From a bacterium (lineage in GTDB: Bacteria; RBG-13-61-14; DATKZS01), in the NCBI GenBank assembly GCA_963674965.2, contig CAXXFL010000007.1:544001-608000 (forward strand): a stretch of 64,000 nt of DNA, read 5' to 3'. The notes beneath the pieces were generated by a model, which ran no database searches, was not told the origin of the DNA, and saw only the letters and a list, made by a program, of their open reading frames with translations. The position numbers and the translations under genes were made by a program. Each line of letters opens with the position of its first letter. Position 1 is the stretch's first letter. Shown in pieces: positions 1-64,000 of the stretch.

Positions 1-2
1 CC

Positions 3-1667
3 CAATATAAAGAGTTTGTTGCCGATTTCGGTGATCCAAAATATCCAACATTATCTTTTTGGTCTTCTTCTTACCGGTGCGGCCCTAAAAGTCCGGTAGA
101 TAAAGATGAAATAAAAAAGATGTCAATGGATGATCTTATTGGCTATTTGATAAATTGGTTGCCGTTGAGAGAAGATACAGATATCACACCTGAGGGATTT
201 GGGAGAGTGCTTGAAAATATTATCAGAGAGAACCCATCGGAATATGCACTAAAGGCCGCAGAATTTCAACGCGTCGATCCAACATATGTACGGTTTCTTC
301 TATCGGGATTACAAGGCGCGGTTAGGGAAAAAAGAACATTCAATTGGGATACCGTCCTGGAATTATGCAAGTGGGTAATAAGCCAGCCAATAGAAATAGC
401 CGGAAGGGAAAAAAGCCCACATCTCGATTATGACCCCGACTGGAACTGGACCAGGAAAGCAATCGCTTCCATTCTTGAAGAAGGGCTAAAAGAAGGCCCA
501 TGCTCCTTGCCAATTAGCCTTAGACAAACAGTATGGGGAGTTCTTGAGCCTCTCACGGATGATTCTGATCCCACGCCAGAATATAAAACAATGTGTATTA
601 GTACAATAATGAATCCCATGAATATTTCTGTAAATACAACTCGAGGACAGGCCCTTCACTCGGTTATAGAATATGCCTTATGGATAAGAAGGTCTTATGA
701 AACGAGCCCCGATTACGACAAGCTCGCGGCTCGCGGATTTGACGATATGCCGGAGGTTAGAAAAGTATTGGAGGAGCATCTGAACACGTCCAAAGACCCT
801 GCTCTTGCTGTTCGTGCCGTTTATGGACGGCATTTCCCCTGGATTCAGCTACTCGATCCAACGTGGGCTAAAGAGCACGTTGCGGCTATTTTTCCAGGTG
901 GGAACTCCTCCCGTGCTTTATGGGACGCCGCATGGGATACATATATTTCCTTTTGCGGCCCATATGATAATGTGTTTAAAATTTTAGAAGATCAATATAG
1001 TTTAGCGATAGATAGAATGGAAGAACCCAGCGATGAACCAAGCCCGCGATCATCTCCGGAACAACGTCTTGGTGAGCATCTTATGGTCTTCTATTGGCGA
1101 GGAATCATCGGCTTCTCAGAGCAATCGGGGATTTTTTTAAAGTTTTGGCAAAACGCTCCTGCCCGCGTAAGAGCTAACGCCATTGCCTTTATTGGAGAAA
1201 GCGGTCAACAAACTGACGGTGTAGCCCCGCCTGAAGTCATCAAAAGACTAACCGAACTTTGGGAACGACGGCTTGAAGAAGCAAAGAATGCCAAGAATCC
1301 AGATGACTATATAGATGAAATCGCCAACTTCGGGTCATGGTTCATTTCCGGCAAGTATAATGAGAAATGGTCCTTGCGGCAATTGATTGAAGCGCTTCAA
1401 TTTTCCGGAAAAATCGAACCAGATCATTACGTTGTCGAGAGGCTTGCGGAAATTTCCGATAGAAATCCAGAGTGTACGGTTAAATGTTTTGAACTTATTA
1501 TCAAGGGAGATATTGAAGGCTGGTCTATATATGGCTGGCGAAATCAAGCGCGCGCCATTCTTGCGAGAGCCATGAATGAAGGAGGGATATCCCAACAGAC
1601 AGCCGAAAACATAATCAATTATTTAGGAAGCCGCAGCCATTATGACTTCAGGGACTTGCTGAAATAG
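3..1667 (+). CDS. Large hypothetical alpha-helical protein, 5'-truncated by the window edge; low GC
   Basis: Frame is open from position 3 (QYKEFVADFGDPKYP...GPKSPVDKDEIKKM) into the 515-aa ORF at 120, so the true start lies upstream. Trp-rich helical sequence; AT-richer than the flanking genes. Confidence 0.85.
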   Translation, partial: QYKEFVADFGDPKYPTLSFWSSSYRCGPKSPVDKDEIKKMSMDDLIGYLINWLPLREDTDITPEGFGRVLENIIRENPSEYALKAAEFQRVDPTYVRFLLSGLQGAVREKRTFNWDTVLELCKWVISQPIEIAGREKSPHLDYDPDWNWTRKAIASILEEGLKEGPCSLPISLRQTVWGVLEPLTDDSDPTPEYKTMCISTIMNPMNISVNTTRGQALHSVIEYALWIRRSYETSPDYDKLAARGFDDMPEVRKVLEEHLNTSKDPALAVRAVYGRHFPWIQLLDPTWAKEHVAAIFPGGNSSRALWDAAWDTYISFCGPYDNVFKILEDQYSLAIDRMEEPSDEPSPRSSPEQRLGEHLMVFYWRGIIGFSEQSGIFLKFWQNAPARVRANAIAFIGESGQQTDGVAPPEVIKRLTELWERRLEEAKNAKNPDDYIDEIANFGSWFISGKYNEKWSLRQLIEALQFSGKIEPDHYVVERLAEISDRNPECTVKCFELIIKGDIEGWSIYGWRNQARAILARAMNEGGISQQTAENIINYLGSRSHYDFRDLLK

Positions 1668-1766
1668 ACGCGGTTTTCCCCTTCCATGTCCTATGCAATT
1701 TACTATCTCCAAACCGATATAAGGGGGATCATAAGGAGAAAAAAGCAAACCGACAATTATTATCCG

Positions 1767-1800
1767 ATTCCCCCGGGCCTTTTCATTGACCCGGGGGATT
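1767..1800. terminator. Hairpin between convergent genes, likely terminator
   Basis: ATTCCCCCGGG ... CCCGGGGGATT inverted repeat between the stops at 1667 (+) and 1824 (-). Confidence 0.55.
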
Positions 1801-1823
1801 TCAGTCTGCCCTATGGCGGGGGC

Positions 1824-2321
1824 TTAGGGCGATTTGTAAAGGGGCTTGCCGCCGATCACGGCTTCCACGACATTATCCTTGTAATATCTTGCCTCGAAAA
1901 AGAACCAATCGGCCTGAAAGCCGATGACGGTATGAAATCCATTTCCCACGACCCCGCTCTGGGTCGAGGAGTAGTGATTGAACCCTGCGCCGAGATACGG
2001 GTCCACGCTCTTGTCGGTGAGGAAACGATGGCGGTAGGTCGCCATCCCAAGTATAAGCGCGTCGGCGCTGCCTTCCGCGGCGATGTACTGGAACTCTCCA
2101 CCCAGCCCGTCGGTCGGGGCGATCCAATAGGTCACGCCGAAATGTCCGCCCGCCGTGGTTGCGTCCTGGGACTCGGTCGATCGCATGTACGCGCCGGCCA
2201 GGTCTATATCCACCCTGTTTCCCTGGAAGTCGTCGTCCGCCGCCAGGGCCGCCGTCGCCAACAACATGGCCGCCAGCCCCAGGCTCGCCGCTATTTTGCT
2301 CTTCGCTGAAATTAAAGTCAT
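1824..2321 (-). CDS. Exported protein, probable small outer-membrane beta-barrel
   Basis: AGGAGG RBS; signal peptide ending ALA-A; amphipathic strands (GGHFGVTYW, PYLGAGF, FFEARYY). Confidence 0.7.
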   Translation of the reverse strand: MTLISAKSKIAASLGLAAMLLATAALAADDDFQGNRVDIDLAGAYMRSTESQDATTAGGHFGVTYWIAPTDGLGGEFQYIAAEGSADALILGMATYRHRFLTDKSVDPYLGAGFNHYSSTQSGVVGNGFHTVIGFQADWFFFEARYYKDNVVEAVIGGKPLYKSP

Positions 2322-2535
2322 AACTCTTTACCTCCTGATTATTTGTTTGGGTAATTATATCATGACGCGGCGTAAGGAAAACTCTCGGCCTCAAGTCTCC
2401 TTTTAGAGCGGGCCATGGCCAAACCCGGCCGCTAATTCCATCCGCGGAAACAACGCCCTTATTAAGCCGAATGACGTCCCCCTGTTTTTCTCGATTTCCT
2501 TTGAGATATCGCCTCTCGCGTGATAAAACAATGAA

Positions 2536-3717
2536 ATGCGGCAAAAGCAAAGGACCGGATACGGGGGGCTTATTAAAAGAGTTGTCTTTTCTCTTGCCGC
2601 CTTTGTATTCGTCTTATCGCTTCTTGATTTCATCTCGTGGCTGTTTATAAGGTCCGCTTTCGAGAAGGCTTCCCTCGAGAGCGATAAGTTCCTCGTGTTC
2701 CGTCTTCGCCCTGATGAAAAGGTCGAGTATTGCTTCGGTCAATTCTATAAGCAATGGTGGAAAAAGGGCGCCCTCAAGGAAACGCTGACCACCAACGCCG
2801 ATGGTTTCCGAGGCGAGGCGGTCCCTCCCAAAAAGGCCGGCGAGCTACGAATCGTTTGCCTGGGGGATTCTTCCACCATGGGATATGGGGTCGGCGATTC
2901 ATGGACTTATCCTTTTCTCCTCGAGTCCGAGTTGCGTGGAAAATATCCCAATACGACCATAAACGTTATCAACGCCGCCGTGATGGGATATTCTTCCCGC
3001 CAGGGCGTTTATTCGCTGAAGTCGAAATTTTTAAATTACAAACCCGACGTCGTTATCTGGGCCTTCGGGTTTAACGACCAGTCGGTCTATCCCTTCGTGG
3101 ACAATATAGACCTTAAATATGTCCCCTTCGAGCCGGGCGAGGAAATGGCGGACCCGTTCATCACGAATAGGATGTTTTTCTGGGCTTACCGGAGACCTCT
3201 GGCGCAACTTGTCCATTCCTACATATTTCCTATAATTTGGAGAGCGAAAATCGCCAAGATGATTCCCCTTATCGAAAAGGAGGGCAAGTTCCCCCCGCGC
3301 AGAAAAAAAACCAATTTGTATGAAAAAGCAAGGGTGCCGCCGGACCACTTTATCTTGAATCTCGCCGAGGTCCACGCGTTATCTAAGAAAAATAACTTCA
3401 AGCTGATCGTCCTAAACCTGTGGGGCGTGTCCGACGAGTACGGAAACGCCGCTCAAAGGTATTGCAATAATAACGATATCCCGTTTATCGATATTTCCAA
3501 AAAGTTCGGAGAAATAATTATTATGGACCCGGGGGAAAGGCCGCGGGCGTTTCAAAAGACCTTCGACCATTATTATAAAGACCAGATAAAGCCCGAGGCG
3601 CTGGAAAAATCGCCCATGCTGCTGTTGACGATGGACGGGCTGCATCCCAATAACCTCGGCAATTTAATCATAAGCAGGGTCCTGGCGTCATATATCAGCG
3701 ACAATATGAGAAGATAA
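2536..3717 (+). CDS. SGNH/GDSL hydrolase family protein with N-terminal membrane anchor
   Basis: Blocks LGDSSTMG, NAAVMGYSS, FGFND and DGLHP. Confidence 0.9.
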   Translation: MRQKQRTGYGGLIKRVVFSLAAFVFVLSLLDFISWLFIRSAFEKASLESDKFLVFRLRPDEKVEYCFGQFYKQWWKKGALKETLTTNADGFRGEAVPPKKAGELRIVCLGDSSTMGYGVGDSWTYPFLLESELRGKYPNTTINVINAAVMGYSSRQGVYSLKSKFLNYKPDVVIWAFGFNDQSVYPFVDNIDLKYVPFEPGEEMADPFITNRMFFWAYRRPLAQLVHSYIFPIIWRAKIAKMIPLIEKEGKFPPRRKKTNLYEKARVPPDHFILNLAEVHALSKKNNFKLIVLNLWGVSDEYGNAAQRYCNNNDIPFIDISKKFGEIIIMDPGERPRAFQKTFDHYYKDQIKPEALEKSPMLLLTMDGLHPNNLGNLIISRVLASYISDNMRR

Positions 3718-3760
3718 CCCGCGCTACTGAACCCGTCGCTCATTAACCGTATGGCGTCAT

Positions 3761-4192
3761 TTAAACATTCCGGCGCCAGGGGCGCGATTTGAAAAGGAGG
3801 AGGGCGCCAAGGGCGGAGAAGATGGAGTCGCCGAGGAAAAAGAACAAAGGCAGCTTATAAAGCAAACCGTAAGCGGCGCACAATACCGAGAAAAAGATCA
3901 GCATGACGCCCGAGGCGAAAATCCACCACTTGTAGCGGCTCGGGTCATCGGCGGCGATCATGAAAGTGACCCCTATCCAGATGATGAATCCGCCCATGGT
4001 CCTAAGCATGTAATTATAAAGAGGGGAAGGGGACCAGAGAGCGGGAAAAAGCTCCGACTGAAAATTAGTCATGATCCACTCCATCCAGGCAAGAGGGATA
4101 ATGACCGTGACGATGCCGGACAAAAGGAAAAGAATTCCGATGACGGACAAGATAAGGACCTGAACCGGGTCCTGAAAACGCTGCTCTTCCAT
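3761..4192 (-). CDS. Hypothetical 4-TM membrane protein
   Basis: 143-aa ORF with four hydrophobic segments. Confidence 0.75.
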   Translation of the reverse strand: MEEQRFQDPVQVLILSVIGILFLLSGIVTVIIPLAWMEWIMTNFQSELFPALWSPSPLYNYMLRTMGGFIIWIGVTFMIAADDPSRYKWWIFASGVMLIFFSVLCAAYGLLYKLPLFFFLGDSIFSALGALLLFKSRPWRRNV

Positions 4193-4319
4193 TTGGAATC
4201 CCTATTGCATTTTACGCGCCAAAGGCCGCGTGGACGCGGTCCTCCACGTCGGCGTTTCCCGTATCGATTGGGGCCGCCAGTTCAAGCTCGGCTCGGGCGA
4301 GTATGCCGGCCGTCCCGGG

Positions 4320-5106
4320 CTAAGACTTCCTTGCCCGGCGCATATAAATCACCAGCGCGAAAACTATCCAAACGATTATTCCGGCTTTCCATGATATCAG
4401 GTTAGATAAAAGCAGCATAATCAAAAACGCGATAATCGCGAAGACTAATTCGTCTAGGTCAAGTCCGCGCCTCGAGCGGGGCCGCGCCTTTTTTTTGCTC
4501 TCCTCCCGGAGCTTGGAATATGCTTTCAAAATACTTTCCGAGGCCAGGCGAGCGCGCGAGGGCGGCTCTGAGGAGGGCTCGGGGCCGTCCCCCGGGCAGG
4601 GCGTATAAATAATGTAGAATGATGGAAACAGGTATGGAAACGGTGATAGCGAGGGTACCGAAGAAACCGATCGACCAAACGATGAACGTTATTATTTCGT
4701 CCCTGCCGCCGTTGATTAGTGTATGAAGCAATACAACCAGGGCCGCGGCCGCGGCCAATATAATCGCCATGAAAATGGAATCGAGCCCCAGCCTCTTGCC
4801 CCATCCGGCGCGGACGATTATCCCGAGCGCCGCGACGCACATGATCGCCGCCGTTAAAAGACCCAAGACCCCGGCCAGGGTCTAGAAGTAAAAGCCCCAG
4901 TCGGGTCCCGCGTAGGCGAATGCGCCGTAGATGGCGGCCGGGTCCAGTTTCCAGGCCGAATTCCCCGCCGCCCCATGTAAAGACTCGACCGAGACCGACG
5001 CGATCAGCACGCCGAGCAGTCCCAGAACCAGTCCCACCGCCCACGGGGACAGCTCGGGCAGTTTAACATTGGACTCGGCGCTTATTTCGCCTTCCAGGTC
5101 TTTCAT
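4320..5106 (-). pseudogene. Disrupted membrane-protein gene (in-frame TAG plus one-base frameshift)
   Basis: AAGGAGG RBS before ATG 5106. TAG at 4884-4882 is in frame with the ORF at 4866. A frameshift in the T4 run at 4531-4528 joins to the 4529-4320 ORF. The hydrophobic pattern is continuous across both breaks. Confidence 0.7.
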
Positions 5107-5376
5107 GACTCCTCCTTGACGCTTGGGGAAAACAAGCGGCTCACTCTACGGGTTTACCGGATAGTATCACGGCGTGGCTTCAAAGGGAAAGACCATAATC
5201 CGCCATTCCGTCCCTGGAAAGGGGGCATGAAGCGCCAATACGATAGACTTGGGCGCGAGAATTGAGGCGGTGATCGGGGGGCGCTTGCATGAAAATCCAA
5301 CGGCTTACGCCGCGCGGACAAGCTATCCGCGCCACCCGCCAACCCGATCGCCATGCCCGCCCACATAGAGGATTTG

Positions 5377-6468
5377 CTATGTGGGACACATGATCGAGTC
5401 CACGTATTCCTTGAAGCGTTTTTTAAAAACGCTCTTCTCGAAGCGCATGGCGTTTCGCCGGATACGGGCCGCGTCGAAATGGCCCTCCTTGCGCTCGAAC
5501 TCCTCGATCTTATTGATGAGGGCGTCCGCGGTCTGGTCATGGAAAAACAGCCCGGTCTCTCCCTCCACCACCGTCTCGAGCGCGCCGCCCCCTCCGTACG
5601 CGATCACCGGCCTTCCCGCCATCTGCGCCTCGACGGGCACGATGCCGAAGTCCTCGGCGCCGGGGAAGATGAGGGCCCGGCAAGCGGCCAACTCTTGCCT
5701 GACTTCCTCGTCGGACAGGCGGCCCGTGAAGCTCACCTCGGGTCCGGCCATCGCTCGAAGACGGCCAAGCTCGGGTCCCTCGCCGGCCACCACCAGCTTC
5801 CGGCCCAGGCGGGAAGCGGCCTCGACGGCCAGGTCCGGCCTTTTGTAGGGTACAAGTTGGCCGAGCAGGAGGTAATGTTCTCCCTTTTGCGCGCCCGGCA
5901 TTTCGGGGAAGGGTTCCACGGGGGGATGGATGACCTCGGCGTCCCTCCCGTAATAGCTGTTAATCCGGCCCTTCACGAACTCCGAGTTGGCCACGAAATG
6001 GCCCACCTCTTGGGCGCGGGCCCGGTCCCATTCCCTCAAATAAGGCGTCAGGGCGCGGGCGGCGGCCTTCTTGAAAAAGGACTCGTTGGCCAGGTACGCG
6101 TCGGCCATGTCCCACAGGTAGCGGGGCGGCGAGTGACAGTAGCAGACGGTCACGGCGCGGCTCGAGGTCTTGACTCCCTTGATCATGGAGCCGTCGCTCA
6201 TGATGACCAGGTCGTAGCCGGTCAAATCCAGCGACCTCACGGCCGGCGGATAGAGCGGGATGAGGTTCGGATATAAGCGGGCCGCGCCCGGGAGACGATT
6301 CAGGAAAGACGCGGTTACCTTCCTTTCTCTGATGAGGTCGGAGACCCGAGTGCCGTCGTAAAAGAGGGTAAACAGGTCGGCCCCGGGAAACATCTCGAGG
6401 ATGGACTCGAGAGCCTTCTCGCCTCCCCTCATGCCGACCAGCCAGTGATGGGCCACGGCCGTCTTCAA
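5377..6468 (-). CDS. Glycosyltransferase family 4 (GT-B)
   Basis: HHWLVGMRGGE, YCHSPPRYLWD, QLVPYKR and EDFGIVPVEA motifs; start probably the TTG overlapping the upstream stop. Confidence 0.92.
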   Translation of the reverse strand: MKTAVAHHWLVGMRGGEKALESILEMFPGADLFTLFYDGTRVSDLIRERKVTASFLNRLPGAARLYPNLIPLYPPAVRSLDLTGYDLVIMSDGSMIKGVKTSSRAVTVCYCHSPPRYLWDMADAYLANESFFKKAAARALTPYLREWDRARAQEVGHFVANSEFVKGRINSYYGRDAEVIHPPVEPFPEMPGAQKGEHYLLLGQLVPYKRPDLAVEAASRLGRKLVVAGEGPELGRLRAMAGPEVSFTGRLSDEEVRQELAACRALIFPGAEDFGIVPVEAQMAGRPVIAYGGGGALETVVEGETGLFFHDQTADALINKIEEFERKEGHFDAARIRRNAMRFEKSVFKKRFKEYVDSIMCPT

Positions 6469-7610
6469 GGGAAAGCCTCCGGGCAAACCTCACGGAGAGC
6501 GGCCAGCACCTTGTCCGCGGCCCTGTCCCAGGTGAACCCCGCCGACCGCTCGAGACCCGAGGCCGAAAGCCGGGCGCGAAGCTCGGGACCACGGCTCACC
6601 TCGATCATGGCCCTGGCCATGTCCGCCGGGTCCTCCCCCTCGAAGTAAAGCGCCGCGTCGCCCAGCACCTCGGGGATCGAGGTCTTGTCGGAGCTGATGA
6701 CCGGACACCCGCAGGCCATGGCCTCGAGAGGCGGCAAACCGAAGCCCTCGTAAAGGGAGGGGAACACGAAGGCCCGGGCCGAGGAATAAAGCCCGGGCAG
6801 GTCCGCGTCCGGCGCGTAGCCGGTGAAGACGACCTTCTTCTCCATGCCCAGGGAACGGACCCTGGCCGCGACCTCGGGATAGAACCTGTCGTCCTTGTTG
6901 CCGACTATGGCCAGGACGTGGTCGGAAAGACCGGCCATCTTGAAGGCCTCGACGGCGCGGCCGACGTTTTTGTAGGGCCGCATGTCTCCCAGGCAGAGGA
7001 AGTATTTGTCCAGGCCGTATTTGCGGGGCGCGTCTCCGCCCGGCGCGGGCTTGAATTTTTCGTGGTTAACCCCGTTGGGGACCACGAAGGTCGGCTTGTC
7101 GCCCAGGCCGTAAATCCTGTCGAAGTCCCGCCTCGTGTTCTCGGAGACGAAGACAAGGGCCTCGCACGACTTGATGAGGAGGGGCAGGAAATACTTGAAA
7201 TACAGGCTCTGGCGCGGCGCGTGCTCGGGAAAGATGTAGGGAATGACGTCATGGCCGGTGATGATTTTTTTAAAGGGGCCGAAAAGGGGGGCCTCGGGCA
7301 CGGTCGAGTAAAAAAGGCGAGCGGACTCGATAGCGCTTCTCGCGGGGAGGATGGTCTGGCAATGGGCCATGCGGGCCAGGTTGCCCCGAAATCCGAGGCG
7401 GGGAGAGACGAGGCGGCTGACCTTTCTCGCCCGCGGCCCGGCCATCTCGATAATGCGCGAGGAGGCCGAGAAGACAATAAGTTCGTCTCCGGTTTTTTTC
7501 AGGATTCTGGCGGTGATCTCCTCGGTCATGACCTGGAGGCCGGTGGGCGCCCGCGAGGCGTTGGTGGCGTTAAGGACGATTTTCTTAGGGGGCAATATTT
7601 TAGGGGGCAT
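6465..7610 (-). CDS. Glycosyltransferase family 4 (GT-B)
   Basis: HDVIP, RPYKN and FPSLYEGFGLPPLEAMACG motifs; ATG at 7610 directly after the wcaJ stop. Confidence 0.92.
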   Translation of the reverse strand: MPPKILPPKKIVLNATNASRAPTGLQVMTEEITARILKKTGDELIVFSASSRIIEMAGPRARKVSRLVSPRLGFRGNLARMAHCQTILPARSAIESARLFYSTVPEAPLFGPFKKIITGHDVIPYIFPEHAPRQSLYFKYFLPLLIKSCEALVFVSENTRRDFDRIYGLGDKPTFVVPNGVNHEKFKPAPGGDAPRKYGLDKYFLCLGDMRPYKNVGRAVEAFKMAGLSDHVLAIVGNKDDRFYPEVAARVRSLGMEKKVVFTGYAPDADLPGLYSSARAFVFPSLYEGFGLPPLEAMACGCPVISSDKTSIPEVLGDAALYFEGEDPADMARAMIEVSRGPELRARLSASGLERSAGFTWDRAADKVLAALREVCPEAFP

Positions 7611-7612
7611 GT

Positions 7613-8965
7613 TCACATGGCGTTCCTGAAGCCGAAAAAGGGAGTAAGGGCGAGGATTTTCAAGTCGAGCCAAATGGACCAGTTCTCGATGTAGTACAGG
7701 TCGTACTCGATGCGGCGGTTTAGATCGGTGTTTCCCCTCAGTCCGTTCAGCTGGGCCCATCCCGTCATTCCGGGCTTGACCCAGTGTTTGTGGGCGTACC
7801 TTCCTATCTCGTCCTTGAACCTGGAGACGAACTCGGGCCTCTCGGGCCTGGGTCCGACCAGGCTCATGGAGCCGAGAAAAACGTTCACAAGCTGGGGCAA
7901 CTCGTCCAGGTTCGTTCTTCGCAGCAGGCGTCCCGCGGCCGTGACCCTGTCGTCTTCCGCCTTGGCCCAGACCGGTCCCGTGTCGGCCTCGGCGGCCTCG
8001 ATCATGGTCCTGAACTTGATTATGGTGAACTCGCGTCCGTCGTATCCGACCCTGGTCTGCGTATAGAAGACCGGCCCTTTCGAGGTGAGCTTGATGGCCA
8101 GGCCGATAATGGCGAAGAGGGGAGATGATAGCAGGAGCATGGCGAAGGACAGGGTCACGTCCAGAATCCGTTTGGTTTCCTTGCCCAGGACGGGAAGGTC
8201 CGGCGGCCTCAGGGCTATGAGGGGTATGCTTCCCAGGTTCACGCGGGAGAGGTTAAGCATGGTGCTGGGCAGGACGCCGGCGGACATGAAGACGCTGATT
8301 CCCTCCTTGTCCGCCTTGGCCAGCGCCTTTTCAATCACGCCGAACTCGTTAAGGCTGAGGTTTAAAATGACGCTGTCCACCTTGCCCTGCTCGATCATGT
8401 CCAGCGCTTGCTCGTAGTCGAGCCCGTCCTTTCCCGCCACTCCCGTCACCTTATATGAGTAATAGGGGCCGCGAGAAAGCTCGGCCATCAGCTCGGGGGT
8501 AAGCTCCGAGTCCCCGAAAATAAGGACCTTGTGGAGCGCCTCGGTCCCGTTCGCGAAAAGCCACCTTAGTTTTGCCGCGGCCAGCCGGGGTATGGCCAGG
8601 CCCAGGGGCAGGAAAATAAGGAAAAGGGTGAACACGACCCGGCTATAGGAGAACATCTTGGCGTAAAAGCCCACGACGACGAGGACGGCGAACACCTGGA
8701 GGGCGCACTTTCCCACGAGCATTATTTGGCTGATGGGATCGCTTTGTATGTGTTTTGACGAATACAGTCCGTTGGCGATGAGGACCACAAGCACGAAGGG
8801 GACCTCGATGGCGATGAGTCCCTTGTACATCTCGAGGTCCAGGTACGGGTCGGGCAGTATGACGTGTTTTTTGAGGAAAAAGGCCAGAAAAAAACAAAGT
8901 ACCATCACCGAGATATCGGAGGCCAGGAAGAGTATTCTTAAAGTTGAGGTTTGCCTGCTTATCAT
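7613..8965 (-). CDS. wcaJ: Undecaprenyl-phosphate glucose phosphotransferase (priming glycosyltransferase)
   Basis: N-terminal TMs plus a Bac_transf domain (KRILD, KFRTM, LDELPQL, SLVGPRPERP, KPGMTGWAQ, DLYYIENWS). Confidence 0.92.
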   Translation of the reverse strand: MISRQTSTLRILFLASDISVMVLCFFLAFFLKKHVILPDPYLDLEMYKGLIAIEVPFVLVVLIANGLYSSKHIQSDPISQIMLVGKCALQVFAVLVVVGFYAKMFSYSRVVFTLFLIFLPLGLAIPRLAAAKLRWLFANGTEALHKVLIFGDSELTPELMAELSRGPYYSYKVTGVAGKDGLDYEQALDMIEQGKVDSVILNLSLNEFGVIEKALAKADKEGISVFMSAGVLPSTMLNLSRVNLGSIPLIALRPPDLPVLGKETKRILDVTLSFAMLLLSSPLFAIIGLAIKLTSKGPVFYTQTRVGYDGREFTIIKFRTMIEAAEADTGPVWAKAEDDRVTAAGRLLRRTNLDELPQLVNVFLGSMSLVGPRPERPEFVSRFKDEIGRYAHKHWVKPGMTGWAQLNGLRGNTDLNRRIEYDLYYIENWSIWLDLKILALTPFFGFRNAM

Positions 8966-9102
8966 TTTCCCATCCCCTCGAGCTTCCGTCTCCAGTTTGA
9001 AGGGACGAACAATCGCTTAAGGCGCTTCTTTATATTGTACCTATCTTATGGAGAGGACGGCGGCGTGTCAAGGGCGCGGGGGGGCGCGCTCGAACGGCAT
9101 AT

Positions 9103-10413
9103 TTACGGGGCGTCATTCCTGGTTCCTTGCAGGGGAACGTCGTCGGACCCCGAGGCGAAGGCCAGCCCGATCACGGTCCAATAAAGCATGCCCGGCACGC
9201 CGTCCAGGCAATAATCGAGTTGACATATGGCGGCCACCGAGGCCAGGGCCGTGAGCGCGGCGGCGTTGACCGTCGAGTCGGGGTCCTTGTTTCTTATCCA
9301 CGCCCTGGCGGCCCGGTAAAAGGCCGCCGCCCAAATCATGGCCAGGGCCAAAAGTCCCAGGGCCCCCGTCTCGACCAGGGTCTGCATGGCCACGTTATGG
9401 GCGTGCTTAAAGACCTCGCCGTTCGTTTCCGGCGGGGTGGCGTGGTAATGGATGGCCAGAGCGCTGAAGGAGTGGTGGAACCTTCCGTGTCCTATCATTT
9501 TTTGGGTCCAATCGGCCTTTTCGACTATCTCCCAGGCGATGCCCCAGGCCTTCATCCTGGACCGCGCGCTAAGGGGCGAGCGCCGGTCGGGGCCGGCGTT
9601 CAGGTACCATATGGCGCTGAGGGCGGGAGCGGCTATGAAAAAGATAAGGGCCCCCGCGACGACCTTTTGTTTCCACGCCCCGAACCTTGGCTGCGTCAGA
9701 CAGACGGCCGGGGCCGTGACGAAAAACATGACCAAAAGGACGGAGCGGGTCTTGGTCAGGAAGATGAAAAATACAAGCATGGCGGCGCCCAGCAGATTGT
9801 AAACCCTGACTCCGGGCTTGTCGGCGGCGGCCGCGACGGCTAAAAGAAGCGAGAAAATTATTAATAGCTCCTTGGCCAGCTTGGTGTGGTAGACCCGGCT
9901 AAGTATCAGCCGGCCGTCCAGGAAAGCAGAGTCCCAGGTCAAGGTCGCCGCCTGAGTCAGGTAATAACAAAGGAAGACGCTCGTGAGGACCGTCAAGTAC
10001 CTTTGAGCCCATTTTTTCCCTCGGACCCCGTAGCCGATGGCGGCGGCCATGGTCAGGCCCGGAAGGTGAATGAAGCGAGTGTCCGTCTCTCCCATGCCCG
10101 GCGGCTTGGTCCCCACCTCCGCGGCGATAACGTTGATAAGGTAAAACGCCAGCAGTCCGAAAAAGAAAACGTAATAAGGCCATTGCTCCCGGTCGTCGGG
10201 CCGGACCATGACCACCCGCCAAAAGGCCGCGATGATTATTCCCCACGATAGATACTGGCGCGCGTAGAACATGTCCGGCAAAAAAGCCATGAAGAAGGCG
10301 TGTACCGACAGAAGAGTCAAGGCTATGGCCGCCCATCTCCATTCATAACGCGCTCTTCTTTCCCGCGTAAAAAAAGACAGAGCCTCGCGCGCTTTGTCCG
10401 CCATCCTTTTCAT
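9103..10413 (-). CDS. O-antigen ligase / Wzy_C family membrane protein
   Basis: Many TMs; TKTRS, SARSRMKAW, GHG and HAHN...VETGALG motifs; start chosen at an ATG with an AGGA RBS. Confidence 0.85.
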   Translation of the reverse strand: MKRMADKAREALSFFTRERRARYEWRWAAIALTLLSVHAFFMAFLPDMFYARQYLSWGIIIAAFWRVVMVRPDDREQWPYYVFFFGLLAFYLINVIAAEVGTKPPGMGETDTRFIHLPGLTMAAAIGYGVRGKKWAQRYLTVLTSVFLCYYLTQAATLTWDSAFLDGRLILSRVYHTKLAKELLIIFSLLLAVAAAADKPGVRVYNLLGAAMLVFFIFLTKTRSVLLVMFFVTAPAVCLTQPRFGAWKQKVVAGALIFFIAAPALSAIWYLNAGPDRRSPLSARSRMKAWGIAWEIVEKADWTQKMIGHGRFHHSFSALAIHYHATPPETNGEVFKHAHNVAMQTLVETGALGLLALAMIWAAAFYRAARAWIRNKDPDSTVNAAALTALASVAAICQLDYCLDGVPGMLYWTVIGLAFASGSDDVPLQGTRNDAP

Positions 10414-10633
10414 TTTTCCTTGTAGCCCCGTGGGGCGCGTATCGTTTGTCTCGCCAAGGATCAGGGGCGTCCACGCTCGAGTCCTTATCCGTCCTGAAAT
10501 GACCACCTCAGGCGTTGGATTCAAGACAATAGTATTCCACAAATCAGGCGGCGCGTAAAAGGCGCGGGCTAAATGGATTAATTAAGAAGGGATTTCAGGG
10601 GACCATCTTCCCTGAAAAAAGCGGCGTTTCCGC

Positions 10634-12796
10634 CTATTTGCCGTGTTCGAGTACCTCGCGGATGGCCTCGAGAAAATCGTCCATGCCAAAGGGCTTCTCC
10701 ATCAGCCTGCTCTCGACGGAAAGGGTAAAATCGCGGGTCTTGTCGGTGAAGGCCCCCCCGGTGATGAACACGAAGCGTTCGGCGTACTCGGGCTTCAGCG
10801 AGGAAATACGCCTGTAGACCTCGTCCCCCGCCAAGTCGGGCATCATCATGTCGCAAACGATGACGTCGATATCATCGCGCTCCTCGAGCACCCGCATGGC
10901 CTCGAGGCCCGTGGACGCGGTCAAGATATGAAGGCTCGAGGGCAAAAGCCTCTGGTACGACTTGATTATGGCCTCCTCGTCGTCCACCAGCAGCACCACG
11001 CCTTTAAGGTCGTCCGCGTCGCGCTCGATTATCTCCTCGCTCTCGACCCATGCCTGGCCGGGCGAAAACTCCATGCTCGACGTGGGCAAAGAGACGGTAA
11101 CCTCCGTCCCCGCCCCGGGCCGGCTCTCCACCTCGATGCTTCCGCCGTGCTTCTTGATGATGTCGTAGCTTATGGCCAGCCCCAGTCCCGTTCCTTCCCC
11201 CACCTGCCTGGTGGTAAAAAAGGGATCGAAAATCCGGGGAAGATTTTCCCGTGATATGCCCACGCCCGTGTCCTTGACCGACATTTTGACAGCGTCGTCC
11301 TCGGCCCAGGTCCGAATCTCGATGAGGTTCGCGTCGGTCTCGCCCTCTGGTATGGCCTTGATGGCGTTTTGAATAAGGTTGACCAGTACCTGGCTCATTC
11401 TTCCCGAGTTGGCCACGACTCGGGGCAGCTCGCCCAGGTCCATTTTCAGCCTGGCCCTGTATCTTATCTGGTTCATGAGCATGGACGCGTTGGACCTGAC
11501 GAGTTGGTTCAGGTCCGCGTCCCCCATCTCGTCGGAGGATGAGCCCGCGAAGATGGAGAGGTCGTGCACGATGTTCTTGACTCTTTCCATGCCCTCGAGG
11601 CACTCGTTAATAATGTCCCTCGAGTCCAACCACACGTCGGGAACGGACGAGTCCAACTCGATCTTTTCGATCGCCGCCCCGGGGTCCTTGATCTCGGGGT
11701 CGGCCATGATCTCCTTGGCCTTGTCGCAATAGCCCTCGAGGGCGTCGAGGTAGCGCTCCAGTATCTGCAGGTTCGACAGCACGTAGGAGGAAGGGTTGTT
11801 GATCTCGTGGGCCACGCCCGCCGCGAGTTGGCCCACCGCCGCCATGCGCTCGGTCTGGACCAGGCCGGCCTGTGTCCGCTTGAGGGCCTTCATGGTCTCG
11901 TTCAGCTTGTCGTTGGCCTTCCGGAGCCGGTCGTTGGCGGACCGGAGTTCCCGCTCCGAGACGATCCGGGCGGTGACGTCCTCGAACAGGAGTATGGCGT
12001 AGCGGTCGCCCGACTCCATGAGCTTGTCCGTCGAGACCGGGTAAAGCATGGCCTTGAAAAGACGCTCGCCCGCGTCCTTTTCACCGACTTTGAAGTACCC
12101 CTCGAAGGCGTGGGACCTTTTGCTTTTAAAGGCGTTCTCAAGCGCGCGGATAAAGGCCGGCCTTTCCTTTTCCCTCAGCATGCAAACGCTCTCGTAGCTC
12201 AGGCCGATCAGTTCAGCCTTTTCCTTTCCCATCTCCTTTTCGGCGGCCCGGTTCACGTCCATCACCCTGAGGAAGTCGTCGAGCAGGATAAGCTGGTCGG
12301 GGATCGAGTCGAAGGTCGCCTCGAGCAGCCGCGCCAGGCGGCCTATCTCGCGGTCCGCCCTCCTTAGCTCGAGCTGCCTTTGAATCCTCTGCAGCAACTC
12401 CTCCACCCTGACCGGCTTTTGCATGTAGCCGGTGGCCCGGTTGTGCACCGACTTGATGGCCGTCTCGAGACTGGCGTGGCCCGTGACCACGAATATATCC
12501 AGACCGGGCTGGAGCTTGACCAGTTCCGCGTGAAGCTCGGTCCCCGTCACGTCCGGAAGCTGCATGTCGAGGAGGGCAAGGTCGAAGGCCACGGTCCGGG
12601 CCAGGTCTATGGCCTCGGACCCCGTGGCGGCGGTGAAGACCAAATAACCGCGGTCCTCCAACACCTCCCGCATGGCCTCCCGCCAGTCGCCGTCGTCGTC
12701 CACGCAAAGGATGTTCGCCGCCGTCGGGTTTATTCCGCCGCGCTGGAATCCCCTCACCTCCCGGGCCGTGCTCGCCTCTTCTCGCGTTACCGCCAT
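10634..12796 (-). CDS. Hybrid sensor histidine kinase (REC-PAS-coiled coil-HisKA-HATPase-REC)
   Basis: LCVDDD...LLDMQLP receiver; AHEINNP H-box; NLIQNA, DTGVG, FDPFFTT and GTGLGL boxes; C-terminal receiver VCDMMMP. Confidence 0.95.
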   Translation of the reverse strand: MAVTREEASTAREVRGFQRGGINPTAANILCVDDDGDWREAMREVLEDRGYLVFTAATGSEAIDLARTVAFDLALLDMQLPDVTGTELHAELVKLQPGLDIFVVTGHASLETAIKSVHNRATGYMQKPVRVEELLQRIQRQLELRRADREIGRLARLLEATFDSIPDQLILLDDFLRVMDVNRAAEKEMGKEKAELIGLSYESVCMLREKERPAFIRALENAFKSKRSHAFEGYFKVGEKDAGERLFKAMLYPVSTDKLMESGDRYAILLFEDVTARIVSERELRSANDRLRKANDKLNETMKALKRTQAGLVQTERMAAVGQLAAGVAHEINNPSSYVLSNLQILERYLDALEGYCDKAKEIMADPEIKDPGAAIEKIELDSSVPDVWLDSRDIINECLEGMERVKNIVHDLSIFAGSSSDEMGDADLNQLVRSNASMLMNQIRYRARLKMDLGELPRVVANSGRMSQVLVNLIQNAIKAIPEGETDANLIEIRTWAEDDAVKMSVKDTGVGISRENLPRIFDPFFTTRQVGEGTGLGLAISYDIIKKHGGSIEVESRPGAGTEVTVSLPTSSMEFSPGQAWVESEEIIERDADDLKGVVLLVDDEEAIIKSYQRLLPSSLHILTASTGLEAMRVLEERDDIDVIVCDMMMPDLAGDEVYRRISSLKPEYAERFVFITGGAFTDKTRDFTLSVESRLMEKPFGMDDFLEAIREVLEHGK

Positions 12797-12842
12797 TTTA
12801 TCGCCTTTCCTTGACTTCACCTTGTCGCTTTGACCGGTTGCT

Positions 12843-13988
12843 TCACCCGGCCGCCGGCAGCCACAACTCGAACCTCACCATCTCCTCCTCGGGCAAAAGG
12901 GAAGCAGTGAGGACGCCGCCGTGCCTGCTGGCGATGGCCCAGCTTATCGAGAGTCCAAGCCCCATGCCGTGTTCCTTGGTGCTGTAAAAGGGCTTGAAAA
13001 GGTCGGCCACCTTGCTCGCCGGTATCATGTCGCCGTTGTTTTCCAGCCGAGCGAGAAAACCCGCCCTGCCGTCCTTGTCCGCCTTGGCCACGCTCGCCCT
13101 GATCAAGGGCTCGCTCGCGCTTTTGGTCGCCTCCATGGCGTTGGTCAAAAGGTTCCTGAAAAGTATGGTGAGCTGCTCGGCCGAGCCGAGGACGAGACCG
13201 CCCCCCGAGGAGTCGGAAATATCGAGAAGACCGGAGGCCCCGCATTCCTCGGAGGCCCTCCTCAGCGAGGATAAAAGGTCCACCGGCGCGCTCCTCGCCA
13301 GGCTGGAACGGGGGCGATTGAGCTTGAGCATCGAGTCAAGGACGTTGTTGATCTTCAGGAGCTGGGACCTGATCCTCCCGAAGTGTTTGGCGACCTTGTC
13401 GCTGGGCCCCTCGATATACCTTTCCAGAAGGTAGAGCGAGGTCTCGATCACGCCCATGGGGTCCCGTATCTCGTGGGCCAGGGCCCCGGCGAAGCGGCCG
13501 GCGCGGAAAAGTTCCTCGTGGCCCTCCTCCTCCGCTCCCGGCGGAAGGGCAGCCTTCTCGTCCCCCGCCTCGCGGCACCAAATCGTCCACGTACCGCCGG
13601 CCTCGCCGTCCACCGAGCGGGCCTCGCCCACCAGGGAAAGCGCCCGGCTCGATCCGGGAAAAAGCTCGATCTCGCCCCGCCAGACGCGGTTTGGCTCTTC
13701 TTGTTTCCCCAGCTTTTCCCGCCACAGCCTCACGAGGTCCTCGCCCACGACTTCCTCGAGGCGAATCGACTCGCCGGCCGGGTCCATGATTTCCTCCAGT
13801 ATCTCGCGAAGGGCCGCGTTGGCGTAAACTATTTTAAAGCCGTCACCGGGGTCAGCGGCGAAAATAAAAAGGGAAAGGCCGTCCAGGACCGCCTGATGGA
13901 TGGAGCCGGACTCGAGGTTGTTTTCTTCCCCGGAAAAGCGGTCCCTGGCCTCCATGCCCTTTATATTCTCGCCGGCCAAAGTCTTCAC
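12843..13988 (-). CDS. PAS-like sensor histidine kinase with atypical H and G1 boxes
   Basis: LAHEIRDP, NLLTNA, FKPFYSTK and GMGLGL motifs; start uncertain (GTG 13988 or ATG 13955). Confidence 0.85.
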   Translation of the reverse strand: MKTLAGENIKGMEARDRFSGEENNLESGSIHQAVLDGLSLFIFAADPGDGFKIVYANAALREILEEIMDPAGESIRLEEVVGEDLVRLWREKLGKQEEPNRVWRGEIELFPGSSRALSLVGEARSVDGEAGGTWTIWCREAGDEKAALPPGAEEEGHEELFRAGRFAGALAHEIRDPMGVIETSLYLLERYIEGPSDKVAKHFGRIRSQLLKINNVLDSMLKLNRPRSSLARSAPVDLLSSLRRASEECGASGLLDISDSSGGGLVLGSAEQLTILFRNLLTNAMEATKSASEPLIRASVAKADKDGRAGFLARLENNGDMIPASKVADLFKPFYSTKEHGMGLGLSISWAIASRHGGVLTASLLPEEEMVRFELWLPAAG

Positions 13989-14008
13989 GCCTCGTCTCCG
14001 TCCGGCCC

Positions 14009-14695
14009 TCAGGAATTGAAACGGCCGATGATGGATATGAGGGAATTGATATCCACCGGCTTGGTTATGCAAGGATATACCTGGGTTATGTCGTCTCCGG
14101 GAGAAAAACGAGGGTTGGCGAAGGCCATCCTCACCCGGTAGCCCTCGCTCGAGCCCGAGCCGCCGGAGGAAGGCGCCGGAACGTCGATCACTACCAGGTC
14201 GAATTCCTCGTCCTGAATCTTGTCAAGCCCGTCCTTGGCCGTGCTCGCCCGGTGGACCCTGAAACCTTTTTCCTCCAGTTCCGTCTCGATGCCCGAGCCC
14301 GAGGCCAGGTCCTCCATGATCAGGAGGGCCACGCCGCGGGGGAAGTCGAACTCACCCATGGCCTCGAGCAGCCTCTTGACCTCGATGGTTTTAAGGAACA
14401 CCCCAAAGGCGCCCTCCGACAGGGCGTCCTCCAGCCAGTCCTCCATGCACGCCGTCATCAGGATCATGCGGCTATGGGGAGAGAGTTCCTTGAGCTTCTT
14501 GTAAAGCTCGAGGCCGCCCATGGCGCTGAGCCTCACGTCGAGAAGTATAACGTCGAACTCCTCTCTTTTAACCAACTCGAGCGCGGTCTCGCCGTCGGAC
14601 GCCGACCGGGCCGCGTATCCTTGCGACTCGAGGATTTCCTGGACGTTTTCCCGGAAGTCTCGATTGTCGTCGACTATAAGGACTCGTTTTTTCAT
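14009..14695 (-). CDS. Response regulator with two receiver domains and no output domain
   Basis: VLIVDD...ILLDV first receiver; second receiver DLVVID...ITKPVD is degenerate. Confidence 0.88.
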   Translation of the reverse strand: MKKRVLIVDDNRDFRENVQEILESQGYAARSASDGETALELVKREEFDVILLDVRLSAMGGLELYKKLKELSPHSRMILMTACMEDWLEDALSEGAFGVFLKTIEVKRLLEAMGEFDFPRGVALLIMEDLASGSGIETELEEKGFRVHRASTAKDGLDKIQDEEFDLVVIDVPAPSSGGSGSSEGYRVRMAFANPRFSPGDDITQVYPCITKPVDINSLISIIGRFNS

Positions 14696-14696
14696 T

Positions 14697-15719
14697 TTAG
14701 CCGCGGTCTCCTCCCGCCGTCACCAGGCTCCTTAGAGTGAAGTCGTAGGCCCCTTCGCCAACGCGGTGAAAGGAGAACTCCTTTACCTCCCTTACGTCCA
14801 GGGCCATCATGACGCGGGCCAGGACCTTTCCTATGTCCTCGCCTCTGGCCTCCTTGAGCCTGTTCTCCAGGCTGGTGACGAAGGCGTCGGGGTCGGCGAC
14901 CCGGTATAAGTCGCGGATAATGGAGGCAACGTCGGATTCACTGGCCCAGACGAAACGCGCCGGGGAGCCGGCCGTGTTCGAGATGGCGGCCAGGGCCTCG
15001 GAGTCGAGGACGTCGGTAACGGCCACGACCAGGGCGTCGCCGTCGTAAAAAAGTGGAGCGCACCAGTGCTTGAGGGCCATTTCCGCCGGCGGTCCCGGCA
15101 GGGCCGCCCCATCCGCCGCTAGCTCGGAAAGGTCCGACCGAGCAAGGCCCAGTACGTCCTCATGGATGAACAGGACGTCCTCGGGCTCGAGAAGGCCCAT
15201 GTCCCTCACCGCCCGATAATAGGACACGCCGCTCGTCCGCGAACGCTCGACCGCCGCCTCGTTCTCGATCTTGTCCAGCGCCTCGATGGATAGTAAAAGC
15301 TTCTGGAGCAAAGAGTCGCCGATCTTTCCCTCCCGGGAGAACGCCGAGCGGGCAAGAGCGCGGACCACGGTCTTGGGAATGACCTTCATGTCCTCGACCG
15401 GCTTGGTCACTATGTCCCTGGCCCCCATCGAGAGAAGGCGCTCGGGCGCGTCCACGTCGGCGTAGGCCGTGGCCATGACCACGGCGGTCCCGGGGCTGAT
15501 CGCGCGCATTCTCGAGAGGACTTCGTAACCCGACATTCCCGGCATGCGGATGTCAAGCAGGGCGGCCGCGGCCTCGTTCGAGGCGAGCCAGGACAGGGCG
15601 GCGGCGCCGTCGCCGAACCCGACGGCCTCGAGCCCGATCATCTTCAGGACCCGAAGGCAGCCCTCCCGGAAGGGCGCGTTGTCGTCGATTACCATGACGG
15701 TGTATTTTTTCTCGTCCAT
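14697..15719 (-). CDS. Response regulator fused to a GspE/PilB N-terminal (T2SSE_N/MshEN-like) domain
   Basis: Receiver VIDD...LLDIRMP...VTKP, then AEMALKHWCAPL...LVVAVTDVLD...RFVWASESDV...IRDLY, typical of T2SSE_N. Confidence 0.8.
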   Translation of the reverse strand: MDEKKYTVMVIDDNAPFREGCLRVLKMIGLEAVGFGDGAAALSWLASNEAAAALLDIRMPGMSGYEVLSRMRAISPGTAVVMATAYADVDAPERLLSMGARDIVTKPVEDMKVIPKTVVRALARSAFSREGKIGDSLLQKLLLSIEALDKIENEAAVERSRTSGVSYYRAVRDMGLLEPEDVLFIHEDVLGLARSDLSELAADGAALPGPPAEMALKHWCAPLFYDGDALVVAVTDVLDSEALAAISNTAGSPARFVWASESDVASIIRDLYRVADPDAFVTSLENRLKEARGEDIGKVLARVMMALDVREVKEFSFHRVGEGAYDFTLRSLVTAGGDRG

Positions 15720-15724
15720 GGGGG

Positions 15725-16348
15725 TTACCCTCCTCTCCTCTCGTCCCTTCTTCTACGGTGGGCCTGCTCGCGGAAGACCTCGCGCTGTCTCTGGGTGACG
15801 TACCTTATCACTTCCTCCCTGGCCCCCTGGCTCATGCCGATGAACTGGAAGGCCGTGTCGTAGACCTTCGCTCCATCCGCTCCTGGCTTGGCGTCTTCGA
15901 CCCTCACCACCCTGGCCAGGGTTACGATTTTCGAGGGTGGTGAAAGGGGAAGAAGAAGGGTCAGCTTGACCGAGTCCCCACAGGCCAGGGCCTTGGTCAC
16001 GGGAAAACGGATGCCCGAGCCCGAGACGTTGGCCCGGGTGTTCTTCAAAAGCACGCTGTCCACTTTCCTTTTTTGTCCCGAGTTCTGCTCCAGGAGCATG
16101 TCCAGCTTGTGATCGATCGAGACCAGGAGCTTGATCATGGCCGCCTGCACGTTGGCGTCGCCGCTTTCAGCCCTCTTCACGTAAGACCGGAGCAGGGCGG
16201 CCGAGCGGTCGTCCGAGGACGAGGATATCTCGCGGGCCTGCTGGGGGACCTCCGAGGGATCGAGAATCTCCATATGCAGGGCCAGGGTCCCTTCCACCCG
16301 GACGTAATTTCTTCTTTCTACCAGCAGTCCTTTTACTCCCCGTTCCAT
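15725..16348 (-). CDS. PilZ-domain c-di-GMP receptor
   Basis: RxxxR (RRNYVR) and N-x-S-x-x-G (NVSGSG) motifs; ARVVR and AFQF beta-barrel strands. Confidence 0.88.
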   Translation of the reverse strand: MERGVKGLLVERRNYVRVEGTLALHMEILDPSEVPQQAREISSSSDDRSAALLRSYVKRAESGDANVQAAMIKLLVSIDHKLDMLLEQNSGQKRKVDSVLLKNTRANVSGSGIRFPVTKALACGDSVKLTLLLPLSPPSKIVTLARVVRVEDAKPGADGAKVYDTAFQFIGMSQGAREEVIRYVTQRQREVFREQAHRRRRDERRGG

Positions 16349-16396
16349 TGTTCACCCGCCTTGCATAAATATGGAGTCAATGTCCACCGTCAAGAT

Positions 16397-16414
16397 AAGC
16401 AGATATCATGCCTT
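16397..16414 (-). promoter_or_regulatory. sigma54 (-24/-12) promoter of the PilZ operon
   Basis: Minus strand AAGGCATGATATCTGCTT = GG-N10-GC, about 50 bp upstream of the ATG. Confidence 0.6.
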
Positions 16415-16487
16415 GCGAAGAACCATTATCAAGCGGGGAGAGCGCCGGCGATAAACTCCTCTTATCAATCAGATTAATCATTATAAT

Positions 16488-16500
16488 AATCAAATTGTTA
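16488..16500 (+). promoter_or_regulatory. IHF binding site
   Basis: AATCAAATTGTTA matches WATCAANNNNTTR, within AT-rich DNA. Confidence 0.55.
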
Positions 16501-16641
16501 GATAAATAAATGCCGCGGGAAAAAATAGCGGTTTTGCCGATCAATCATATATAAGGATGAAAATTGCGCTCCCTTTGCCAAGGTAAATTGGAAGCCAGAG
16601 GCGAAAATTCAATAATACTCAATAAAAATAAAGCCATGAGC

Positions 16642-16655
16642 GTCAAAATTTTGAT
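16642..16655. promoter_or_regulatory. Palindromic upstream activator site (bEBP-type)
   Basis: GTCAAAATTTTGAT with a perfect 12-bp core TCAAAATTTTGA. Confidence 0.45.
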
Positions 16656-16765
16656 GGCCTTTTCCCGGCATCGGTAAATACATAATCAGTGAAATTGTCT
16701 CATTATCGGGAAATTGATTGGGTAAAATTTCCTGAATATAAGAATTGAAAACCGCTATCTCCCAC

Positions 16766-16796
16766 AAAAAAAGGCCCCGCCAGAAAACGGGACCTT
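16766..16796 (-). terminator. Rho-independent terminator
   Basis: Minus strand AAGGTCCCG / CGGGGCCTT stem followed by a T-run, downstream of the 16832 stop. Confidence 0.7.
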
Positions 16797-16831
16797 GTCA
16801 AAGTGAACTTGAAACATCGCCAATGGGATGA

Positions 16832-18325
16832 TCACTCTCCGTTGTGGGACGGGCTTCCTCCCCACATGGTCCAGCCGTCGGCCTTGCGGTCGCCAAGCTC
16901 GAGGCAGATGAGCTTTCCATCGGTGGTACCCACGTAAATCCGCCCTTTTGCCAGGGCGGGCTGAAAGCGCATGGGCGATCCCACCTCGATCGTGTCCCTT
17001 ATGGCGCCCCGGTTTTTATCCAGCACGATTATCTCTCCCGTCACCGCGGCCAGGTAGAGTTTTTCCCCCGCCGGCGACGGCGGCGCTCCCAGGTGGCCGC
17101 CCAGTTTCTCCAGGTCGCCCGAGAGGTCCTTGGCCCACAGTTCCTTGCCCGAGTCCGGGTCCAGGGCCACCACCTCATCGCCCTGGGTCATGTAAAGGAC
17201 CCCGTCGTACACGCATGGCCTCGAGCCCTGGTATTCCCACAGGCCGCGCACGGTCCCCTGTCCCACGTTGGCCATGGCCTCGCCCAGCTTGGCCGCGGCC
17301 GGTCCGCTGGAAAACCCGACCGAGGCGTCGTCCGACTTCTGGGCCGCGTTATAGGCGCTTCGGTTCTGGACCGCCGCGTCCAAATACAAGGCGGCCCGCT
17401 CCCGCCAGGCGCCCTTGGACTGGTTGGGCGCGCCCTTTTCGTTATCCATTCTAAGGACGGCCTCGCGGGGGGCCTCCTCCCCTTTCTTGCGCTGGCTGAC
17501 GAAGACCTGGTCCTTGTAGAGCCAGGGGGCGCTGGTGGCCTGGAAGTCCTTGTTCCAGACCTCATGGCCGTCCCTCATCCGGAAGCGGTAAACGTGGCCG
17601 TCAAAGGTCGAGATATACACCGAGTCCTTGTAGGCGACGGGCGCGCTGATAATGTCGCCCGCGATGGGCGCTCGCCACTTTTCCTTGCCGCCTTTAAGGT
17701 CGAGAGCTATGATCTGGTGGCCGCCTCGGGAGGGGAAGGCCATGAAGACCTTGCCGTCGGCTATAGCCGGCTGGCTCATGAGGGGGTCTCCCAGCCAGAT
17801 GCTCCAAAGCTGGCGGCCGGTCTTGGCGTCCACCACGAAGAGGGTGCAGCTCTCGGTGTTGAAGGCCACCACCCCGTCGGCGACCACCGCGGCGGTGGGT
17901 CCGTCGTCCGACACCTTAATAGCCCACTTCGGCTCCCCGCTCTCGGCGTCAAAGGCGTAGAACTCGTAGCTGCCAAAGCCTCCTCCAACATAGACCATGC
18001 CGTCCACCACGGCCGGAGTGGCCAACGCCCGGTTTCCGGGAATCTCGACTTTCCATCCCGCCTTCCCGTCGGAGGTCTTGAACTTGCGCGCCCGAAGGTT
18101 ATCGAGCGGAAGTTTGGTCACCGATCCCGACTTGTCGCCCCGGTTCATGATCTGGTTCATGACCGGGACAGGGGCCTGGTCGTCCACCGGGGCCTTGAAT
18201 ATAGGTAACTCGTCGTTAAAGGGTTTTTGCTCCTTTTGGGTCTCGTCGCCCGCCAGAGCCATGCCCGCCATGATGGCGGCCGCCAGAATGAACAGCCATA
18301 CCTTGGCTACAAAGGTCGTCTTCAT
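16832..18325 (-). CDS. Exported PQQ-like beta-propeller repeat protein (BamB-like)
   Basis: AGGAGG RBS; signal peptide; repeated AxDxxxGxxxW blades. Confidence 0.88.
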   Translation of the reverse strand: MKTTFVAKVWLFILAAAIMAGMALAGDETQKEQKPFNDELPIFKAPVDDQAPVPVMNQIMNRGDKSGSVTKLPLDNLRARKFKTSDGKAGWKVEIPGNRALATPAVVDGMVYVGGGFGSYEFYAFDAESGEPKWAIKVSDDGPTAAVVADGVVAFNTESCTLFVVDAKTGRQLWSIWLGDPLMSQPAIADGKVFMAFPSRGGHQIIALDLKGGKEKWRAPIAGDIISAPVAYKDSVYISTFDGHVYRFRMRDGHEVWNKDFQATSAPWLYKDQVFVSQRKKGEEAPREAVLRMDNEKGAPNQSKGAWRERAALYLDAAVQNRSAYNAAQKSDDASVGFSSGPAAAKLGEAMANVGQGTVRGLWEYQGSRPCVYDGVLYMTQGDEVVALDPDSGKELWAKDLSGDLEKLGGHLGAPPSPAGEKLYLAAVTGEIIVLDKNRGAIRDTIEVGSPMRFQPALAKGRIYVGTTDGKLICLELGDRKADGWTMWGGSPSHNGE

Positions 18326-18563
18326 ATATCGCCTCCTTTCAAGGTCATATACTTGGAACGCCCGGACCGTTCAAAGGTTCACGAAAAGTAAAAAATCATT
18401 TTTACCCAAGGTCCGCCGGGGCTTGGAGGACGGCCAAAAGCCCTTATTTTGCAACGACTAATCCCATGGCCCATAATAGGGGCGGACTCATTAAAGGACC
18501 CGGGCGCCGGCCTTTGCGAGGGCCGCCAACTAATTACGCCATAATGGAGGATGGATAAAGAGC

Positions 18564-20177
18564 ATGCCTCGAGGATACAGCCCGATTCCACGCGCGCCTT
18601 CCCTCGCGGCGGTCTCAATCTTTATCGTTCTTTGCGTCCTGCCGCCGGCCCTCATGTTCCTTGGCGCCTTCTTCCCCGAGTCCGACTTTACCCTGGAAAA
18701 GTACCGGCTTGCCATTTTAAATTCCAGACAGCTCGTCCTGCTTGGAAACAGCCTGGCCGTAGCCGGGGGGGCGGCCCTTTTGTCCGCTTGTCTGGGCGTA
18801 ACCTCCGCTTTCATTATCGCGAGAAGCAAGGCGCGGTGGATAAAATATTATAAGGTCGCGGCCCTGGTTCCCCTGTTCATTCCGCCCTACCTCCACGCCC
18901 TGGCCTGGGTCCATCTTTTCGGAAGCAAGGGGCCAGTCAACCAGGCCCTGGCGCCGCTTTTCGGGGGACCGGTCTTTTCCAATACCGGGATAGGCCTGGC
19001 CGCCTGGATTCTCGCCATGGCCTACCATCCATTCGTCACGGTCTCGACCTACGCGGGCCTTAGAAGCATTACGCCCTCCTTGGAGGACGCGGCCCTTCTC
19101 GCCATGTCCCCGGCTCGGGCCGCCTATAAGGTAATTATCCCCATGGCCGCGCCCTACGCCCTGGCCGGAGTCTTTTTCACGCTCGTCCTTTCCCTGACCA
19201 ACTACGCCGTGCCCGACCTGTGCCTGGTCAGGACCTATCCCGTCGAGATTTTCATTAATTTCAGCTCTCACTACGACGAGGCCGCCGCCGCGGCCCTGGC
19301 CCTTCCCCTCATGGCCATATCTTTGGCCCTGGCCTACGTCATATATCGAGCGCTCAGGGGCCGTCCCTTTTGGGTCTTCTCGGCCTCGGGCGGGACGGGC
19401 CTCGAGATCGGGCCGTCACGCGCCGCGGTATTGTTCGCTTTAGTCTCGGTCCTTTTAGCCTCCATCGTGCCGGCGGCGGACCTCATCGCCCAGGCCGGCG
19501 ACCCGGCCAATTACGTCAAGACCTTCAAGGCCGCGGGGCAAGAGTTCCTCCATTCCGCCTGGCTGGCGGTAACCACCGGGGCGTTGGCCACCATCCCGGC
19601 CTTCTTCATCGCTTATTACGTTGCCAGGGCGGGGGGAAAGGCCTCGCGCGCCGCGGCCGCTCTCATCTATCTTCCCTTCGCCATACCCGCCACCATCGTG
19701 GGTATCGGCATGATCCACCTTTGGAACCGGCCGGGAACTTATTTCATTTACGGCGGCGTCTTAATCGTGGTCATGGCCCACCTGGCCCGCGTCCTGCCCT
19801 TCGTGACGGTGGTGGCCATGGCCGCGGTGGGCGGGGTCAATCCCGCCCTCGAGGAAGCCTACTCGATCCTTCGCGGCGGCAACCTGGGAAGGATGGCCAG
19901 GATCGTCCTTCCTCTTTGCGCGCCCGGCCTGGCGGCGGCCTTCGTGGTGGGGGCCGCCTTGTCCCTGGGAGAAGTGGGGGCCACCCTCATGGTCATGCCC
20001 CCGGGAATGGAAACCCTGCCGGTCAGGATTTACTCGCTCCTCCATTACGGCGCGAGCGACACGGTGTCCGCCCTCGGGCTGGGGCTGATCGCCCTGTCCG
20101 TCTCGAGCGCGGCCCTGGCGGGAGCTATAGTTTACGCTCATGCAAAACTATCTGGACATAAAGGACTTGACCCTTAG
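18564..20177 (+). CDS. Fe(III)/thiamine-type ABC transporter permease (FbpB-like)
   Basis: Two BPD_transp halves with EAA loops (SLEDAA, ALEEAY); PLFIPPY and TLPVRIY motifs. Confidence 0.88.
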   Translation: MPRGYSPIPRAPSLAAVSIFIVLCVLPPALMFLGAFFPESDFTLEKYRLAILNSRQLVLLGNSLAVAGGAALLSACLGVTSAFIIARSKARWIKYYKVAALVPLFIPPYLHALAWVHLFGSKGPVNQALAPLFGGPVFSNTGIGLAAWILAMAYHPFVTVSTYAGLRSITPSLEDAALLAMSPARAAYKVIIPMAAPYALAGVFFTLVLSLTNYAVPDLCLVRTYPVEIFINFSSHYDEAAAAALALPLMAISLALAYVIYRALRGRPFWVFSASGGTGLEIGPSRAAVLFALVSVLLASIVPAADLIAQAGDPANYVKTFKAAGQEFLHSAWLAVTTGALATIPAFFIAYYVARAGGKASRAAAALIYLPFAIPATIVGIGMIHLWNRPGTYFIYGGVLIVVMAHLARVLPFVTVVAMAAVGGVNPALEEAYSILRGGNLGRMARIVLPLCAPGLAAAFVVGAALSLGEVGATLMVMPPGMETLPVRIYSLLHYGASDTVSALGLGLIALSVSSAALAGAIVYAHAKLSGHKGLDP

Positions 20178-20868
20178 CGCGGGCGGCCGGGAGATACTCT
20201 CGGGCGTCAATCTCCGCGTGGAGGGGGGAGAGATGACGGTGGTATTGGGGCCGTCGGGCGCGGGCAAGACCACTCTCCTTCGCGCGGTGGCCGGCCTGGT
20301 CAGGCCCGACCGCGGCACGATCGAGGCGGCGGGCCGGGTCTGGCTCGGCGGCGACGTCTGGGTCGCTCCCCACTCGAGGCGGGTGGGCTTCATCTTCCAG
20401 GACCTCGCCCTCTGGCCGCACCTCACCGCCGGGGAGCATATTGCCCTGGCCTTTGCCGACAAGAAGGTGGGACGAGAGAAGGCGGCCGAGCTTCTCGAGA
20501 GGTTCGGCCTGGCGGACAAGGGCGGCCGATATCCGTCGAGCCTCAGCGGGGGCGAGAAACAGCGGCTGGCCCTGGCCCGCGCCGTGGCTCGGGACCCCGA
20601 GGTCCTGCTCATGGACGAGCCCTTTTCCGGCCTGGACTGGCGTCTTAAAAAGGCGGCCATGCAATACGTTCGGGAACTTAACCGCGATAAAAAATACACC
20701 GTCCTTCTCGTGACCCACGACCAACTCGAGGCCAGGGATCTGGCCGACAAGGTCGCCGTCATGAACCGGGGCGCCCTCCTGGCCCACGGCCCCCTCCGGG
20801 ACCTCACCGCCCGGGACGCCCACCCCTTCGTTCGGGATTTCCTGGCGCCGATAAGGGACGAGGGATGA
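20140..20868 (+). CDS. ABC transporter ATP-binding protein (FbpC-like)
   Basis: GPSGAGKT, FQDLALWPH, LSGGEKQR, LLMDEP and VTHD motifs. Confidence 0.92.
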   Translation: MQNYLDIKDLTLSAGGREILSGVNLRVEGGEMTVVLGPSGAGKTTLLRAVAGLVRPDRGTIEAAGRVWLGGDVWVAPHSRRVGFIFQDLALWPHLTAGEHIALAFADKKVGREKAAELLERFGLADKGGRYPSSLSGGEKQRLALARAVARDPEVLLMDEPFSGLDWRLKKAAMQYVRELNRDKKYTVLLVTHDQLEARDLADKVAVMNRGALLAHGPLRDLTARDAHPFVRDFLAPIRDEG

Positions 20869-20963
20869 GGAAGGGCGGGGAATACGCGGGTGGAGCCGAT
20901 AGCCTGTCCGCGCCCGGCGGGCAGGTTTCCCCCTTCCATGCGTTGGGCGTCATCATACTTCAT

Positions 20964-20993
20964 TATTGACGTTTACGATATCTTATGTCAATA
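20964..20993. promoter_or_regulatory. Inverted repeat, putative operator or recombinase site
   Basis: TATTGAC-N16-GTCAATA. Confidence 0.4.
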
Positions 20994-21097
20994 TCGGAAA
21001 TTATAGTTGAGGCTGGATTTTGAATAACGTACTACAAGCAGGAAAGGAAATATCATCTCGGGCACTCGGAGGGGATACTTGGGCAAACGGCTAATTA

Positions 21098-22861
21098 GTT
21101 TCTGTTGCACAACTGCTTAATGGCTTTCATTATGCGGTGCGGAGAGGATATGGACATGCAGATTTTCAGGGCGTCCATAAAGGACGGAAAAGATTTTAAC
21201 GCTTTCAGGCGAGTTGAATGCCTGAGCCGGCCCTTTTCTATCCTTTCAAAAAACACCTCTCCTTTTGCTGTTTTTCATTTCCGTTTTTCATTGCCCCCAC
21301 AGGGGCGCGCCCGGCGGCGGCTAAGTCAGCAGCGCGAGTTTTCGAAGGTTCCAGGCAAAGAACGAAAGACCCACCCAGGACTTGAAGCTCTCGAAACCTC
21401 TCCACAGGCATCGGCTCAGACCGAAGCCGCGAAGAAGGGCGGAAAGGCCGCCCTCGATCCCGGCCCGGAAGCGAAGAAGCTTCTTGAACCAGCGCTGACG
21501 CTCGTGCTCGATCCGCTCCGAACTCCTTTTGCCGGGCTTGGGAATGGCCAGGCGCTCGATATAATAAGGACCTTCGGTCGCAAGCTTCTCATTGTCCTCA
21601 TGATAGAAGCGGCGGTCGCCGGTAAACTCGCGTGGAGCCTTGCCGAACAGGCGGACGTGTTTTTGCAAAATGTCCTCGAAAAGGTCGGCGTCGGAAGGGT
21701 TGCCCTCGCACACTTTATATTGAAGCACAATCCCCGACCTTCCCGTCGCCGCCATCACCTTGTGACCGAACTCGGTCGGGCTCATGGTCTTGCCTCTCCG
21801 GATGATATCAACGTGCGGCTCGAAAACGGAAACCACCTTCTCTTGCGCGGGAACCTTCTCGCCTTTTATAACCCGCCGCTCGCACTGCTCGACGCACTGC
21901 TCAGAAAGCGGCAGGTAATGATCGAGTTCGCTCTTGATCATGGTTGCCAGGCCCGCATCGCTGAAATAAAGCTCTCCGCCTTTAAGGGCCTCGTCCAGCG
22001 CCTCCCGCGCCGAGCGGGCCATGGCCAAGATTTCCGCCGAAACCTTGAGAAGGTCCCGGTACCAGACCGCCCGTTTCTTCTCGATCCCTTTGCCTTTGCC
22101 CATGGCGATCTGGTAAGCGCGCTTCTTGGCCCGCCGAGTCCGGTCATGATATTCGAACCCGAGACCCGGCAGCTCCTTCCGCGCTCCTTTCATCAACCGG
22201 TCCAATACACGGATGCTGTCAAAAAGAAGCGAAGCGTCGGTCGGATAGTGGATGTTGGCCTCGGCCACCGCGGTGTCAGCGCGGACCGCCTCGCCGTCTT
22301 CTACTTTTTTTTTAATGGCCAGGGCCACGAGCATTTCGTTGATCCGCTCCCAGGTCTCGGGGCGGATGCGTTTTATCGCCCGCTCCAGGCTGCTGAAATG
22401 GGGAATGTCCCGCCCGAAGAACCTGGTGAACTTGCGGAAATTGTAATCGGAACCGAGGCGGTCGCCGAGTTCCCGGTAGGAATAACACTTGAGTTGATAG
22501 ATGACCGCGCTCCTAAGGACCTGCTCGACGCTCATCCCCTCGGCGCCGGTCTCCTTGAGTCCGCTTTGGAGATCATCGGCAACAGCTTCCAGAATTTCCT
22601 TGGCCTCGTCGAGCGCTATGCTCATCTTCTCAAGCTCAGTGTCTTGTTTGAAAAGATGGCCCGCTTTCAAAAATTCGTGGTCTTCAATGGTCATTTGCAT
22701 TTTAATTTTCGGTCGCATTTTTCGCCCCCTTCACAGCATCCCGGCAAGTCAATCCTTGATTTTTCAAGGAGTTATTGTATCATATCAAGACCAAAAAGGG
22801 AAGCGAAAAATGCTTACAGCACATTGTTTTTATTGGCTTTTTCTAGTTACGCAACTGGAAC
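21098..22861 (-). mobile_element. Complete insertion sequence (ISNCY/IS5-like DDE), about 1.76 kb
   Basis: Imperfect terminal IRs GTTTCTGTTGCACAACT / reverse complement GTTCCAGTTGCGTAACT; TA flanks both ends; one transposase. Confidence 0.85.
21321..22718 (-). CDS. ISNCY-family DDE transposase
   Basis: RADTAVAEANIHYPTD, EFGHK, TGDRRF, RAGIEG and RCLWRG...NL motifs. Confidence 0.92.
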   Translation of the reverse strand: MRPKIKMQMTIEDHEFLKAGHLFKQDTELEKMSIALDEAKEILEAVADDLQSGLKETGAEGMSVEQVLRSAVIYQLKCYSYRELGDRLGSDYNFRKFTRFFGRDIPHFSSLERAIKRIRPETWERINEMLVALAIKKKVEDGEAVRADTAVAEANIHYPTDASLLFDSIRVLDRLMKGARKELPGLGFEYHDRTRRAKKRAYQIAMGKGKGIEKKRAVWYRDLLKVSAEILAMARSAREALDEALKGGELYFSDAGLATMIKSELDHYLPLSEQCVEQCERRVIKGEKVPAQEKVVSVFEPHVDIIRRGKTMSPTEFGHKVMAATGRSGIVLQYKVCEGNPSDADLFEDILQKHVRLFGKAPREFTGDRRFYHEDNEKLATEGPYYIERLAIPKPGKRSSERIEHERQRWFKKLLRFRAGIEGGLSALLRGFGLSRCLWRGFESFKSWVGLSFFAWNLRKLALLT

Positions 22862-22962
22862 TATTTAGTGGGGAAGGTCAAATAATGGACCTCCCTCGTT
22901 CCCGTCGAGTATGGGCGCGAGCGGCGTGACTTCCGCCGCCGACGATCGAAAGGGACCGGGTA

Positions 22963-25077
22963 ATGAAATGTCCTAAATGCGGGCTCGAACAGCCCGAGCG
23001 AGCGGTTTGCATAAACTGCGGCATAGAGATAAGCAGGTACTCCCGCCTCCAGCGAGAGGTGGCGGACCCCATCCACGCGATCAAAAGCGCCTTTGACGCC
23101 AACCTCAAGGCCCTGTCAGGAGCAAACGTATACGCGGCCCCCGGCATTCCCGCTTCCATAATGGAGTGGGCCTTCGCCCGCTACCAGGACGAGTCCGTGG
23201 ACTGGTCGGGCGACGAGGTGATCCTGGTCCTGGGCGACGGATCGGGTTCGAGCAACACGGTTTTCACCACCCGCAAGGTCGTCTCGTCCACCATCATGGG
23301 AGTCGAGCAGATCGACTACAGCGGCATTGGCGACCTGGCCATCGGCGGCCTGTTAAAGGACCAGCTCGTTATAAACGGCGGTGGCTTTCACGTTGCCTCC
23401 TTCGCCGGCCTGGACGACTATCGCAAGGAGGCCCTGGTCCAGACCCTGCGAAAAGTCTCGATCATCGCCAGGGAGGCGGCGGCGAGAGGGGCCATGCCCG
23501 AGCGTCCGTCCCGAGGGTCGGGCGGTATGCCGAGACAGGCGGCCATGGCCGCCCTGGACAGGCCCGTGACCGACCCGGTCTCCACCCGGGCCGTGACCTC
23601 GACGGGCGGCCACGCCGATGACCCGGCCGCCACCATGATGGGGGCGCCCGTGAAGGGGGCCGTTATCGACCCCAAGTCTCCTCCTGCCCCGGCGGCCGCT
23701 CCGGCGAGCCCCGCTCCGGCGTCGCCTGGTCCGCCGCCCGAGGACCCGGCCGCCACCATGATGGGGGCCCCTCCCAGTTCCGCGATCAAGGACCCGGCCG
23801 CCACCAGGGCGGTCCCACCCGAGGCGGACCCCCTGGCCACGGTGGCCTCGATGCCGGGAAAGACGAAGATCGTCCCGCCTCCGGCCAAAGAGCCGGACGA
23901 CCCGGCCGCCACCATCGCTGCCAGACCGTCGCCCGAGCCTCCGCCCGAGCCGGCGCCGAAGGCCCCCGAGGTGACCGAGGTGGACCCCGCCCTCGAGACC
24001 CGCGTTCCCGAGGCAAAATTCGAGGGGCCCACCGCGCCTCCCACCCGGGAGGAAGTCGAGGCCTCGAGGGGAACGCCCGACCGGGTGGCCACCCAGCCCC
24101 AGAAGAAGGTCATGGAATTTGAGGAACTCGCGCTCGACGGCATGGGCGAGCCGGGACTTTCCGTTCCCTTTGGGGAAGGGGTCAAAGGCTTTCCCGCCAG
24201 CATCGACCCTTTAAGCGACTCGGACCTTAAACGGACCACGCCGCCCCGGCCGAGGACGCCGCCCATGCAATCGCCTTTCGAGTCCGCGCCCGAGGCCTCG
24301 TCTCCGCTGCAAAGCTTTGGCAAATACCGGCCCACTTCATCCCGGCCGCCTCAGCCTGGCGTCTATCCTCCTCCGGCGGAGGGGAACGCGTCCGCGCCGG
24401 ACCCGCGAACCGAGGGACCGGAAACTTCATCCGAAAAGAGCAGGGAAGAAGAGCTGGCCAGGTTCAAGTCGATAAGGTTCGTGCCCGATCCCAGCGCGGT
24501 GCCGGAATCTTTAAGAGAACGAAAGATTTCCTATCTGGAAGACCCTGAAGACGACGTGGAAGAAGATTTCGTCCCTCCTCCCCTGCCGGTATCCCCCCGC
24601 AAGCTCACCGACCTGAGCATCCTTGACGACGGACCGATCGAGGACGGACCGCCCAGCGTCGGCCCGAAGTCTTCGCTCGATTTCGGCAGCGGACTCGAGT
24701 TGGACACGGCGGACCGGGGAGGCATGGAAGGACACGACCACGCGGCCCCACCAGCGGCGCCCACCTACGCGGAACCAGAAATATACCCCGACGACGACCC
24801 CCTCGTGCCGCCGCCCCTGGGCGCGGGGACGTCGGAGCAGGGACAGCGGGCCGGTACCATGTATCAACCGGCGCCGCAATACGCGCCCGGTCCTCAGTAC
24901 CAGCCCGGCCCTCAGTATCAGCCGGGGCCGCAATTCCAGGGGGGATACCCGGGGCCATATCAGAGCGCTCCGCCGCCCAAGCCCTCCAACAGGCCCGGAT
25001 GCATGGGCATTGTCGTCCTCGCCCTCCCCGCGGTACTCGCGGCCGGCTATTTCCTGATAAGGGCCATGACCGCTTAG
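22963..25077 (+). CDS. Zinc-ribbon, Pro-rich repeat protein with a C-terminal membrane anchor
   Basis: CPKC...CINC; globular N-domain; long Pro/acidic linker; C-terminal TM helix. Confidence 0.85.
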   Translation: MKCPKCGLEQPERAVCINCGIEISRYSRLQREVADPIHAIKSAFDANLKALSGANVYAAPGIPASIMEWAFARYQDESVDWSGDEVILVLGDGSGSSNTVFTTRKVVSSTIMGVEQIDYSGIGDLAIGGLLKDQLVINGGGFHVASFAGLDDYRKEALVQTLRKVSIIAREAAARGAMPERPSRGSGGMPRQAAMAALDRPVTDPVSTRAVTSTGGHADDPAATMMGAPVKGAVIDPKSPPAPAAAPASPAPASPGPPPEDPAATMMGAPPSSAIKDPAATRAVPPEADPLATVASMPGKTKIVPPPAKEPDDPAATIAARPSPEPPPEPAPKAPEVTEVDPALETRVPEAKFEGPTAPPTREEVEASRGTPDRVATQPQKKVMEFEELALDGMGEPGLSVPFGEGVKGFPASIDPLSDSDLKRTTPPRPRTPPMQSPFESAPEASSPLQSFGKYRPTSSRPPQPGVYPPPAEGNASAPDPRTEGPETSSEKSREEELARFKSIRFVPDPSAVPESLRERKISYLEDPEDDVEEDFVPPPLPVSPRKLTDLSILDDGPIEDGPPSVGPKSSLDFGSGLELDTADRGGMEGHDHAAPPAAPTYAEPEIYPDDDPLVPPPLGAGTSEQGQRAGTMYQPAPQYAPGPQYQPGPQYQPGPQFQGGYPGPYQSAPPPKPSNRPGCMGIVVLALPAVLAAGYFLIRAMTA
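23620..23915 (+). repeat. Coding repeats of DPAAT(M/R/I)
   Basis: The 26-mer GACCCGGCCGCCACCATGATGGGGGC occurs at 23620 and 23743; shorter copies at 23791 and 23899. Confidence 0.85.
24877..24940 (+). repeat. Tandem 18-bp coding repeat (QYQPGP)
   Basis: QYAPGP-QYQPGP-QYQPGP-QFQ. Confidence 0.8.
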
Positions 25078-25961
25078 ACGGGAACGTAAAGGGGGCCGTC
25101 CTTTTCGAGCCTTCCTTGCTCAACCATGCGCTCGAGGTGTTTCTTCATGATGCCCCTCTCGCCGAACTCGAAGAACTCCCTGGGCTCGCGCGGTTTTCGG
25201 TAGACGATCCACTGGGCGGCGACCTCCTCGAGGGTACGCGGCCTAGTCATGAAGGCCTCGAGCTTTTGTTGCCTCGCGCCGATGACCTCGAGGTATCGGT
25301 CCCAGGCCTCGTGGCGGGACGACTCGAAGACGCCGCTTTCGTGCCCGGTGAGCCAGACCGAGACCGGCAGCTCGCGCAGTTTTTTGACCGACTCGATGGT
25401 GTCCTGGATGGACGAGTCGCGGTCCCCATACCACGGGCCGAAGGGAGTGAGGTCGTAGTCTCCCGTGTAGGCCGCGGCCGGCTCCCGGAAGTGGAAGGCC
25501 AGGGAGCCGGGAGTGTGGCCCGGCGCGTGTATTACCTCGACCGTGACCTCTCCCAACTCGATTGTCTCGCCGGCGGTGAAGACGGACTCGGGCTCGCGAG
25601 GCCGGTAATTGAACTGGCTCTCGAGTATCCGGGTCCACCATTTCCTCGGCTCCGGCTCGTCCATGCCGTACCAGTCGAGAAAGGAATCGATATTGCTTAA
25701 CGGCTCCGTCTCGATCTCGGAAACGCGGAAAGGAAGGTCCTCGAAAAGATCGAGGTGCATGAAGTGGTCCTCATGCCAGTGGCTCAGCCAGACCTCGCTA
25801 ACGCCCGACTCGTCACGTAGCCGCTCGAGCCTTGCCCGGTCCGAGGCCGGGTCGATAAGGACGCCCGGGCCCTCCACGTAGACGGAGTTGCAAAATGGGT
25901 ACTTGCCCCTGTTGTTTCCAGGAATAAAGACCAGCGGACCGAACCTTCTCTCTTCAGTCAA
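25074..25961 (-). CDS. MBL-fold metallo-hydrolase
   Basis: SHWHEDH, PGHTPG, TGD and TGHE metal-binding motifs. Confidence 0.92.
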   Translation of the reverse strand: MTEERRFGPLVFIPGNNRGKYPFCNSVYVEGPGVLIDPASDRARLERLRDESGVSEVWLSHWHEDHFMHLDLFEDLPFRVSEIETEPLSNIDSFLDWYGMDEPEPRKWWTRILESQFNYRPREPESVFTAGETIELGEVTVEVIHAPGHTPGSLAFHFREPAAAYTGDYDLTPFGPWYGDRDSSIQDTIESVKKLRELPVSVWLTGHESGVFESSRHEAWDRYLEVIGARQQKLEAFMTRPRTLEEVAAQWIVYRKPREPREFFEFGERGIMKKHLERMVEQGRLEKDGPLYVPV

Positions 25962-28209
25962 AAATTTCCTCCTTTTTCCCGGCTATGGCCAGATAGACGG
26001 CCACCGTCATGGCGGCCCCCGACACCAGGGTACCGGTTATTCCGAAAAGGGGGGTAAGCGCGACGCCCGCCAGCGCCCCGCCGGCGGCCCCGCCCGCGAG
26101 GTCAGCCCCGTAAATCAAACCCGAGCCCAGGGCGCCGTTTTCCTTTTCCCTCGGCAAACCCATCGTGGCCTGGGTGAAGACCGCGCCGCCCCCTACTCCC
26201 TGGAAGAAAAGGGCCAGGGCGAATAAAGTCCCCGCGGACCATGGCCCGTCCATGCCCAGGGACGACGCCAGATATACGGCCAGGGCCGCCGCCGAGGCCG
26301 AGGAAGCCGAGACCGCCAGCGCCGGACGCCAACCGCCTCCGCCCTTAATCCATAGTAGAGACCCGACGCCAAGGCCCGCCATGAAACAGGCCGAGAAAAA
26401 AGCCAGCATATGGTAGATGGACCCCACCAGCGACTGGAAGGCCAGCATCAACCCAAAGGAAGCCGTCATCGAGGCGTACCCGGTAACGCCCGCCGCCAGC
26501 GCCGAGAAGGCCGCCGCCTTGCCGGGCCGGGCGAGGGCCCTTCCCGCCGCGAGGGCCAGGACCGGAAAGACCAGCATCATCCAGGCGGGAGCGCGGGCCA
26601 AAAAGGCCGCCGCCCCCGCGGCGCGGGGCGAGGTCTTCTCCGCCCAGGTTAAAAGGGCGCTCGCGTAGGCCCTGGGATTCAAGTCCCGGTCGGTCTTGGC
26701 GTCGGCCGCCTCGAGGCGATCGGCGACCTCCCTAATCATGGACTCCTGGACCTCGGCGGACAGGACCTTTTCGTTCACGTAAAAGGAAACTACTCCCCGC
26801 TCGTCCATGGTCTTCTGGATCGCGGAAAAATCCGCGGCCACGCGGGACCCCTTGCCTCCCGCCAGGAACAGGTTTTCCCCAAGGGGAACGATCGCGACCC
26901 GGTCGAATACCTCTCCTGCGGTTTTATAGGCGGTGGCCGTCGCGGCCAGTTGTCCGGCGTCGTAGCTCAAGTTGGGAGGGGTGCTTCCGGCGGTAAAGGC
27001 CAGGACGCCCGCTTCGGACAGGCGGGACGCGGCCAGCTCGAGGAACTCGCGGGTGTAGTAGCGGCCCAGGCTCGCGCCGTGAGGATCGGGCAGGTTGATT
27101 ATTATGACGTCATATTGTCTTTCCGAACTCTTCAGGAAGGGCCTGGCGTCAAAGGCCGCGACGTTGGCGCGGGGGTCGCGAGACAGTCGGCCGAAATCGG
27201 GCGCGTACTCGCGCTCCAGCTCGAGGAAGCCGGGGTCCAGGACAATATAGTCCAGCCTCTCGACCGGGTGAAGCAGTATCTCGCCGGCCAGTCCGGAAAA
27301 GCCTCCCCCAACGACCAGGACCCGCTTGGGACTTGGCGCCAAGGCCAGGGGAAGATGGGCCAGTATCTGATCATGCCTTTCATCGGGAAAAGTGGCGGCG
27401 GGAGAGCCGTCCACGTAGATGGTCGTCTCGTGACCATCGCCACCCGCGGCCAGGTAGGAGTAGCGAGAGTCAAAGGCCTCCTTCACGGGAAGTCCACGCC
27501 AGAACAGGCCGTTATAATAAACGTCTAGCGAGCCTTGCCGGGCCGGGCCGCCGGCCAGGGCGAAGGCGGCCAGGGCGGTCAACTCGAGGACCAGGGCGAA
27601 GGACCAGCGGCCGGCGCGGGGACGGTCGGGAACAAAGGCGGCCATGGTGATCAGCAGGATGGACGCCGCCCACGCCGGCGAGGCGGGGCTGGACTTGTCT
27701 CGAAACCAGAGGGCCAGGATAATCCCGGCCGCGAACGCTCCCAGGGCCTCGAGACCGTAGGTGCGGCCCGCCGGGGCCTCGCGGTCCACCTGCATGCGGG
27801 CGGCCAGGTTGAAGGCCAGTCCCAGCGGGAAGCCAAGGGGGAGGGTCACGAGAAAGCAGGCGAGCATCATGACGCCGGGCCCGGCCGTCTCGCCGAGGGG
27901 CGATCCCAGCCACTCTTTGATCAGCGCCGTGGACAGAAGCGCGGCCGGAGTCAAGGCGGCCAGCGAGGCGAAGGCCAGGGCCAGGAAGTTCTCGGGCTTT
28001 TTTAAGCGGCCGGCCCAGGCGGAGGTGGCGGCGGCCCCCGCTCCGGTCCACGTCATCCAGGCGGAAAGGCACATGGCGATGGTCAGCTCGTTTCCCGCGA
28101 AGGCCGCCATCAGCCTGCGCGTGATCACGGCCTGGTCCCACAGCGCGATAAAGCCGATCATGAACGCGGCCGTCGCCGCTTTATCGCCGGTTATTTTTTT
28201 TAGAGGCAC
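25954..28209 (-). CDS. Membrane-fused spermidine synthase-like / SAM-dependent protein
   Basis: TM bundles flank a Rossmann domain (VLVVGGG, DARPFL, YDVIIINLPDP, YYTREF). Confidence 0.82.
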   Translation of the reverse strand: MPLKKITGDKAATAAFMIGFIALWDQAVITRRLMAAFAGNELTIAMCLSAWMTWTGAGAAATSAWAGRLKKPENFLALAFASLAALTPAALLSTALIKEWLGSPLGETAGPGVMMLACFLVTLPLGFPLGLAFNLAARMQVDREAPAGRTYGLEALGAFAAGIILALWFRDKSSPASPAWAASILLITMAAFVPDRPRAGRWSFALVLELTALAAFALAGGPARQGSLDVYYNGLFWRGLPVKEAFDSRYSYLAAGGDGHETTIYVDGSPAATFPDERHDQILAHLPLALAPSPKRVLVVGGGFSGLAGEILLHPVERLDYIVLDPGFLELEREYAPDFGRLSRDPRANVAAFDARPFLKSSERQYDVIIINLPDPHGASLGRYYTREFLELAASRLSEAGVLAFTAGSTPPNLSYDAGQLAATATAYKTAGEVFDRVAIVPLGENLFLAGGKGSRVAADFSAIQKTMDERGVVSFYVNEKVLSAEVQESMIREVADRLEAADAKTDRDLNPRAYASALLTWAEKTSPRAAGAAAFLARAPAWMMLVFPVLALAAGRALARPGKAAAFSALAAGVTGYASMTASFGLMLAFQSLVGSIYHMLAFFSACFMAGLGVGSLLWIKGGGGWRPALAVSASSASAAALAVYLASSLGMDGPWSAGTLFALALFFQGVGGGAVFTQATMGLPREKENGALGSGLIYGADLAGGAAGGALAGVALTPLFGITGTLVSGAAMTVAVYLAIAGKKEEIFD

Positions 28210-28310
28210 TTAACCATCCCCGCCTTGGCGCGTGGCCTCCAATATATCACGGCCCGCTGCCATATCCGAGCGTGGCGTTGGTTATAAAGACGGTAAAGAC
28301 GGCCGGGGGT

Positions 28311-28724
28311 TCATCCCGTATAAACGCCGGTGAGAGAGTCGAGCGTGGTCTCGGACAGGTATTGCGAGACGCGCTCGTTGATTTCCTCGGTCAGTCCTCC
28401 CAGTATGCAGCGGCCGTTGCAAATGGGCTCGCCGAGCAAACAGGAGCAGCTCTCGAGCGGCCCCTCGATGGCCTCATATACCTGGAGAAGAGATATTTCC
28501 TGGGCGGGTCTTGCCAGCTCGAAGCCGCCGTCCGGGCCGCGCGTGGAACTTACCAGCCCCGCCTTGGCCAGACGCTGCATCACCTTGGACAAATGGTTCT
28601 GAGAGGCGCCGAGGATTTTGGCTATCTCCCTGGTCGAGCGCCTCTGGTCCGGATACGCCGCCAGCATGGTGGCCGCGTGCAGGGCCAGCGTGGCGGCCTC
28701 GGAAATCCTGAGCAGGTTACTCAT
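28311..28724 (-). CDS. Rrf2-family transcriptional regulator, Cys-containing
   Basis: STRGPDGGFELAR and ISLLQVYEAIEG motifs; C-terminal Cys cluster. Confidence 0.92.
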   Translation of the reverse strand: MSNLLRISEAATLALHAATMLAAYPDQRRSTREIAKILGASQNHLSKVMQRLAKAGLVSSTRGPDGGFELARPAQEISLLQVYEAIEGPLESCSCLLGEPICNGRCILGGLTEEINERVSQYLSETTLDSLTGVYTG

Positions 28725-28776
28725 GGATTAAATTATATTACGTTTCGCCGAAAAGGTCTCGCGGCTTTGGGCCCGG

Positions 28777-29814
28777 CTACTTCCTGTCGCCGGCGGCCTT
28801 CAACAAAAGACCCTTTTTCCTGGGCGGCGGGTTGGGATAATCGGGGTCCCCCACGATCGTGCCCACGTTGATGGTGATGCCCTCCTGTTGGAAAAACTCC
28901 CGGATAATCCGCTCGAGTTCCTCCCGGTCCACGTCGTCAAGCTCCTTTTCCATGCGGGCCGTGAAGCGGTCCAGACGGTCGGCCACGGCGGAGAGGTCGT
29001 CGGCCGCGGCCAGAAGTTCCTCGACCTTGGCCCGGACCTTGTCCTCATCCTCGGGGGCCATGGCCCGCACCTCGGTGAGGGTCTTGTCCAATTTGCGTAT
29101 CAGCCGACGGGCCTCGGCCAGGGTGGGCGAGACCTCATCCAGGGCCGAGCGAAGGTCCGAGACCATGGGACCGACCTCGGGCTTTATCTCCGCCGTGATC
29201 TCTTTTAAGTCCTCCGTGGCGTCGGCCGCGTTGTTGATCGCGCGGCGCAGGTCGTCCACGTCCTCCGGCTGAATCCGGGAGAGGGCCACCAGGAGGTTGG
29301 CCAGGCGCTCCCTGTCCTCGGGCTTTAAGTTGTCCATGAACTTCTTTAGGCCCTCGAGTATGGAGATGCCCTCGCCGATCAGGTCCTCGAGGTTGGGCGG
29401 GTCCACTCCCCGAACCGAGTCGCCGTCGTTCAAGACCTTGGCCTCGGCCGAGCCGGGGGTGATCTCGACTATCTTTCCGCCCAGGAGGCTTTCCATGCGG
29501 ATGGCGAAGGTCGAGTCCTCCCTTATCAGCTTCCTGGCGTTGATGTCGATAAGGAGGACCAGCTCGAGGACGTGACCGTCCTTGGCCTCGGCCGGGTCGG
29601 GTATCACGATCTTCTCGACCTTGCCCACCTTGGCTCCGGCCAGGTAGACGTTGGACCCCGGGTCGATGCCCCCGGCGTAATCAAGGGTGACGTTGACGCG
29701 GTAGGTGTTGGTAAAGGGGTTCCAGTCCCCCAATATGAAAATGAAGGCGAACACCAGCGCGATGGCCGTGACCACCACCAACCCGACCTTGACCTCTAAG
29801 CTGAATCTTTCCAT
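28777..29814 (-). CDS. mlaD: MCE/MlaD family protein
   Basis: N-terminal TM; AGGIDPGSNVYLAGAKVGKV; SLLGGKIVEITPG; long helical tail. Confidence 0.9.
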   Translation of the reverse strand: MERFSLEVKVGLVVVTAIALVFAFIFILGDWNPFTNTYRVNVTLDYAGGIDPGSNVYLAGAKVGKVEKIVIPDPAEAKDGHVLELVLLIDINARKLIREDSTFAIRMESLLGGKIVEITPGSAEAKVLNDGDSVRGVDPPNLEDLIGEGISILEGLKKFMDNLKPEDRERLANLLVALSRIQPEDVDDLRRAINNAADATEDLKEITAEIKPEVGPMVSDLRSALDEVSPTLAEARRLIRKLDKTLTEVRAMAPEDEDKVRAKVEELLAAADDLSAVADRLDRFTARMEKELDDVDREELERIIREFFQQEGITINVGTIVGDPDYPNPPPRKKGLLLKAAGDRK

Positions 29815-29827
29815 ATTCTTGCCCTTG

Positions 29828-30700
29828 TCACGCGAAGCTGAGAACGGCGGTTACGAGTTTATCAGCGATAACTCCGATCGTAAAGTCGATAATGATTAAA
29901 ATCAGGATCGCCGTGACCACCGCCTTGGTGGTCGCCTCGCCCACGCCCCGTGCCCCTCCGCGGCATTTCAGACCGTAATAGCAGGCCACCACCGGCACGA
30001 CCCATCCCAGGGCCAGCGACTTGAGTATGAGGTTTATGAAATCCGGCCAGTTGACGAACTGGTTCATCATGGCAAGGTAGTATTTATAGTTGAAACTCTG
30101 GATGCTGGCCAGGTGCCCCATGATAAATGCGCAAAACAGGCCGATGATGGAGAGGGCCACCTGCATGAGCACGCAGGCCAGGAAGCGGGGGACCACCAGG
30201 TAGTGAATGGGTGACACGCCCATCAGCTCGAGGGCGTCTATCTGGTCGGTGGTTTTCATGCCGCCGATCTCGGCGGTGAACCCGGCGCCGACCTTGGCCG
30301 CCAGCATGGCCGCCACCACCACGGCCCCGAACTCGCGGAAGAACATGATGCCGGCCACGCCGGGGATGAACCTTATATCGTGGATGAGCCGGTCCATCTG
30401 GAAGTCCAGCTCGAGCATGACGATCATGCCCAACGAGCCGAGGGTCACGGCGATGAGGGGAATCGAGTTCCATCCGACCACGACGCACTGCTCGAGAAGG
30501 GCCCGGAAGCGGTAAGGCGGACGGGGAATGAACAGGAGGACCTGGACCAGAAGGGAGACGATGCCGCCCATGGTCTCGAGGAAACCGAGAAGGGCGTTGC
30601 CGATGCCCTCGAAGGTCAGTCCCAGCCGGGCCACGTAAAGTATCTGCATGAGGGCCCGAACGATGGTCCGGACGGCGGGGTATTTGAGGATGGCCGTCAT
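29828..30700 (-). CDS. mlaE: MlaE family ABC permease
   Basis: REFG, TAEIGGMKTTDQIDAL, LVVPR and GVGEATTKAVV motifs. Confidence 0.92.
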   Translation of the reverse strand: MTAILKYPAVRTIVRALMQILYVARLGLTFEGIGNALLGFLETMGGIVSLLVQVLLFIPRPPYRFRALLEQCVVVGWNSIPLIAVTLGSLGMIVMLELDFQMDRLIHDIRFIPGVAGIMFFREFGAVVVAAMLAAKVGAGFTAEIGGMKTTDQIDALELMGVSPIHYLVVPRFLACVLMQVALSIIGLFCAFIMGHLASIQSFNYKYYLAMMNQFVNWPDFINLILKSLALGWVVPVVACYYGLKCRGGARGVGEATTKAVVTAILILIIIDFTIGVIADKLVTAVLSFA

Positions 30701-30701
30701 C

Positions 30702-31553
30702 TCAGCCGAACTCCAGAAGCGACTCGGCCACCTGGAAGGTCAGGCTGGACAGGCCGGCGATGATGTAATCCACGATGAAGATGGCCAGGGAACTGGTGAC
30801 CAGACAGGAGTTGACCGCCTTGCCCACTCCCTCGGTGCCCCCCTCCGTCATAATCCCCTTGTAACAGGAGATGGTTGATAAAAGAAGACCGAAGAGCACG
30901 GCCTTGGCCATGCCGTTGAAAAGGGCCCAGGCCGCGTCCAGGCTCCTGATGCCCGCGAAGTACTTCGAGACGCCCATGTCCGCCAGGATGTATGCCGCCA
31001 GGGCCCCGCCCATGGTGGCGATTATCAGGCCCAGGATGGTCAGGACGAAAATCATGACCGTGACCGCTATGAAGCGGGGAACGATCAGGAACTGGATGGG
31101 GTTGGCGCCCAGGCAGCGGACCGCGTCTATCTGCTCGGTGACCTTCATCGTGCCCAGCTCCGCCGTTATATATGCCCCCACCCGTCCGGCCACCATGACC
31201 GAGACCAGGACCGGCCCGACCTCCCGCAGCAGCCCCGAGGTGGCGATGCCGCCCAGGTACTGGTTGGCCCGGAAAAGGCCGAGGGCGTACTCGAACTGAA
31301 GACCCACGATGGCGCCCACGAAGAGACCGGCGATGATAACGATGGGGACCGACTTGACCCCCACCTGGTAAAGCTGGATCACCAACTCGCCCCACTCGAA
31401 GGGACGCCTGAACATGGACCTTATCACCATCCCGAAAAAAATCACCATGCCGCCCAACTCGCGAAGGAAAGGGCCGAACCAGGTGAACAGGTAACCCACC
31501 AGCAGGAAGGGAAGCTGCCAGAGGCGGTCGAGGAATTTGAGGACGGGACTCAA
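30702..31553 (-). CDS. mlaE: MlaE family ABC permease (second paralogue)
   Basis: REVGPV, TAELGTMKVTEQIDA, LIVPR and GVGKAV motifs. Confidence 0.92.
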   Translation of the reverse strand: MSPVLKFLDRLWQLPFLLVGYLFTWFGPFLRELGGMVIFFGMVIRSMFRRPFEWGELVIQLYQVGVKSVPIVIIAGLFVGAIVGLQFEYALGLFRANQYLGGIATSGLLREVGPVLVSVMVAGRVGAYITAELGTMKVTEQIDAVRCLGANPIQFLIVPRFIAVTVMIFVLTILGLIIATMGGALAAYILADMGVSKYFAGIRSLDAAWALFNGMAKAVLFGLLLSTISCYKGIMTEGGTEGVGKAVNSCLVTSSLAIFIVDYIIAGLSSLTFQVAESLLEFG

Positions 31554-32296
31554 GCTTTGCGTCCTCCCTCGGCCAGGCCCTTTTTGAACTCGAGAACGCT
31601 CTCGCTCGTCGCCTCCATGAACTCGGGCACGGAGCCCACGAAGGAGAACTTTCCATCCCAGAGCACTCCCACCCTGTCGGCCAGGTTCTTCATGCTCATG
31701 AGGTCGTGGCTGACGACTATGGAGGTCGCGTTCATGCTCTCGTTAAGGTGCTTGATCAGGCCGTCGATCTTGCCGGCGGTAAAGGGATCGAGCCCGGTGG
31801 TGGGCTCGTCGTATAAAAGGTACTTGGGGTTCATGACGAGGGTCCGGGCCAGGCCCACCCTTTTCTGCTCGCCGAAGCTGAGCTCGTCGGGCATGCGCTC
31901 GGAGATTTCGGGATCGAGCTCGACGCGGCGGAGGGACTCGGCCACGCGCTCGAATATTTCATCCTCCTCCACGTCTCCCAGCCGCCGGAGGCCGAAGGCC
32001 ACGTTCTCGAACACCGAGTAGGAATCGAACAAGGTGGGCAACTGGAACACCATGCCGCATTTGCGCCGGATGGACTGGAAGTCCTCCTCCTCCCGGCCGG
32101 CGAGCTCCTCGCCGTCCATGCGGATCGAGCCCCCGTCCGGACGGATGAGACCCACCAGCATTCGGATCATAACCGTCTTGCCCGCGCCGGTCTTGCCCAG
32201 GACGAAAAAGGTCTCGCCCTCCTTCACGGCCAGGTCCACGCCGTCCAGCACCGTCTGGCCGCCGAAGGACTTCATGACTCCCTTATACTCTATCAT
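31550..32296 (-). CDS. mlaF: MlaF family ABC ATPase
   Basis: GKTGAGKT, LSFGEQKRV, YDEPTTGLDP and VSHD motifs. Confidence 0.9.
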   Translation of the reverse strand: MIEYKGVMKSFGGQTVLDGVDLAVKEGETFFVLGKTGAGKTVMIRMLVGLIRPDGGSIRMDGEELAGREEEDFQSIRRKCGMVFQLPTLFDSYSVFENVAFGLRRLGDVEEDEIFERVAESLRRVELDPEISERMPDELSFGEQKRVGLARTLVMNPKYLLYDEPTTGLDPFTAGKIDGLIKHLNESMNATSIVVSHDLMSMKNLADRVGVLWDGKFSFVGSVPEFMEATSESVLEFKKGLAEGGRKA

Positions 32297-32362
32297 GTCC
32301 TCGAGGAGCGCGTGACGCCGGAAGCTCGCCGGGCCAACTCGCTTTCCCGCGAAAGTTCGGGG

Positions 32363-33103
32363 TTATGCCATTTCCAGAAATTGCCTTAACTCCTTTCTAT
32401 CGCTTTTCTCGATGTCGCGGGGAGGCCCCAGCTCGATCAGCCTGCCCTTGTAAAGAAGCGCCGCCTCCTGGGCCACCTTCATCACCAGGGGAAGGTGGTT
32501 GGACACCACCACCGCCGACCTGTCCTTTTCCTTGACCTTCTCCGCGATGAGGTCGGCTATAACGTCGGAGGTGATAGGGTCCAGGCCCGCCGTGGGATCG
32601 TCCAGAAAAACCAGGCTGGGTCCGTGGGCGATGGCCCGGGCTATCCCCACCCGTTTCTTCATGCCGCCCGAAAGCTCGCGCGGGTACTTGCCGCCGATGG
32701 GTCCCAGGTTCAACCGCTCGAGCAGGTCGTCAACCTTCTCCTTGATCCGGGCCGGGGGAAGCGACAAGACCTCTTTGAGGGCGAAGCCAACGTTCTCCTC
32801 CACGGTCATGGAGTCGAAAAGAGCGTTCTGCTGGAAAAGCATGCCCACCCGCCTTCTCAACTCCCGCAGCCGAGAGGAGGAAGCCGAAAGGATATCCTCG
32901 CCGAACAGCCTTACCGAGCCATCGTCCGGCTTTAAAAGACCCACGGCCGTCCGCAGCAAGGTGCTCTTGCCGCTGCCCGAGGCGCCCAGAAGGGCAATGG
33001 TATTGCCCGAGGCCAACTCGAGGCTGACGTCCCTTAAAACGTCCCTCCCCCCGAGCGTGATCCTGAGACCTCCAAGGGCCATGGCCGGCGCGGTTTTCGA
33101 CAT
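32363..33103 (-). CDS. mlaF: MlaF family ABC ATPase (second paralogue)
   Basis: GASGSGKS, LSGGMKKRVGIARA and LDDPTAGLDP motifs. Confidence 0.88.
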   Translation of the reverse strand: MSKTAPAMALGGLRITLGGRDVLRDVSLELASGNTIALLGASGSGKSTLLRTAVGLLKPDDGSVRLFGEDILSASSSRLRELRRRVGMLFQQNALFDSMTVEENVGFALKEVLSLPPARIKEKVDDLLERLNLGPIGGKYPRELSGGMKKRVGIARAIAHGPSLVFLDDPTAGLDPITSDVIADLIAEKVKEKDRSAVVVSNHLPLVMKVAQEAALLYKGRLIELGPPRDIEKSDRKELRQFLEMA

Positions 33104-33150
33104 AGGGTAAAATCGTACAACCTGGAGACGCGCCGGTCAATACCCGTCGG

Positions 33151-33888
33151 TCAATAAAGGGTCTTTCTTTCAACCACCTTTCCGATGAGCTGGACCTTTT
33201 CCGGGTCCGTGAAGACCATGTCCGAGTAGCGGGGGTTCAGGGGACGAAGGATGACGATCCTCGAGCCGTCCCGACCCTCGTGGACAACCAGCTTCTTAAA
33301 GGTCGCCTCATTGTCATCCACCAGCTTGGCGATGACGTAGTCGCCGGGAGAGGGCGACAAGTTGGGGTTGACGATCAGCACGTCGCCCTCCTTGAACTCG
33401 GGCTCCATCGAGTCGTTGGTCACGCGGACGCCGAAGAGGTTCCTTCCCTTTCTGTCGGTGTAGACCATCCGGTCCGCCACGCCGGGAGGGTATTCGCCGT
33501 CCTCGGCCAGGGCGAACTCTCCCGCCCTGACCAAGCCCACCACGGGAACGGCCCGGCCGTGGCCAAGATCGGCCGGCTCGAGGTTGTCCAGGTTATCGGC
33601 GTCCTTTATGAAATCGCCCCGGCGCGCGTTTTTTTTGAATATATCCTTGACCTCGCCGGGCGCCTTCTCGTAATGGGCCGCCAGGATAAGGGCCTCCAGG
33701 TCGAGATCGAGGGCCTGGGCGAGTTTGACCACTATTTCGTCGGACGGGACCACCTTGCCCTGGGCTATCTTGGACACGTAGACGCCGCTTACGCCCACCC
33801 GCCGCGCCAGGTCCTCATAGGTAAGGCCCAACTCCAATATTCTTTTCGCGAGTTTCCCGCCGAAAAAGTCCCTCATAACGTCCTCCAA
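33151..33888 (-). CDS. CI/LexA-like repressor (XRE HTH plus S24 autopeptidase)
   Basis: N-terminal HTH; cleavage site VRA-G; catalytic Ser in NDSM and Lys in TFKK; start approximate. Confidence 0.92.
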   Translation of the reverse strand: MEDVMRDFFGGKLAKRILELGLTYEDLARRVGVSGVYVSKIAQGKVVPSDEIVVKLAQALDLDLEALILAAHYEKAPGEVKDIFKKNARRGDFIKDADNLDNLEPADLGHGRAVPVVGLVRAGEFALAEDGEYPPGVADRMVYTDRKGRNLFGVRVTNDSMEPEFKEGDVLIVNPNLSPSPGDYVIAKLVDDNEATFKKLVVHEGRDGSRIVILRPLNPRYSDMVFTDPEKVQLIGKVVERKTLY

Positions 33889-33998
33889 TCCTTTTCAGAA
33901 TAAGCGCTTGCCTGGATATCCAGGCCGCGCGGCGCCTGTCCGCCGATCATGAGTATAGCATAGCTTGACACAAAAGCATATATCCTGTAATTTTCCTC

Positions 33999-34045
33999 TT
34001 GACATTAACTAACATTTAGTTTAGCATCGTTTGCACGGTTGTCAA
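33999..34045. promoter_or_regulatory. Overlapping opposed sigma70 promoters with a central palindromic operator
   Basis: Plus strand TTGACA(33999)-17-TAGCAT(34022); minus strand TTGACA(34045)-16-TAAACT(34023); AACTAA-CAT-TTAGTT at 34007-34021. Confidence 0.7.
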
Positions 34046-34129
34046 GGCCAAGGCCGAAATTATTTTTTTTCCTGACCGACAAAGGCAAGGGGGCAAAAGG
34101 AAAAACCAAAAAGAAAATGGAGGTGTACG

Positions 34130-34513
34130 GTGAAAAGTTTAGATAGGCACAAACTGCGTAATCTTCGGTTATTAAAAGGCTATAGTCTTTCAGTTATGGC
34201 CAGGCTCATCTCTTCCAGGTATGGTTTCAACTTGAGCAAATCGGCTATATCCAACTGGGAAACGGGTCGGACCAAGCCCAGCCTGGACTCTCTGATTATC
34301 GCAAGCGACCTTTTTCAGGTCCCGCTCGACTATTTTCTATCCGACGAATCTAACTGTTTGTTTGATGAAAATATCGGCTTTGACGAGTCGAAATCAACCG
34401 ACGATGACGACGTACATCCAAGTCTCACCAGAATATCGGGGAACCCTGAAAACTTCGCGGCGACCTTGATCTTGGAATCGGCCGCCTCTTCCCCCGGGCA
34501 TATCGAGGGATAG
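34130..34513 (+). CDS. Cro/XRE-like HTH regulator
   Basis: GGAGG RBS and GTG start; LRNLR...SKSAISNWETGRTKP...LFQVPLDYF. Confidence 0.88.
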   Translation: MKSLDRHKLRNLRLLKGYSLSVMARLISSRYGFNLSKSAISNWETGRTKPSLDSLIIASDLFQVPLDYFLSDESNCLFDENIGFDESKSTDDDDVHPSLTRISGNPENFAATLILESAASSPGHIEG

Positions 34514-34515
34514 GC

Positions 34516-34962
34516 ATGCTCTGCCTTGATTGTCCCAATAGGTCATCCTGCAAATACCCATGCCGGAAACTGAGGGAACACCTAAGGTCCCTCGAGGCCG
34601 GCCAGAGGGAAAGGCCCATGAAAAACATCGAGTTGGAAGCGATCCTGGGAAGCGACGGCCCCACCCTTTCCGATATGGCGCCCGATTATCTTCCCGCCAG
34701 GAAAATATTGGACGGAAGCGTTTCCCGACTTCCTCCCAAGCTTTTCGCCCCTCTGGCGCTTCATTACCTGGAGGGACACAGCGTGAGCGAGACCGCCAGG
34801 ACGCTGGGCCTCAACAAGGCCACCGTTAAAAGAAGGAACAAGGCCGCCATCCGCCTCTTAAGGGCCCGCGGACGCTTGGCCCTCCCCGCGGCGGGTCCTC
34901 CCGCGGCGGATGAAAAAACTGGAGGGCTTTGGCCGCGTCGTGGTACAATGTTTGAAGGTTGA
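34516..34962 (+). CDS. Cys4-motif plus sigma70 region-4 HTH protein (lacks sigma region 2)
   Basis: CLDCPNRSSCKYPC; LPPK...HYLEGHSVSETARTLGLNKATVK...AIRLLR; starts 2 nt after the upstream stop. Confidence 0.8.
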   Translation: MLCLDCPNRSSCKYPCRKLREHLRSLEAGQRERPMKNIELEAILGSDGPTLSDMAPDYLPARKILDGSVSRLPPKLFAPLALHYLEGHSVSETARTLGLNKATVKRRNKAAIRLLRARGRLALPAAGPPAADEKTGGLWPRRGTMFEG

Positions 34963-35101
34963 GAAATGTATTTTCATCGCCTGGCGCTAGAGTGATCTCC
35001 CATTTCTCGCCGATTGGCCGGGACCGGATGGGAGCGGGGGTCATCCAGAGTGGACGCCCTTTGCCCAGGGTCCTTCATCCCGATATCGCCTGGAGGAAGT
35101 C

Positions 35102-35785
35102 ATGGCTTCGATATTGATAGTCGAGGACGAGCGACACCTGGCCGACGGTCTTAAATTCAACCTCGAGGCCGAGGGCTACAAGGTCGACGCGCTCGAGACG
35201 GCCGAGCTGGCCCTCGAGATTTACTCCCGATACGACGTGTTGATCCTGGACGTCATGCTGCCGGGCATGAACGGCATCGAGCTTCTCGGCGAGATCAGGC
35301 GGCGGGACCACAAGTTCCCCGTCCTTATCCTCTCGGCCCGCTCCTCGGAGGGCGACCTGGTGCAGGGCCTCGAGGCGGGGGCCGACGACTACATCACCAA
35401 GCCCTTTTCCCTGCCCGAGCTTATCCTGCGGGTAAGGAGGATGCTCGAGAGGCAAAAGTGGTATGACGAGTCCACGGAGCGCCAGTCCCGGTTCTCCTTT
35501 GGAAAGTACTGGATCGACTTCGACGGCTTCGAGGCCAACTCCAACTCGGGCAAGACGGTCCTTACCCAGTACGAGTGCTACGTGATGAAGTACCTCATCG
35601 AGAACCGGGACAGGCCCGTGTCCCGCGAGGAACTGCTCGAAAAGGTGTGGGGATACTCGGTGACGCCCGAGACCAGGACGGTGGACGCCTTTATCGCTCG
35701 GCTGAGAAAGCTCTTCGAGGAGGACAGGAAGGACCCGCGCCATATCAAAAGCGTCAGGGGAGTGGGATACCGTTTCTTCCCCTGA
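35102..35785 (+). CDS. OmpR/PhoB-family response regulator (no adjacent kinase)
   Basis: ILDVMLP, GADDYITKPF, TRTVD and SVRGVGYRF motifs. Confidence 0.95.
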   Translation: MASILIVEDERHLADGLKFNLEAEGYKVDALETAELALEIYSRYDVLILDVMLPGMNGIELLGEIRRRDHKFPVLILSARSSEGDLVQGLEAGADDYITKPFSLPELILRVRRMLERQKWYDESTERQSRFSFGKYWIDFDGFEANSNSGKTVLTQYECYVMKYLIENRDRPVSREELLEKVWGYSVTPETRTVDAFIARLRKLFEEDRKDPRHIKSVRGVGYRFFP

Positions 35786-35803
35786 CGCCTCCCGGATTCG
35801 GTT

Positions 35804-36490
35804 TTATTTTCTGAGCATGTCGATGAAGGCGGCGAGGGCGTCTTTTTGAGTATCGTCCAGGGAAAGGAACTGCACGCCGATCAGGAAAAGGGAGCGGTCG
35901 TTGTCGCGCTCGACCCTCATGACCTTTCCCTTCATTGATATCTTGCCGTTGTCGGGCAAGATGGGCAGCTCGAGCAGGAGTTCAGCCCCCTCTCCCGCCT
36001 GTTCCGAGCTCTCCACTAAAAGGCCCCCCCTCGAGATGTTCCTGGACACGCCCGCAAAGGCCAACGCGGCGGCCGAGCCGGCCACCTTCATCTTCACCGG
36101 GAAACGGTAATGGATTCTTTGAGGAATATTCAGGATATTGGCGGCCTTGGAGAGTATCTCGCCCGCCTCGATGGGCTTGGTCACGTACTCGTCGGCCCCC
36201 GCGGCGAAGCACTTCTCGATGTCCTTTTTGTCCGAGGAGGTGGAGACGACGATAACGGGAATGCCCGCGGTGGCGTCGTCGGACTTGAGGCGCATGAGGA
36301 CCTCGTCGCCCATCATGTCCGGCATTATAAAATCGAGCAAGATGACGTCGGGAACTTCCCTTTTGGCCAGGTCGAGGGCCTGCCCCCCCGACTCGGCCGT
36401 GAATATCTTGCATCCCGTCCTCTTAAAAAAGGTTTCCTCCAGCTTGAGAAAAAGACGAACGTCGTCGACTAAAAGGACCTTCTTCCTCAT
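35804..36490 (-). CDS. Response regulator with a C-terminal PilZ domain
   Basis: Receiver LLVDD...LLDFIMP...VTKP; PilZ motifs QRIHYR and NISRGG; GGAGG RBS. Confidence 0.9.
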   Translation of the reverse strand: MRKKVLLVDDVRLFLKLEETFFKRTGCKIFTAESGGQALDLAKREVPDVILLDFIMPDMMGDEVLMRLKSDDATAGIPVIVVSTSSDKKDIEKCFAAGADEYVTKPIEAGEILSKAANILNIPQRIHYRFPVKMKVAGSAAALAFAGVSRNISRGGLLVESSEQAGEGAELLLELPILPDNGKISMKGKVMRVERDNDRSLFLIGVQFLSLDDTQKDALAAFIDMLRK

Positions 36491-36889
36491 TCCTGCCTCC
36501 ATTTCCAAAGGGGGACCGACGTTGCCCGAAAACCGCATCCTGCCTTGGCCGCGGCGTCATGTCCAAAGGGACCCACAAAGCCCTTGGACGTCCGTCCCGT
36601 CGTTTGGGGGCCAAAGCCCCGCGCTCACAGTCCTTGTCCTGCCGGAATCGCGTTTCCACTCCTTCCCGAGCGAAGGCGAGCCTCCGCGGCCGAGTTTATC
36701 GGAAACGCCGGATCTTTGCCAAGTTCGATTTCGATTATAGTCAACTTGAATTGCAATGGCAACAGCTATTTATACCCAATTATTCACGGGACGAACGCGG
36801 CCGGGTAACGCGCCGCCCTTGGCCTTTTGCCATGCCCTTTTCGATACCCCTCTTGGCCCCGGGCTTTCCCTCCCCTCTAAATGACTCCA

Positions 36890-38044
36890 TTAAAAAGCCG
36901 GGCCCACCGTGTAGATGGCCAGGCAGTCCTGCTTGTTGATTTCGGCTTTTGGCCGCTCGCCGCTAGCCACGCGCTTTACAAGCTCGATCAACTCTTCTCC
37001 CGCCTCCGCCATGGACGCGCCCTCGAGCAGGCGCCCGGCGTTGACGTCCATGTCGTCCTCCATCTTTTGGAAAAGCTCGGAGTTGGAGGCGACCTTGATC
37101 ACCGGGGCGATCGGAAAGCCCGCGGGGCTGCCCCTCCCGGTGGTGAAGATCATGATCTGCGCCCCGCCCGCGGCCATGCCCGTAAGCGAGAATATGTCCG
37201 AGCCGGGAGTATCCATCAGCGCCAGCCCGCGCGCGACCGGGGCCTGGCCGTACTCGAGGACTTCCATGACCGGCGTGGTTCCGCCCTTGATGATGCAACC
37301 GAGGGACTTCTCGGTAATGTTCGTGAGTCCTCCCTCGACGTTGCCGGGGGAGATGACGAGATTGGCCAGAGGTCCCAGGATGTCCTCGGTCTGCTTCCTT
37401 TGCTTCCTGATGAGCTCGACTATCTTCTTTCCCATCTCCTCGTTCTTGGCCCTTCTCGAGAGCACCTTCTCCGTGCCGATCATCTCGGTGGTCTCGGAAA
37501 GGATGGCCCTTCCGCCCTCCCCCACCAGCCAGTCGGCGGCCACCCCCACTAAAGGGTTGGCCGTGACGCCGGACAGGGCGTCCGAGCCTCCGCACTCGAG
37601 CCCGACGGTCAATTCGTCCCACCCGATCTCGGTCCTCTCCTGGGCGGCGGCCTCCCCGAGCAGGGCCCGGGCCATCTCGACGCCTTGGGCGGTCGCCTTC
37701 CTCGTGCCGCCTACCTCCTGTATTACCAGGCTCGAGACCTTGGCCCCGCCGGCCCCGGCCGCGGCCGCCACGTCGGGGGCCTTGATGAACTCGCAGCCAA
37801 GGCCCACCACGACGATCCCGAAAACGTTGGGGTTCATGGCCAGTCCCACCAGGGTCCGCTTGGATATGCCGATGTCGACAAGGCCCCTGCCGCAGCCCTC
37901 GGTGTGAGTGATGGCCTTGACCTCGGGAAGCTCCCGGCCGATGGCGTTAACCACGCCGTTGGCGCAGGAAACCGAGCTCATAACCGCCACGTGGTTCCTG
38001 ACTCCCGCGGCCCCCCTCGGCCTTTTATATCCCATGAACCCCAC
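36890..38044 (-). CDS. UxaA/GarD family dehydratase, large subunit
   Basis: GVRNH, HTEGC, GLGCE, ECGGSD, SETTE, EKSLG and FTTGRG motifs. Confidence 0.92.
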   Translation of the reverse strand: MGFMGYKRPRGAAGVRNHVAVMSSVSCANGVVNAIGRELPEVKAITHTEGCGRGLVDIGISKRTLVGLAMNPNVFGIVVVGLGCEFIKAPDVAAAAGAGGAKVSSLVIQEVGGTRKATAQGVEMARALLGEAAAQERTEIGWDELTVGLECGGSDALSGVTANPLVGVAADWLVGEGGRAILSETTEMIGTEKVLSRRAKNEEMGKKIVELIRKQRKQTEDILGPLANLVISPGNVEGGLTNITEKSLGCIIKGGTTPVMEVLEYGQAPVARGLALMDTPGSDIFSLTGMAAGGAQIMIFTTGRGSPAGFPIAPVIKVASNSELFQKMEDDMDVNAGRLLEGASMAEAGEELIELVKRVASGERPKAEINKQDCLAIYTVGPAF

Positions 38045-38045
38045 T

Positions 38046-38312
38046 TTACCCCTCCTCCGACTTCACGTTGTGCGTATGCACCCAGCGCCCCGGCTCGAGG
38101 TCCTCCCCCGCCACGCCGATGGGCTCACCGTATTTTATGACCCGTTCTCCCGCGGATATCTTTCTCAGCGACACCTTATGGTTGCGGGGCACGTCCTCCA
38201 GGGCGGCGGCCTTCCCGACCCCGGCCCCCACTATCGCCTCCCCCGCCTTGATCTCACGTATGGCCACGGCCACGTTGTCCCCCGGATTGACCAGCACCAC
38301 GTTTACTTCCAT
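38046..38312 (-). CDS. UxaA family SAF-domain small subunit
   Basis: DNVAVA, HKVSL, VIKYG and VHTHNV motifs. Confidence 0.9.
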   Translation of the reverse strand: MEVNVVLVNPGDNVAVAIREIKAGEAIVGAGVGKAAALEDVPRNHKVSLRKISAGERVIKYGEPIGVAGEDLEPGRWVHTHNVKSEEG

Positions 38313-38341
38313 GTCCCTTCCCCTTCCCGAAAAACCATAAC

Positions 38342-39601
38342 TCACGCGGCGAAGCAGTAGAACCTGCCGCCCGAGTTACCCACCCAGATGACCCCGTCCA
38401 CCACGCAGGGCGTCGAGAGCACTCGCTCGGTGGTCTTGTATTCCCAGATTTTCCCGCCGTCCGCCGCGTCCAGCATGTAAAGGTTGGCGTCGTAGCTGCC
38501 GAATAAAACCTTGCCGTCCACCACCGCGGGGGAGCTCCAGATCGAGGCCTGGGCCTTGAAGTCCCATACGGGCTTGCCGGTGGCGGCCTCGAGACAATAA
38601 AGCCTCGAGTCCTGTCCCCCGATATAAATCCTGTCGCCCACCGCGGCCGGCGTGGACCAGAAGCCCATCTTGTTGTTAAACTCCCAGATTTGTTTCCCGT
38701 CCTCCGCGTCAAAGCAGTAAAGGCGCGGGCTTTCCTCCTCCGCCGCAGCGTAGACGCGTCCGCCCGACACCACCGGACTGGCGTCGGTGTCCCCGTTGGT
38801 CCGGGCCTTCCAGATCACCTTGCCCGTAAGGGCGTCGAGGCAAAAGAGGTCTCCCGAGAAATTGGCCGCGTAGAGCCTGCCGTCGGCCAGGGCCGGGCTG
38901 GACTCGACCCCGTTCGAGCCGGGCGGACCCTCGAGACCACCTAAAAAAGTCTTCCAGATCAGCTTGCCCGTCTCCGGGTCCAGGCATCTTACGTGTCCGT
39001 TCTCGCCGCCCACGTAGAGCTTGCCGCCGCACACGCAGGGAGAGCTGTCCAGGTCGTTGGGCGTCGAGTGACGCCATACGCTTTTTCCGTCCAGGGCGTT
39101 TATGCAATGGAGGTTGTTGTCCACGTTGCCCACGTAGAGCCTTCCCTTGTAAAAGCAAAGGGAACTCTTGAACATGCGGCCGCCCGGATACTTCCACTCG
39201 ACCTTGCCCGTCTCGGCGTCCATGGCGTAGACGTTGTAGTTCTGAGATCCCACGTATACGCGGGGGCCCCACTTGACCGGCTGTCCGGTCCAGCCCGTGC
39301 CGGCCCAGACCTTGGCCGGCCTGGCTTCCCCGTAGTCCACCAGTTTGCCCGGCATGTCCACGGTCCATTTCACGCGGGGCTTCTCCGGGACCGGCCCGGT
39401 CCCGTAAAAGGTCTTGGATGGGTTGCCCCGGAACATGAGCATGGTCCGGTCGCTGGCCGAGTCCTCGCCCAGATCCCAGGTCGGGACCCTCGAGGCGTCC
39501 GGCCCGCCGGACTCGGCCGGGCCGGCCAGGGGCCAGGCCGCCGCCGCCGCGGCCATGCCTCCGATTTTCATCAAATCTCTTCTGTCCATTTTATGGGCCA
39601 T
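38342..39601 (-). CDS. Tat-exported PQQ-like beta-propeller protein
   Basis: DRRDLMK twin-arginine signal; repeated SSP...CLDxxTGxxxW blades. Confidence 0.88.
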   Translation of the reverse strand: MAHKMDRRDLMKIGGMAAAAAAWPLAGPAESGGPDASRVPTWDLGEDSASDRTMLMFRGNPSKTFYGTGPVPEKPRVKWTVDMPGKLVDYGEARPAKVWAGTGWTGQPVKWGPRVYVGSQNYNVYAMDAETGKVEWKYPGGRMFKSSLCFYKGRLYVGNVDNNLHCINALDGKSVWRHSTPNDLDSSPCVCGGKLYVGGENGHVRCLDPETGKLIWKTFLGGLEGPPGSNGVESSPALADGRLYAANFSGDLFCLDALTGKVIWKARTNGDTDASPVVSGGRVYAAAEEESPRLYCFDAEDGKQIWEFNNKMGFWSTPAAVGDRIYIGGQDSRLYCLEAATGKPVWDFKAQASIWSSPAVVDGKVLFGSYDANLYMLDAADGGKIWEYKTTERVLSTPCVVDGVIWVGNSGGRFYCFAA

Positions 39602-39907
39602 GAAATCCTCCCCCTCGATCAAGATAAAACCGAAATGATTATAGAACGGAGTTCTTGCCTTGAAAAGTGGGCCTCAAAGATAATTTCCGCCACAACGACG
39701 AGAAGAACGCAAATAATATTACAATTTAGCTTCTTGTTCATCGCGCCTTGGCGTCTCATTTATCAGGCCGCCACATTTTCGCCACAAATTTCCGTTATTT
39801 TGCCTTTTTATGGCGACATTGCCACAACTTATCCGGCCTATAATGTTCGCGTTCAAAGATATCGGCCTCATTGAAGAGGCGCGATATATCGCTTATACTG
39901 GAGGACA

Positions 39908-42739
39908 ATGGCAATTAAGGTAAAAAAGCCGGAGAAGGGAAAAAAGAAGCCGAGAAGGCTTTTTATGAAGCTCTTCAAGTGGATGGTCTACCTCGGCTTC
40001 GCGGGCGTGATCATCGGGTTTACCGGACTTTACGGGGCATACCTCTACCTCGCCCGGGACCTTCCTCCCATCAATTCCCTGCATAGCTACCGCCCCGCTA
40101 TTCCCTCCCAGGTCTACGCTGACGACGGGACCCTGATAGCGGAATTCGCCACCGAGCGCCGGCGTATGGTACCCATCGAGGACATACCCGAGGAGGTGAA
40201 AAAGGTGTTCATCGCGGCGGAGGACCACAGGTTCCTCGAGCACGAGGGGGTGGACTTCTGGGGCCTGGGCGCCATTTTCGTTCATTACCTTCGCACGGGA
40301 GAGGTCAGGGGCGCCTCGACCCTTACCATGCAGCTCTCGAGGACCTTTTTCCTCTCCCGGGAGAGGACCTTCGAGAGGAAATTCAAGGAGTGGATTCTGG
40401 CCCTTCGCGTCGAGCGCGACTTTACCAAGGACGAGATACTCTACCTTTACCTCAGCCAGGTTGACTTCGGCCGCAACCTTTACGGCATCGGCGCGGCCTC
40501 GGAGTATTATTTCGGCAAGACCCCCAAGGAACTCAACCAGGCTGAAGCCGCCATGCTGGCGGGCATACTTCCCGCGCCCAGCGCCTTCAACCCGGTGTCC
40601 AATTTCGAACAGGCGAAGAAAAGGCAGCATATCGTCCTTTACCTCCGCATGAAGAACGAGATGGGCCTGATCGACCAGGCCCAGGCCGACGCCTTGTACG
40701 CCCTCCCCATCAAGGTGACGGGCAAGTGGGGCCCCGATGAGGACCGCTCCCGCCACTTCGTGCTCCAAGCTAAAAGGACCCTTCTCGACAGGTACGGCGA
40801 GGACATGGTCTATATGGGCGGCCTTCAGGTATTCGCCACCGTTAACTTAAGGGCCGACGAGATCGCGGCCAAGGCGGTCGAGGACGGGATCATCGGCAAG
40901 AACGGGGTGGACAAGCAAAGGGGATTCGAACTGCCCGCGGCAAGGCTCTCGGGCGACACCCTCCAGTCATATCTGGACAAGCAGGAAGCGGGACTTATCA
41001 ACGACTGGATAGAAAACAGGTGGAGTGAAACCCTGGCCGAGGGCAAGGCGGACGCGATCAAGAAAAAAGATATCAAGGCCCAGGCCCCCTCCCCCTCCGA
41101 GTTGGAGGAAGGAAAGATTTATTGGGGCGTGGTCAGCTCGGTTTCCGACGAGAGCCGGACGGTCCGGGTGCTGATCGGGCACAACATCGGACGGATCGAT
41201 AAGAAGGACATGTCCTGGGTCAAGCAGTACTACGCCGGCGAGGACCCCAACAAGCGTAAAAGCTACTCGCGTCCGTCACAGATACTGGCGGCCGGCGACA
41301 AGATCAAGGTCAAGATGACGGGCATACTGGAGGAGCCGGACAACGGCGCCCGCTACGCTCTCGCCCTCGAGCAGGACACGAAAATCCAGGCGGGTCTTTT
41401 CAGCATGGAAACCAGGACGGGGCGGGTCAAGGCCCTTTACGGCGGCATCGAGACGTCATATATAAGGCCCATCCAGGCCAAGCGGCAACCAGGTTCGTCT
41501 TTCAAGCCTTTCGTGTATTCAGCCGCCATCGACGACCCCATGAATCGCTTTACGCCGGCCACCTTGATTATCGACGCCCCGATCATTTTTAAAAAGGACG
41601 ACCAAAAATGTGGAATCACAATATATAAAGATTACCAGCCCAAAAACTACAGCGGCAGTTTCCAAGGGCCGCTTACTCTGCGCGACGCTCTCAAGAAGTC
41701 GGTCAACACCATCGCGGTCCGGGTTGGATGCAAGCTGGGCTGTCAGAACGTGGCGGACTACGCCCACATGATGGGGATAAAGACCAAACTCGATCTGTTG
41801 CCTTGCCTTCCCCTGGGCTGCTCCGAGGTGAGCCTCCAGGAAATGTGCGCCGGTTATAACGTATTCCCCAATAACGGCTATTACGTCGAGCCCGTCTTCA
41901 TCTCACGTATTTACGACCGGGACGGGAACCTCCTCGAGTACGAGCCCACCCTGACCGGTGAGGACTTGAAGAGGGCCAAGGAAAGAAGGGCCGCCATCGC
42001 CATCCCCGGTTACGAGGAGGGGGACACCATCGAGCCGCCGGGCCCGGACGTGATCGAGGAGGACACGGTCTTTTCCGAGAAACCCTCGAGCTTTACCCGC
42101 GACTACGTCCATCATTACCTCAGCCGTCCCACTCCCCCCAGCCAGCTTCAGGAGCCATCTCTCGAGCAATACATGGCCATGATCGCGGGGGACACGTCCG
42201 GCAGGATTACCTCGTCCGACGCCCCCGAGTTCGGAAGGCAAATCATCAGCGCCCAGACCGCCTACGTCATGAACAGCATGCTGAGGTCGGTGGTCCGCTC
42301 GGGCACGGCCACCAGGGCCAACAAGCTGAAAAGGTCCGTGGCGGGCAAGACGGGCACGACCAACAACTACCGTGACGCCTGGTTTATCGGCTATTCTCCC
42401 GAGATACTGGCCGGCGTCTGGGTCGGGGCCGACGACTATAGATATTCGCTTGGACACGGCATGAGCGGCGGAAAAGCGGCGCTGCCCATTTGGGTCGATT
42501 ACATGGAAGAGGCGCTCAAAGACCAGCCCAAAAAGGAGTTCTTCGTTCCCCGGGGACTGTCCTGGGTCAAGATCGACAAGAACACCGGCCTCCGCGCCCA
42601 GGAATGCACCCCCAAGGAGAACATCAGGACCGAGGTCTTCATCAAGGGAACGGCCCCCGACGAGGTATCTCCCTGCCCCGTCATAGAGGGAGCAAACGCC
42701 GGCCACGACCGCGACCCCCTAAGCGAGCTGTATAGATAA
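39908..42739 (+). CDS. mrcA: Penicillin-binding protein 1A (TG, OB-like insert and TP domains)
   Basis: EDHRFLEHEG, GASTLTMQL, RKFKE; transpeptidase motifs SSFK, SVN and KTGT. Confidence 0.95.
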   Translation: MAIKVKKPEKGKKKPRRLFMKLFKWMVYLGFAGVIIGFTGLYGAYLYLARDLPPINSLHSYRPAIPSQVYADDGTLIAEFATERRRMVPIEDIPEEVKKVFIAAEDHRFLEHEGVDFWGLGAIFVHYLRTGEVRGASTLTMQLSRTFFLSRERTFERKFKEWILALRVERDFTKDEILYLYLSQVDFGRNLYGIGAASEYYFGKTPKELNQAEAAMLAGILPAPSAFNPVSNFEQAKKRQHIVLYLRMKNEMGLIDQAQADALYALPIKVTGKWGPDEDRSRHFVLQAKRTLLDRYGEDMVYMGGLQVFATVNLRADEIAAKAVEDGIIGKNGVDKQRGFELPAARLSGDTLQSYLDKQEAGLINDWIENRWSETLAEGKADAIKKKDIKAQAPSPSELEEGKIYWGVVSSVSDESRTVRVLIGHNIGRIDKKDMSWVKQYYAGEDPNKRKSYSRPSQILAAGDKIKVKMTGILEEPDNGARYALALEQDTKIQAGLFSMETRTGRVKALYGGIETSYIRPIQAKRQPGSSFKPFVYSAAIDDPMNRFTPATLIIDAPIIFKKDDQKCGITIYKDYQPKNYSGSFQGPLTLRDALKKSVNTIAVRVGCKLGCQNVADYAHMMGIKTKLDLLPCLPLGCSEVSLQEMCAGYNVFPNNGYYVEPVFISRIYDRDGNLLEYEPTLTGEDLKRAKERRAAIAIPGYEEGDTIEPPGPDVIEEDTVFSEKPSSFTRDYVHHYLSRPTPPSQLQEPSLEQYMAMIAGDTSGRITSSDAPEFGRQIISAQTAYVMNSMLRSVVRSGTATRANKLKRSVAGKTGTTNNYRDAWFIGYSPEILAGVWVGADDYRYSLGHGMSGGKAALPIWVDYMEEALKDQPKKEFFVPRGLSWVKIDKNTGLRAQECTPKENIRTEVFIKGTAPDEVSPCPVIEGANAGHDRDPLSELYR

Positions 42740-42810
42740 TCGATTTTTACAAAATAGAGTCGCCAACCACCTATATCAAGATGATAACTGATTGGAAAAA
42801 GAAATAGACC

Positions 42811-42996
42811 GAGCCTCTTGCAAAAGTCCCGCTTTGGAGTGCGGCGGCTCGACGCCGCTTTTATTCCGAGCGGCTTGACGCGAGGCAAGCCGGTGTATTA
42901 ATAGGCCTTGTCAAGCCAAGGCCCTCGAAAGCGGTCTCAAGCGACCGCACTCCAAAGCGGCTATGCCGCAAAGAAAAGGACTTTTGCAAGAAGCTC
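42811..42996. mobile_element. 186-bp MITE-like element enclosing an inverted REP pair
   Basis: 19-bp terminal IRs GAGCCTCTTGCAAAAGTCC / GGACTTTTGCAAGAAGCTC (18/19 match); internal 33-bp inverted pair at 42829-42861 and 42928-42960. Confidence 0.8.
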
Positions 42997-43083
42997 AATA
43001 CTTGAAAATATAACAACGGACAGCAAAGTGCAAGATGACCTGTCCCGCGAAGCGGGACGCCCGCGGTTTTTGAAAGACCGCAG

Positions 43084-43155
43084 ATGTTGCTTGAAGATGG
43101 GGCGCCCTCCATGGAAGCCGAGTTTATTGGGACCCAGACGGTAATGGTCTCCTGA
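43084..43155 (+). pseudogene. hicB: C-terminal remnant of a HicB antitoxin
   Basis: MLLEDGAPSMEAEFIGTQTVMVS* resembles the end of short HicB proteins and stops 2 nt before hicA; the upstream in-frame sequence is unrelated. Confidence 0.65.
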
Positions 43156-43157
43156 GC

Positions 43158-43379
43158 ATGGTAGATTACCCGGGTTTAAAGCCCCGGAAAGTCGTGGCGA
43201 TCCTGGAGAATTTGGGTTTCCAACAAGTACGCCAAATAGGCCCTCATAAGCAATTTCGACGCCCGGACGGCAGATGCGTCACCGCGCCATTTCACGCCGA
43301 CGAGGACATTTCTCCAATCCAAAAAAGAATCTCCAAGGAAATTGGACTTTCCATAGATAAACTTATTCAAAACGAGTGA
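43158..43379 (+). CDS. hicA: HicA-family toxin, possibly decayed
   Basis: LENLGFQQVRQIGPHKQF...DGR...PFH...ISP...IGLS pattern. Confidence 0.8.
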   Translation: MVDYPGLKPRKVVAILENLGFQQVRQIGPHKQFRRPDGRCVTAPFHADEDISPIQKRISKEIGLSIDKLIQNE

Positions 43380-43459
43380 CGTATGACCCTTCATGTAAGC
43401 CCGTCCGCTCCGCTCACCCACCCACCTGTCCCGAAAGAGATGGGCAGGTCCCAAGAGAA

Positions 43460-43789
43460 TCAGTCCAGCGCGTAGTCCTCGCGGATGGGGCTCCAGCAGT
43501 CGTAAGCCACGGCCGGGCCCTGGGTGACCTTGACCCCGTGCTCGGCACCGGAGGGGATGAGGACCACCTCGCCGGGACCGACCTCGCGGTCCTCCCCTTC
43601 CACGGTGAAGATCATGCGGCCCGAGACGATCACGCTGATCTGCTCGTGGGGATGGGAATGAAGGGGCACCACCGACTCGTGGGCCAGGTCCACGAAGGTG
43701 ACCATCACGTTCTTCAAATAGGCCGACCGCATGACCACGCCGGGCGCCAGTTCCTTGGACCGCTTGTCCTTGATTATCGAGTGCAGCAT
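43460..43789 (-). CDS. Cupin domain protein
   Basis: HSHPHEQ, IPSGAEH and SPIREDY motifs. Confidence 0.92.
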   Translation of the reverse strand: MLHSIIKDKRSKELAPGVVMRSAYLKNVMVTFVDLAHESVVPLHSHPHEQISVIVSGRMIFTVEGEDREVGPGEVVLIPSGAEHGVKVTQGPAVAYDCWSPIREDYALD

Positions 43790-43821
43790 TTATTCCTCCC
43801 TTTTCGCCGGGGAGTAAGTCG

Positions 43822-44625
43822 TCAGCCCGACTCCTTCCCGCTCTTCTTTCCTTTTATATAGCGCGTTTTGATTCTTTCCCATTCCTTCTCGACTCTCTCC
43901 GCCAGCCGGTCCGCGTGGGGCTCGAGGGCGGCCCGGGCGGCCAGGGACGGGTCTTCACCCGCGTGATAGGGTATCTCGAACACGGGCGGAGCAAGGTGGC
44001 GGCGGATGACCTCGGCGTTGGTGGCGGCTGAAAGGTCCGGTTCTGGATCGACCGAGTTCAGGGCTATGCCTATCACCTCGAGGCCCCTCCTGGCCAGGGC
44101 CTCGACGGTCAGGATGGTATGGTTGATGGCGCCCAGCCGGTTGGCCGCCACCACCATGACCGGCAGTTCCATGCCCAGGAGCAAGTCGATGAACTTGAAG
44201 CGGGAGTTAATGGGGACCATGATCCCGCCCGCCGTCTCGACCACGGGCGCCGCGTTCCTTTCCATCCACCGGTTCATGGCCTGGTAGACGCGGTCCACGG
44301 AAATCTCGATCCCCTCGAGTCGGGCCGCCTCCTCCGGGGCCAGGGGCGCCTTGAGCCGCCAGGGGACCAGGTCGGCCATCTCGATTACCCCGTCGCTCCA
44401 GCCTCCTTCCTCCACGCTAAAGCCCTTCACGCGCAATCGGGCCGCCTCGGCCAGGGCCATGCCGTCAAGGGGAACAAGAGCGTCGCCCTCGCACCCCGTC
44501 TCGACCGGCTTCAAGGCCCCGATTATAAGTCCCCTTTCCGAAAGCAGCCGGATCATGGCCCGGGCCGCGGCCGTCTTGCCCACGCCCGTGTCCGTGCCGG
44601 TTATGGCCAGTCCCCGATAGATCAC
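43822..44625 (-). CDS. bioD: Dethiobiotin synthase
   Basis: TGTDTGVGKT, KPVETG, VETAGG and LGAINHT motifs; GTG start inferred. Confidence 0.92.
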   Translation of the reverse strand: MIYRGLAITGTDTGVGKTAAARAMIRLLSERGLIIGALKPVETGCEGDALVPLDGMALAEAARLRVKGFSVEEGGWSDGVIEMADLVPWRLKAPLAPEEAARLEGIEISVDRVYQAMNRWMERNAAPVVETAGGIMVPINSRFKFIDLLLGMELPVMVVAANRLGAINHTILTVEALARRGLEVIGIALNSVDPEPDLSAATNAEVIRRHLAPPVFEIPYHAGEDPSLAARAALEPHADRLAERVEKEWERIKTRYIKGKKSGKESG

Positions 44626-44744
44626 GGTGAGACAGTTTAACTTGAAAAGGGCCAGCGAAAAAGTTATAGCGTCCGCTCCGTCCATCGCCTATACTCGATC
44701 TGGACCCGATTTCCGACGCGCCGTTTCGAGAAGAGGAGGGACTC

Positions 44745-45143
44745 ATGAGACTGGCGGTGGTGGACGCCGACCTTTGCGTCGGCTGTCAAAGCTGCATGTT
44801 CGCCTGTTCCAGGAGACAGGGTTTCGCGGGCCTGGGCAAGAGCCGCGTTCTGGTTTCCTCGGCCGGAGGCATGTCCAGGGGCTTCAGGGTGATTGTCTGC
44901 CGCGCCTGCCCCGATCCGCCCTGCGCGGACGCCTGCCCCTCGGGGGCCATGAAGGTGAGGAGCAAGGGAGGGGTCAAGGTGGACCGGGACAAGTGCACGG
45001 CCTGCGGCCAGTGCGCCGAGGCCTGTCCCCTGGGGGCCATCACCTTGGAGGAGGGATCGGGCATGCCCCAGGTCTGCGTCTATTGTGGCTATTGCGCCCG
45101 CTATTGTCCCCACGGCGTCCTGGCCTGGGAAAAGGAGAATTAG
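44745..45143 (+). CDS. 4Fe-4S multicluster ferredoxin subunit
   Basis: Four Cys clusters (CVGCQSC, CRAC, CTACGQC, CVYCGYC); AGGAGG RBS. Confidence 0.93.
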   Translation: MRLAVVDADLCVGCQSCMFACSRRQGFAGLGKSRVLVSSAGGMSRGFRVIVCRACPDPPCADACPSGAMKVRSKGGVKVDRDKCTACGQCAEACPLGAITLEEGSGMPQVCVYCGYCARYCPHGVLAWEKEN

Positions 45144-45146
45144 GCC

Positions 45147-46901
45147 ATGGCGCCGGACAAGTGGATCACGCGCGTCCTTTACGTGGACCTCTCGGGCAAA
45201 TCGTCTCGCGTCGAGGAAAGGCTGGACCTTTTCTCCCGCGGCGTGGGGGGCGCGGGAGTTGCTTCCGAGCTGCTGCTCGAGGAGTGCCCCGAGGGTATCG
45301 ATCCTCTCGACCCTCGAAACCCCGTCATCCTGGCGGTGGGACCTCTCACCGGAATGTTTCCCCTCGCCTCGAAAACGGTGGCCGCCTTCAAGTCGCCGCT
45401 TACCGGCAACCTGGGCGAGAGCCACTGCGGGGGCAGGACCGCCTCGGCCATCCGCTCGGCCGGCTACGGCGCCATCGTTATTAAGGGCGCGGCCGCAAAG
45501 CCGGTCTGGCTTTCCATCCACGGGGACAAGGTATCGTTCAAGGACGCCCGCGCCGCCTGGGGCATGCGCAGCGGGGCCACCTCCGCCCGGGTGATAAGGA
45601 TGAACGAGCCGGGCGCGGGGATGAGGACCATACTAAGGATTGGGCGGGCGGGCGAGAGGCTGGTGTCCTATTCGTGCGTCACGGCCGAGACCTATCGGCA
45701 CTTCGGCCGGTTGGGACTGGGCGCCGTGTTCGGCTCGAAGAAGCTCAAGGCCGTCGTCGTCTCGGGTTCCCTTTCCATGCCAATGGAGAACGGCAAGGAG
45801 TTCCGTGAGGTCTACGACGAGATTTATGAGGCGGCGGTCAAGTCCGAGGCCATGAAGAAGTACCACGACCTGGGCACGGCCGGAAACGTGCTGGCCCTGA
45901 ACGAGCTGAAGGGCTTTCCCACCCGGAACCTGGCCGCCGCGAGCTTCGACATGGCCGCCGGGCTCTCGGGCGAGAGGCTGGCCGAGAACTTCCTGGGCCG
46001 CCGCCTGGCCTGCTCTCATTGCCCGGTTGGATGCGTGCACGTGGCGGCCCTCCGCGAGCCTTACCGGAACGAGCCTTATTTCTACAAGACCTCCATGATC
46101 TCCTACGACTACGAGATGATCTACTCCCTGGGATCGATGCTGGGAATTGGGGAGGGGGCCGAGTTTTTAAGGCTCCTGGATAAGGTCGAGACCCTGGGAC
46201 TGGACGTCATGAGCGCGGGAGTATGCCTGGCCTGGGCCACCGAGGCCCTCGAGCGGGGCATAGTCGGGGAGAGGGAAACCGTCGTGCCCCTTAAATGGGG
46301 CGACCGCGAGGCCTACGCCAAAGCCGCCCAGATGATCGTCGAGCAGCCAAACGACTTCTACGCCCGCCTGGCCAGGGGAGTGGAAAAGTGCGCCGCGGCC
46401 TACGGCGGCTCGGAGTTCGCCCTTGCCTTCGGCGGCAACGAGATGCCCGGCTATCACACGGGCCCGGCCTCCCACTTGAACTATCTTATCGGCGCCAGGC
46501 ACAGCCACCTTGACTCGGGCGGCTACGGCGTGGACCAGAAGGCCATGGGCAAGGAGTATCCGTCCCCCGAGCGCCTGGCCGAGTCGCTCATCGAGGAAGA
46601 AAGATGGAGGCAGGTGCTCTCGAGCCTGGTCATCTGCTTTTTCGCGCGGGGAATATACAAGGAAGACCTGGTCCTGAAAGCCCTGAGAATAGCGGGATAC
46701 GAGTTGTCCTCATCAGACCTGGCACGGATAGGAGAGAGGATTCACAAACTGAAATACAGGTTTAAAAACAGGGAAGGATTCAGCTTAAATAATATCAAGG
46801 CGCCGGAGAGGATTTTCGAGACGCCCAGCCCTCTGGGTACGGTCGATCGCGATTACATGCAAAAGGCCATAGCCCGGGCCAGGGAAATACTCGAGACATG
46901 A
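45147..46901 (+). CDS. aor: Aldehyde:ferredoxin oxidoreductase family (W/Mo)
   Basis: KSPLTG, GRLGLGAVFGSKKLKA, CSHCPVGC and LGLD motifs. Confidence 0.93.
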   Translation: MAPDKWITRVLYVDLSGKSSRVEERLDLFSRGVGGAGVASELLLEECPEGIDPLDPRNPVILAVGPLTGMFPLASKTVAAFKSPLTGNLGESHCGGRTASAIRSAGYGAIVIKGAAAKPVWLSIHGDKVSFKDARAAWGMRSGATSARVIRMNEPGAGMRTILRIGRAGERLVSYSCVTAETYRHFGRLGLGAVFGSKKLKAVVVSGSLSMPMENGKEFREVYDEIYEAAVKSEAMKKYHDLGTAGNVLALNELKGFPTRNLAAASFDMAAGLSGERLAENFLGRRLACSHCPVGCVHVAALREPYRNEPYFYKTSMISYDYEMIYSLGSMLGIGEGAEFLRLLDKVETLGLDVMSAGVCLAWATEALERGIVGERETVVPLKWGDREAYAKAAQMIVEQPNDFYARLARGVEKCAAAYGGSEFALAFGGNEMPGYHTGPASHLNYLIGARHSHLDSGGYGVDQKAMGKEYPSPERLAESLIEEERWRQVLSSLVICFFARGIYKEDLVLKALRIAGYELSSSDLARIGERIHKLKYRFKNREGFSLNNIKAPERIFETPSPLGTVDRDYMQKAIARAREILET

Positions 46902-47032
46902 AGCTCGGCTTTACCGATCTTTTTCCCGCTTCTTGGAAAATTATTTCTCATTGATCGTCAAACCATCTCGCCCCCATATTATCCGCCGAATTATATCTTT
47001 ATTTATCAGGTTCTTGGTCATTAATATACAGC

Positions 47033-47048
47033 GGGCACGCTAATTGCT
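47033..47048 (+). promoter_or_regulatory. sigma54 promoter
   Basis: GGGCACGCTAATTGCT, close to the TGGCACG-N4-TTGC consensus, 39 bp before the ATG; AT-rich upstream. Confidence 0.75.
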
Positions 47049-47086
47049 CAATTACATAAAAACGCTTTACCTCGAGGTGGGAACTC

Positions 47087-49567
47087 ATGACAAAACGCTT
47101 ACTTTGGATTTTCGTCGGCCTGGCCTCCCTGGCCGCGGCCGGCTGTCTCCAATTAACGGGCGTGATCCAGCCCTCATCGGTTACGCAAAACGAGAGCTTT
47201 CAGGTGACTTTGAGCGTCAAGACCAGTAGCGACGCCTACGCCCTGGCCTCCGCCAGGTTCGGGGCGATCAAGCTTCCCGTTGGTTTCGAGGTCACCGAGG
47301 CCGTCCTCGACGGTCACACTCTTTTCGTGGATTACGGCCTGGCCCGGGAGGTCGATCTCGAGTATCCCGCCGGCCCGGGATACTACTGGTGGGTGGCGCA
47401 AAACCACGACGACGAGACGACCTTTACCACGTATCAGGTCATCCTCGAGGTCGAGGCGGGACAGACCGTTGGAAGTTACGCCATCGATTACCGGGTGGGC
47501 TATAAAACCATTTACCGCGAGTTGACCTTCGACGATTCCGTGCTCGGAGTTTCCCTCGAGGTCGTCCCCGACCTGGACAACGACGACGACGGGATGCCCA
47601 ACGAGTGGGAGGCCTCCCACGCCTGCCTGATGGCCAACACCGCCGATTCCGTCCTCGATCGGGACGGCGACGGGCTTTCGGCCCTGGAAGAGTTGGGCTT
47701 TTCCTCGGACCCCTGCGCGCCGGACACCGACCTTGACGGGCTCATCGACGGGATCGAGGCCGACGGCCTGGGCTCCGATCCCTTGAAGGCGGACACCGAC
47801 GGCGACGGACTGAGCGACGCTTTCGAGGCCGGCGTAGTGGTGGGCGCCGGTCCCAACCAGGCACTGGACTCCGGCGCGAATGGAGACGACCCGCTAAGAT
47901 ACCTGGCCCTGTGGCTGGGTCCCAACCTCGAGCCCGAATCTCAGGCCGCGGGAGACGACCTCCAGGTCATCGCACTGGAGGCGGACTACCCGCGGCTATT
48001 TATCACCGACCCAACCGACGACGACTCGGACGGCGACGGCGTGGACGACAAGACCGAGACCGAGTCCGGCGCCGACCCTCTCGACGCGGACGTAACTCCA
48101 TCGTCCCCCTCCATCGTGGGGGACGCGGCCAAGCTGAATTACGGTCCCGACCGCTCCGAGCGGCCGTCCCTGGTCTGGACCGGCTCGGAGTACGGGCTGG
48201 CCTGGGACGATAGCCGGGAGGGAGAGTACGGGATTTACTTCAACCGCCTGGCGGCGAACGGCGACACCCTTGGCCCGGACCTTCGCGTGTCCGATTCCTC
48301 GGGCGCGGCCCAGTCGCCCGAGCTTGTCTGGACCGGCTCGGAGTACGGTCTGGCCTGGGAGGACGGCCGCGGCTCGGACTTGGAAATCTACTTTGCCCGC
48401 TTGTCCGCCTCGGGCGCGAAACTGGGAGACGACCTCAGGGTATCCTCGGGCGCGTTTCCCAGCATAGCGCCGAGCCTGGCCTGGACCGGCTCGGAGTACG
48501 CGGCGGCCTGGCGGGACTTCAGGGACCTCAACTGGGAGATATACTTCGCCAGGGTCTCGGCCGACGGCGTGCCCGCGGGCGGTGAAAGGAGAATCACGAA
48601 CAAGCCCGCCCACGCCCAGGACCCGTCTCTTGTCTGGACCGGCTCCGAGTTCGGCCTGTTCTGGGACGACCGGACGGCGGACGTTCCCGCCGTCTTTTTT
48701 AGGAGACTGGCGGCCGACGGCGCGGCCCTGGCCGGCGAGACCGTTATCAGCTCGGCCTCGGCCCACGCCGAGTTCCCCCGCGCCGCCTGGACCGGCTCGG
48801 AGTACGGCGTGGCGTGGGAGGACTACCGGGACGGGGCCTGGGAGCTTTACTTCCGAGGCGTCACCGGCGCCGGCCTGGCGGCGGGAGAGGAATCGAGGCT
48901 GACCTACTCGAGCGGCTTCAGCGGCGGGGTGGACCTTGTCTGGTCGGGCGACGGATACGCCCTGGCCTGGGAGGAGGAGTCCTTGTCCCGCTCGGCCGAC
49001 GTCCAGTTCGCCCAGATGGCCGCGGACGGGACCCTGGTCGGCTCGATGACTCGACTGACCGAGAGCAAGGACTGGGAGGAAACGCCCACCCTGGTCTGGA
49101 CCGGATCCGAGTTCGGGCTGGCCTGGAACGTCAATTCATATCGAAGCGCCAATATATACTTCGCCCGCGTCCGGGGTTCCCAGGACACGGATGGGGACGG
49201 CCTGTCCGACTCGCTCGAGACGACTTCCGCCACGGACTGGAGAAACCATGACACCGACGACGACGGCCTGTCGGACGGGGAGGAGGACGCCGACGGGGAC
49301 GGCCAAGTCGGCGCGGACGAGACCGATCCCACCAACCCCGACACCGATGGGGACGGCATGAGCGATTACGATGAAATCCAGGCCGGGCGGGACCCGCTGG
49401 CGCCGGACGGCGACGAGGGCGGCGAAGGTCCCGGCGGCGGCGTTTCGGGCGGGTGCATGATCGGAAATCCCCCCATGACCGCCGGCGGCGTGGCGGTTAC
49501 CCTGGCGCTTCTCATCTCTCCCCTCATCATCTCCCGGCTGCTTACGAGGAAAAGACGAAGAGAATAG
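47087..49567 (+). CDS. Cell-surface protein with Ca-binding DxDxDG repeats, a 7-repeat propeller and a C-terminal sorting signal
   Basis: Signal peptide ending LAAAGC; DTDGDG repeats; 7 WTGSE(Y/F)G-type repeats; GGC-TM-RKRRRE tail. Confidence 0.88.
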   Translation: MTKRLLWIFVGLASLAAAGCLQLTGVIQPSSVTQNESFQVTLSVKTSSDAYALASARFGAIKLPVGFEVTEAVLDGHTLFVDYGLAREVDLEYPAGPGYYWWVAQNHDDETTFTTYQVILEVEAGQTVGSYAIDYRVGYKTIYRELTFDDSVLGVSLEVVPDLDNDDDGMPNEWEASHACLMANTADSVLDRDGDGLSALEELGFSSDPCAPDTDLDGLIDGIEADGLGSDPLKADTDGDGLSDAFEAGVVVGAGPNQALDSGANGDDPLRYLALWLGPNLEPESQAAGDDLQVIALEADYPRLFITDPTDDDSDGDGVDDKTETESGADPLDADVTPSSPSIVGDAAKLNYGPDRSERPSLVWTGSEYGLAWDDSREGEYGIYFNRLAANGDTLGPDLRVSDSSGAAQSPELVWTGSEYGLAWEDGRGSDLEIYFARLSASGAKLGDDLRVSSGAFPSIAPSLAWTGSEYAAAWRDFRDLNWEIYFARVSADGVPAGGERRITNKPAHAQDPSLVWTGSEFGLFWDDRTADVPAVFFRRLAADGAALAGETVISSASAHAEFPRAAWTGSEYGVAWEDYRDGAWELYFRGVTGAGLAAGEESRLTYSSGFSGGVDLVWSGDGYALAWEEESLSRSADVQFAQMAADGTLVGSMTRLTESKDWEETPTLVWTGSEFGLAWNVNSYRSANIYFARVRGSQDTDGDGLSDSLETTSATDWRNHDTDDDGLSDGEEDADGDGQVGADETDPTNPDTDGDGMSDYDEIQAGRDPLAPDGDEGGEGPGGGVSGGCMIGNPPMTAGGVAVTLALLISPLIISRLLTRKRRRE
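48140..49175 (+). repeat. Seven ~51-aa WTGSEYG coding repeats
   Basis: TGGACCGGCTCGGAGTACG-like motif recurring about every 153 bp. Confidence 0.88.
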
Positions 49568-49582
49568 AAAGGTCGAGACGAT

Positions 49583-49616
49583 AAAAAGCCTCCCGGCCAA
49601 AGGGGCGGGAGGCCTT
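49583..49616. terminator. Hairpin between convergent genes
   Basis: AAAAAGCCTCCCG...CGGGAGGC; T-run on the minus strand. Confidence 0.6.
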
Positions 49617-49631
49617 CGCGTTATCGTCCGC

Positions 49632-50789
49632 TCAGCGGGAGGTCACCCGTTTGGCCTGCCCCATCCAGGAGAGGCTCTGGACCGTGTTCCAGACGAAAAC
49701 GGCCTTGGCCGAGTACTCGGGCTTCATCGGCTCGGCCTCCCTGACCGCCCGAATCCAGGCGTCGGGGTCGTCGCTCTCGACGATGCCCTGGAAGTCGTAA
49801 ATCCCGAAGTGCATCACGCCGGCGTACTTGCAAACGGCCGCGTCCTTGCCCAGGTCCGCCGGGTCGGTCCAGACCGCCCCGTGCCCCTCGCCCGGGATGG
49901 TCTGTCCCAGGCTCATGGCGGCCCGGTTGCCGTACTTGTTCGCCACCACCCGGCAGATCAGATAGGAAAGGTACCTGGTGTCCTTGATGGTCCACTTCAT
50001 GCCGATGCCCTTGAGAAGGTCCTGGAGGAAGGCCGTGTTCTGCGACCCGAAGTGCATGAAGGTAACGTAGTCCCAGTCGATCATGAGGGACGGTCCGCCC
50101 GAGATGTCCTGGAAAACGGGGCGCTTGATTTTTATATCCGCGGCCGCGTAGTCCATGGCCGTGCTTATGGCCACGGTGTCATGCTCGTGAAGCTTGTCCA
50201 GCACCGCCTGGAACTTCGGGATCGAGGCGTCGAAGGACTTTTTATCCAGCATGCCCAGGATGGTCCCCAGCCCGACGGACTCCTCCCCGGCCTTTTCGTC
50301 CGGCGCCCTGTCCGAGCCGGTCTGGCAGTTGGGAGGCTCGATGTCCACGATCAGCGCCTCGATGCGAACGTCGTGGGAGTCGGCCCAGGCGTACATGTTG
50401 TCCAGATGCTCGAGGTACTCGTCGGCGTACTCGTCGTTAAGATAGAGGCAGTGCTCGCGGGGAAGCAGGGGCCAGGCCACGATTTTAATGCCCGCCTTAT
50501 CGTAGGCCTTGAAGACATCGGCCAGCTCGTCTCCCAGGTAGTTGGCCCTGATGTTGGGGGCCACCATGATATTGTTCCGCTTGGCTATGTCCATGGTCCT
50601 GGGATCGAGGAGTTCCTCGAAGGTCATGTACTCGGCCGTGACCAGTATCTGCGGCTCGTTGGGGTCAACGCCCAGGGAGAGGAAATCGGGCTTGAACTCG
50701 CCGGCCAGGAGGGGCCAACCGAAGAACAGGGCCAGGGAAAGGGCCATCAGACCAAAAGACGAAAGCGCGATCTTGCGAGCGTTATTCAT
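49632..50789 (-). CDS. Hypothetical membrane-anchored/exported protein, possible TIM-barrel hydrolase
   Basis: AAGGAGG RBS; N-terminal TM; IVDIEP motif; alternating alpha/beta pattern. Confidence 0.7.
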   Translation of the reverse strand: MNNARKIALSSFGLMALSLALFFGWPLLAGEFKPDFLSLGVDPNEPQILVTAEYMTFEELLDPRTMDIAKRNNIMVAPNIRANYLGDELADVFKAYDKAGIKIVAWPLLPREHCLYLNDEYADEYLEHLDNMYAWADSHDVRIEALIVDIEPPNCQTGSDRAPDEKAGEESVGLGTILGMLDKKSFDASIPKFQAVLDKLHEHDTVAISTAMDYAAADIKIKRPVFQDISGGPSLMIDWDYVTFMHFGSQNTAFLQDLLKGIGMKWTIKDTRYLSYLICRVVANKYGNRAAMSLGQTIPGEGHGAVWTDPADLGKDAAVCKYAGVMHFGIYDFQGIVESDDPDAWIRAVREAEPMKPEYSAKAVFVWNTVQSLSWMGQAKRVTSR

Positions 50790-50845
50790 ATATCAATCCT
50801 CCTTACGACTCGGATTCATCTTCACGCGTAGCCATACATCATATT

Positions 50846-51943
50846 CTATGGGACCTGGCTTGACAACGCGGGCGCTAATACCTCGAGGGCGAAGCGGCGG
50901 GAAAGCTCGAGGGCCCCCTCCGGGCCGAGATGGACGGAATAATCGAAAAACGCCTCGTCCTCCGGCGCCCAGTCGGGTCCGTTCATGTCGACCAGCAGGA
51001 CTCCCTCCTCGCGGCAGGCCAGGGCGTAGTAGGCGGAAGACTTGGCCTCTCCAAGCCCTTCCACCTCGCGCCGGAACGAGGCCGACTCGGGGGTAAGCGC
51101 GACGATGGGCAGGGCGCCGGAGTCCTTTATAGCCCTGAGCGTCCGCCTGAAGATCGAGTCGGTAAAGTCCGAGGTCTCGAACTCCCTCATCATCTCCCGG
51201 TACCTTTGCACTTCCCTTTTATAGGCCTTTCGCCGGCCTCCTTCCTCGCGATAGGTCTGGGCCATCCGGTTGATCGCCTGGGCCCTGGGGGTTACGGGAT
51301 TAAGGTACGCGCTCGAGTCGGTGAACTCCGAGATGGAAGCGGGCCTCGATCGACGGTCAAGGTCCAGGAGTTGGAATAGCGTCTCGAGGCCGCGGGTGAG
51401 GCCCTGGGCCGCCCCTAGTTTCTGGTCCCAGTCGGGGCAATAAAGGGCGCCCCAGGCCATGGTCGCGGGCGAGGCGTACAGGCGGAGGTCGCGGGCGAAC
51501 CTCGGGTTATGGGCGTTGATCGTGAAGGGGGCCGTGCCGACCACGACGACCTTTGGCCGCCTGGAAAGACCCGCCAGCCTGACCGCTATCTCGTGGACGC
51601 CGATCGACTGGGCGGCGTCGAGCCCGAGGTTGACGACCCTGGGTGAACCAAGACCGGCCAGTTCCTCCTCCATTACGGTCGAGACGAAGTCGTGGCGGGC
51701 CCTCGAGTCGCCGAGGATGACCACGTCGCCCGCGTCGTCCAGCTCGAGAACGCGGCAGAGTTTCAGGTTCTGTTTGGCGAGAGGGCCTATCCAGGGCTGG
51801 AAAAACCAATAGGGCGTCCGGGACAAGGCGAGGTTGAAGACCAGCATGACCGCGAGGGCGGAGCCGAGGATGATCGCTCCCATCTTAAGGGGAGAAGCCG
51901 ATCGGGGCGCTCCTTTCTTTTCCTTGTTTGCCGACGCGTTCAT
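50846..51943 (-). CDS. SGNH-like membrane-anchored protein (DltD/AlgJ-like)
   Basis: ILGDSR, VNLG and DYSVHL motifs. Confidence 0.7.
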   Translation of the reverse strand: MNASANKEKKGAPRSASPLKMGAIILGSALAVMLVFNLALSRTPYWFFQPWIGPLAKQNLKLCRVLELDDAGDVVILGDSRARHDFVSTVMEEELAGLGSPRVVNLGLDAAQSIGVHEIAVRLAGLSRRPKVVVVGTAPFTINAHNPRFARDLRLYASPATMAWGALYCPDWDQKLGAAQGLTRGLETLFQLLDLDRRSRPASISEFTDSSAYLNPVTPRAQAINRMAQTYREEGGRRKAYKREVQRYREMMREFETSDFTDSIFRRTLRAIKDSGALPIVALTPESASFRREVEGLGEAKSSAYYALACREEGVLLVDMNGPDWAPEDEAFFDYSVHLGPEGALELSRRFALEVLAPALSSQVP

Positions 51944-52045
51944 CTTGAGTGGACATTATAGCGTCATGAGACCCCGGCGGCCACCCGCGCCGGCCGTCAG
52001 GCTTGCCCGGAGCCGCCGACTCGAATAGAATTTTGAAAGTCGCCG

Positions 52046-53890
52046 ATGGAAGAGATTACTCGCAAGCCGATGGCGCCGCGCCTGGGACTGGTGTTGGTTA
52101 TTTTATTGAGCCTGGCCGTCCGCGTCCTGGTGACGATGGACAACCGGTCAGGTCCGCTATTCGACTCCTACCGGCTGGACGAGACGCTTTACCTCGAATG
52201 GGCCAGGCAAGCCTCGGAGGGGGACCCGTTTCTGGATTACGTGCCCATACACGGTCCCGGCTACCCCTGGGCGCTGGGGTTATTGTACGCCGCAGGTGGA
52301 GACGAATACCTTACTCCCCGGGTCCTCAACTCCGCCCTGGGGATAGGATCGATTATCCTCGTTTACTGTCTCGCCGCCTCGCTGGCCGGTCCGTGGGCCG
52401 GAGTTTTCGCGGCCCTTCTTATCGGCCTTTACTGGCCCATGATTACCCTCGAGCAGCGGGTAATGGGAACGGCCCTGTTCGTTTTCCTGAACCTCCTTTC
52501 TCTTAAGCTGGCCACGTGGGCGGCCAGGCGGGACGCCGTCCGGAGGTGGGCCTTGTGCGGCCTGGCCATCGGAGCGGCGGCCGTTACGCGGCCCAATTCC
52601 CTCGTCTGGCTCGCCGTCCTGGCCGCCTGGCTCGCGGTCGCGGCGGCGAGGTCCAAATCGGGACGCCGGGCGGCGTCGGTCCTGGCCCTGGCCGGGGCGG
52701 CCCTTTTGCCCATGGCGCCGGTCGCGATCCACAACCATGGGGTCTCCGGCGACTGGATACCGGTGCAGGCCGACGGAGGGCTCAACTTCTATCTCGGCAA
52801 CAACCCCGAGTCGAACGGAACGCCCTACGCCAGGCCCGGCGGCAAATGGGACGCCATCGAGGCACGGCCCTTCCTCGAGGCCGGCGCGGTCTCACTGGCG
52901 GAGCAGGACGGGTTCTATACGCGAGAGGTCCTCCGGTTCCTTGCCGAGCGTCCTTTGGCCTTCCTTTTCAAGCTGGCGCGAAAATGCCTGCTCATCTTGA
53001 ATAACCGGGAAATGAGGGCGACCTTCGATCCCGCTTTTTTAAGGGGGCTGTCGAAAACGCTCAGCGCGCCCTTTCCGGGCTTCTGGCTCATCTTCGCCCT
53101 GGCCGCGGCGGGAATATTCTCCCTGCGGCCGTGGAGGACGCCGAGCCGGCTGGTCCTCTTGTTCGTGGGCTCACACGCGGCGGCCGTTGTCGCGACCGTC
53201 GTCTCCTGCCGCTACCGCTTGGCCGTGACGGCGGGCCTGGCCATACTGGCGGGGGCCGGGGCGGCCAGGACCTTGCGCGCGGTAAAGTCGGTCCTTAATA
53301 AGGAGGACGACACGGGGCGCTTGAAACGCGAGTTGGCCTTCACGCTTGCCCTGGCCGCGGCTGGAGCGGCCCTTTCCTTTCTGCCGGTCGCGCCGCGCCA
53401 TGGCGAGGCGGAGTCTCTCACCTATCTGGGCGACGCCTGGCTGCAAAAAAAGGATATGGACCGGGCCCGGGAATACTATAGCCGCGCGCTTGCTTCCGAG
53501 CCCGATTACGCCCCGGCCATGTCTCGCCTCTCGAGGCTGGAGGAGAATCGGGGCGACCTCGAGGCGGCACTGACCTGGCTCGAGACGTCGGTCGCGGCCG
53601 ATCCGGACGGAGGCTCGGGACATTACGAGCTGTCCAGGCTATACTGGCGACTGGGCCGGCGGGAACAAGCCCTTCTCGAGGCCCGGCTGGCGGCGGATAA
53701 AAAACCCTTGTGGGCCGACGGACTCATGAACCTGGCCGTGATGGAGCTAAACGTGGGAAGGCTTACCAACGCGCTCGCGGCGGCCGACCGCCTTCTGGAA
53801 ATCCGGCCCGACCTCGAGGACGCGAAGAGATTGAGGATGGACGCCATGCGATCGCTGGAAGCCGAAAAGAAAAAGGAGGACGAAAAGTGA
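52046..53890 (+). CDS. GT-C (PMT_2/ArnT-like) glycosyltransferase with TPRs
   Basis: LDETLY, PGYP, TRPN, NFYLGNNP and RYRL motifs; C-terminal TPRs. Confidence 0.85.
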   Translation: MEEITRKPMAPRLGLVLVILLSLAVRVLVTMDNRSGPLFDSYRLDETLYLEWARQASEGDPFLDYVPIHGPGYPWALGLLYAAGGDEYLTPRVLNSALGIGSIILVYCLAASLAGPWAGVFAALLIGLYWPMITLEQRVMGTALFVFLNLLSLKLATWAARRDAVRRWALCGLAIGAAAVTRPNSLVWLAVLAAWLAVAAARSKSGRRAASVLALAGAALLPMAPVAIHNHGVSGDWIPVQADGGLNFYLGNNPESNGTPYARPGGKWDAIEARPFLEAGAVSLAEQDGFYTREVLRFLAERPLAFLFKLARKCLLILNNREMRATFDPAFLRGLSKTLSAPFPGFWLIFALAAAGIFSLRPWRTPSRLVLLFVGSHAAAVVATVVSCRYRLAVTAGLAILAGAGAARTLRAVKSVLNKEDDTGRLKRELAFTLALAAAGAALSFLPVAPRHGEAESLTYLGDAWLQKKDMDRAREYYSRALASEPDYAPAMSRLSRLEENRGDLEAALTWLETSVAADPDGGSGHYELSRLYWRLGRREQALLEARLAADKKPLWADGLMNLAVMELNVGRLTNALAAADRLLEIRPDLEDAKRLRMDAMRSLEAEKKKEDEK

Positions 53891-55461
53891 GCGGCCGGAA
53901 ATACGCCGGAGCGGCCGCCGCCGTCTTCGCCCTGGCTTTCCTCGTCCACGTCCACGCCCTGGGCATGGGCTACACCTTTGACGAGCGGATACTGATCTCG
54001 GGCAATCCAGCGGTGATGGAGCTCGACCTAGGTACCATCCTGGGTTCCAAGTTCTGGCCCGGACCCACGCGGGGCGTGTACTACAGGCCCACGGTCATCC
54101 TCTCCTACGCCGCGGCCTACGCCCTGGCGGGAGACGCGCCCTGGGCCCAGCACCTTGTAAATCTCCTGGCCCACGCGGCCGCCTCCTCCCTGGCCTTCCT
54201 TCTCCTGATGAGGCTGGGCCAAAAGGCGGGGCCGGCCTTTTTAGTCACGGCCGTTTTCGCGGTCCATCCGGTCCACGCGGAGAACGTCTTCTGGGTCCCG
54301 GGCAGGACCGACGTTCTGGCGACGGCTTTTTTGCTCGCCTCCTGGCTTTCCTTTTTAAAGGCGCGGGAGGGCGAGCGGGCCGGAGAGTCGGCGCCCTGGT
54401 ACGGGCTGGCGGGTTTCCTTTTTCTGCTGGCCCTGGGGGCAAAGGAAATAGCGGCGGTCCTTCCCTTGCTTATCCTGGCGAGGGACCTTCTCGGGGAGGC
54501 CCGGATGAAAAAACGGGCGAAGATCGAGCACGTCGCCTCCTTCGCGCTGTTATTTCTTTTCCTCGCCTGGAGGTGGTGGGTCCTGCTCGGGCCGGGGGAC
54601 GAGCCCTCTCCCGACCCGCTCTCTTCTCTTTCATATCTTACGTCTTCGCTGACCACCGCTTATATCTTTGCCAAGGCGGCCTTGACCATCGTCTTTCCCG
54701 GTTCCTGGAAGATCGATTACGCCTATGAGGAGGCCATGCTCGGGGCCCCGGGCTGGGCGCTGGGGCTTTCGCTTTTATTCTTCCTCGCCATGGCCGCCGC
54801 CGTGCCGGCGCTGCGCGAGAAAAGGCCGGAGGCTTCTTTCGCGGCGGCCGGGTTCCTTATCGGCATGGCGCCGGTCTCGCATCTTGTTCCCTTTCCCACT
54901 CTTTTCGCCGAGCGCTTTCTATATCTTCCCAGTCTTTTCCTGGTCCTTTTCGTCGTCGAGCTGGCTTATTCATGGCTTGAGCATGGGGAAGAGAAGGAGG
55001 AGAGGACGAGGGTCCGAAAGAGGCCCCTATTGGCGGCCATGGCTATCTTGATCGCGGCGCTTTCCCTGGCCGAGGTCTCGAGGGGGCGGCATTTCAAGGA
55101 CGACCTGTCCTTCTGGAGCGAGGCGGTCCGTCAGGTCCCGCGCCTGGCCCTGGCCCGCAACTGGCTTGGCATAGCCCACATGGAAAGGGCCGACTACGCC
55201 GCGGCCGAGCGGCTGTTCAAGGACGCCGTTTCCCTGGACCGGGATTTTTACGTGGCCCGGATGAACCTGGCGGGCGTGATGCTGAAGACGGGAAGGACCG
55301 GCGAGGCGGTCGAGCTGATGGAAACGCTCGTCCAGGAGCACCCGGGCAAATGCGACCTTCTCATGAACCTCTCGGTGGCTTACTCGATGAACGGGCGGAT
55401 CGCGGAGGCGGTGGTGGCGGAGGAGGCCGCCCGCCGGGCCTGCGGAGGAGCCGCCGAGTAG
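53887..55461 (+). CDS. TMTC-like GT-C protein O-mannosyltransferase with TPRs
   Basis: FDE, YYRP, HLVNLLAH, FAVHPVHAENV, GRTD, KE and AERFLYLPS motifs; GTG start overlaps the upstream stop. Confidence 0.87.
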   Translation: MSGRKYAGAAAAVFALAFLVHVHALGMGYTFDERILISGNPAVMELDLGTILGSKFWPGPTRGVYYRPTVILSYAAAYALAGDAPWAQHLVNLLAHAAASSLAFLLLMRLGQKAGPAFLVTAVFAVHPVHAENVFWVPGRTDVLATAFLLASWLSFLKAREGERAGESAPWYGLAGFLFLLALGAKEIAAVLPLLILARDLLGEARMKKRAKIEHVASFALLFLFLAWRWWVLLGPGDEPSPDPLSSLSYLTSSLTTAYIFAKAALTIVFPGSWKIDYAYEEAMLGAPGWALGLSLLFFLAMAAAVPALREKRPEASFAAAGFLIGMAPVSHLVPFPTLFAERFLYLPSLFLVLFVVELAYSWLEHGEEKEERTRVRKRPLLAAMAILIAALSLAEVSRGRHFKDDLSFWSEAVRQVPRLALARNWLGIAHMERADYAAAERLFKDAVSLDRDFYVARMNLAGVMLKTGRTGEAVELMETLVQEHPGKCDLLMNLSVAYSMNGRIAEAVVAEEAARRACGGAAE

Positions 55462-55475
55462 CCGGGCCCGCGCGG

Positions 55476-56201
55476 CTATTTCCTTCTTCCCAGGTACTCG
55501 GCGGCGACCAGGGCCGCCAGTTCGGACGCGGCCTTTATTATTACCCGGACGCTTCCCCCGGTGTTTAGTCCGCCCCTCCGCGGAAGATGGGTAACGGCGA
55601 CCTCGGCGGGAACCACCCCCGCTTTCTTGGCGGCCAGAAGTATCTCCGCGTTGATAAGGGCCCCGCCGGCGCTAAGACCGGCCCCGGCCACGATGTCCCT
55701 TTTAAAAAGCTTGAAGGCGCAGTTCATGTCCCTTACGCGGAGACCGAAAAGGGTCCTTGTCACCAGCGTGAAGAGACGGCCGTAAAGTCTTCTTTCAAAC
55801 GGGTCCCGCCTGTCTTTCCTGTATCCGGCCACCAGGCGCTCCTCCCCGGCCAGGGCGATCAGTTTCTCCATCTCGTCCGGCACGAACTGCCCGTCCGAGT
55901 CCATGAAGAATATCCAGTCCAGCGTGGCCGCCTCGAAGCCGGAGCGGAGCGCGGCTCCGTAGCCCCGGTTGACCTCATGAGCGATTAACTTTACTCTCCC
56001 GTCCGCGCGCGCCGCGGCCCTTGCTATCTCGCCCGTGCGGTCGCCGCTTCCGTCGTCCACCACGATGACCTCGAACTTTTTGGCGTTCGCCTCGAGGGCC
56101 AGGATGAGATCACGCAGCGTTTTTTCCAGATTGTCGGCCTCGTTGTACGCCGGCAGCACGGCCGAGACCTCGATCCAGGCGTCTTTTTTCCCTTGGTCCA
56201 T
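55476..56201 (-). CDS. GT2 polyprenol-phosphate sugar synthase (Dpm1-like)
   Basis: PAYNE, VDDGSGD, NRGYGAA, MDSDGQF and DMNCAFK motifs. Confidence 0.92.
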   Translation of the reverse strand: MDQGKKDAWIEVSAVLPAYNEADNLEKTLRDLILALEANAKKFEVIVVDDGSGDRTGEIARAAARADGRVKLIAHEVNRGYGAALRSGFEAATLDWIFFMDSDGQFVPDEMEKLIALAGEERLVAGYRKDRRDPFERRLYGRLFTLVTRTLFGLRVRDMNCAFKLFKRDIVAGAGLSAGGALINAEILLAAKKAGVVPAEVAVTHLPRRGGLNTGGSVRVIIKAASELAALVAAEYLGRRK

Positions 56202-56286
56202 GATGGGCAAGGTTTAACACGGCCCGGCCTTTCGATCAACAGGAGCCGGGCTTGCGCGTTGGGGGCGGGGCTTTTATAATCGCGCC

Positions 56287-58362
56287 ATGGAAGTTTCGGG
56301 CAAGAAACGCAAGGCCATAACGCGCTCGTATCCGGGCCGGTCGATAGACGAGATCGCCCGTGAGCAAGGCCTTTCGCCCCGGGTGGTCAAGAAGGTGCTG
56401 CGGGAGGCGGGCAAGCTGGAGCCGTTCCCCGCGGGAAAAATCGCGGCCGCCGTTTTCATGGCCGCCACTGTCGCCGCCCTGGCCGCGGCCGGTTATCATC
56501 TGGCCACGCGTCCTTATTATTCCCGGCTGGCCTCTCGAAAAGCGGACATGAACGCGCTGCTCGTCACCATCGACACCTGCCGGGCCGACCACCTCGGGGC
56601 CTACGGTTACAAAAAGGGAGCCACGCCCAACCTGGACCGTCTGGCCCAAGAGGGAGTCGTGTTCGAGAACGCCTTCGCCCTTCAGCCCATTACCCTGCCC
56701 TCGCACTCGACCATCATGACGGGCATGCACCCGGCGGCGCACGGCGTTTTGGACAACGGGCTTTTCAAGCTGCCGCCCGGGGCCAGGACCATCGCCGAGA
56801 TCGAGCGGGACAAGGGCCGCCAAACGGGGGCCGTGGTCGCCAGCTTCGTGCTCAATTCCCGCTTCGGCCTGGACCGGGGATTCGATACCTATGACGACGA
56901 CCTCGTGGAAAAAATCAACTCGTCCTCCTCGAGCTTCGACGAGATACTGGCCTCGGCCGTCAGCGACCGGGCCCTCGAGTGGATCGGCGGGCGTAAAAGC
57001 TCGCGCTGGTTCCTCTGGCTGCACTACTTCGATCCCCACGCTCCTTACAATCCTCCCGCCCGGCACGAGCGGCCGGGGATGAGTTCATACGACGGCGAGA
57101 TAGCCTTCGTGGACGCGGAGCTTGGCAGGGTCTTGTCCTTTCTCGAGGAGTCCGGTCTGCGGGACAACACGCTGGTGATGGTGGTGGGAGACCACGGCGA
57201 GGGCCTGGGCGAGCACGGCGAGGAAACTCACGGCTATTTTCTTTACGACTCGACCACGCGCGTGCCCATGATTCTTTCCATGCCCGGCTCGATCCCGGCG
57301 GGTCTTCGGATTAAGGAGCGGGTGACCTTGATGGACGCGGCCCCCACCATCGCGGACGCGACGGGAACGGGCGAGGGCGAGAGCTTCCAGGGAAGGTCGC
57401 TTCTTCCCCTTGTCTTCGGCCGGGAAGACGGGCCCGAGCGCGGCTCGATAATCTCGATGACCCATTTGCCCTGGTACCAGCACGGCTGGAGTCCCTCCTA
57501 CTCGATCAGGAAGGACGACGTGAAGTACATCATGAGTCCCCGTCCCGAGCTTTACGATCAGGGCAAGGACCCCGCCGAGACGAACGATCTGATTGAGGGG
57601 GAAAAGGGCCTGGCCGAGGCGATGAAGAGGGAGTTGAAAAAGGAACTTATCGAGCTGGGCGAAGAAAAGCTCGGGGACGGACGGCTGGCCCTGGACGAGG
57701 AGGCGCGGGAGAAGCTGGCGGCTTTGGGTTATATTTCCACCGCGGGAGTAAAAAGGGACGACGAGACGGAGGACGCTCCGGACGTAAAGGACATGATCAA
57801 GGTACTGTCCCTTATGAAGGACGCCTGGACCTATAAGTCCAAAGGAGACTTCGTCTCGGCGACTCGGGCCATGGAGCGCGTGGTGGCCATGGACCCCGGC
57901 AACCGCCGGGCCCTCCTCGAGATGGGACGGTGGAAGACCGACCTCAAGGATTACGGCGGCGCCGAGAAGGCCTTGCGCGACCTCATCGCGCTGGACCCGG
58001 AATACTCGGACGCCTACTACGAGCTTGGCCGGGCCCTGGCCAACGCGGGCGGGCTGGAGGAGGCCGAAAGCATAATAAAGGCCCAACTCGATCAGGACCC
58101 TCTTTTTGCCAAGTCCCAGAACCTGATGGGCTTCATCCTTTTTCAGCAAAAAAGATATGGCGAGTCGGTCCCCTATTTCGAGGAGGCGATAAGACTGTAT
58201 CCGACCTTTAACGAGGCCATGGCCAACCTGGCCGCGTCCCACGCCTCGATGGGAAATTACAAAGCGGCGCTGAAGTATTATGACATGGCGCTAAAGATCA
58301 GGCCCGACAGCGAAAGATATAAATCTCTTCGGGACATGGCGGCCAAAGACGCGGCCAGATAG
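56287..58362 (+). CDS. Sulfatase-like / alkaline-phosphatase-superfamily enzyme with an N-terminal HTH-like segment, a TM helix and TPRs
   Basis: TIDTCRADH, TLPSH, HYFDPH, GDHGE and LAALGY motifs; TPR tail. Confidence 0.9.
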   Translation: MEVSGKKRKAITRSYPGRSIDEIAREQGLSPRVVKKVLREAGKLEPFPAGKIAAAVFMAATVAALAAAGYHLATRPYYSRLASRKADMNALLVTIDTCRADHLGAYGYKKGATPNLDRLAQEGVVFENAFALQPITLPSHSTIMTGMHPAAHGVLDNGLFKLPPGARTIAEIERDKGRQTGAVVASFVLNSRFGLDRGFDTYDDDLVEKINSSSSSFDEILASAVSDRALEWIGGRKSSRWFLWLHYFDPHAPYNPPARHERPGMSSYDGEIAFVDAELGRVLSFLEESGLRDNTLVMVVGDHGEGLGEHGEETHGYFLYDSTTRVPMILSMPGSIPAGLRIKERVTLMDAAPTIADATGTGEGESFQGRSLLPLVFGREDGPERGSIISMTHLPWYQHGWSPSYSIRKDDVKYIMSPRPELYDQGKDPAETNDLIEGEKGLAEAMKRELKKELIELGEEKLGDGRLALDEEAREKLAALGYISTAGVKRDDETEDAPDVKDMIKVLSLMKDAWTYKSKGDFVSATRAMERVVAMDPGNRRALLEMGRWKTDLKDYGGAEKALRDLIALDPEYSDAYYELGRALANAGGLEEAESIIKAQLDQDPLFAKSQNLMGFILFQQKRYGESVPYFEEAIRLYPTFNEAMANLAASHASMGNYKAALKYYDMALKIRPDSERYKSLRDMAAKDAAR

Positions 58363-58402
58363 TTTTAATGGTCCGGCGGTAAAAATTTGCCGTTTTTACA
58401 TA

Positions 58403-58431
58403 TTGTCATCCCGGCCTTGCCATGGTATTAT
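58403..58431 (+). promoter_or_regulatory. sigma70 promoter with extended -10
   Basis: TTGTCA-17-TATTAT, with TGn preceding the -10. Confidence 0.6.
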
Positions 58432-58574
58432 TCATATTGTCTTTCCGTTGCAGTTTGACGATAAAAAGACAAGGCTCTTTAGCTATTTAGTCATTTCGAG
58501 GAGCATTTTGCGGTTTTGATAACGCTTGTGATCATTAAATTTTTCCGCTTACCCGCCGAAAGGGAAATAGAATC

Positions 58575-59600
58575 GTGAACCTGGAAAGCGACAAACCGGA
58601 ACCGAAAAAGAGCGTTGACGACAAATCGTCCGCTAAGAAAGTCTCCAAGCCCAAGGCGGACAAGCCCTCGGTGAAAAAGGAGAAGAAGCCGGTGGACCCG
58701 GCGGTGCTCGAGGCCAAGGCCATGGAGGCCCAGAACAAAATTCTATTGGACTCCGCGGTGAGAGTGGCCGACCGTATCGGCGCCCGTCTTCTTTTCGTCA
58801 TCATCGAGGAACCCGGCGCCTGCAAGGTCCCGGAGAAGGTCCTAAAAAGAAAGGGCCTGGTCATGGTGGTGGGCGAGAGGTTCATCGACGAGGACTTTAA
58901 AAAGCAGTATAAAAACATCCTGGCCCTTCCGCCCCTGGAATTGAGCCGGATGGGCAAGATCAAGATGGCGGTCATGCGCGGTCTTTCGGCGCGGCTGATC
59001 GAGCAGGGCGACAAGATCGTCTGTCTTACCGGCTCGCGCGGCCTTCCCACTCTCGATTCGGTCCTGGTGCTTGACATCGGCAGGGAGCATGAGCTTCTGA
59101 GCTCGGGTGAGGTGACCAACATCAGCACCCAGGTCCGGGCGGACGTCTTCGAGGAGCTGGTGTCGATCTCGGCGGAGTTGGCCACCGAGGGCCGGGAGGG
59201 CAAGAGCATCGGCACCATCTTCGTTCTCGGCGACACGGACAAGGTCATGCAACTCAGCCGGCAGTTGATATTCAATCCTTTCCACGGCTACCCCGAGGAG
59301 GAGAGGAACATCCTCGATCCGAGACTCCGGGAGACGATCAAGGAGTTCTCCCATTTGGACGGGGCGTTTATCATCCGCGACGACGGGGTCATCGTCTCGG
59401 CCGGCCGCCATCTCAGCGCGGCCCTCGAGGAGGAGTCCCTGCCTCAGGGCCTGGGCGCTCGGCACGTGGCCTCGGCTGGAATTACGGCCGTCACCTCGGC
59501 CACGGCCATAGTCATCTCGGAAAGCACGGGCACGGTCAGGATATTTCGGAACGGCAAGATATTCATGGAGATCGAAAAAGCCGCTCCCTCCAGGAAATAG
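58575..59600 (+). CDS. Diadenylate cyclase, DacZ-like (DisA_N domain)
   Basis: EGREGKSIGT, LDGAF, GLGARH and ISESTG motifs; N-terminal alpha/beta domain. Confidence 0.9.
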   Translation: MNLESDKPEPKKSVDDKSSAKKVSKPKADKPSVKKEKKPVDPAVLEAKAMEAQNKILLDSAVRVADRIGARLLFVIIEEPGACKVPEKVLKRKGLVMVVGERFIDEDFKKQYKNILALPPLELSRMGKIKMAVMRGLSARLIEQGDKIVCLTGSRGLPTLDSVLVLDIGREHELLSSGEVTNISTQVRADVFEELVSISAELATEGREGKSIGTIFVLGDTDKVMQLSRQLIFNPFHGYPEEERNILDPRLRETIKEFSHLDGAFIIRDDGVIVSAGRHLSAALEEESLPQGLGARHVASAGITAVTSATAIVISESTGTVRIFRNGKIFMEIEKAAPSRK

Positions 59601-59642
59601 CCCGCCGGGCGGCGAGGCTCGCCCGAGGACGGAGGTCCAAAA

Positions 59643-60188
59643 ATGCAGACTCCAATCGAGCCTTCATCCGCCGGCGTCAAGACGAGGCTGATCGCGGGCC
59701 TGGCCATCATGGCCCTTACCGGCGTCTACGTCGCGATCACCTATTCCTCGCTTCCCCAAACCATGCCCATTCATTTCAACGCCGCGGGAAACCCCGACGG
59801 GTGGGCGGGCAGGCAATACGCCGCTTTTTTCGGGCTGGGATGCCAGCTTTTCATGCTGGCGGTTTTCGGCGGGGTTTACTGGGCCATGTCCGATCCCGCG
59901 AGGATGGGCGGGAAATACTCGTCCTTTCGCGATTTCACTCCCGAGCAGATTCTGGCTTTCAGGCCCAAGCTTATGATCTTCATCGACGGATTATATTATC
60001 CTCTAATGATTATGTTCGCTTACCTCCAGTACGTCACCAATGAGGTCGGCTTAATGCATCGCGAGACCATCGGCATAGGGGTATGGTTCTTCCTGGGCTT
60101 CATCATTATCTGGTCGATTATTCTATCCGTAGTGGTAATCATCGAGTCCCAGAAGGTTAAAAACGCGAACAAGAACGAGTCGGAATAG
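59643..60188 (+). CDS. DUF1648-type membrane protein
   Basis: LPQTMPIHFNAAGNPDGW motif; four TMs. Confidence 0.85.
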   Translation: MQTPIEPSSAGVKTRLIAGLAIMALTGVYVAITYSSLPQTMPIHFNAAGNPDGWAGRQYAAFFGLGCQLFMLAVFGGVYWAMSDPARMGGKYSSFRDFTPEQILAFRPKLMIFIDGLYYPLMIMFAYLQYVTNEVGLMHRETIGIGVWFFLGFIIIWSIILSVVVIIESQKVKNANKNESE

Positions 60189-60195
60189 GTACTCC

Positions 60196-62421
60196 CTATT
60201 CGGCCTTCATCGACTCGAGCGCCCTGCCGGCCAGGGGAAAAAGGGCGCGGGCGGCCGCGGGGTCCGAGCGAAGGGCAAAGAAGTAATCGGCGGGCCGCTC
60301 GGAGCAACCCGGCTCGAGCGTTTCAGCCCCCGCCTTTTCCACCTTATAAACCACCGAGAAGTCGTCGGCGTATACCTTTTTGAAGGCGGCGGGAGCTTCG
60401 TCTGCCCATGCTTTCTCCACGGGGTATCCGCTCGAGTCATGTTCGGAGTTGACAAGGACGTTGCGGGGCAGCTTCATCACCACCAGGTAATCGAACTCCT
60501 CTTTTTGGAGCGCCATGGCCCAATCCTGCGGACAGTGGACAAGGCGGGAGACGATGGGCTCCGGCGTCAAGAATGAACCCTTCCCAAGCTCGAGCCTCGC
60601 GGATATCTCATGGTCCAGCGGATTTATCTCGCCCGAGGTTGAAACGTAGGCGACTTCATTGTTAAGGCCCGGACCGCGCAAAGGATAAGGAACGTTGGCG
60701 CCGGCATAGGCGACCTTCAGGCCGCCGCCCATTGATGAGATATATGACCAGGCCCCGCCGTACTCCCAACTCTTTAAAGTTTTTTCGCGGGCGTCCTCGT
60801 AGGAAAGAAGCGCGATGGGCAGACAACATACAACCAGGAGGGAATAGGAAACCACGAAATATTTTGCCGCGCTCTTTTGCCGGGACCGATCATGGGCCAT
60901 TATCGGCCCGGCTATCGCGTAATAAAAAATGAAAAAGACGACTGGAGCTCCGCCCATAATCCAAAGCGAAATAAAAAGGTCGCCGGCGCCCCCCCCCGGC
61001 CGGATAAAAAACCACGCCGCGATCGATCCGGTGACGATAAAATTCTTCAAGGCCCCGCGCCCGGCCAGCCGAGCGGCCGCGGCCGCCATCGGCGGTATTG
61101 CCGCCAGCCAGAACCTGTCCACCTGGAAGGGAAGAACGTTCCAGATAAGTCGGTCGACGAGGAGGGGCAGGCTCGCCGCGTAAAGGACGGCCGCTGAAAA
61201 AAGAGAGAACTTCTTGCGGGCGTCATGGACCATCATCGCCAATGCGGCGATCCAGAAAATCACCAGGAGGGGGGAGGCGTTGTTCGAGACGGCCTCGGCC
61301 CATTTGGCCAGGCCCGCCTGGTGATATACCCAGGCCTTCATTTGGTCGCGTCCGTAAAGACCGGGGAAGATATCGGCCCCGAAAAAGGAGACGCCGATAG
61401 GGAAGACGGGGTTTCCGGCAAGGGCCCAGTTCCGTATGTACCAGATACCTCCGCCCGCCGCTCCGGCCAGGGCCCCGGCCGCCCATCCCATCCAGCCCCG
61501 GCCGGGCAATGACTTCACCATGGCCATGGCCGCCAGAGGCAAAAGGAGGAGCAGAAGCCCCAGGGCCGTATACTTGCATCCGCCCATCAAGCCGGCCGCG
61601 AGCAGGGCGAAAAAGGCGTCCTTGCCCGACCCCCTCGCGATGGCACGCAAAAAGAAAAAAATGGAGGCGGCAAAAAAGGCGGCAATGGACAAATCGCTCA
61701 GGGCCGTCCTCCCCTCGAACAGGAACAACGGGCAAAGGATGGCGAGGAGGGGCGCCATGGTAGGGTTCGATTTTTCGGCGCCCATATCTTCGGCTATCCC
61801 CGCCGCGGCGGCCAGGGCCAGGAGCAGGAAGGGCCATTGCCCCGACTGGGCGAGAAAGTCCGATCCGAAAGGGGCGAGAAGCCAGACGAAAAAGGTGGAA
61901 GTAAATTGGGGGCCATAGGCGTGAGAGGGGTCTCCGAAGGGAGTGGGAATGATGGAAATCTTGCCGGCCCGATAATACTCGGCCGCGAAATGGAGCTGGT
62001 AGGTCAAAGAGTCGTGCTGATAGCGCGGGCTAAACAGTCCCTCCCAGAGGAGCGCGAGAGTAAGGAGAAAGACCGCCAGGGCCGCCGCGTAATAAAGGGA
62101 GTTTTCTTTTTGGCGCTCTTGAGCCCGCGCCGAATCTTTCGGGAATTCATTTTTATTCGGCTTTAAAAATAACGCTGCCAGGCCGAAGGCCCAGGACCAG
62201 GCAAGGAGCCAGGAAAGAGACCCCAGGGGAACGAGGCCGCCGACCCAAACGGCCGACCCGGCGAGAAAGAAATACACGACCATGGCCCCAACCGCCCCGG
62301 AGACCTTGTCGTCAACGGTTATTTTGCAAGACAGGCGCCACGAGAAAAAACACAAGGGCCCGTGAAGAGCGAGCAAAAGGGCCGTCCCCAAAAAGGCGTC
62401 TCCCGGCGATGGATTCGACAT
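60196..62421 (-). CDS. Large GT-C-like polytopic membrane protein
   Basis: DSLTYQL, KYT and WYIRNWALAGNPVFP motifs; many TMs; periplasmic C-terminal domain. Confidence 0.78.
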   Translation of the reverse strand: MSNPSPGDAFLGTALLLALHGPLCFFSWRLSCKITVDDKVSGAVGAMVVYFFLAGSAVWVGGLVPLGSLSWLLAWSWAFGLAALFLKPNKNEFPKDSARAQERQKENSLYYAAALAVFLLTLALLWEGLFSPRYQHDSLTYQLHFAAEYYRAGKISIIPTPFGDPSHAYGPQFTSTFFVWLLAPFGSDFLAQSGQWPFLLLALAAAAGIAEDMGAEKSNPTMAPLLAILCPLFLFEGRTALSDLSIAAFFAASIFFFLRAIARGSGKDAFFALLAAGLMGGCKYTALGLLLLLLPLAAMAMVKSLPGRGWMGWAAGALAGAAGGGIWYIRNWALAGNPVFPIGVSFFGADIFPGLYGRDQMKAWVYHQAGLAKWAEAVSNNASPLLVIFWIAALAMMVHDARKKFSLFSAAVLYAASLPLLVDRLIWNVLPFQVDRFWLAAIPPMAAAAARLAGRGALKNFIVTGSIAAWFFIRPGGGAGDLFISLWIMGGAPVVFFIFYYAIAGPIMAHDRSRQKSAAKYFVVSYSLLVVCCLPIALLSYEDAREKTLKSWEYGGAWSYISSMGGGLKVAYAGANVPYPLRGPGLNNEVAYVSTSGEINPLDHEISARLELGKGSFLTPEPIVSRLVHCPQDWAMALQKEEFDYLVVMKLPRNVLVNSEHDSSGYPVEKAWADEAPAAFKKVYADDFSVVYKVEKAGAETLEPGCSERPADYFFALRSDPAAARALFPLAGRALESMKAE

Positions 62422-62480
62422 GGTGGAATTATAAAAACTATTGGAGCGCCCTACAAGAAGGCGGCGCCTGGGCGTTCAAA

Positions 62481-63998
62481 TTATTGCCCGCCCGTTCTGG
62501 CCTCGGGGTATGAATAGTAATAGGCCATGTAGAAACCGAGGATACGCTTGACGTATTCCCTGGTTTCCTTGATGGGTATTTCCTCGACGAAGGCCGGCGC
62601 GTCCAGGCCCAGTTCGTCGGCCCTCTCGGCCCAGCGCTTCATCCTTTGGGGCCCGGCGTTGTACGACCCCAGCGCCCTGGTAATGGTTTTGAGCCTCGCG
62701 TCCGCCGTCGTGGCCTCGTTCACGCCGAACTGTTCGAGCCGGTTAGCCAGGTAATAGCACCCGTAGCGGATATTGGTTTCCGGGTCGTTAAGCTTGCTCG
62801 AGGAGTATCCCTTTTCCCCGAGTCCCTTGGCGATCTGCTTGCCCGTGTCGGGCATGATCTGCATAAGGCCGATGGCGCCGGCCGAGGACTTGATGGTGGG
62901 ACGGTAGGTGCTTTCGGCCCTCATCAGCGACCATACCAGGAAGGGGTCCAGTCCGCGTTCCTTGGCGTACTTGGCCGTCAGCTCCGGATAAGCCTTGGGA
63001 TAGGCGGCGCGCCAGGCGTCGGCCTCCCCGGGAGGCGGAGTATTTAAACGAGAGCCGAAATTGCGCTGAGCCACCCGCTGGGACATGTAATAGTCGCCTA
63101 GCTCGTAATGCATGCGGGAAATCTTCCAGGCCAGCCACTCGGGCATTCGTCCCTGCCTCTCGAGGGCCTTTAGCTGCCCCTCGCTCTCGTCGGAGATGCC
63201 CAGCAGGGAAAGCTCGTGAGCTATCCGGTACTCGAGGGGAGGATTGGGCTGCTCGGGCGGGATGACCGATTTGGTGGCCGGGTGAGGCCACTTGGCCCCG
63301 ACCTGGGTGGAAACGTAATAGGCGTAAGGGGTCTTCCAGTATTTGCTTAGGATGTTGGCCTCGAGGGGAACGGCCTGGTCGGGCTGGCCCAGCTTCCGGT
63401 GCAAAACGGCCTTCCAATATTGGCTCCTGGCGTTGAATTCCTTGTCCTTGGAGGAGCGCGGGACCTTGCTGATGTAGGCCATGGACTTGGCGTATTCCTT
63501 TTTCAGGTACTTGATCCAGGCGATCTGGAAAAGGGACTCCGAGCGCAGGGTGCTGTGAGGATAATCGCTCGCCAGCTTCCGGTACCTGGACTCGGCCCCC
63601 TCCCAGTCGTTGTTGATCTTCTTGAGCCTGGCCCCGTAGAAAAGTCCGCGCGTGGCGTACTCGGAGCTCGGATGCCTGGTCCAGATCGCGTCGTACACGG
63701 CCACTGCCTCGTCGTGCTTGCCCGATCGCCGATAGGCGCTGGCGATAAGGTACATGATCTCGACGTCCTCGGCCGAGGTGAGGGCCTGGGCCTTGGTGAG
63801 TATTTCGATCGACTTGGTAAACTCGCGCTTGGCCTGATGGGCCTTGGCCTGGAGCTTGTAAAGGTCAGCCACCCGCTTGGGAGGCGAGCCCTTTTCCGCC
63901 TTTTCCACTATGGGAGCAAGCTCGGACAGGGCCCTGGTGGCGTAGGACTTATCTATCAGGTTTTCGATCCTCTTTATCCGGTCGCCCTCCGAGAAGGG
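62481..63998 (-). CDS. slt: Soluble lytic transglycosylase (Slt70-like) with TPRs, 5'-truncated by the window edge
   Basis: MRAES, GAIGLMQIMP, SYNAG and ETREYV motifs; frame open to the window end. Confidence 0.92.
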   Translation of the reverse strand, partial: PFSEGDRIKRIENLIDKSYATRALSELAPIVEKAEKGSPPKRVADLYKLQAKAHQAKREFTKSIEILTKAQALTSAEDVEIMYLIASAYRRSGKHDEAVAVYDAIWTRHPSSEYATRGLFYGARLKKINNDWEGAESRYRKLASDYPHSTLRSESLFQIAWIKYLKKEYAKSMAYISKVPRSSKDKEFNARSQYWKAVLHRKLGQPDQAVPLEANILSKYWKTPYAYYVSTQVGAKWPHPATKSVIPPEQPNPPLEYRIAHELSLLGISDESEGQLKALERQGRMPEWLAWKISRMHYELGDYYMSQRVAQRNFGSRLNTPPPGEADAWRAAYPKAYPELTAKYAKERGLDPFLVWSLMRAESTYRPTIKSSAGAIGLMQIMPDTGKQIAKGLGEKGYSSSKLNDPETNIRYGCYYLANRLEQFGVNEATTADARLKTITRALGSYNAGPQRMKRWAERADELGLDAPAFVEEIPIKETREYVKRILGFYMAYYYSYPEARTGGQ

Positions 63999-64000
63999 AG

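Follow-up and report, generated by a model that had tools for sequence, protein, structure and literature searches.

A conserved XRE-S24 repressor, small HTH and Cys4-sigma4 gene trio as a candidate switch for a gene-transfer-agent-like cluster in an uncultured bacterial phylum

Chromosomal repressors that combine an XRE-type DNA-binding domain with an S24 domain are best known from Pseudomonas aeruginosa, in which PrtR/PrtN, the system in control of pyocins, and AlpR/AlpA both depend on a chromosomal XRE-S24 repressor that silences a small activator or antiterminator gene, the target genes of both systems being unlinked and phage-derived. Repressors of the S24 family self-cleave in response to RecA on single-stranded DNA. 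In Bacillus subtilis, the domesticated and DNA-damage-induced particle PBSX is controlled by the XRE repressor Xre together with Xpf, a sigma-like factor encoded upstream of the terminase genes. To our knowledge, very few independent gene transfer agents (GTAs) have been recognized, and no part of them has been linked to host physiology as well as their control circuits. Published accounts describe RogA as a repressor of gafYZ, the activator of the Caulobacter GTA (PMC11150451); RogA occupies the core promoter of a two-gene operon encoding a DNA-binding protein and a second factor (PMC11150451, PMC9638019). According to the same accounts, GafYZ switch on a dispersed, vertically inherited GTA cluster in Caulobacter crescentus (PMC11150451, PMC9638019), and a sigma-like DNA-binding domain has been tentatively assigned to GafA of Rhodobacter capsulatus (PMC9638019).

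The locus studied here lies in a window of 64,000 nucleotides (the whole stretch of DNA that was analysed), where an earlier note made from the letters alone had pointed to a three-gene regulatory module. All three open reading frames are present at the positions given there:

33151-33888, minus strand: gene for a repressor with XRE HTH and S24 domains (245-aa ORF)
34130-34513, plus strand: gene for a small XRE-type HTH protein (127 aa), first in the operon
34516-34962, plus strand: Cys4-sigma4 gene (148 aa), last of the trio

The side of the repressor gene is occupied by genes for MlaD, two MlaE proteins and two ABC ATPases (28777-33103), while the other flank carries an OmpR-type regulator (35102-35785) and a response regulator of the PilZ type. 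The 24 proteins examined from 20 to 50 kb of the window included no phage, integrase or replication protein, in agreement with the phage-free housekeeping flanks originally described. GC content dips to 0.46-0.47 across 33750-34500, and GC3 amounts to 0.57 in the HTH gene and 0.65 in the Cys4 gene, with 0.81 in the S24 gene and about 0.8 in the neighbours.

Conservation was assessed in 13 genomes of this small phylum, 11 belonging to the window's order and two to a sister order (G011 and G012). The whole trio occurs in seven of the 11 genomes of the window's order (G000, G001, G002, G003, G006, G007 and G009), and its parts run out at contig ends in G004, G005, G008 and G010. The S24 gene of G001 adjoins the same Mla operon as in the window, and in G003 an inserted restriction-modification island separates the trio from MlaE. 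In at least four families of the order the trio is intact, its frames are open and its catalytic and cysteine residues are invariant. The earlier note would have counted its reading as refuted if relatives lacked the trio at this locus, or if they carried it only inside intact prophages, which would make it just a remnant; relatives do carry it at the same locus, and within the window's order no copy sits in an intact prophage. A scan of 80 metagenome loci placed the Cys4 gene beside eight of the nine close S24 orthologues with enough upstream DNA, the exception (L069) having neither partner gene, and beside none of the S24 relatives scoring below 130 bits. Vertical inheritance of a chromosomal regulatory module is the best explanation for the trio.

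The repressor joins an N-terminal DNA-binding domain (HTH_3, 2.4e-12, residues 15-66) to a C-terminal Peptidase_S24 domain (1.3e-20, residues 115-239), as is characteristic of self-cleaving repressors of the LexA/CI type, and it shows at motif level an Ala-Gly scissile bond in the linker as well as a Ser/Lys dyad. Alignment of five orthologues with 49-64% identity bears out the intact cleavage site, serine and lysine noticed at first reading, A122-G123 ('VRAGEF'), S160 ('NDSMEP') and K198/K199 ('FKKL') being invariant. Translation probably starts at the ATG at 33876, which would yield 241 aa, since GGAGGA lies just before this codon and homologues begin there. The protein is not a canonical LexA, given that it fails TIGR00498 (43.3 bits versus a cut-off of 110.95) and matches with its protease part alone. 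The suggested genome search for a canonical lexA returned three whole genes, plus a fourth locus in which the match is split into two adjacent pieces; with three whole canonical LexA genes in the genome, the repressor of the trio would be an extra, dedicated one. RecA is encoded at C1:562221. According to a published account, IrvR, another S24 protein, cleaves without RecA (PMC7101444), and by analogy the trigger of the trio repressor may differ from RecA and DNA damage.

The 241-bp intergenic region holds one palindrome only, in contrast to the several shared operators of a lambda-type switch, and two facing promoter-like sites enclose it:

34007..34021, no strand assigned: operator candidate AACTAACATTTAGTT, a 15-bp palindrome with half-sites AACTAA / TTAGTT
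33999..34027, plus strand: promoter-like site of the HTH/Cys4-sigma4 operon (TTGACA, 17 nt, TAGCAT)
34018..34045, minus strand: facing promoter-like site of the repressor gene (TTGACA, 16 nt, TAAACT, with TG)

Five promoter-like sites were detected in the region versus a shuffle mean of 0.9. The rightward site matches 10 of 12 consensus positions, its spacer is filled by the operator candidate, and its CTTGACA is conserved in relatives. The −10 motif of the leftward site overlaps both the operator candidate and the rightward −10, and its mirror-image TGTCAAG is conserved in G001, G003 and G006. Kept at the same position in G000, G001, G002 and G003, which represent four genera or species, the palindrome occurs once per genome in each of these four, the searchable genomes with the region assembled. 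The sole operator-like site with one mismatch in G000 (C6, near lexA/uvrB) was rejected, as it falls within a membrane-protein coding region. Because a single palindrome, unique in each genome, lies within two overlapping facing promoters, the repressor is predicted to be a local switch with a single target, and the designation 'CI/Cro switch' in the earlier note, which would call for three shared operators, was overstated.

Translation of the small HTH protein (HTH_3, 2.3e-10) begins at a GTG with GGAGG 6 nt ahead. Its core is conserved, with R13, S19, R25, W43, E44, P50, V64 and F69 common to 12 orthologues, and its tail is variable and acidic. Only 2 nt separate its stop codon from the ATG of the Cys4-sigma4 gene, whose product starts with MLCLDCPNRSSCKYPC, that is, with the CxxCPxxxxCxxxC motif reported before. 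In this protein, a CxxCx5Cx3C knuckle at the N-terminus is joined through a helical linker to an ECF-type sigma domain 4 at the C-terminus. Pfam models of sigma region 4 alone match it, again as first described (Sigma70_r4_2, 7.8e-9, residues 65-107; Sigma70_r4, 6.5e-7), and AlphaFold2 and Foldseek likewise recovered domain 4 only. Region 2, which in sigma factors binds the core enzyme and recognizes the −10 motif, is thus missing, and this sets the protein outside the sigma-70 family sigma factors, and for this reason it cannot be a sigma factor alone. The AlphaFold check proposed for 34516-34962 gave a C-terminal ECF sigma4 fold with pLDDT 86-95 over residues about 71-120, for which the best Foldseek matches were the sigma domain 4 structures 3hug, 2h27 and 6jhe (probability 1.0, E about 1e-2), all of them DNA-bound, whereas residues 1-30 matched no Pfam family and no structure in Foldseek.

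Residues C3, C6, C12, C16, L23, R31 and E32 are invariant in nine orthologues of the Cys4-sigma4 protein, and identity across the order is 25-33%; given this divergence and the low GC3 of both operon genes, replacement of a cassette within the trio appears possible. The family comprises 253 representatives at E <= 1e-10, and public data contain no fewer than 86 of its clusters at 50% identity. Of its best 150 members, 91 are no longer than 210 aa, and in 86 of these CxxCx5Cx3C lies close to the N-terminus. The N-terminal part matched no described family, and the query itself was the sole match of a word-indexed protein search for relatives. Among phages, tblastn with two members of the family gave zero matches in 50,697 records, and a scan of viral contigs gave four weak partial matches (E 3e-4 to 9e-4) for the query P0006 and none for the Cys4-sigma4 protein of the window. 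Judged from sequence, the combination of a Cys4 knuckle with an ECF-type sigma domain 4 lacking region 2 is an undescribed family.

A candidate target emerged from the same 13 genomes, all of which contain one phage head-tail cluster that is inherited vertically. Each of the 13 has a single copy of the portal-like and of the capsid-like gene, with identities of 53-77% that track kinship, and a large terminase of the Terminase_6C type was found in 12. In G000 the head-tail cluster extends over 13.3 kb between housekeeping flanks, with a GC3 native to the genome (0.82-0.89 except for one gene at 0.70). Structural and packaging genes, vertical inheritance and neighbours devoid of replication, integration or lysogeny functions are the genomic marks of a gene transfer agent, a kind of particle that takes up random host DNA and is unable to pass on its own gene set in full, and this cluster, known here from its genes, can be called GTA-like. 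In both genomes of the sister order, a homologue of the Cys4-sigma4 gene heads the cluster, directly upstream of terminase and portal, and no S24 gene lies beside it in either genome. The small conserved ORFs between this homologue and the terminase in G011 and G012 are small-terminase candidates; BLASTP found no similarity between a 117-aa ORF of G012 and a 129-aa protein of G000. The mere co-occurrence of Cys4-sigma4 and cluster carries no weight, since both are near-universal in the phylum. A tailocin, the kind of target named in the earlier note, is unlikely to be the conserved one, as a tail sheath is encoded in only two of the 13 genomes. In G000 the sheath gene is part of a myovirus-like prophage that also carries a diversity-generating retroelement. 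The broader idea of a switch with unlinked output fared better, for the operator candidate is unique in the genome and the phylum-wide GTA-like cluster is a plausible target in trans.

In the window's order, a promoter-like element of the type TG[CT]AAC-N4-TTCC...TATAG is located at cluster heads: G001, G002 and G003 have it both ahead of the portal gene and ahead of the gene that opens the terminase locus. G000 shows a variant of its own at both places, and the core of this variant occurs nowhere else in 6.5 Mb:

C1:124381-124414: site of the element in G000
C2:217143-217176: site of the element in G000

About 12 nt lie between the AAC hexamer and TATAG, the G000 site ahead of the 129-aa gene being devoid of that hexamer, and a 24-nt version is present in G001 in eight copies versus none for a control. 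The element also heads a multi-copy repeat of ~1.9 kb (at least seven copies in G000, five at contig ends in G001), and could be a dispersed repeat instead of a regulon mark. Its signal was not separable from noise with a crude weight matrix. Rfam returned for six element-bearing loci an RNase P RNA 855 nt off and one sub-threshold match, and nothing else, and the divergent region between SPL-like and methyltransferase-like genes contained only an ordinary strong promoter of the sigma-70 type.

On these grounds we tentatively favour, with doubt slightly outweighing belief, a reading in which cleavage of the repressor would release a trans-activator of the phage-derived particle cluster. As the layout suggests, at rest an XRE-S24 dimer would sit on the single palindrome, covering the rightward spacer and the leftward −10, and the bound repressor would both silence the HTH/Cys4-sigma4 operon and limit its own synthesis. 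From what is known of the family, a stress signal, most likely RecA on single-stranded DNA after DNA damage, would induce the repressor to cut itself at the Ala-Gly bond by means of the Ser/Lys dyad, so that the small HTH protein and Cys4-sigma4 would be produced together. As a DNA-binding activator, the latter would then work in trans, and its ECF-type domain 4 would read a promoter-like element that heads both the packaging locus and the head-tail cluster, as the neighbourhood in the sister order and the shared cis elements hint; both loci together would form a gene-transfer-agent-like element. The four cysteines might hold Zn or an Fe-S cluster, with either a structural role or that of a second redox input. 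Carried further, and to a point that we consider rather unlikely, the proposal would describe a new, independently domesticated GTA of an uncultured phylum with a self-cleaving LexA-like master switch, whose activator is a metal-binding (possibly Fe-S and redox-gated) stand-alone sigma domain 4, and whose promoter was copied by the 1.9-kb element in order to ride along on induction.

The same switch might instead direct its operon to the stress response of the host, as another SOS-like branch, in which Cys4-sigma4 would act on host promoters or modulate RNA polymerase and its cysteines would form a redox or Fe-S sensor. We hold this to be unlikely, even though in family f3 the order of genes is S24 and HTH divergently arranged, then Cys4, a sigma-32-like (rpoH-like) gene that overlaps it (NF005143, 257 bits versus a cut-off of 241) and uvrB. 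This neighbourhood, however, is not kept across the order, the rpoH-like and uvrB genes of family f1, which includes the window, being elsewhere (C1:1345404 and C6:645431). In FNR and WhiB-like proteins, three of the cluster ligands are spaced as CxxCx5C, which would suit a sensor, as would an anaerobic host: the ferredoxins and the aldehyde:ferredoxin oxidoreductase encoded in the window suggest by gene content that the organism is an anaerobe. The Cys4-sigma4 gene of the sister order, on the other hand, heads the terminase-portal cluster, a position that argues for particle genes.

Small terminases, however, are typically encoded where this gene lies in G011 and G012, directly ahead of the large terminase, and together with a weak Pfam match to Terminase_5 (E 0.056) this position lends some support to a packaging-specificity protein, a DNA recogniser of small-terminase type; alternatively, the anti-sigma/ECF sigma pair beside the trio in G001 would suit a decoy built on sigma domain 4, titrating either an anti-sigma factor or the beta-flap of RNA polymerase. 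Neither would be a transcription factor, and we regard both as very unlikely: other small conserved ORFs before the terminase in G011 and G012 are candidates for the small subunit, the family was found within 4 kb at none of 80 viral contigs bearing a related terminase, the anti-sigma neighbour appears in one genome only, and the best structural matches are sigma4 domains bound to DNA. As for a decaying prophage immunity region devoid of present function, the match of the repressor to phrog_4 'transcriptional repressor' in PHROGs (6.2e-41) and the low GC and GC3 over the HTH and Cys4 genes are what such a remnant might display, but open frames, invariant catalytic and cysteine residues and a conserved locus in at least four families, along with the native GC3 of the S24 gene (0.81), bring it close to refutation.

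If the particle reading were true, it would add a previously undescribed particle system from a lineage that only metagenomes have revealed, and a new protein family made of a Cys4 knuckle and a sigma domain 4. It would also provide a two-step cascade, a single-operator self-cleaving repressor followed by a dedicated activator, that could be rebuilt in vitro from synthetic genes. Even without the link to particles, the data suggest that CI-like repressors with one private operator persist as core genes far beyond Pseudomonas and Streptococcus.

Compared with the systems described so far, the trio resembles lambda CI/Cro in that an S24 repressor and a small HTH protein are encoded divergently from promoters that overlap, but lambda uses three shared operators, to which its two proteins bind in opposite order of preference, whereas here there is one palindrome and no prophage. 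In the account of IrvR/IrvA of Streptococcus mutans, a LexA-like self-cleaving repressor of the core genome is likewise paired with a small regulator and governs host traits, although IrvR cleavage is RecA-independent and the outputs of IrvR/IrvA are unrelated to those of the trio (PMC7101444). With RogA, GafYZ and the Caulobacter GTA, the likeness considered here is one of regulatory logic, namely a dedicated repressor, a two-gene operon and a GTA; RogA, unlike the trio repressor, does not belong to the self-cleaving S24 proteins, GafZ is an antiterminator, the two systems come from different phyla, and their particle genes, to the extent tested, are not related. Xre/Xpf of PBSX also pairs an XRE repressor with a sigma-like positive factor, Xpf sitting just upstream of the terminase genes, but Xre lacks an S24 domain, descriptions of Xpf present it as sigma-like and not as a Cys4 protein with domain 4 only, and in the window's order, unlike in PBSX, the regulator has left the particle cluster. 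By description, PrtR/PrtN and AlpR/AlpA resemble the trio in that an XRE-S24 repressor stands over a small regulator gene with a proposed unlinked, phage-derived target. The output of the trio differs from theirs in that a Cys4 and sigma-domain-4 protein shares its transcript with another HTH protein, and its likely target has head and packaging genes, whereas those of PrtR and AlpR are a tailocin or a lysis cassette.

The ORF call on the window returned the three genes of the putative switch exactly at the positions that the earlier note had assigned to them:

33151-33888, leftward: XRE-type HTH plus Peptidase_S24 repressor gene (domain matches)
34130-34513, rightward: HTH_3 protein gene, 127 aa (domain match)
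34516-34962, rightward: Cys4-sigma4 protein gene, 148 aa (matches to sigma-70 region 4 models)

The two rightward genes lie 2 nt apart and both are preceded by Shine-Dalgarno-like sequences, while the LexA model matched the protease half of the S24 repressor only (43 bits; cut-off 110.95). The description of the 148-aa product as CxxCPxxxxCxxxC coupled to sigma70 region 4 alone was borne out, the motif being seen at the N-terminus and the remaining matches being to sigma-70 region 4 models only. Likewise, the flanks appeared to be housekeeping, with genes for an Mla-type ABC system at one end, OmpR-type and PilZ response regulators at the other, and no phage, integrase or replication protein among the 24 scanned between 20 and 50 kb of the window. 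At 33112-33140 (minus strand), in the mere 47 nt that separate the S24 gene's end from the first Mla ATPase gene, there is a promoter-like site, so the Mla operon may have its own promoter.

In the 241-bp region between the S24 and HTH genes, two promoter-like sites close to consensus point towards each other and overlap in their -10 hexamers; five sites were counted in the region versus a shuffle mean of 0.9. The -35/-10 spacer of the rightward site contains a 15-bp palindrome, AACTAAC-N-GTTAGTT. The block formed by CTTGACA, the palindrome and TGTCAAG recurs with unchanged position and orientation in two relatives, G001 and G003; in G002, CTTGACA and the palindrome were seen, the extracted stretch stopping just beyond the latter, and G006, a member of another family, keeps the same frame around a different palindrome. 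Genome searches found exactly one palindrome in each of G000 (the window's genome), G001, G002 and G003, and none in G004, whose assembly lacks the intergenic region; the sole one-mismatch site in G000 falls within a coding region. As read from the sequence, this layout is that of a repressor with one private candidate operator, at which it would also limit its own synthesis. The label of a CI/Cro switch given earlier goes too far, the intergenic region showing one palindrome and not the three operators of lambda.

The window's genome (6.5 Mb in 7 contigs) belongs to a class and a phylum that contain the same 13 genomes, 12 of which encode a full-length Cys4-sigma4 homologue and nine a close S24 orthologue (E <= 1e-85). 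Within its order the trio is complete and contiguous in seven of 11 genomes (G000, G001, G002, G003, G006, G007 and G009), and in the other four (G004, G005, G008 and G010) its parts end at contig ends. The S24 gene of G001 adjoins the same Mla operon as in the window, and in G003 a restriction-modification island separates the two. This island (L020:5025-8653) encodes an MmeI-like N6 methyltransferase, a PIN protein and a 2-thiouracil desulfurase-like product. The earlier note had allowed that the trio might be missing from relatives at this locus, or be a mere remnant found only inside intact prophages; its conservation across relatives, at the same Mla locus in G001, speaks against such an outcome. 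On metagenome contigs the Cys4 gene stands beside eight of the nine close S24 orthologues having at least 1.2 kb upstream (L069 being the exception), and in the same scan, of 80 loci, it stood beside none of the S24 relatives scoring below 130 bits. Relative to G000, the S24 orthologues are 49-64% identical, the HTH proteins 31-49% and the Cys4-sigma4 proteins 25-33%. We consider it well supported, and highly probable, that the module belongs to the core genome as a conserved switch controlled through a private operator. At the loci of f4 type (L056:12021-12932, L073:6681-7613, L075:5420-6328 and L074:1804-2718), downstream of the S24 gene and in the same orientation, lies the gene for a conserved ~305-aa protein that has a hydrophobic N-terminus and contains the motif ERHHLRRALKR.

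Nine Cys4-sigma4 orthologues share the invariant residues M1, C3, C6, C12, C16, L23, R31 and E32. A profile search against 1.84 billion representatives returned 253 proteins at E <= 1e-10; among the best 150, CxxCx5Cx3C occurs near the N-terminus in 86 of the 91 proteins of up to 210 aa, and the remaining top matches are long proteins aligned solely via repeated region-4-like stretches. We conclude that the family is real. The AlphaFold2 model (mean pLDDT 68.7) is confident only for a C-terminal three-helix domain, whose best Foldseek matches were all sigma domain 4 structures, mostly ECF and several bound to -35 DNA or anti-sigma factors, with probability ~1.0 and E ~1e-2, none falling below 1e-3. 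No match to sigma region 2 was found in the protein, which therefore cannot be a sigma factor alone. The 14-residue cysteine spacing would be compatible with a Zn knuckle; three Fe-S ligands of FNR and WhiB-like proteins have the spacing CxxCx5C as well. An Atlas features search, which provides leads only, points to small sigma4-only proteins as common among phages and several phyla.

Regarding the signal and the target of the switch, G000 encodes RecA and three canonical LexA loci above the TIGR00498 cut-off (C6:638941, C3:221677 and C6:982536). A fourth match, at C2:124461-125055, consists of two adjacent pieces and may be frameshifted (L013-L017 cover all four). The tailocin-type target suggested by the earlier note had to be discarded as a conserved one because a tail sheath is present in only two of the 13 phylum genomes, and that of G000 is part of a myovirus-like prophage with a diversity-generating retroelement. 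This prophage (C6:925001-965000; L148, L149) carries sheath, tube, baseplate, tape measure and Mu F-like head protein genes, a retroelement made of a reverse transcriptase, bAvd and a target with the FGE-sulfatase fold, and an AbiE toxin-antitoxin pair.

Particle genes of another kind are widespread in the phylum, with a Terminase_6C large terminase in 12 of 13 genomes and single-copy portal-like and capsid-like genes in all 13. In G000 they are located at two places:

C1:111053-124360 (L162:1-4360 plus L161:11053-19909), minus strand: head-tail block of 13.3 kb with portal-like, cement/decoration, capsid-like, adaptor, tail fibre and transglycosylase genes
C2:212156-213559: large terminase, away from the head-tail block

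The block has housekeeping genes at its borders, with trpA and an acyl-CoA ligase gene adjoining it, and its GC3 is native (0.82-0.89, save one gene at 0.70). Portal and capsid identity to G000 drops with distance, from 69-77% in the same family to 61-71% in the same order and 53-58% in the other order. At the terminase locus (C2:212156-217063; L159:12156-17063) the terminase lies behind methyltransferase-like and ParB_N genes, with a 129-aa gene upstream and an adjoining, divergent spore-photoproduct-lyase-like gene of the radical SAM type, an arrangement kept in eight genomes; in G001, G002, G004 and G005 the terminase, portal and capsid genes adjoin one another. Judged from the genes, this is the in silico signature of a GTA-like element, and the 13.3-kb cluster is a candidate for an undescribed gene transfer agent.

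Two observations may connect the trio to these genes. The terminase-portal cluster of both sister-order genomes (G011 and G012) has a Cys4-sigma4 homologue as its leading gene, ~400 nt upstream of terminase and portal, with no S24 gene near it. A promoter-like element is common to the particle-operon heads in the window's order: TG(C/T)AAC, 4 nt and TTCC, after which come a TATAG-type hexamer and a G-rich/A-rich stretch. It precedes the portal gene in G001, G002, G003, G004, G005 and G007, more loosely in G006 and G008-G010, and also the 129-aa gene heading the terminase locus in G001, G002 and G003. The two G001 copies are near-identical over ~45 nt, and a 24-nt version has eight copies in that genome versus none for the control; G000 has a variant at both places, whose core occurs nowhere else in the 6.5 Mb, and by eye a similar stretch lies 3' of the Cys4-sigma4 gene in G011 and G012. 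The AAC-containing hexamer, similar to ECF -35 elements, would suit reading by an ECF-type domain 4. As caveats, ~12 nt separate it from the TATAG hexamer, it is missing from the G000 site preceding the 129-aa gene, and a ~1.9-kb repeat, with at least seven copies of 93-98% identity in G000 and five, at contig ends, in G001, is likewise headed by the element's upstream half. This repeat (L258:3558-4739 on C3; more on C2, C3, C5, C6 and C7) encodes a ~390-aa protein starting MRWFKHE, with a weak Lin1244_N match (E 0.0045), and its promoter region has 29-43 nt in common with that upstream of the portal gene. Of 80 viral contigs bearing a related terminase, not one had a member of the Cys4 family within 4 kb.

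The main rival is a host-stress output of the switch, suggested by the family f3, where the trio operon continues into a sigma-32-like gene, which overlaps the Cys4 gene, and then uvrB (L021:3969-8706, L057 and L026; G006, G009 and partly G008 and G010). Against it, in the window's genome, which belongs to another family, f1, both genes are located away from the trio. We tentatively favour, as the best-supported reading, a switch that would produce a protein activating the GTA-like cluster in trans.

The circuit is of a known kind, built around an undescribed regulator family. A family combining Cys4 with sigma domain 4, or a GTA in this lineage, was not encountered in literature searches aimed at other questions, although this does not establish absence from print. 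The regulatory logic of the trio is that of PrtR/PrtN and of Xre/Xpf of PBSX. As for the individual components, IrvR is described as an S24 repressor with no need for RecA (PMC7101444), and the C-terminal DNA-binding domain of GafA as sigma-like only tentatively (PMC9638019). A Caulobacter system, RogA-GafYZ, follows the same logic as the trio: its dispersed GTA is gated by a repressor that acts at the promoter of an operon of two activator genes (PMC11150451).
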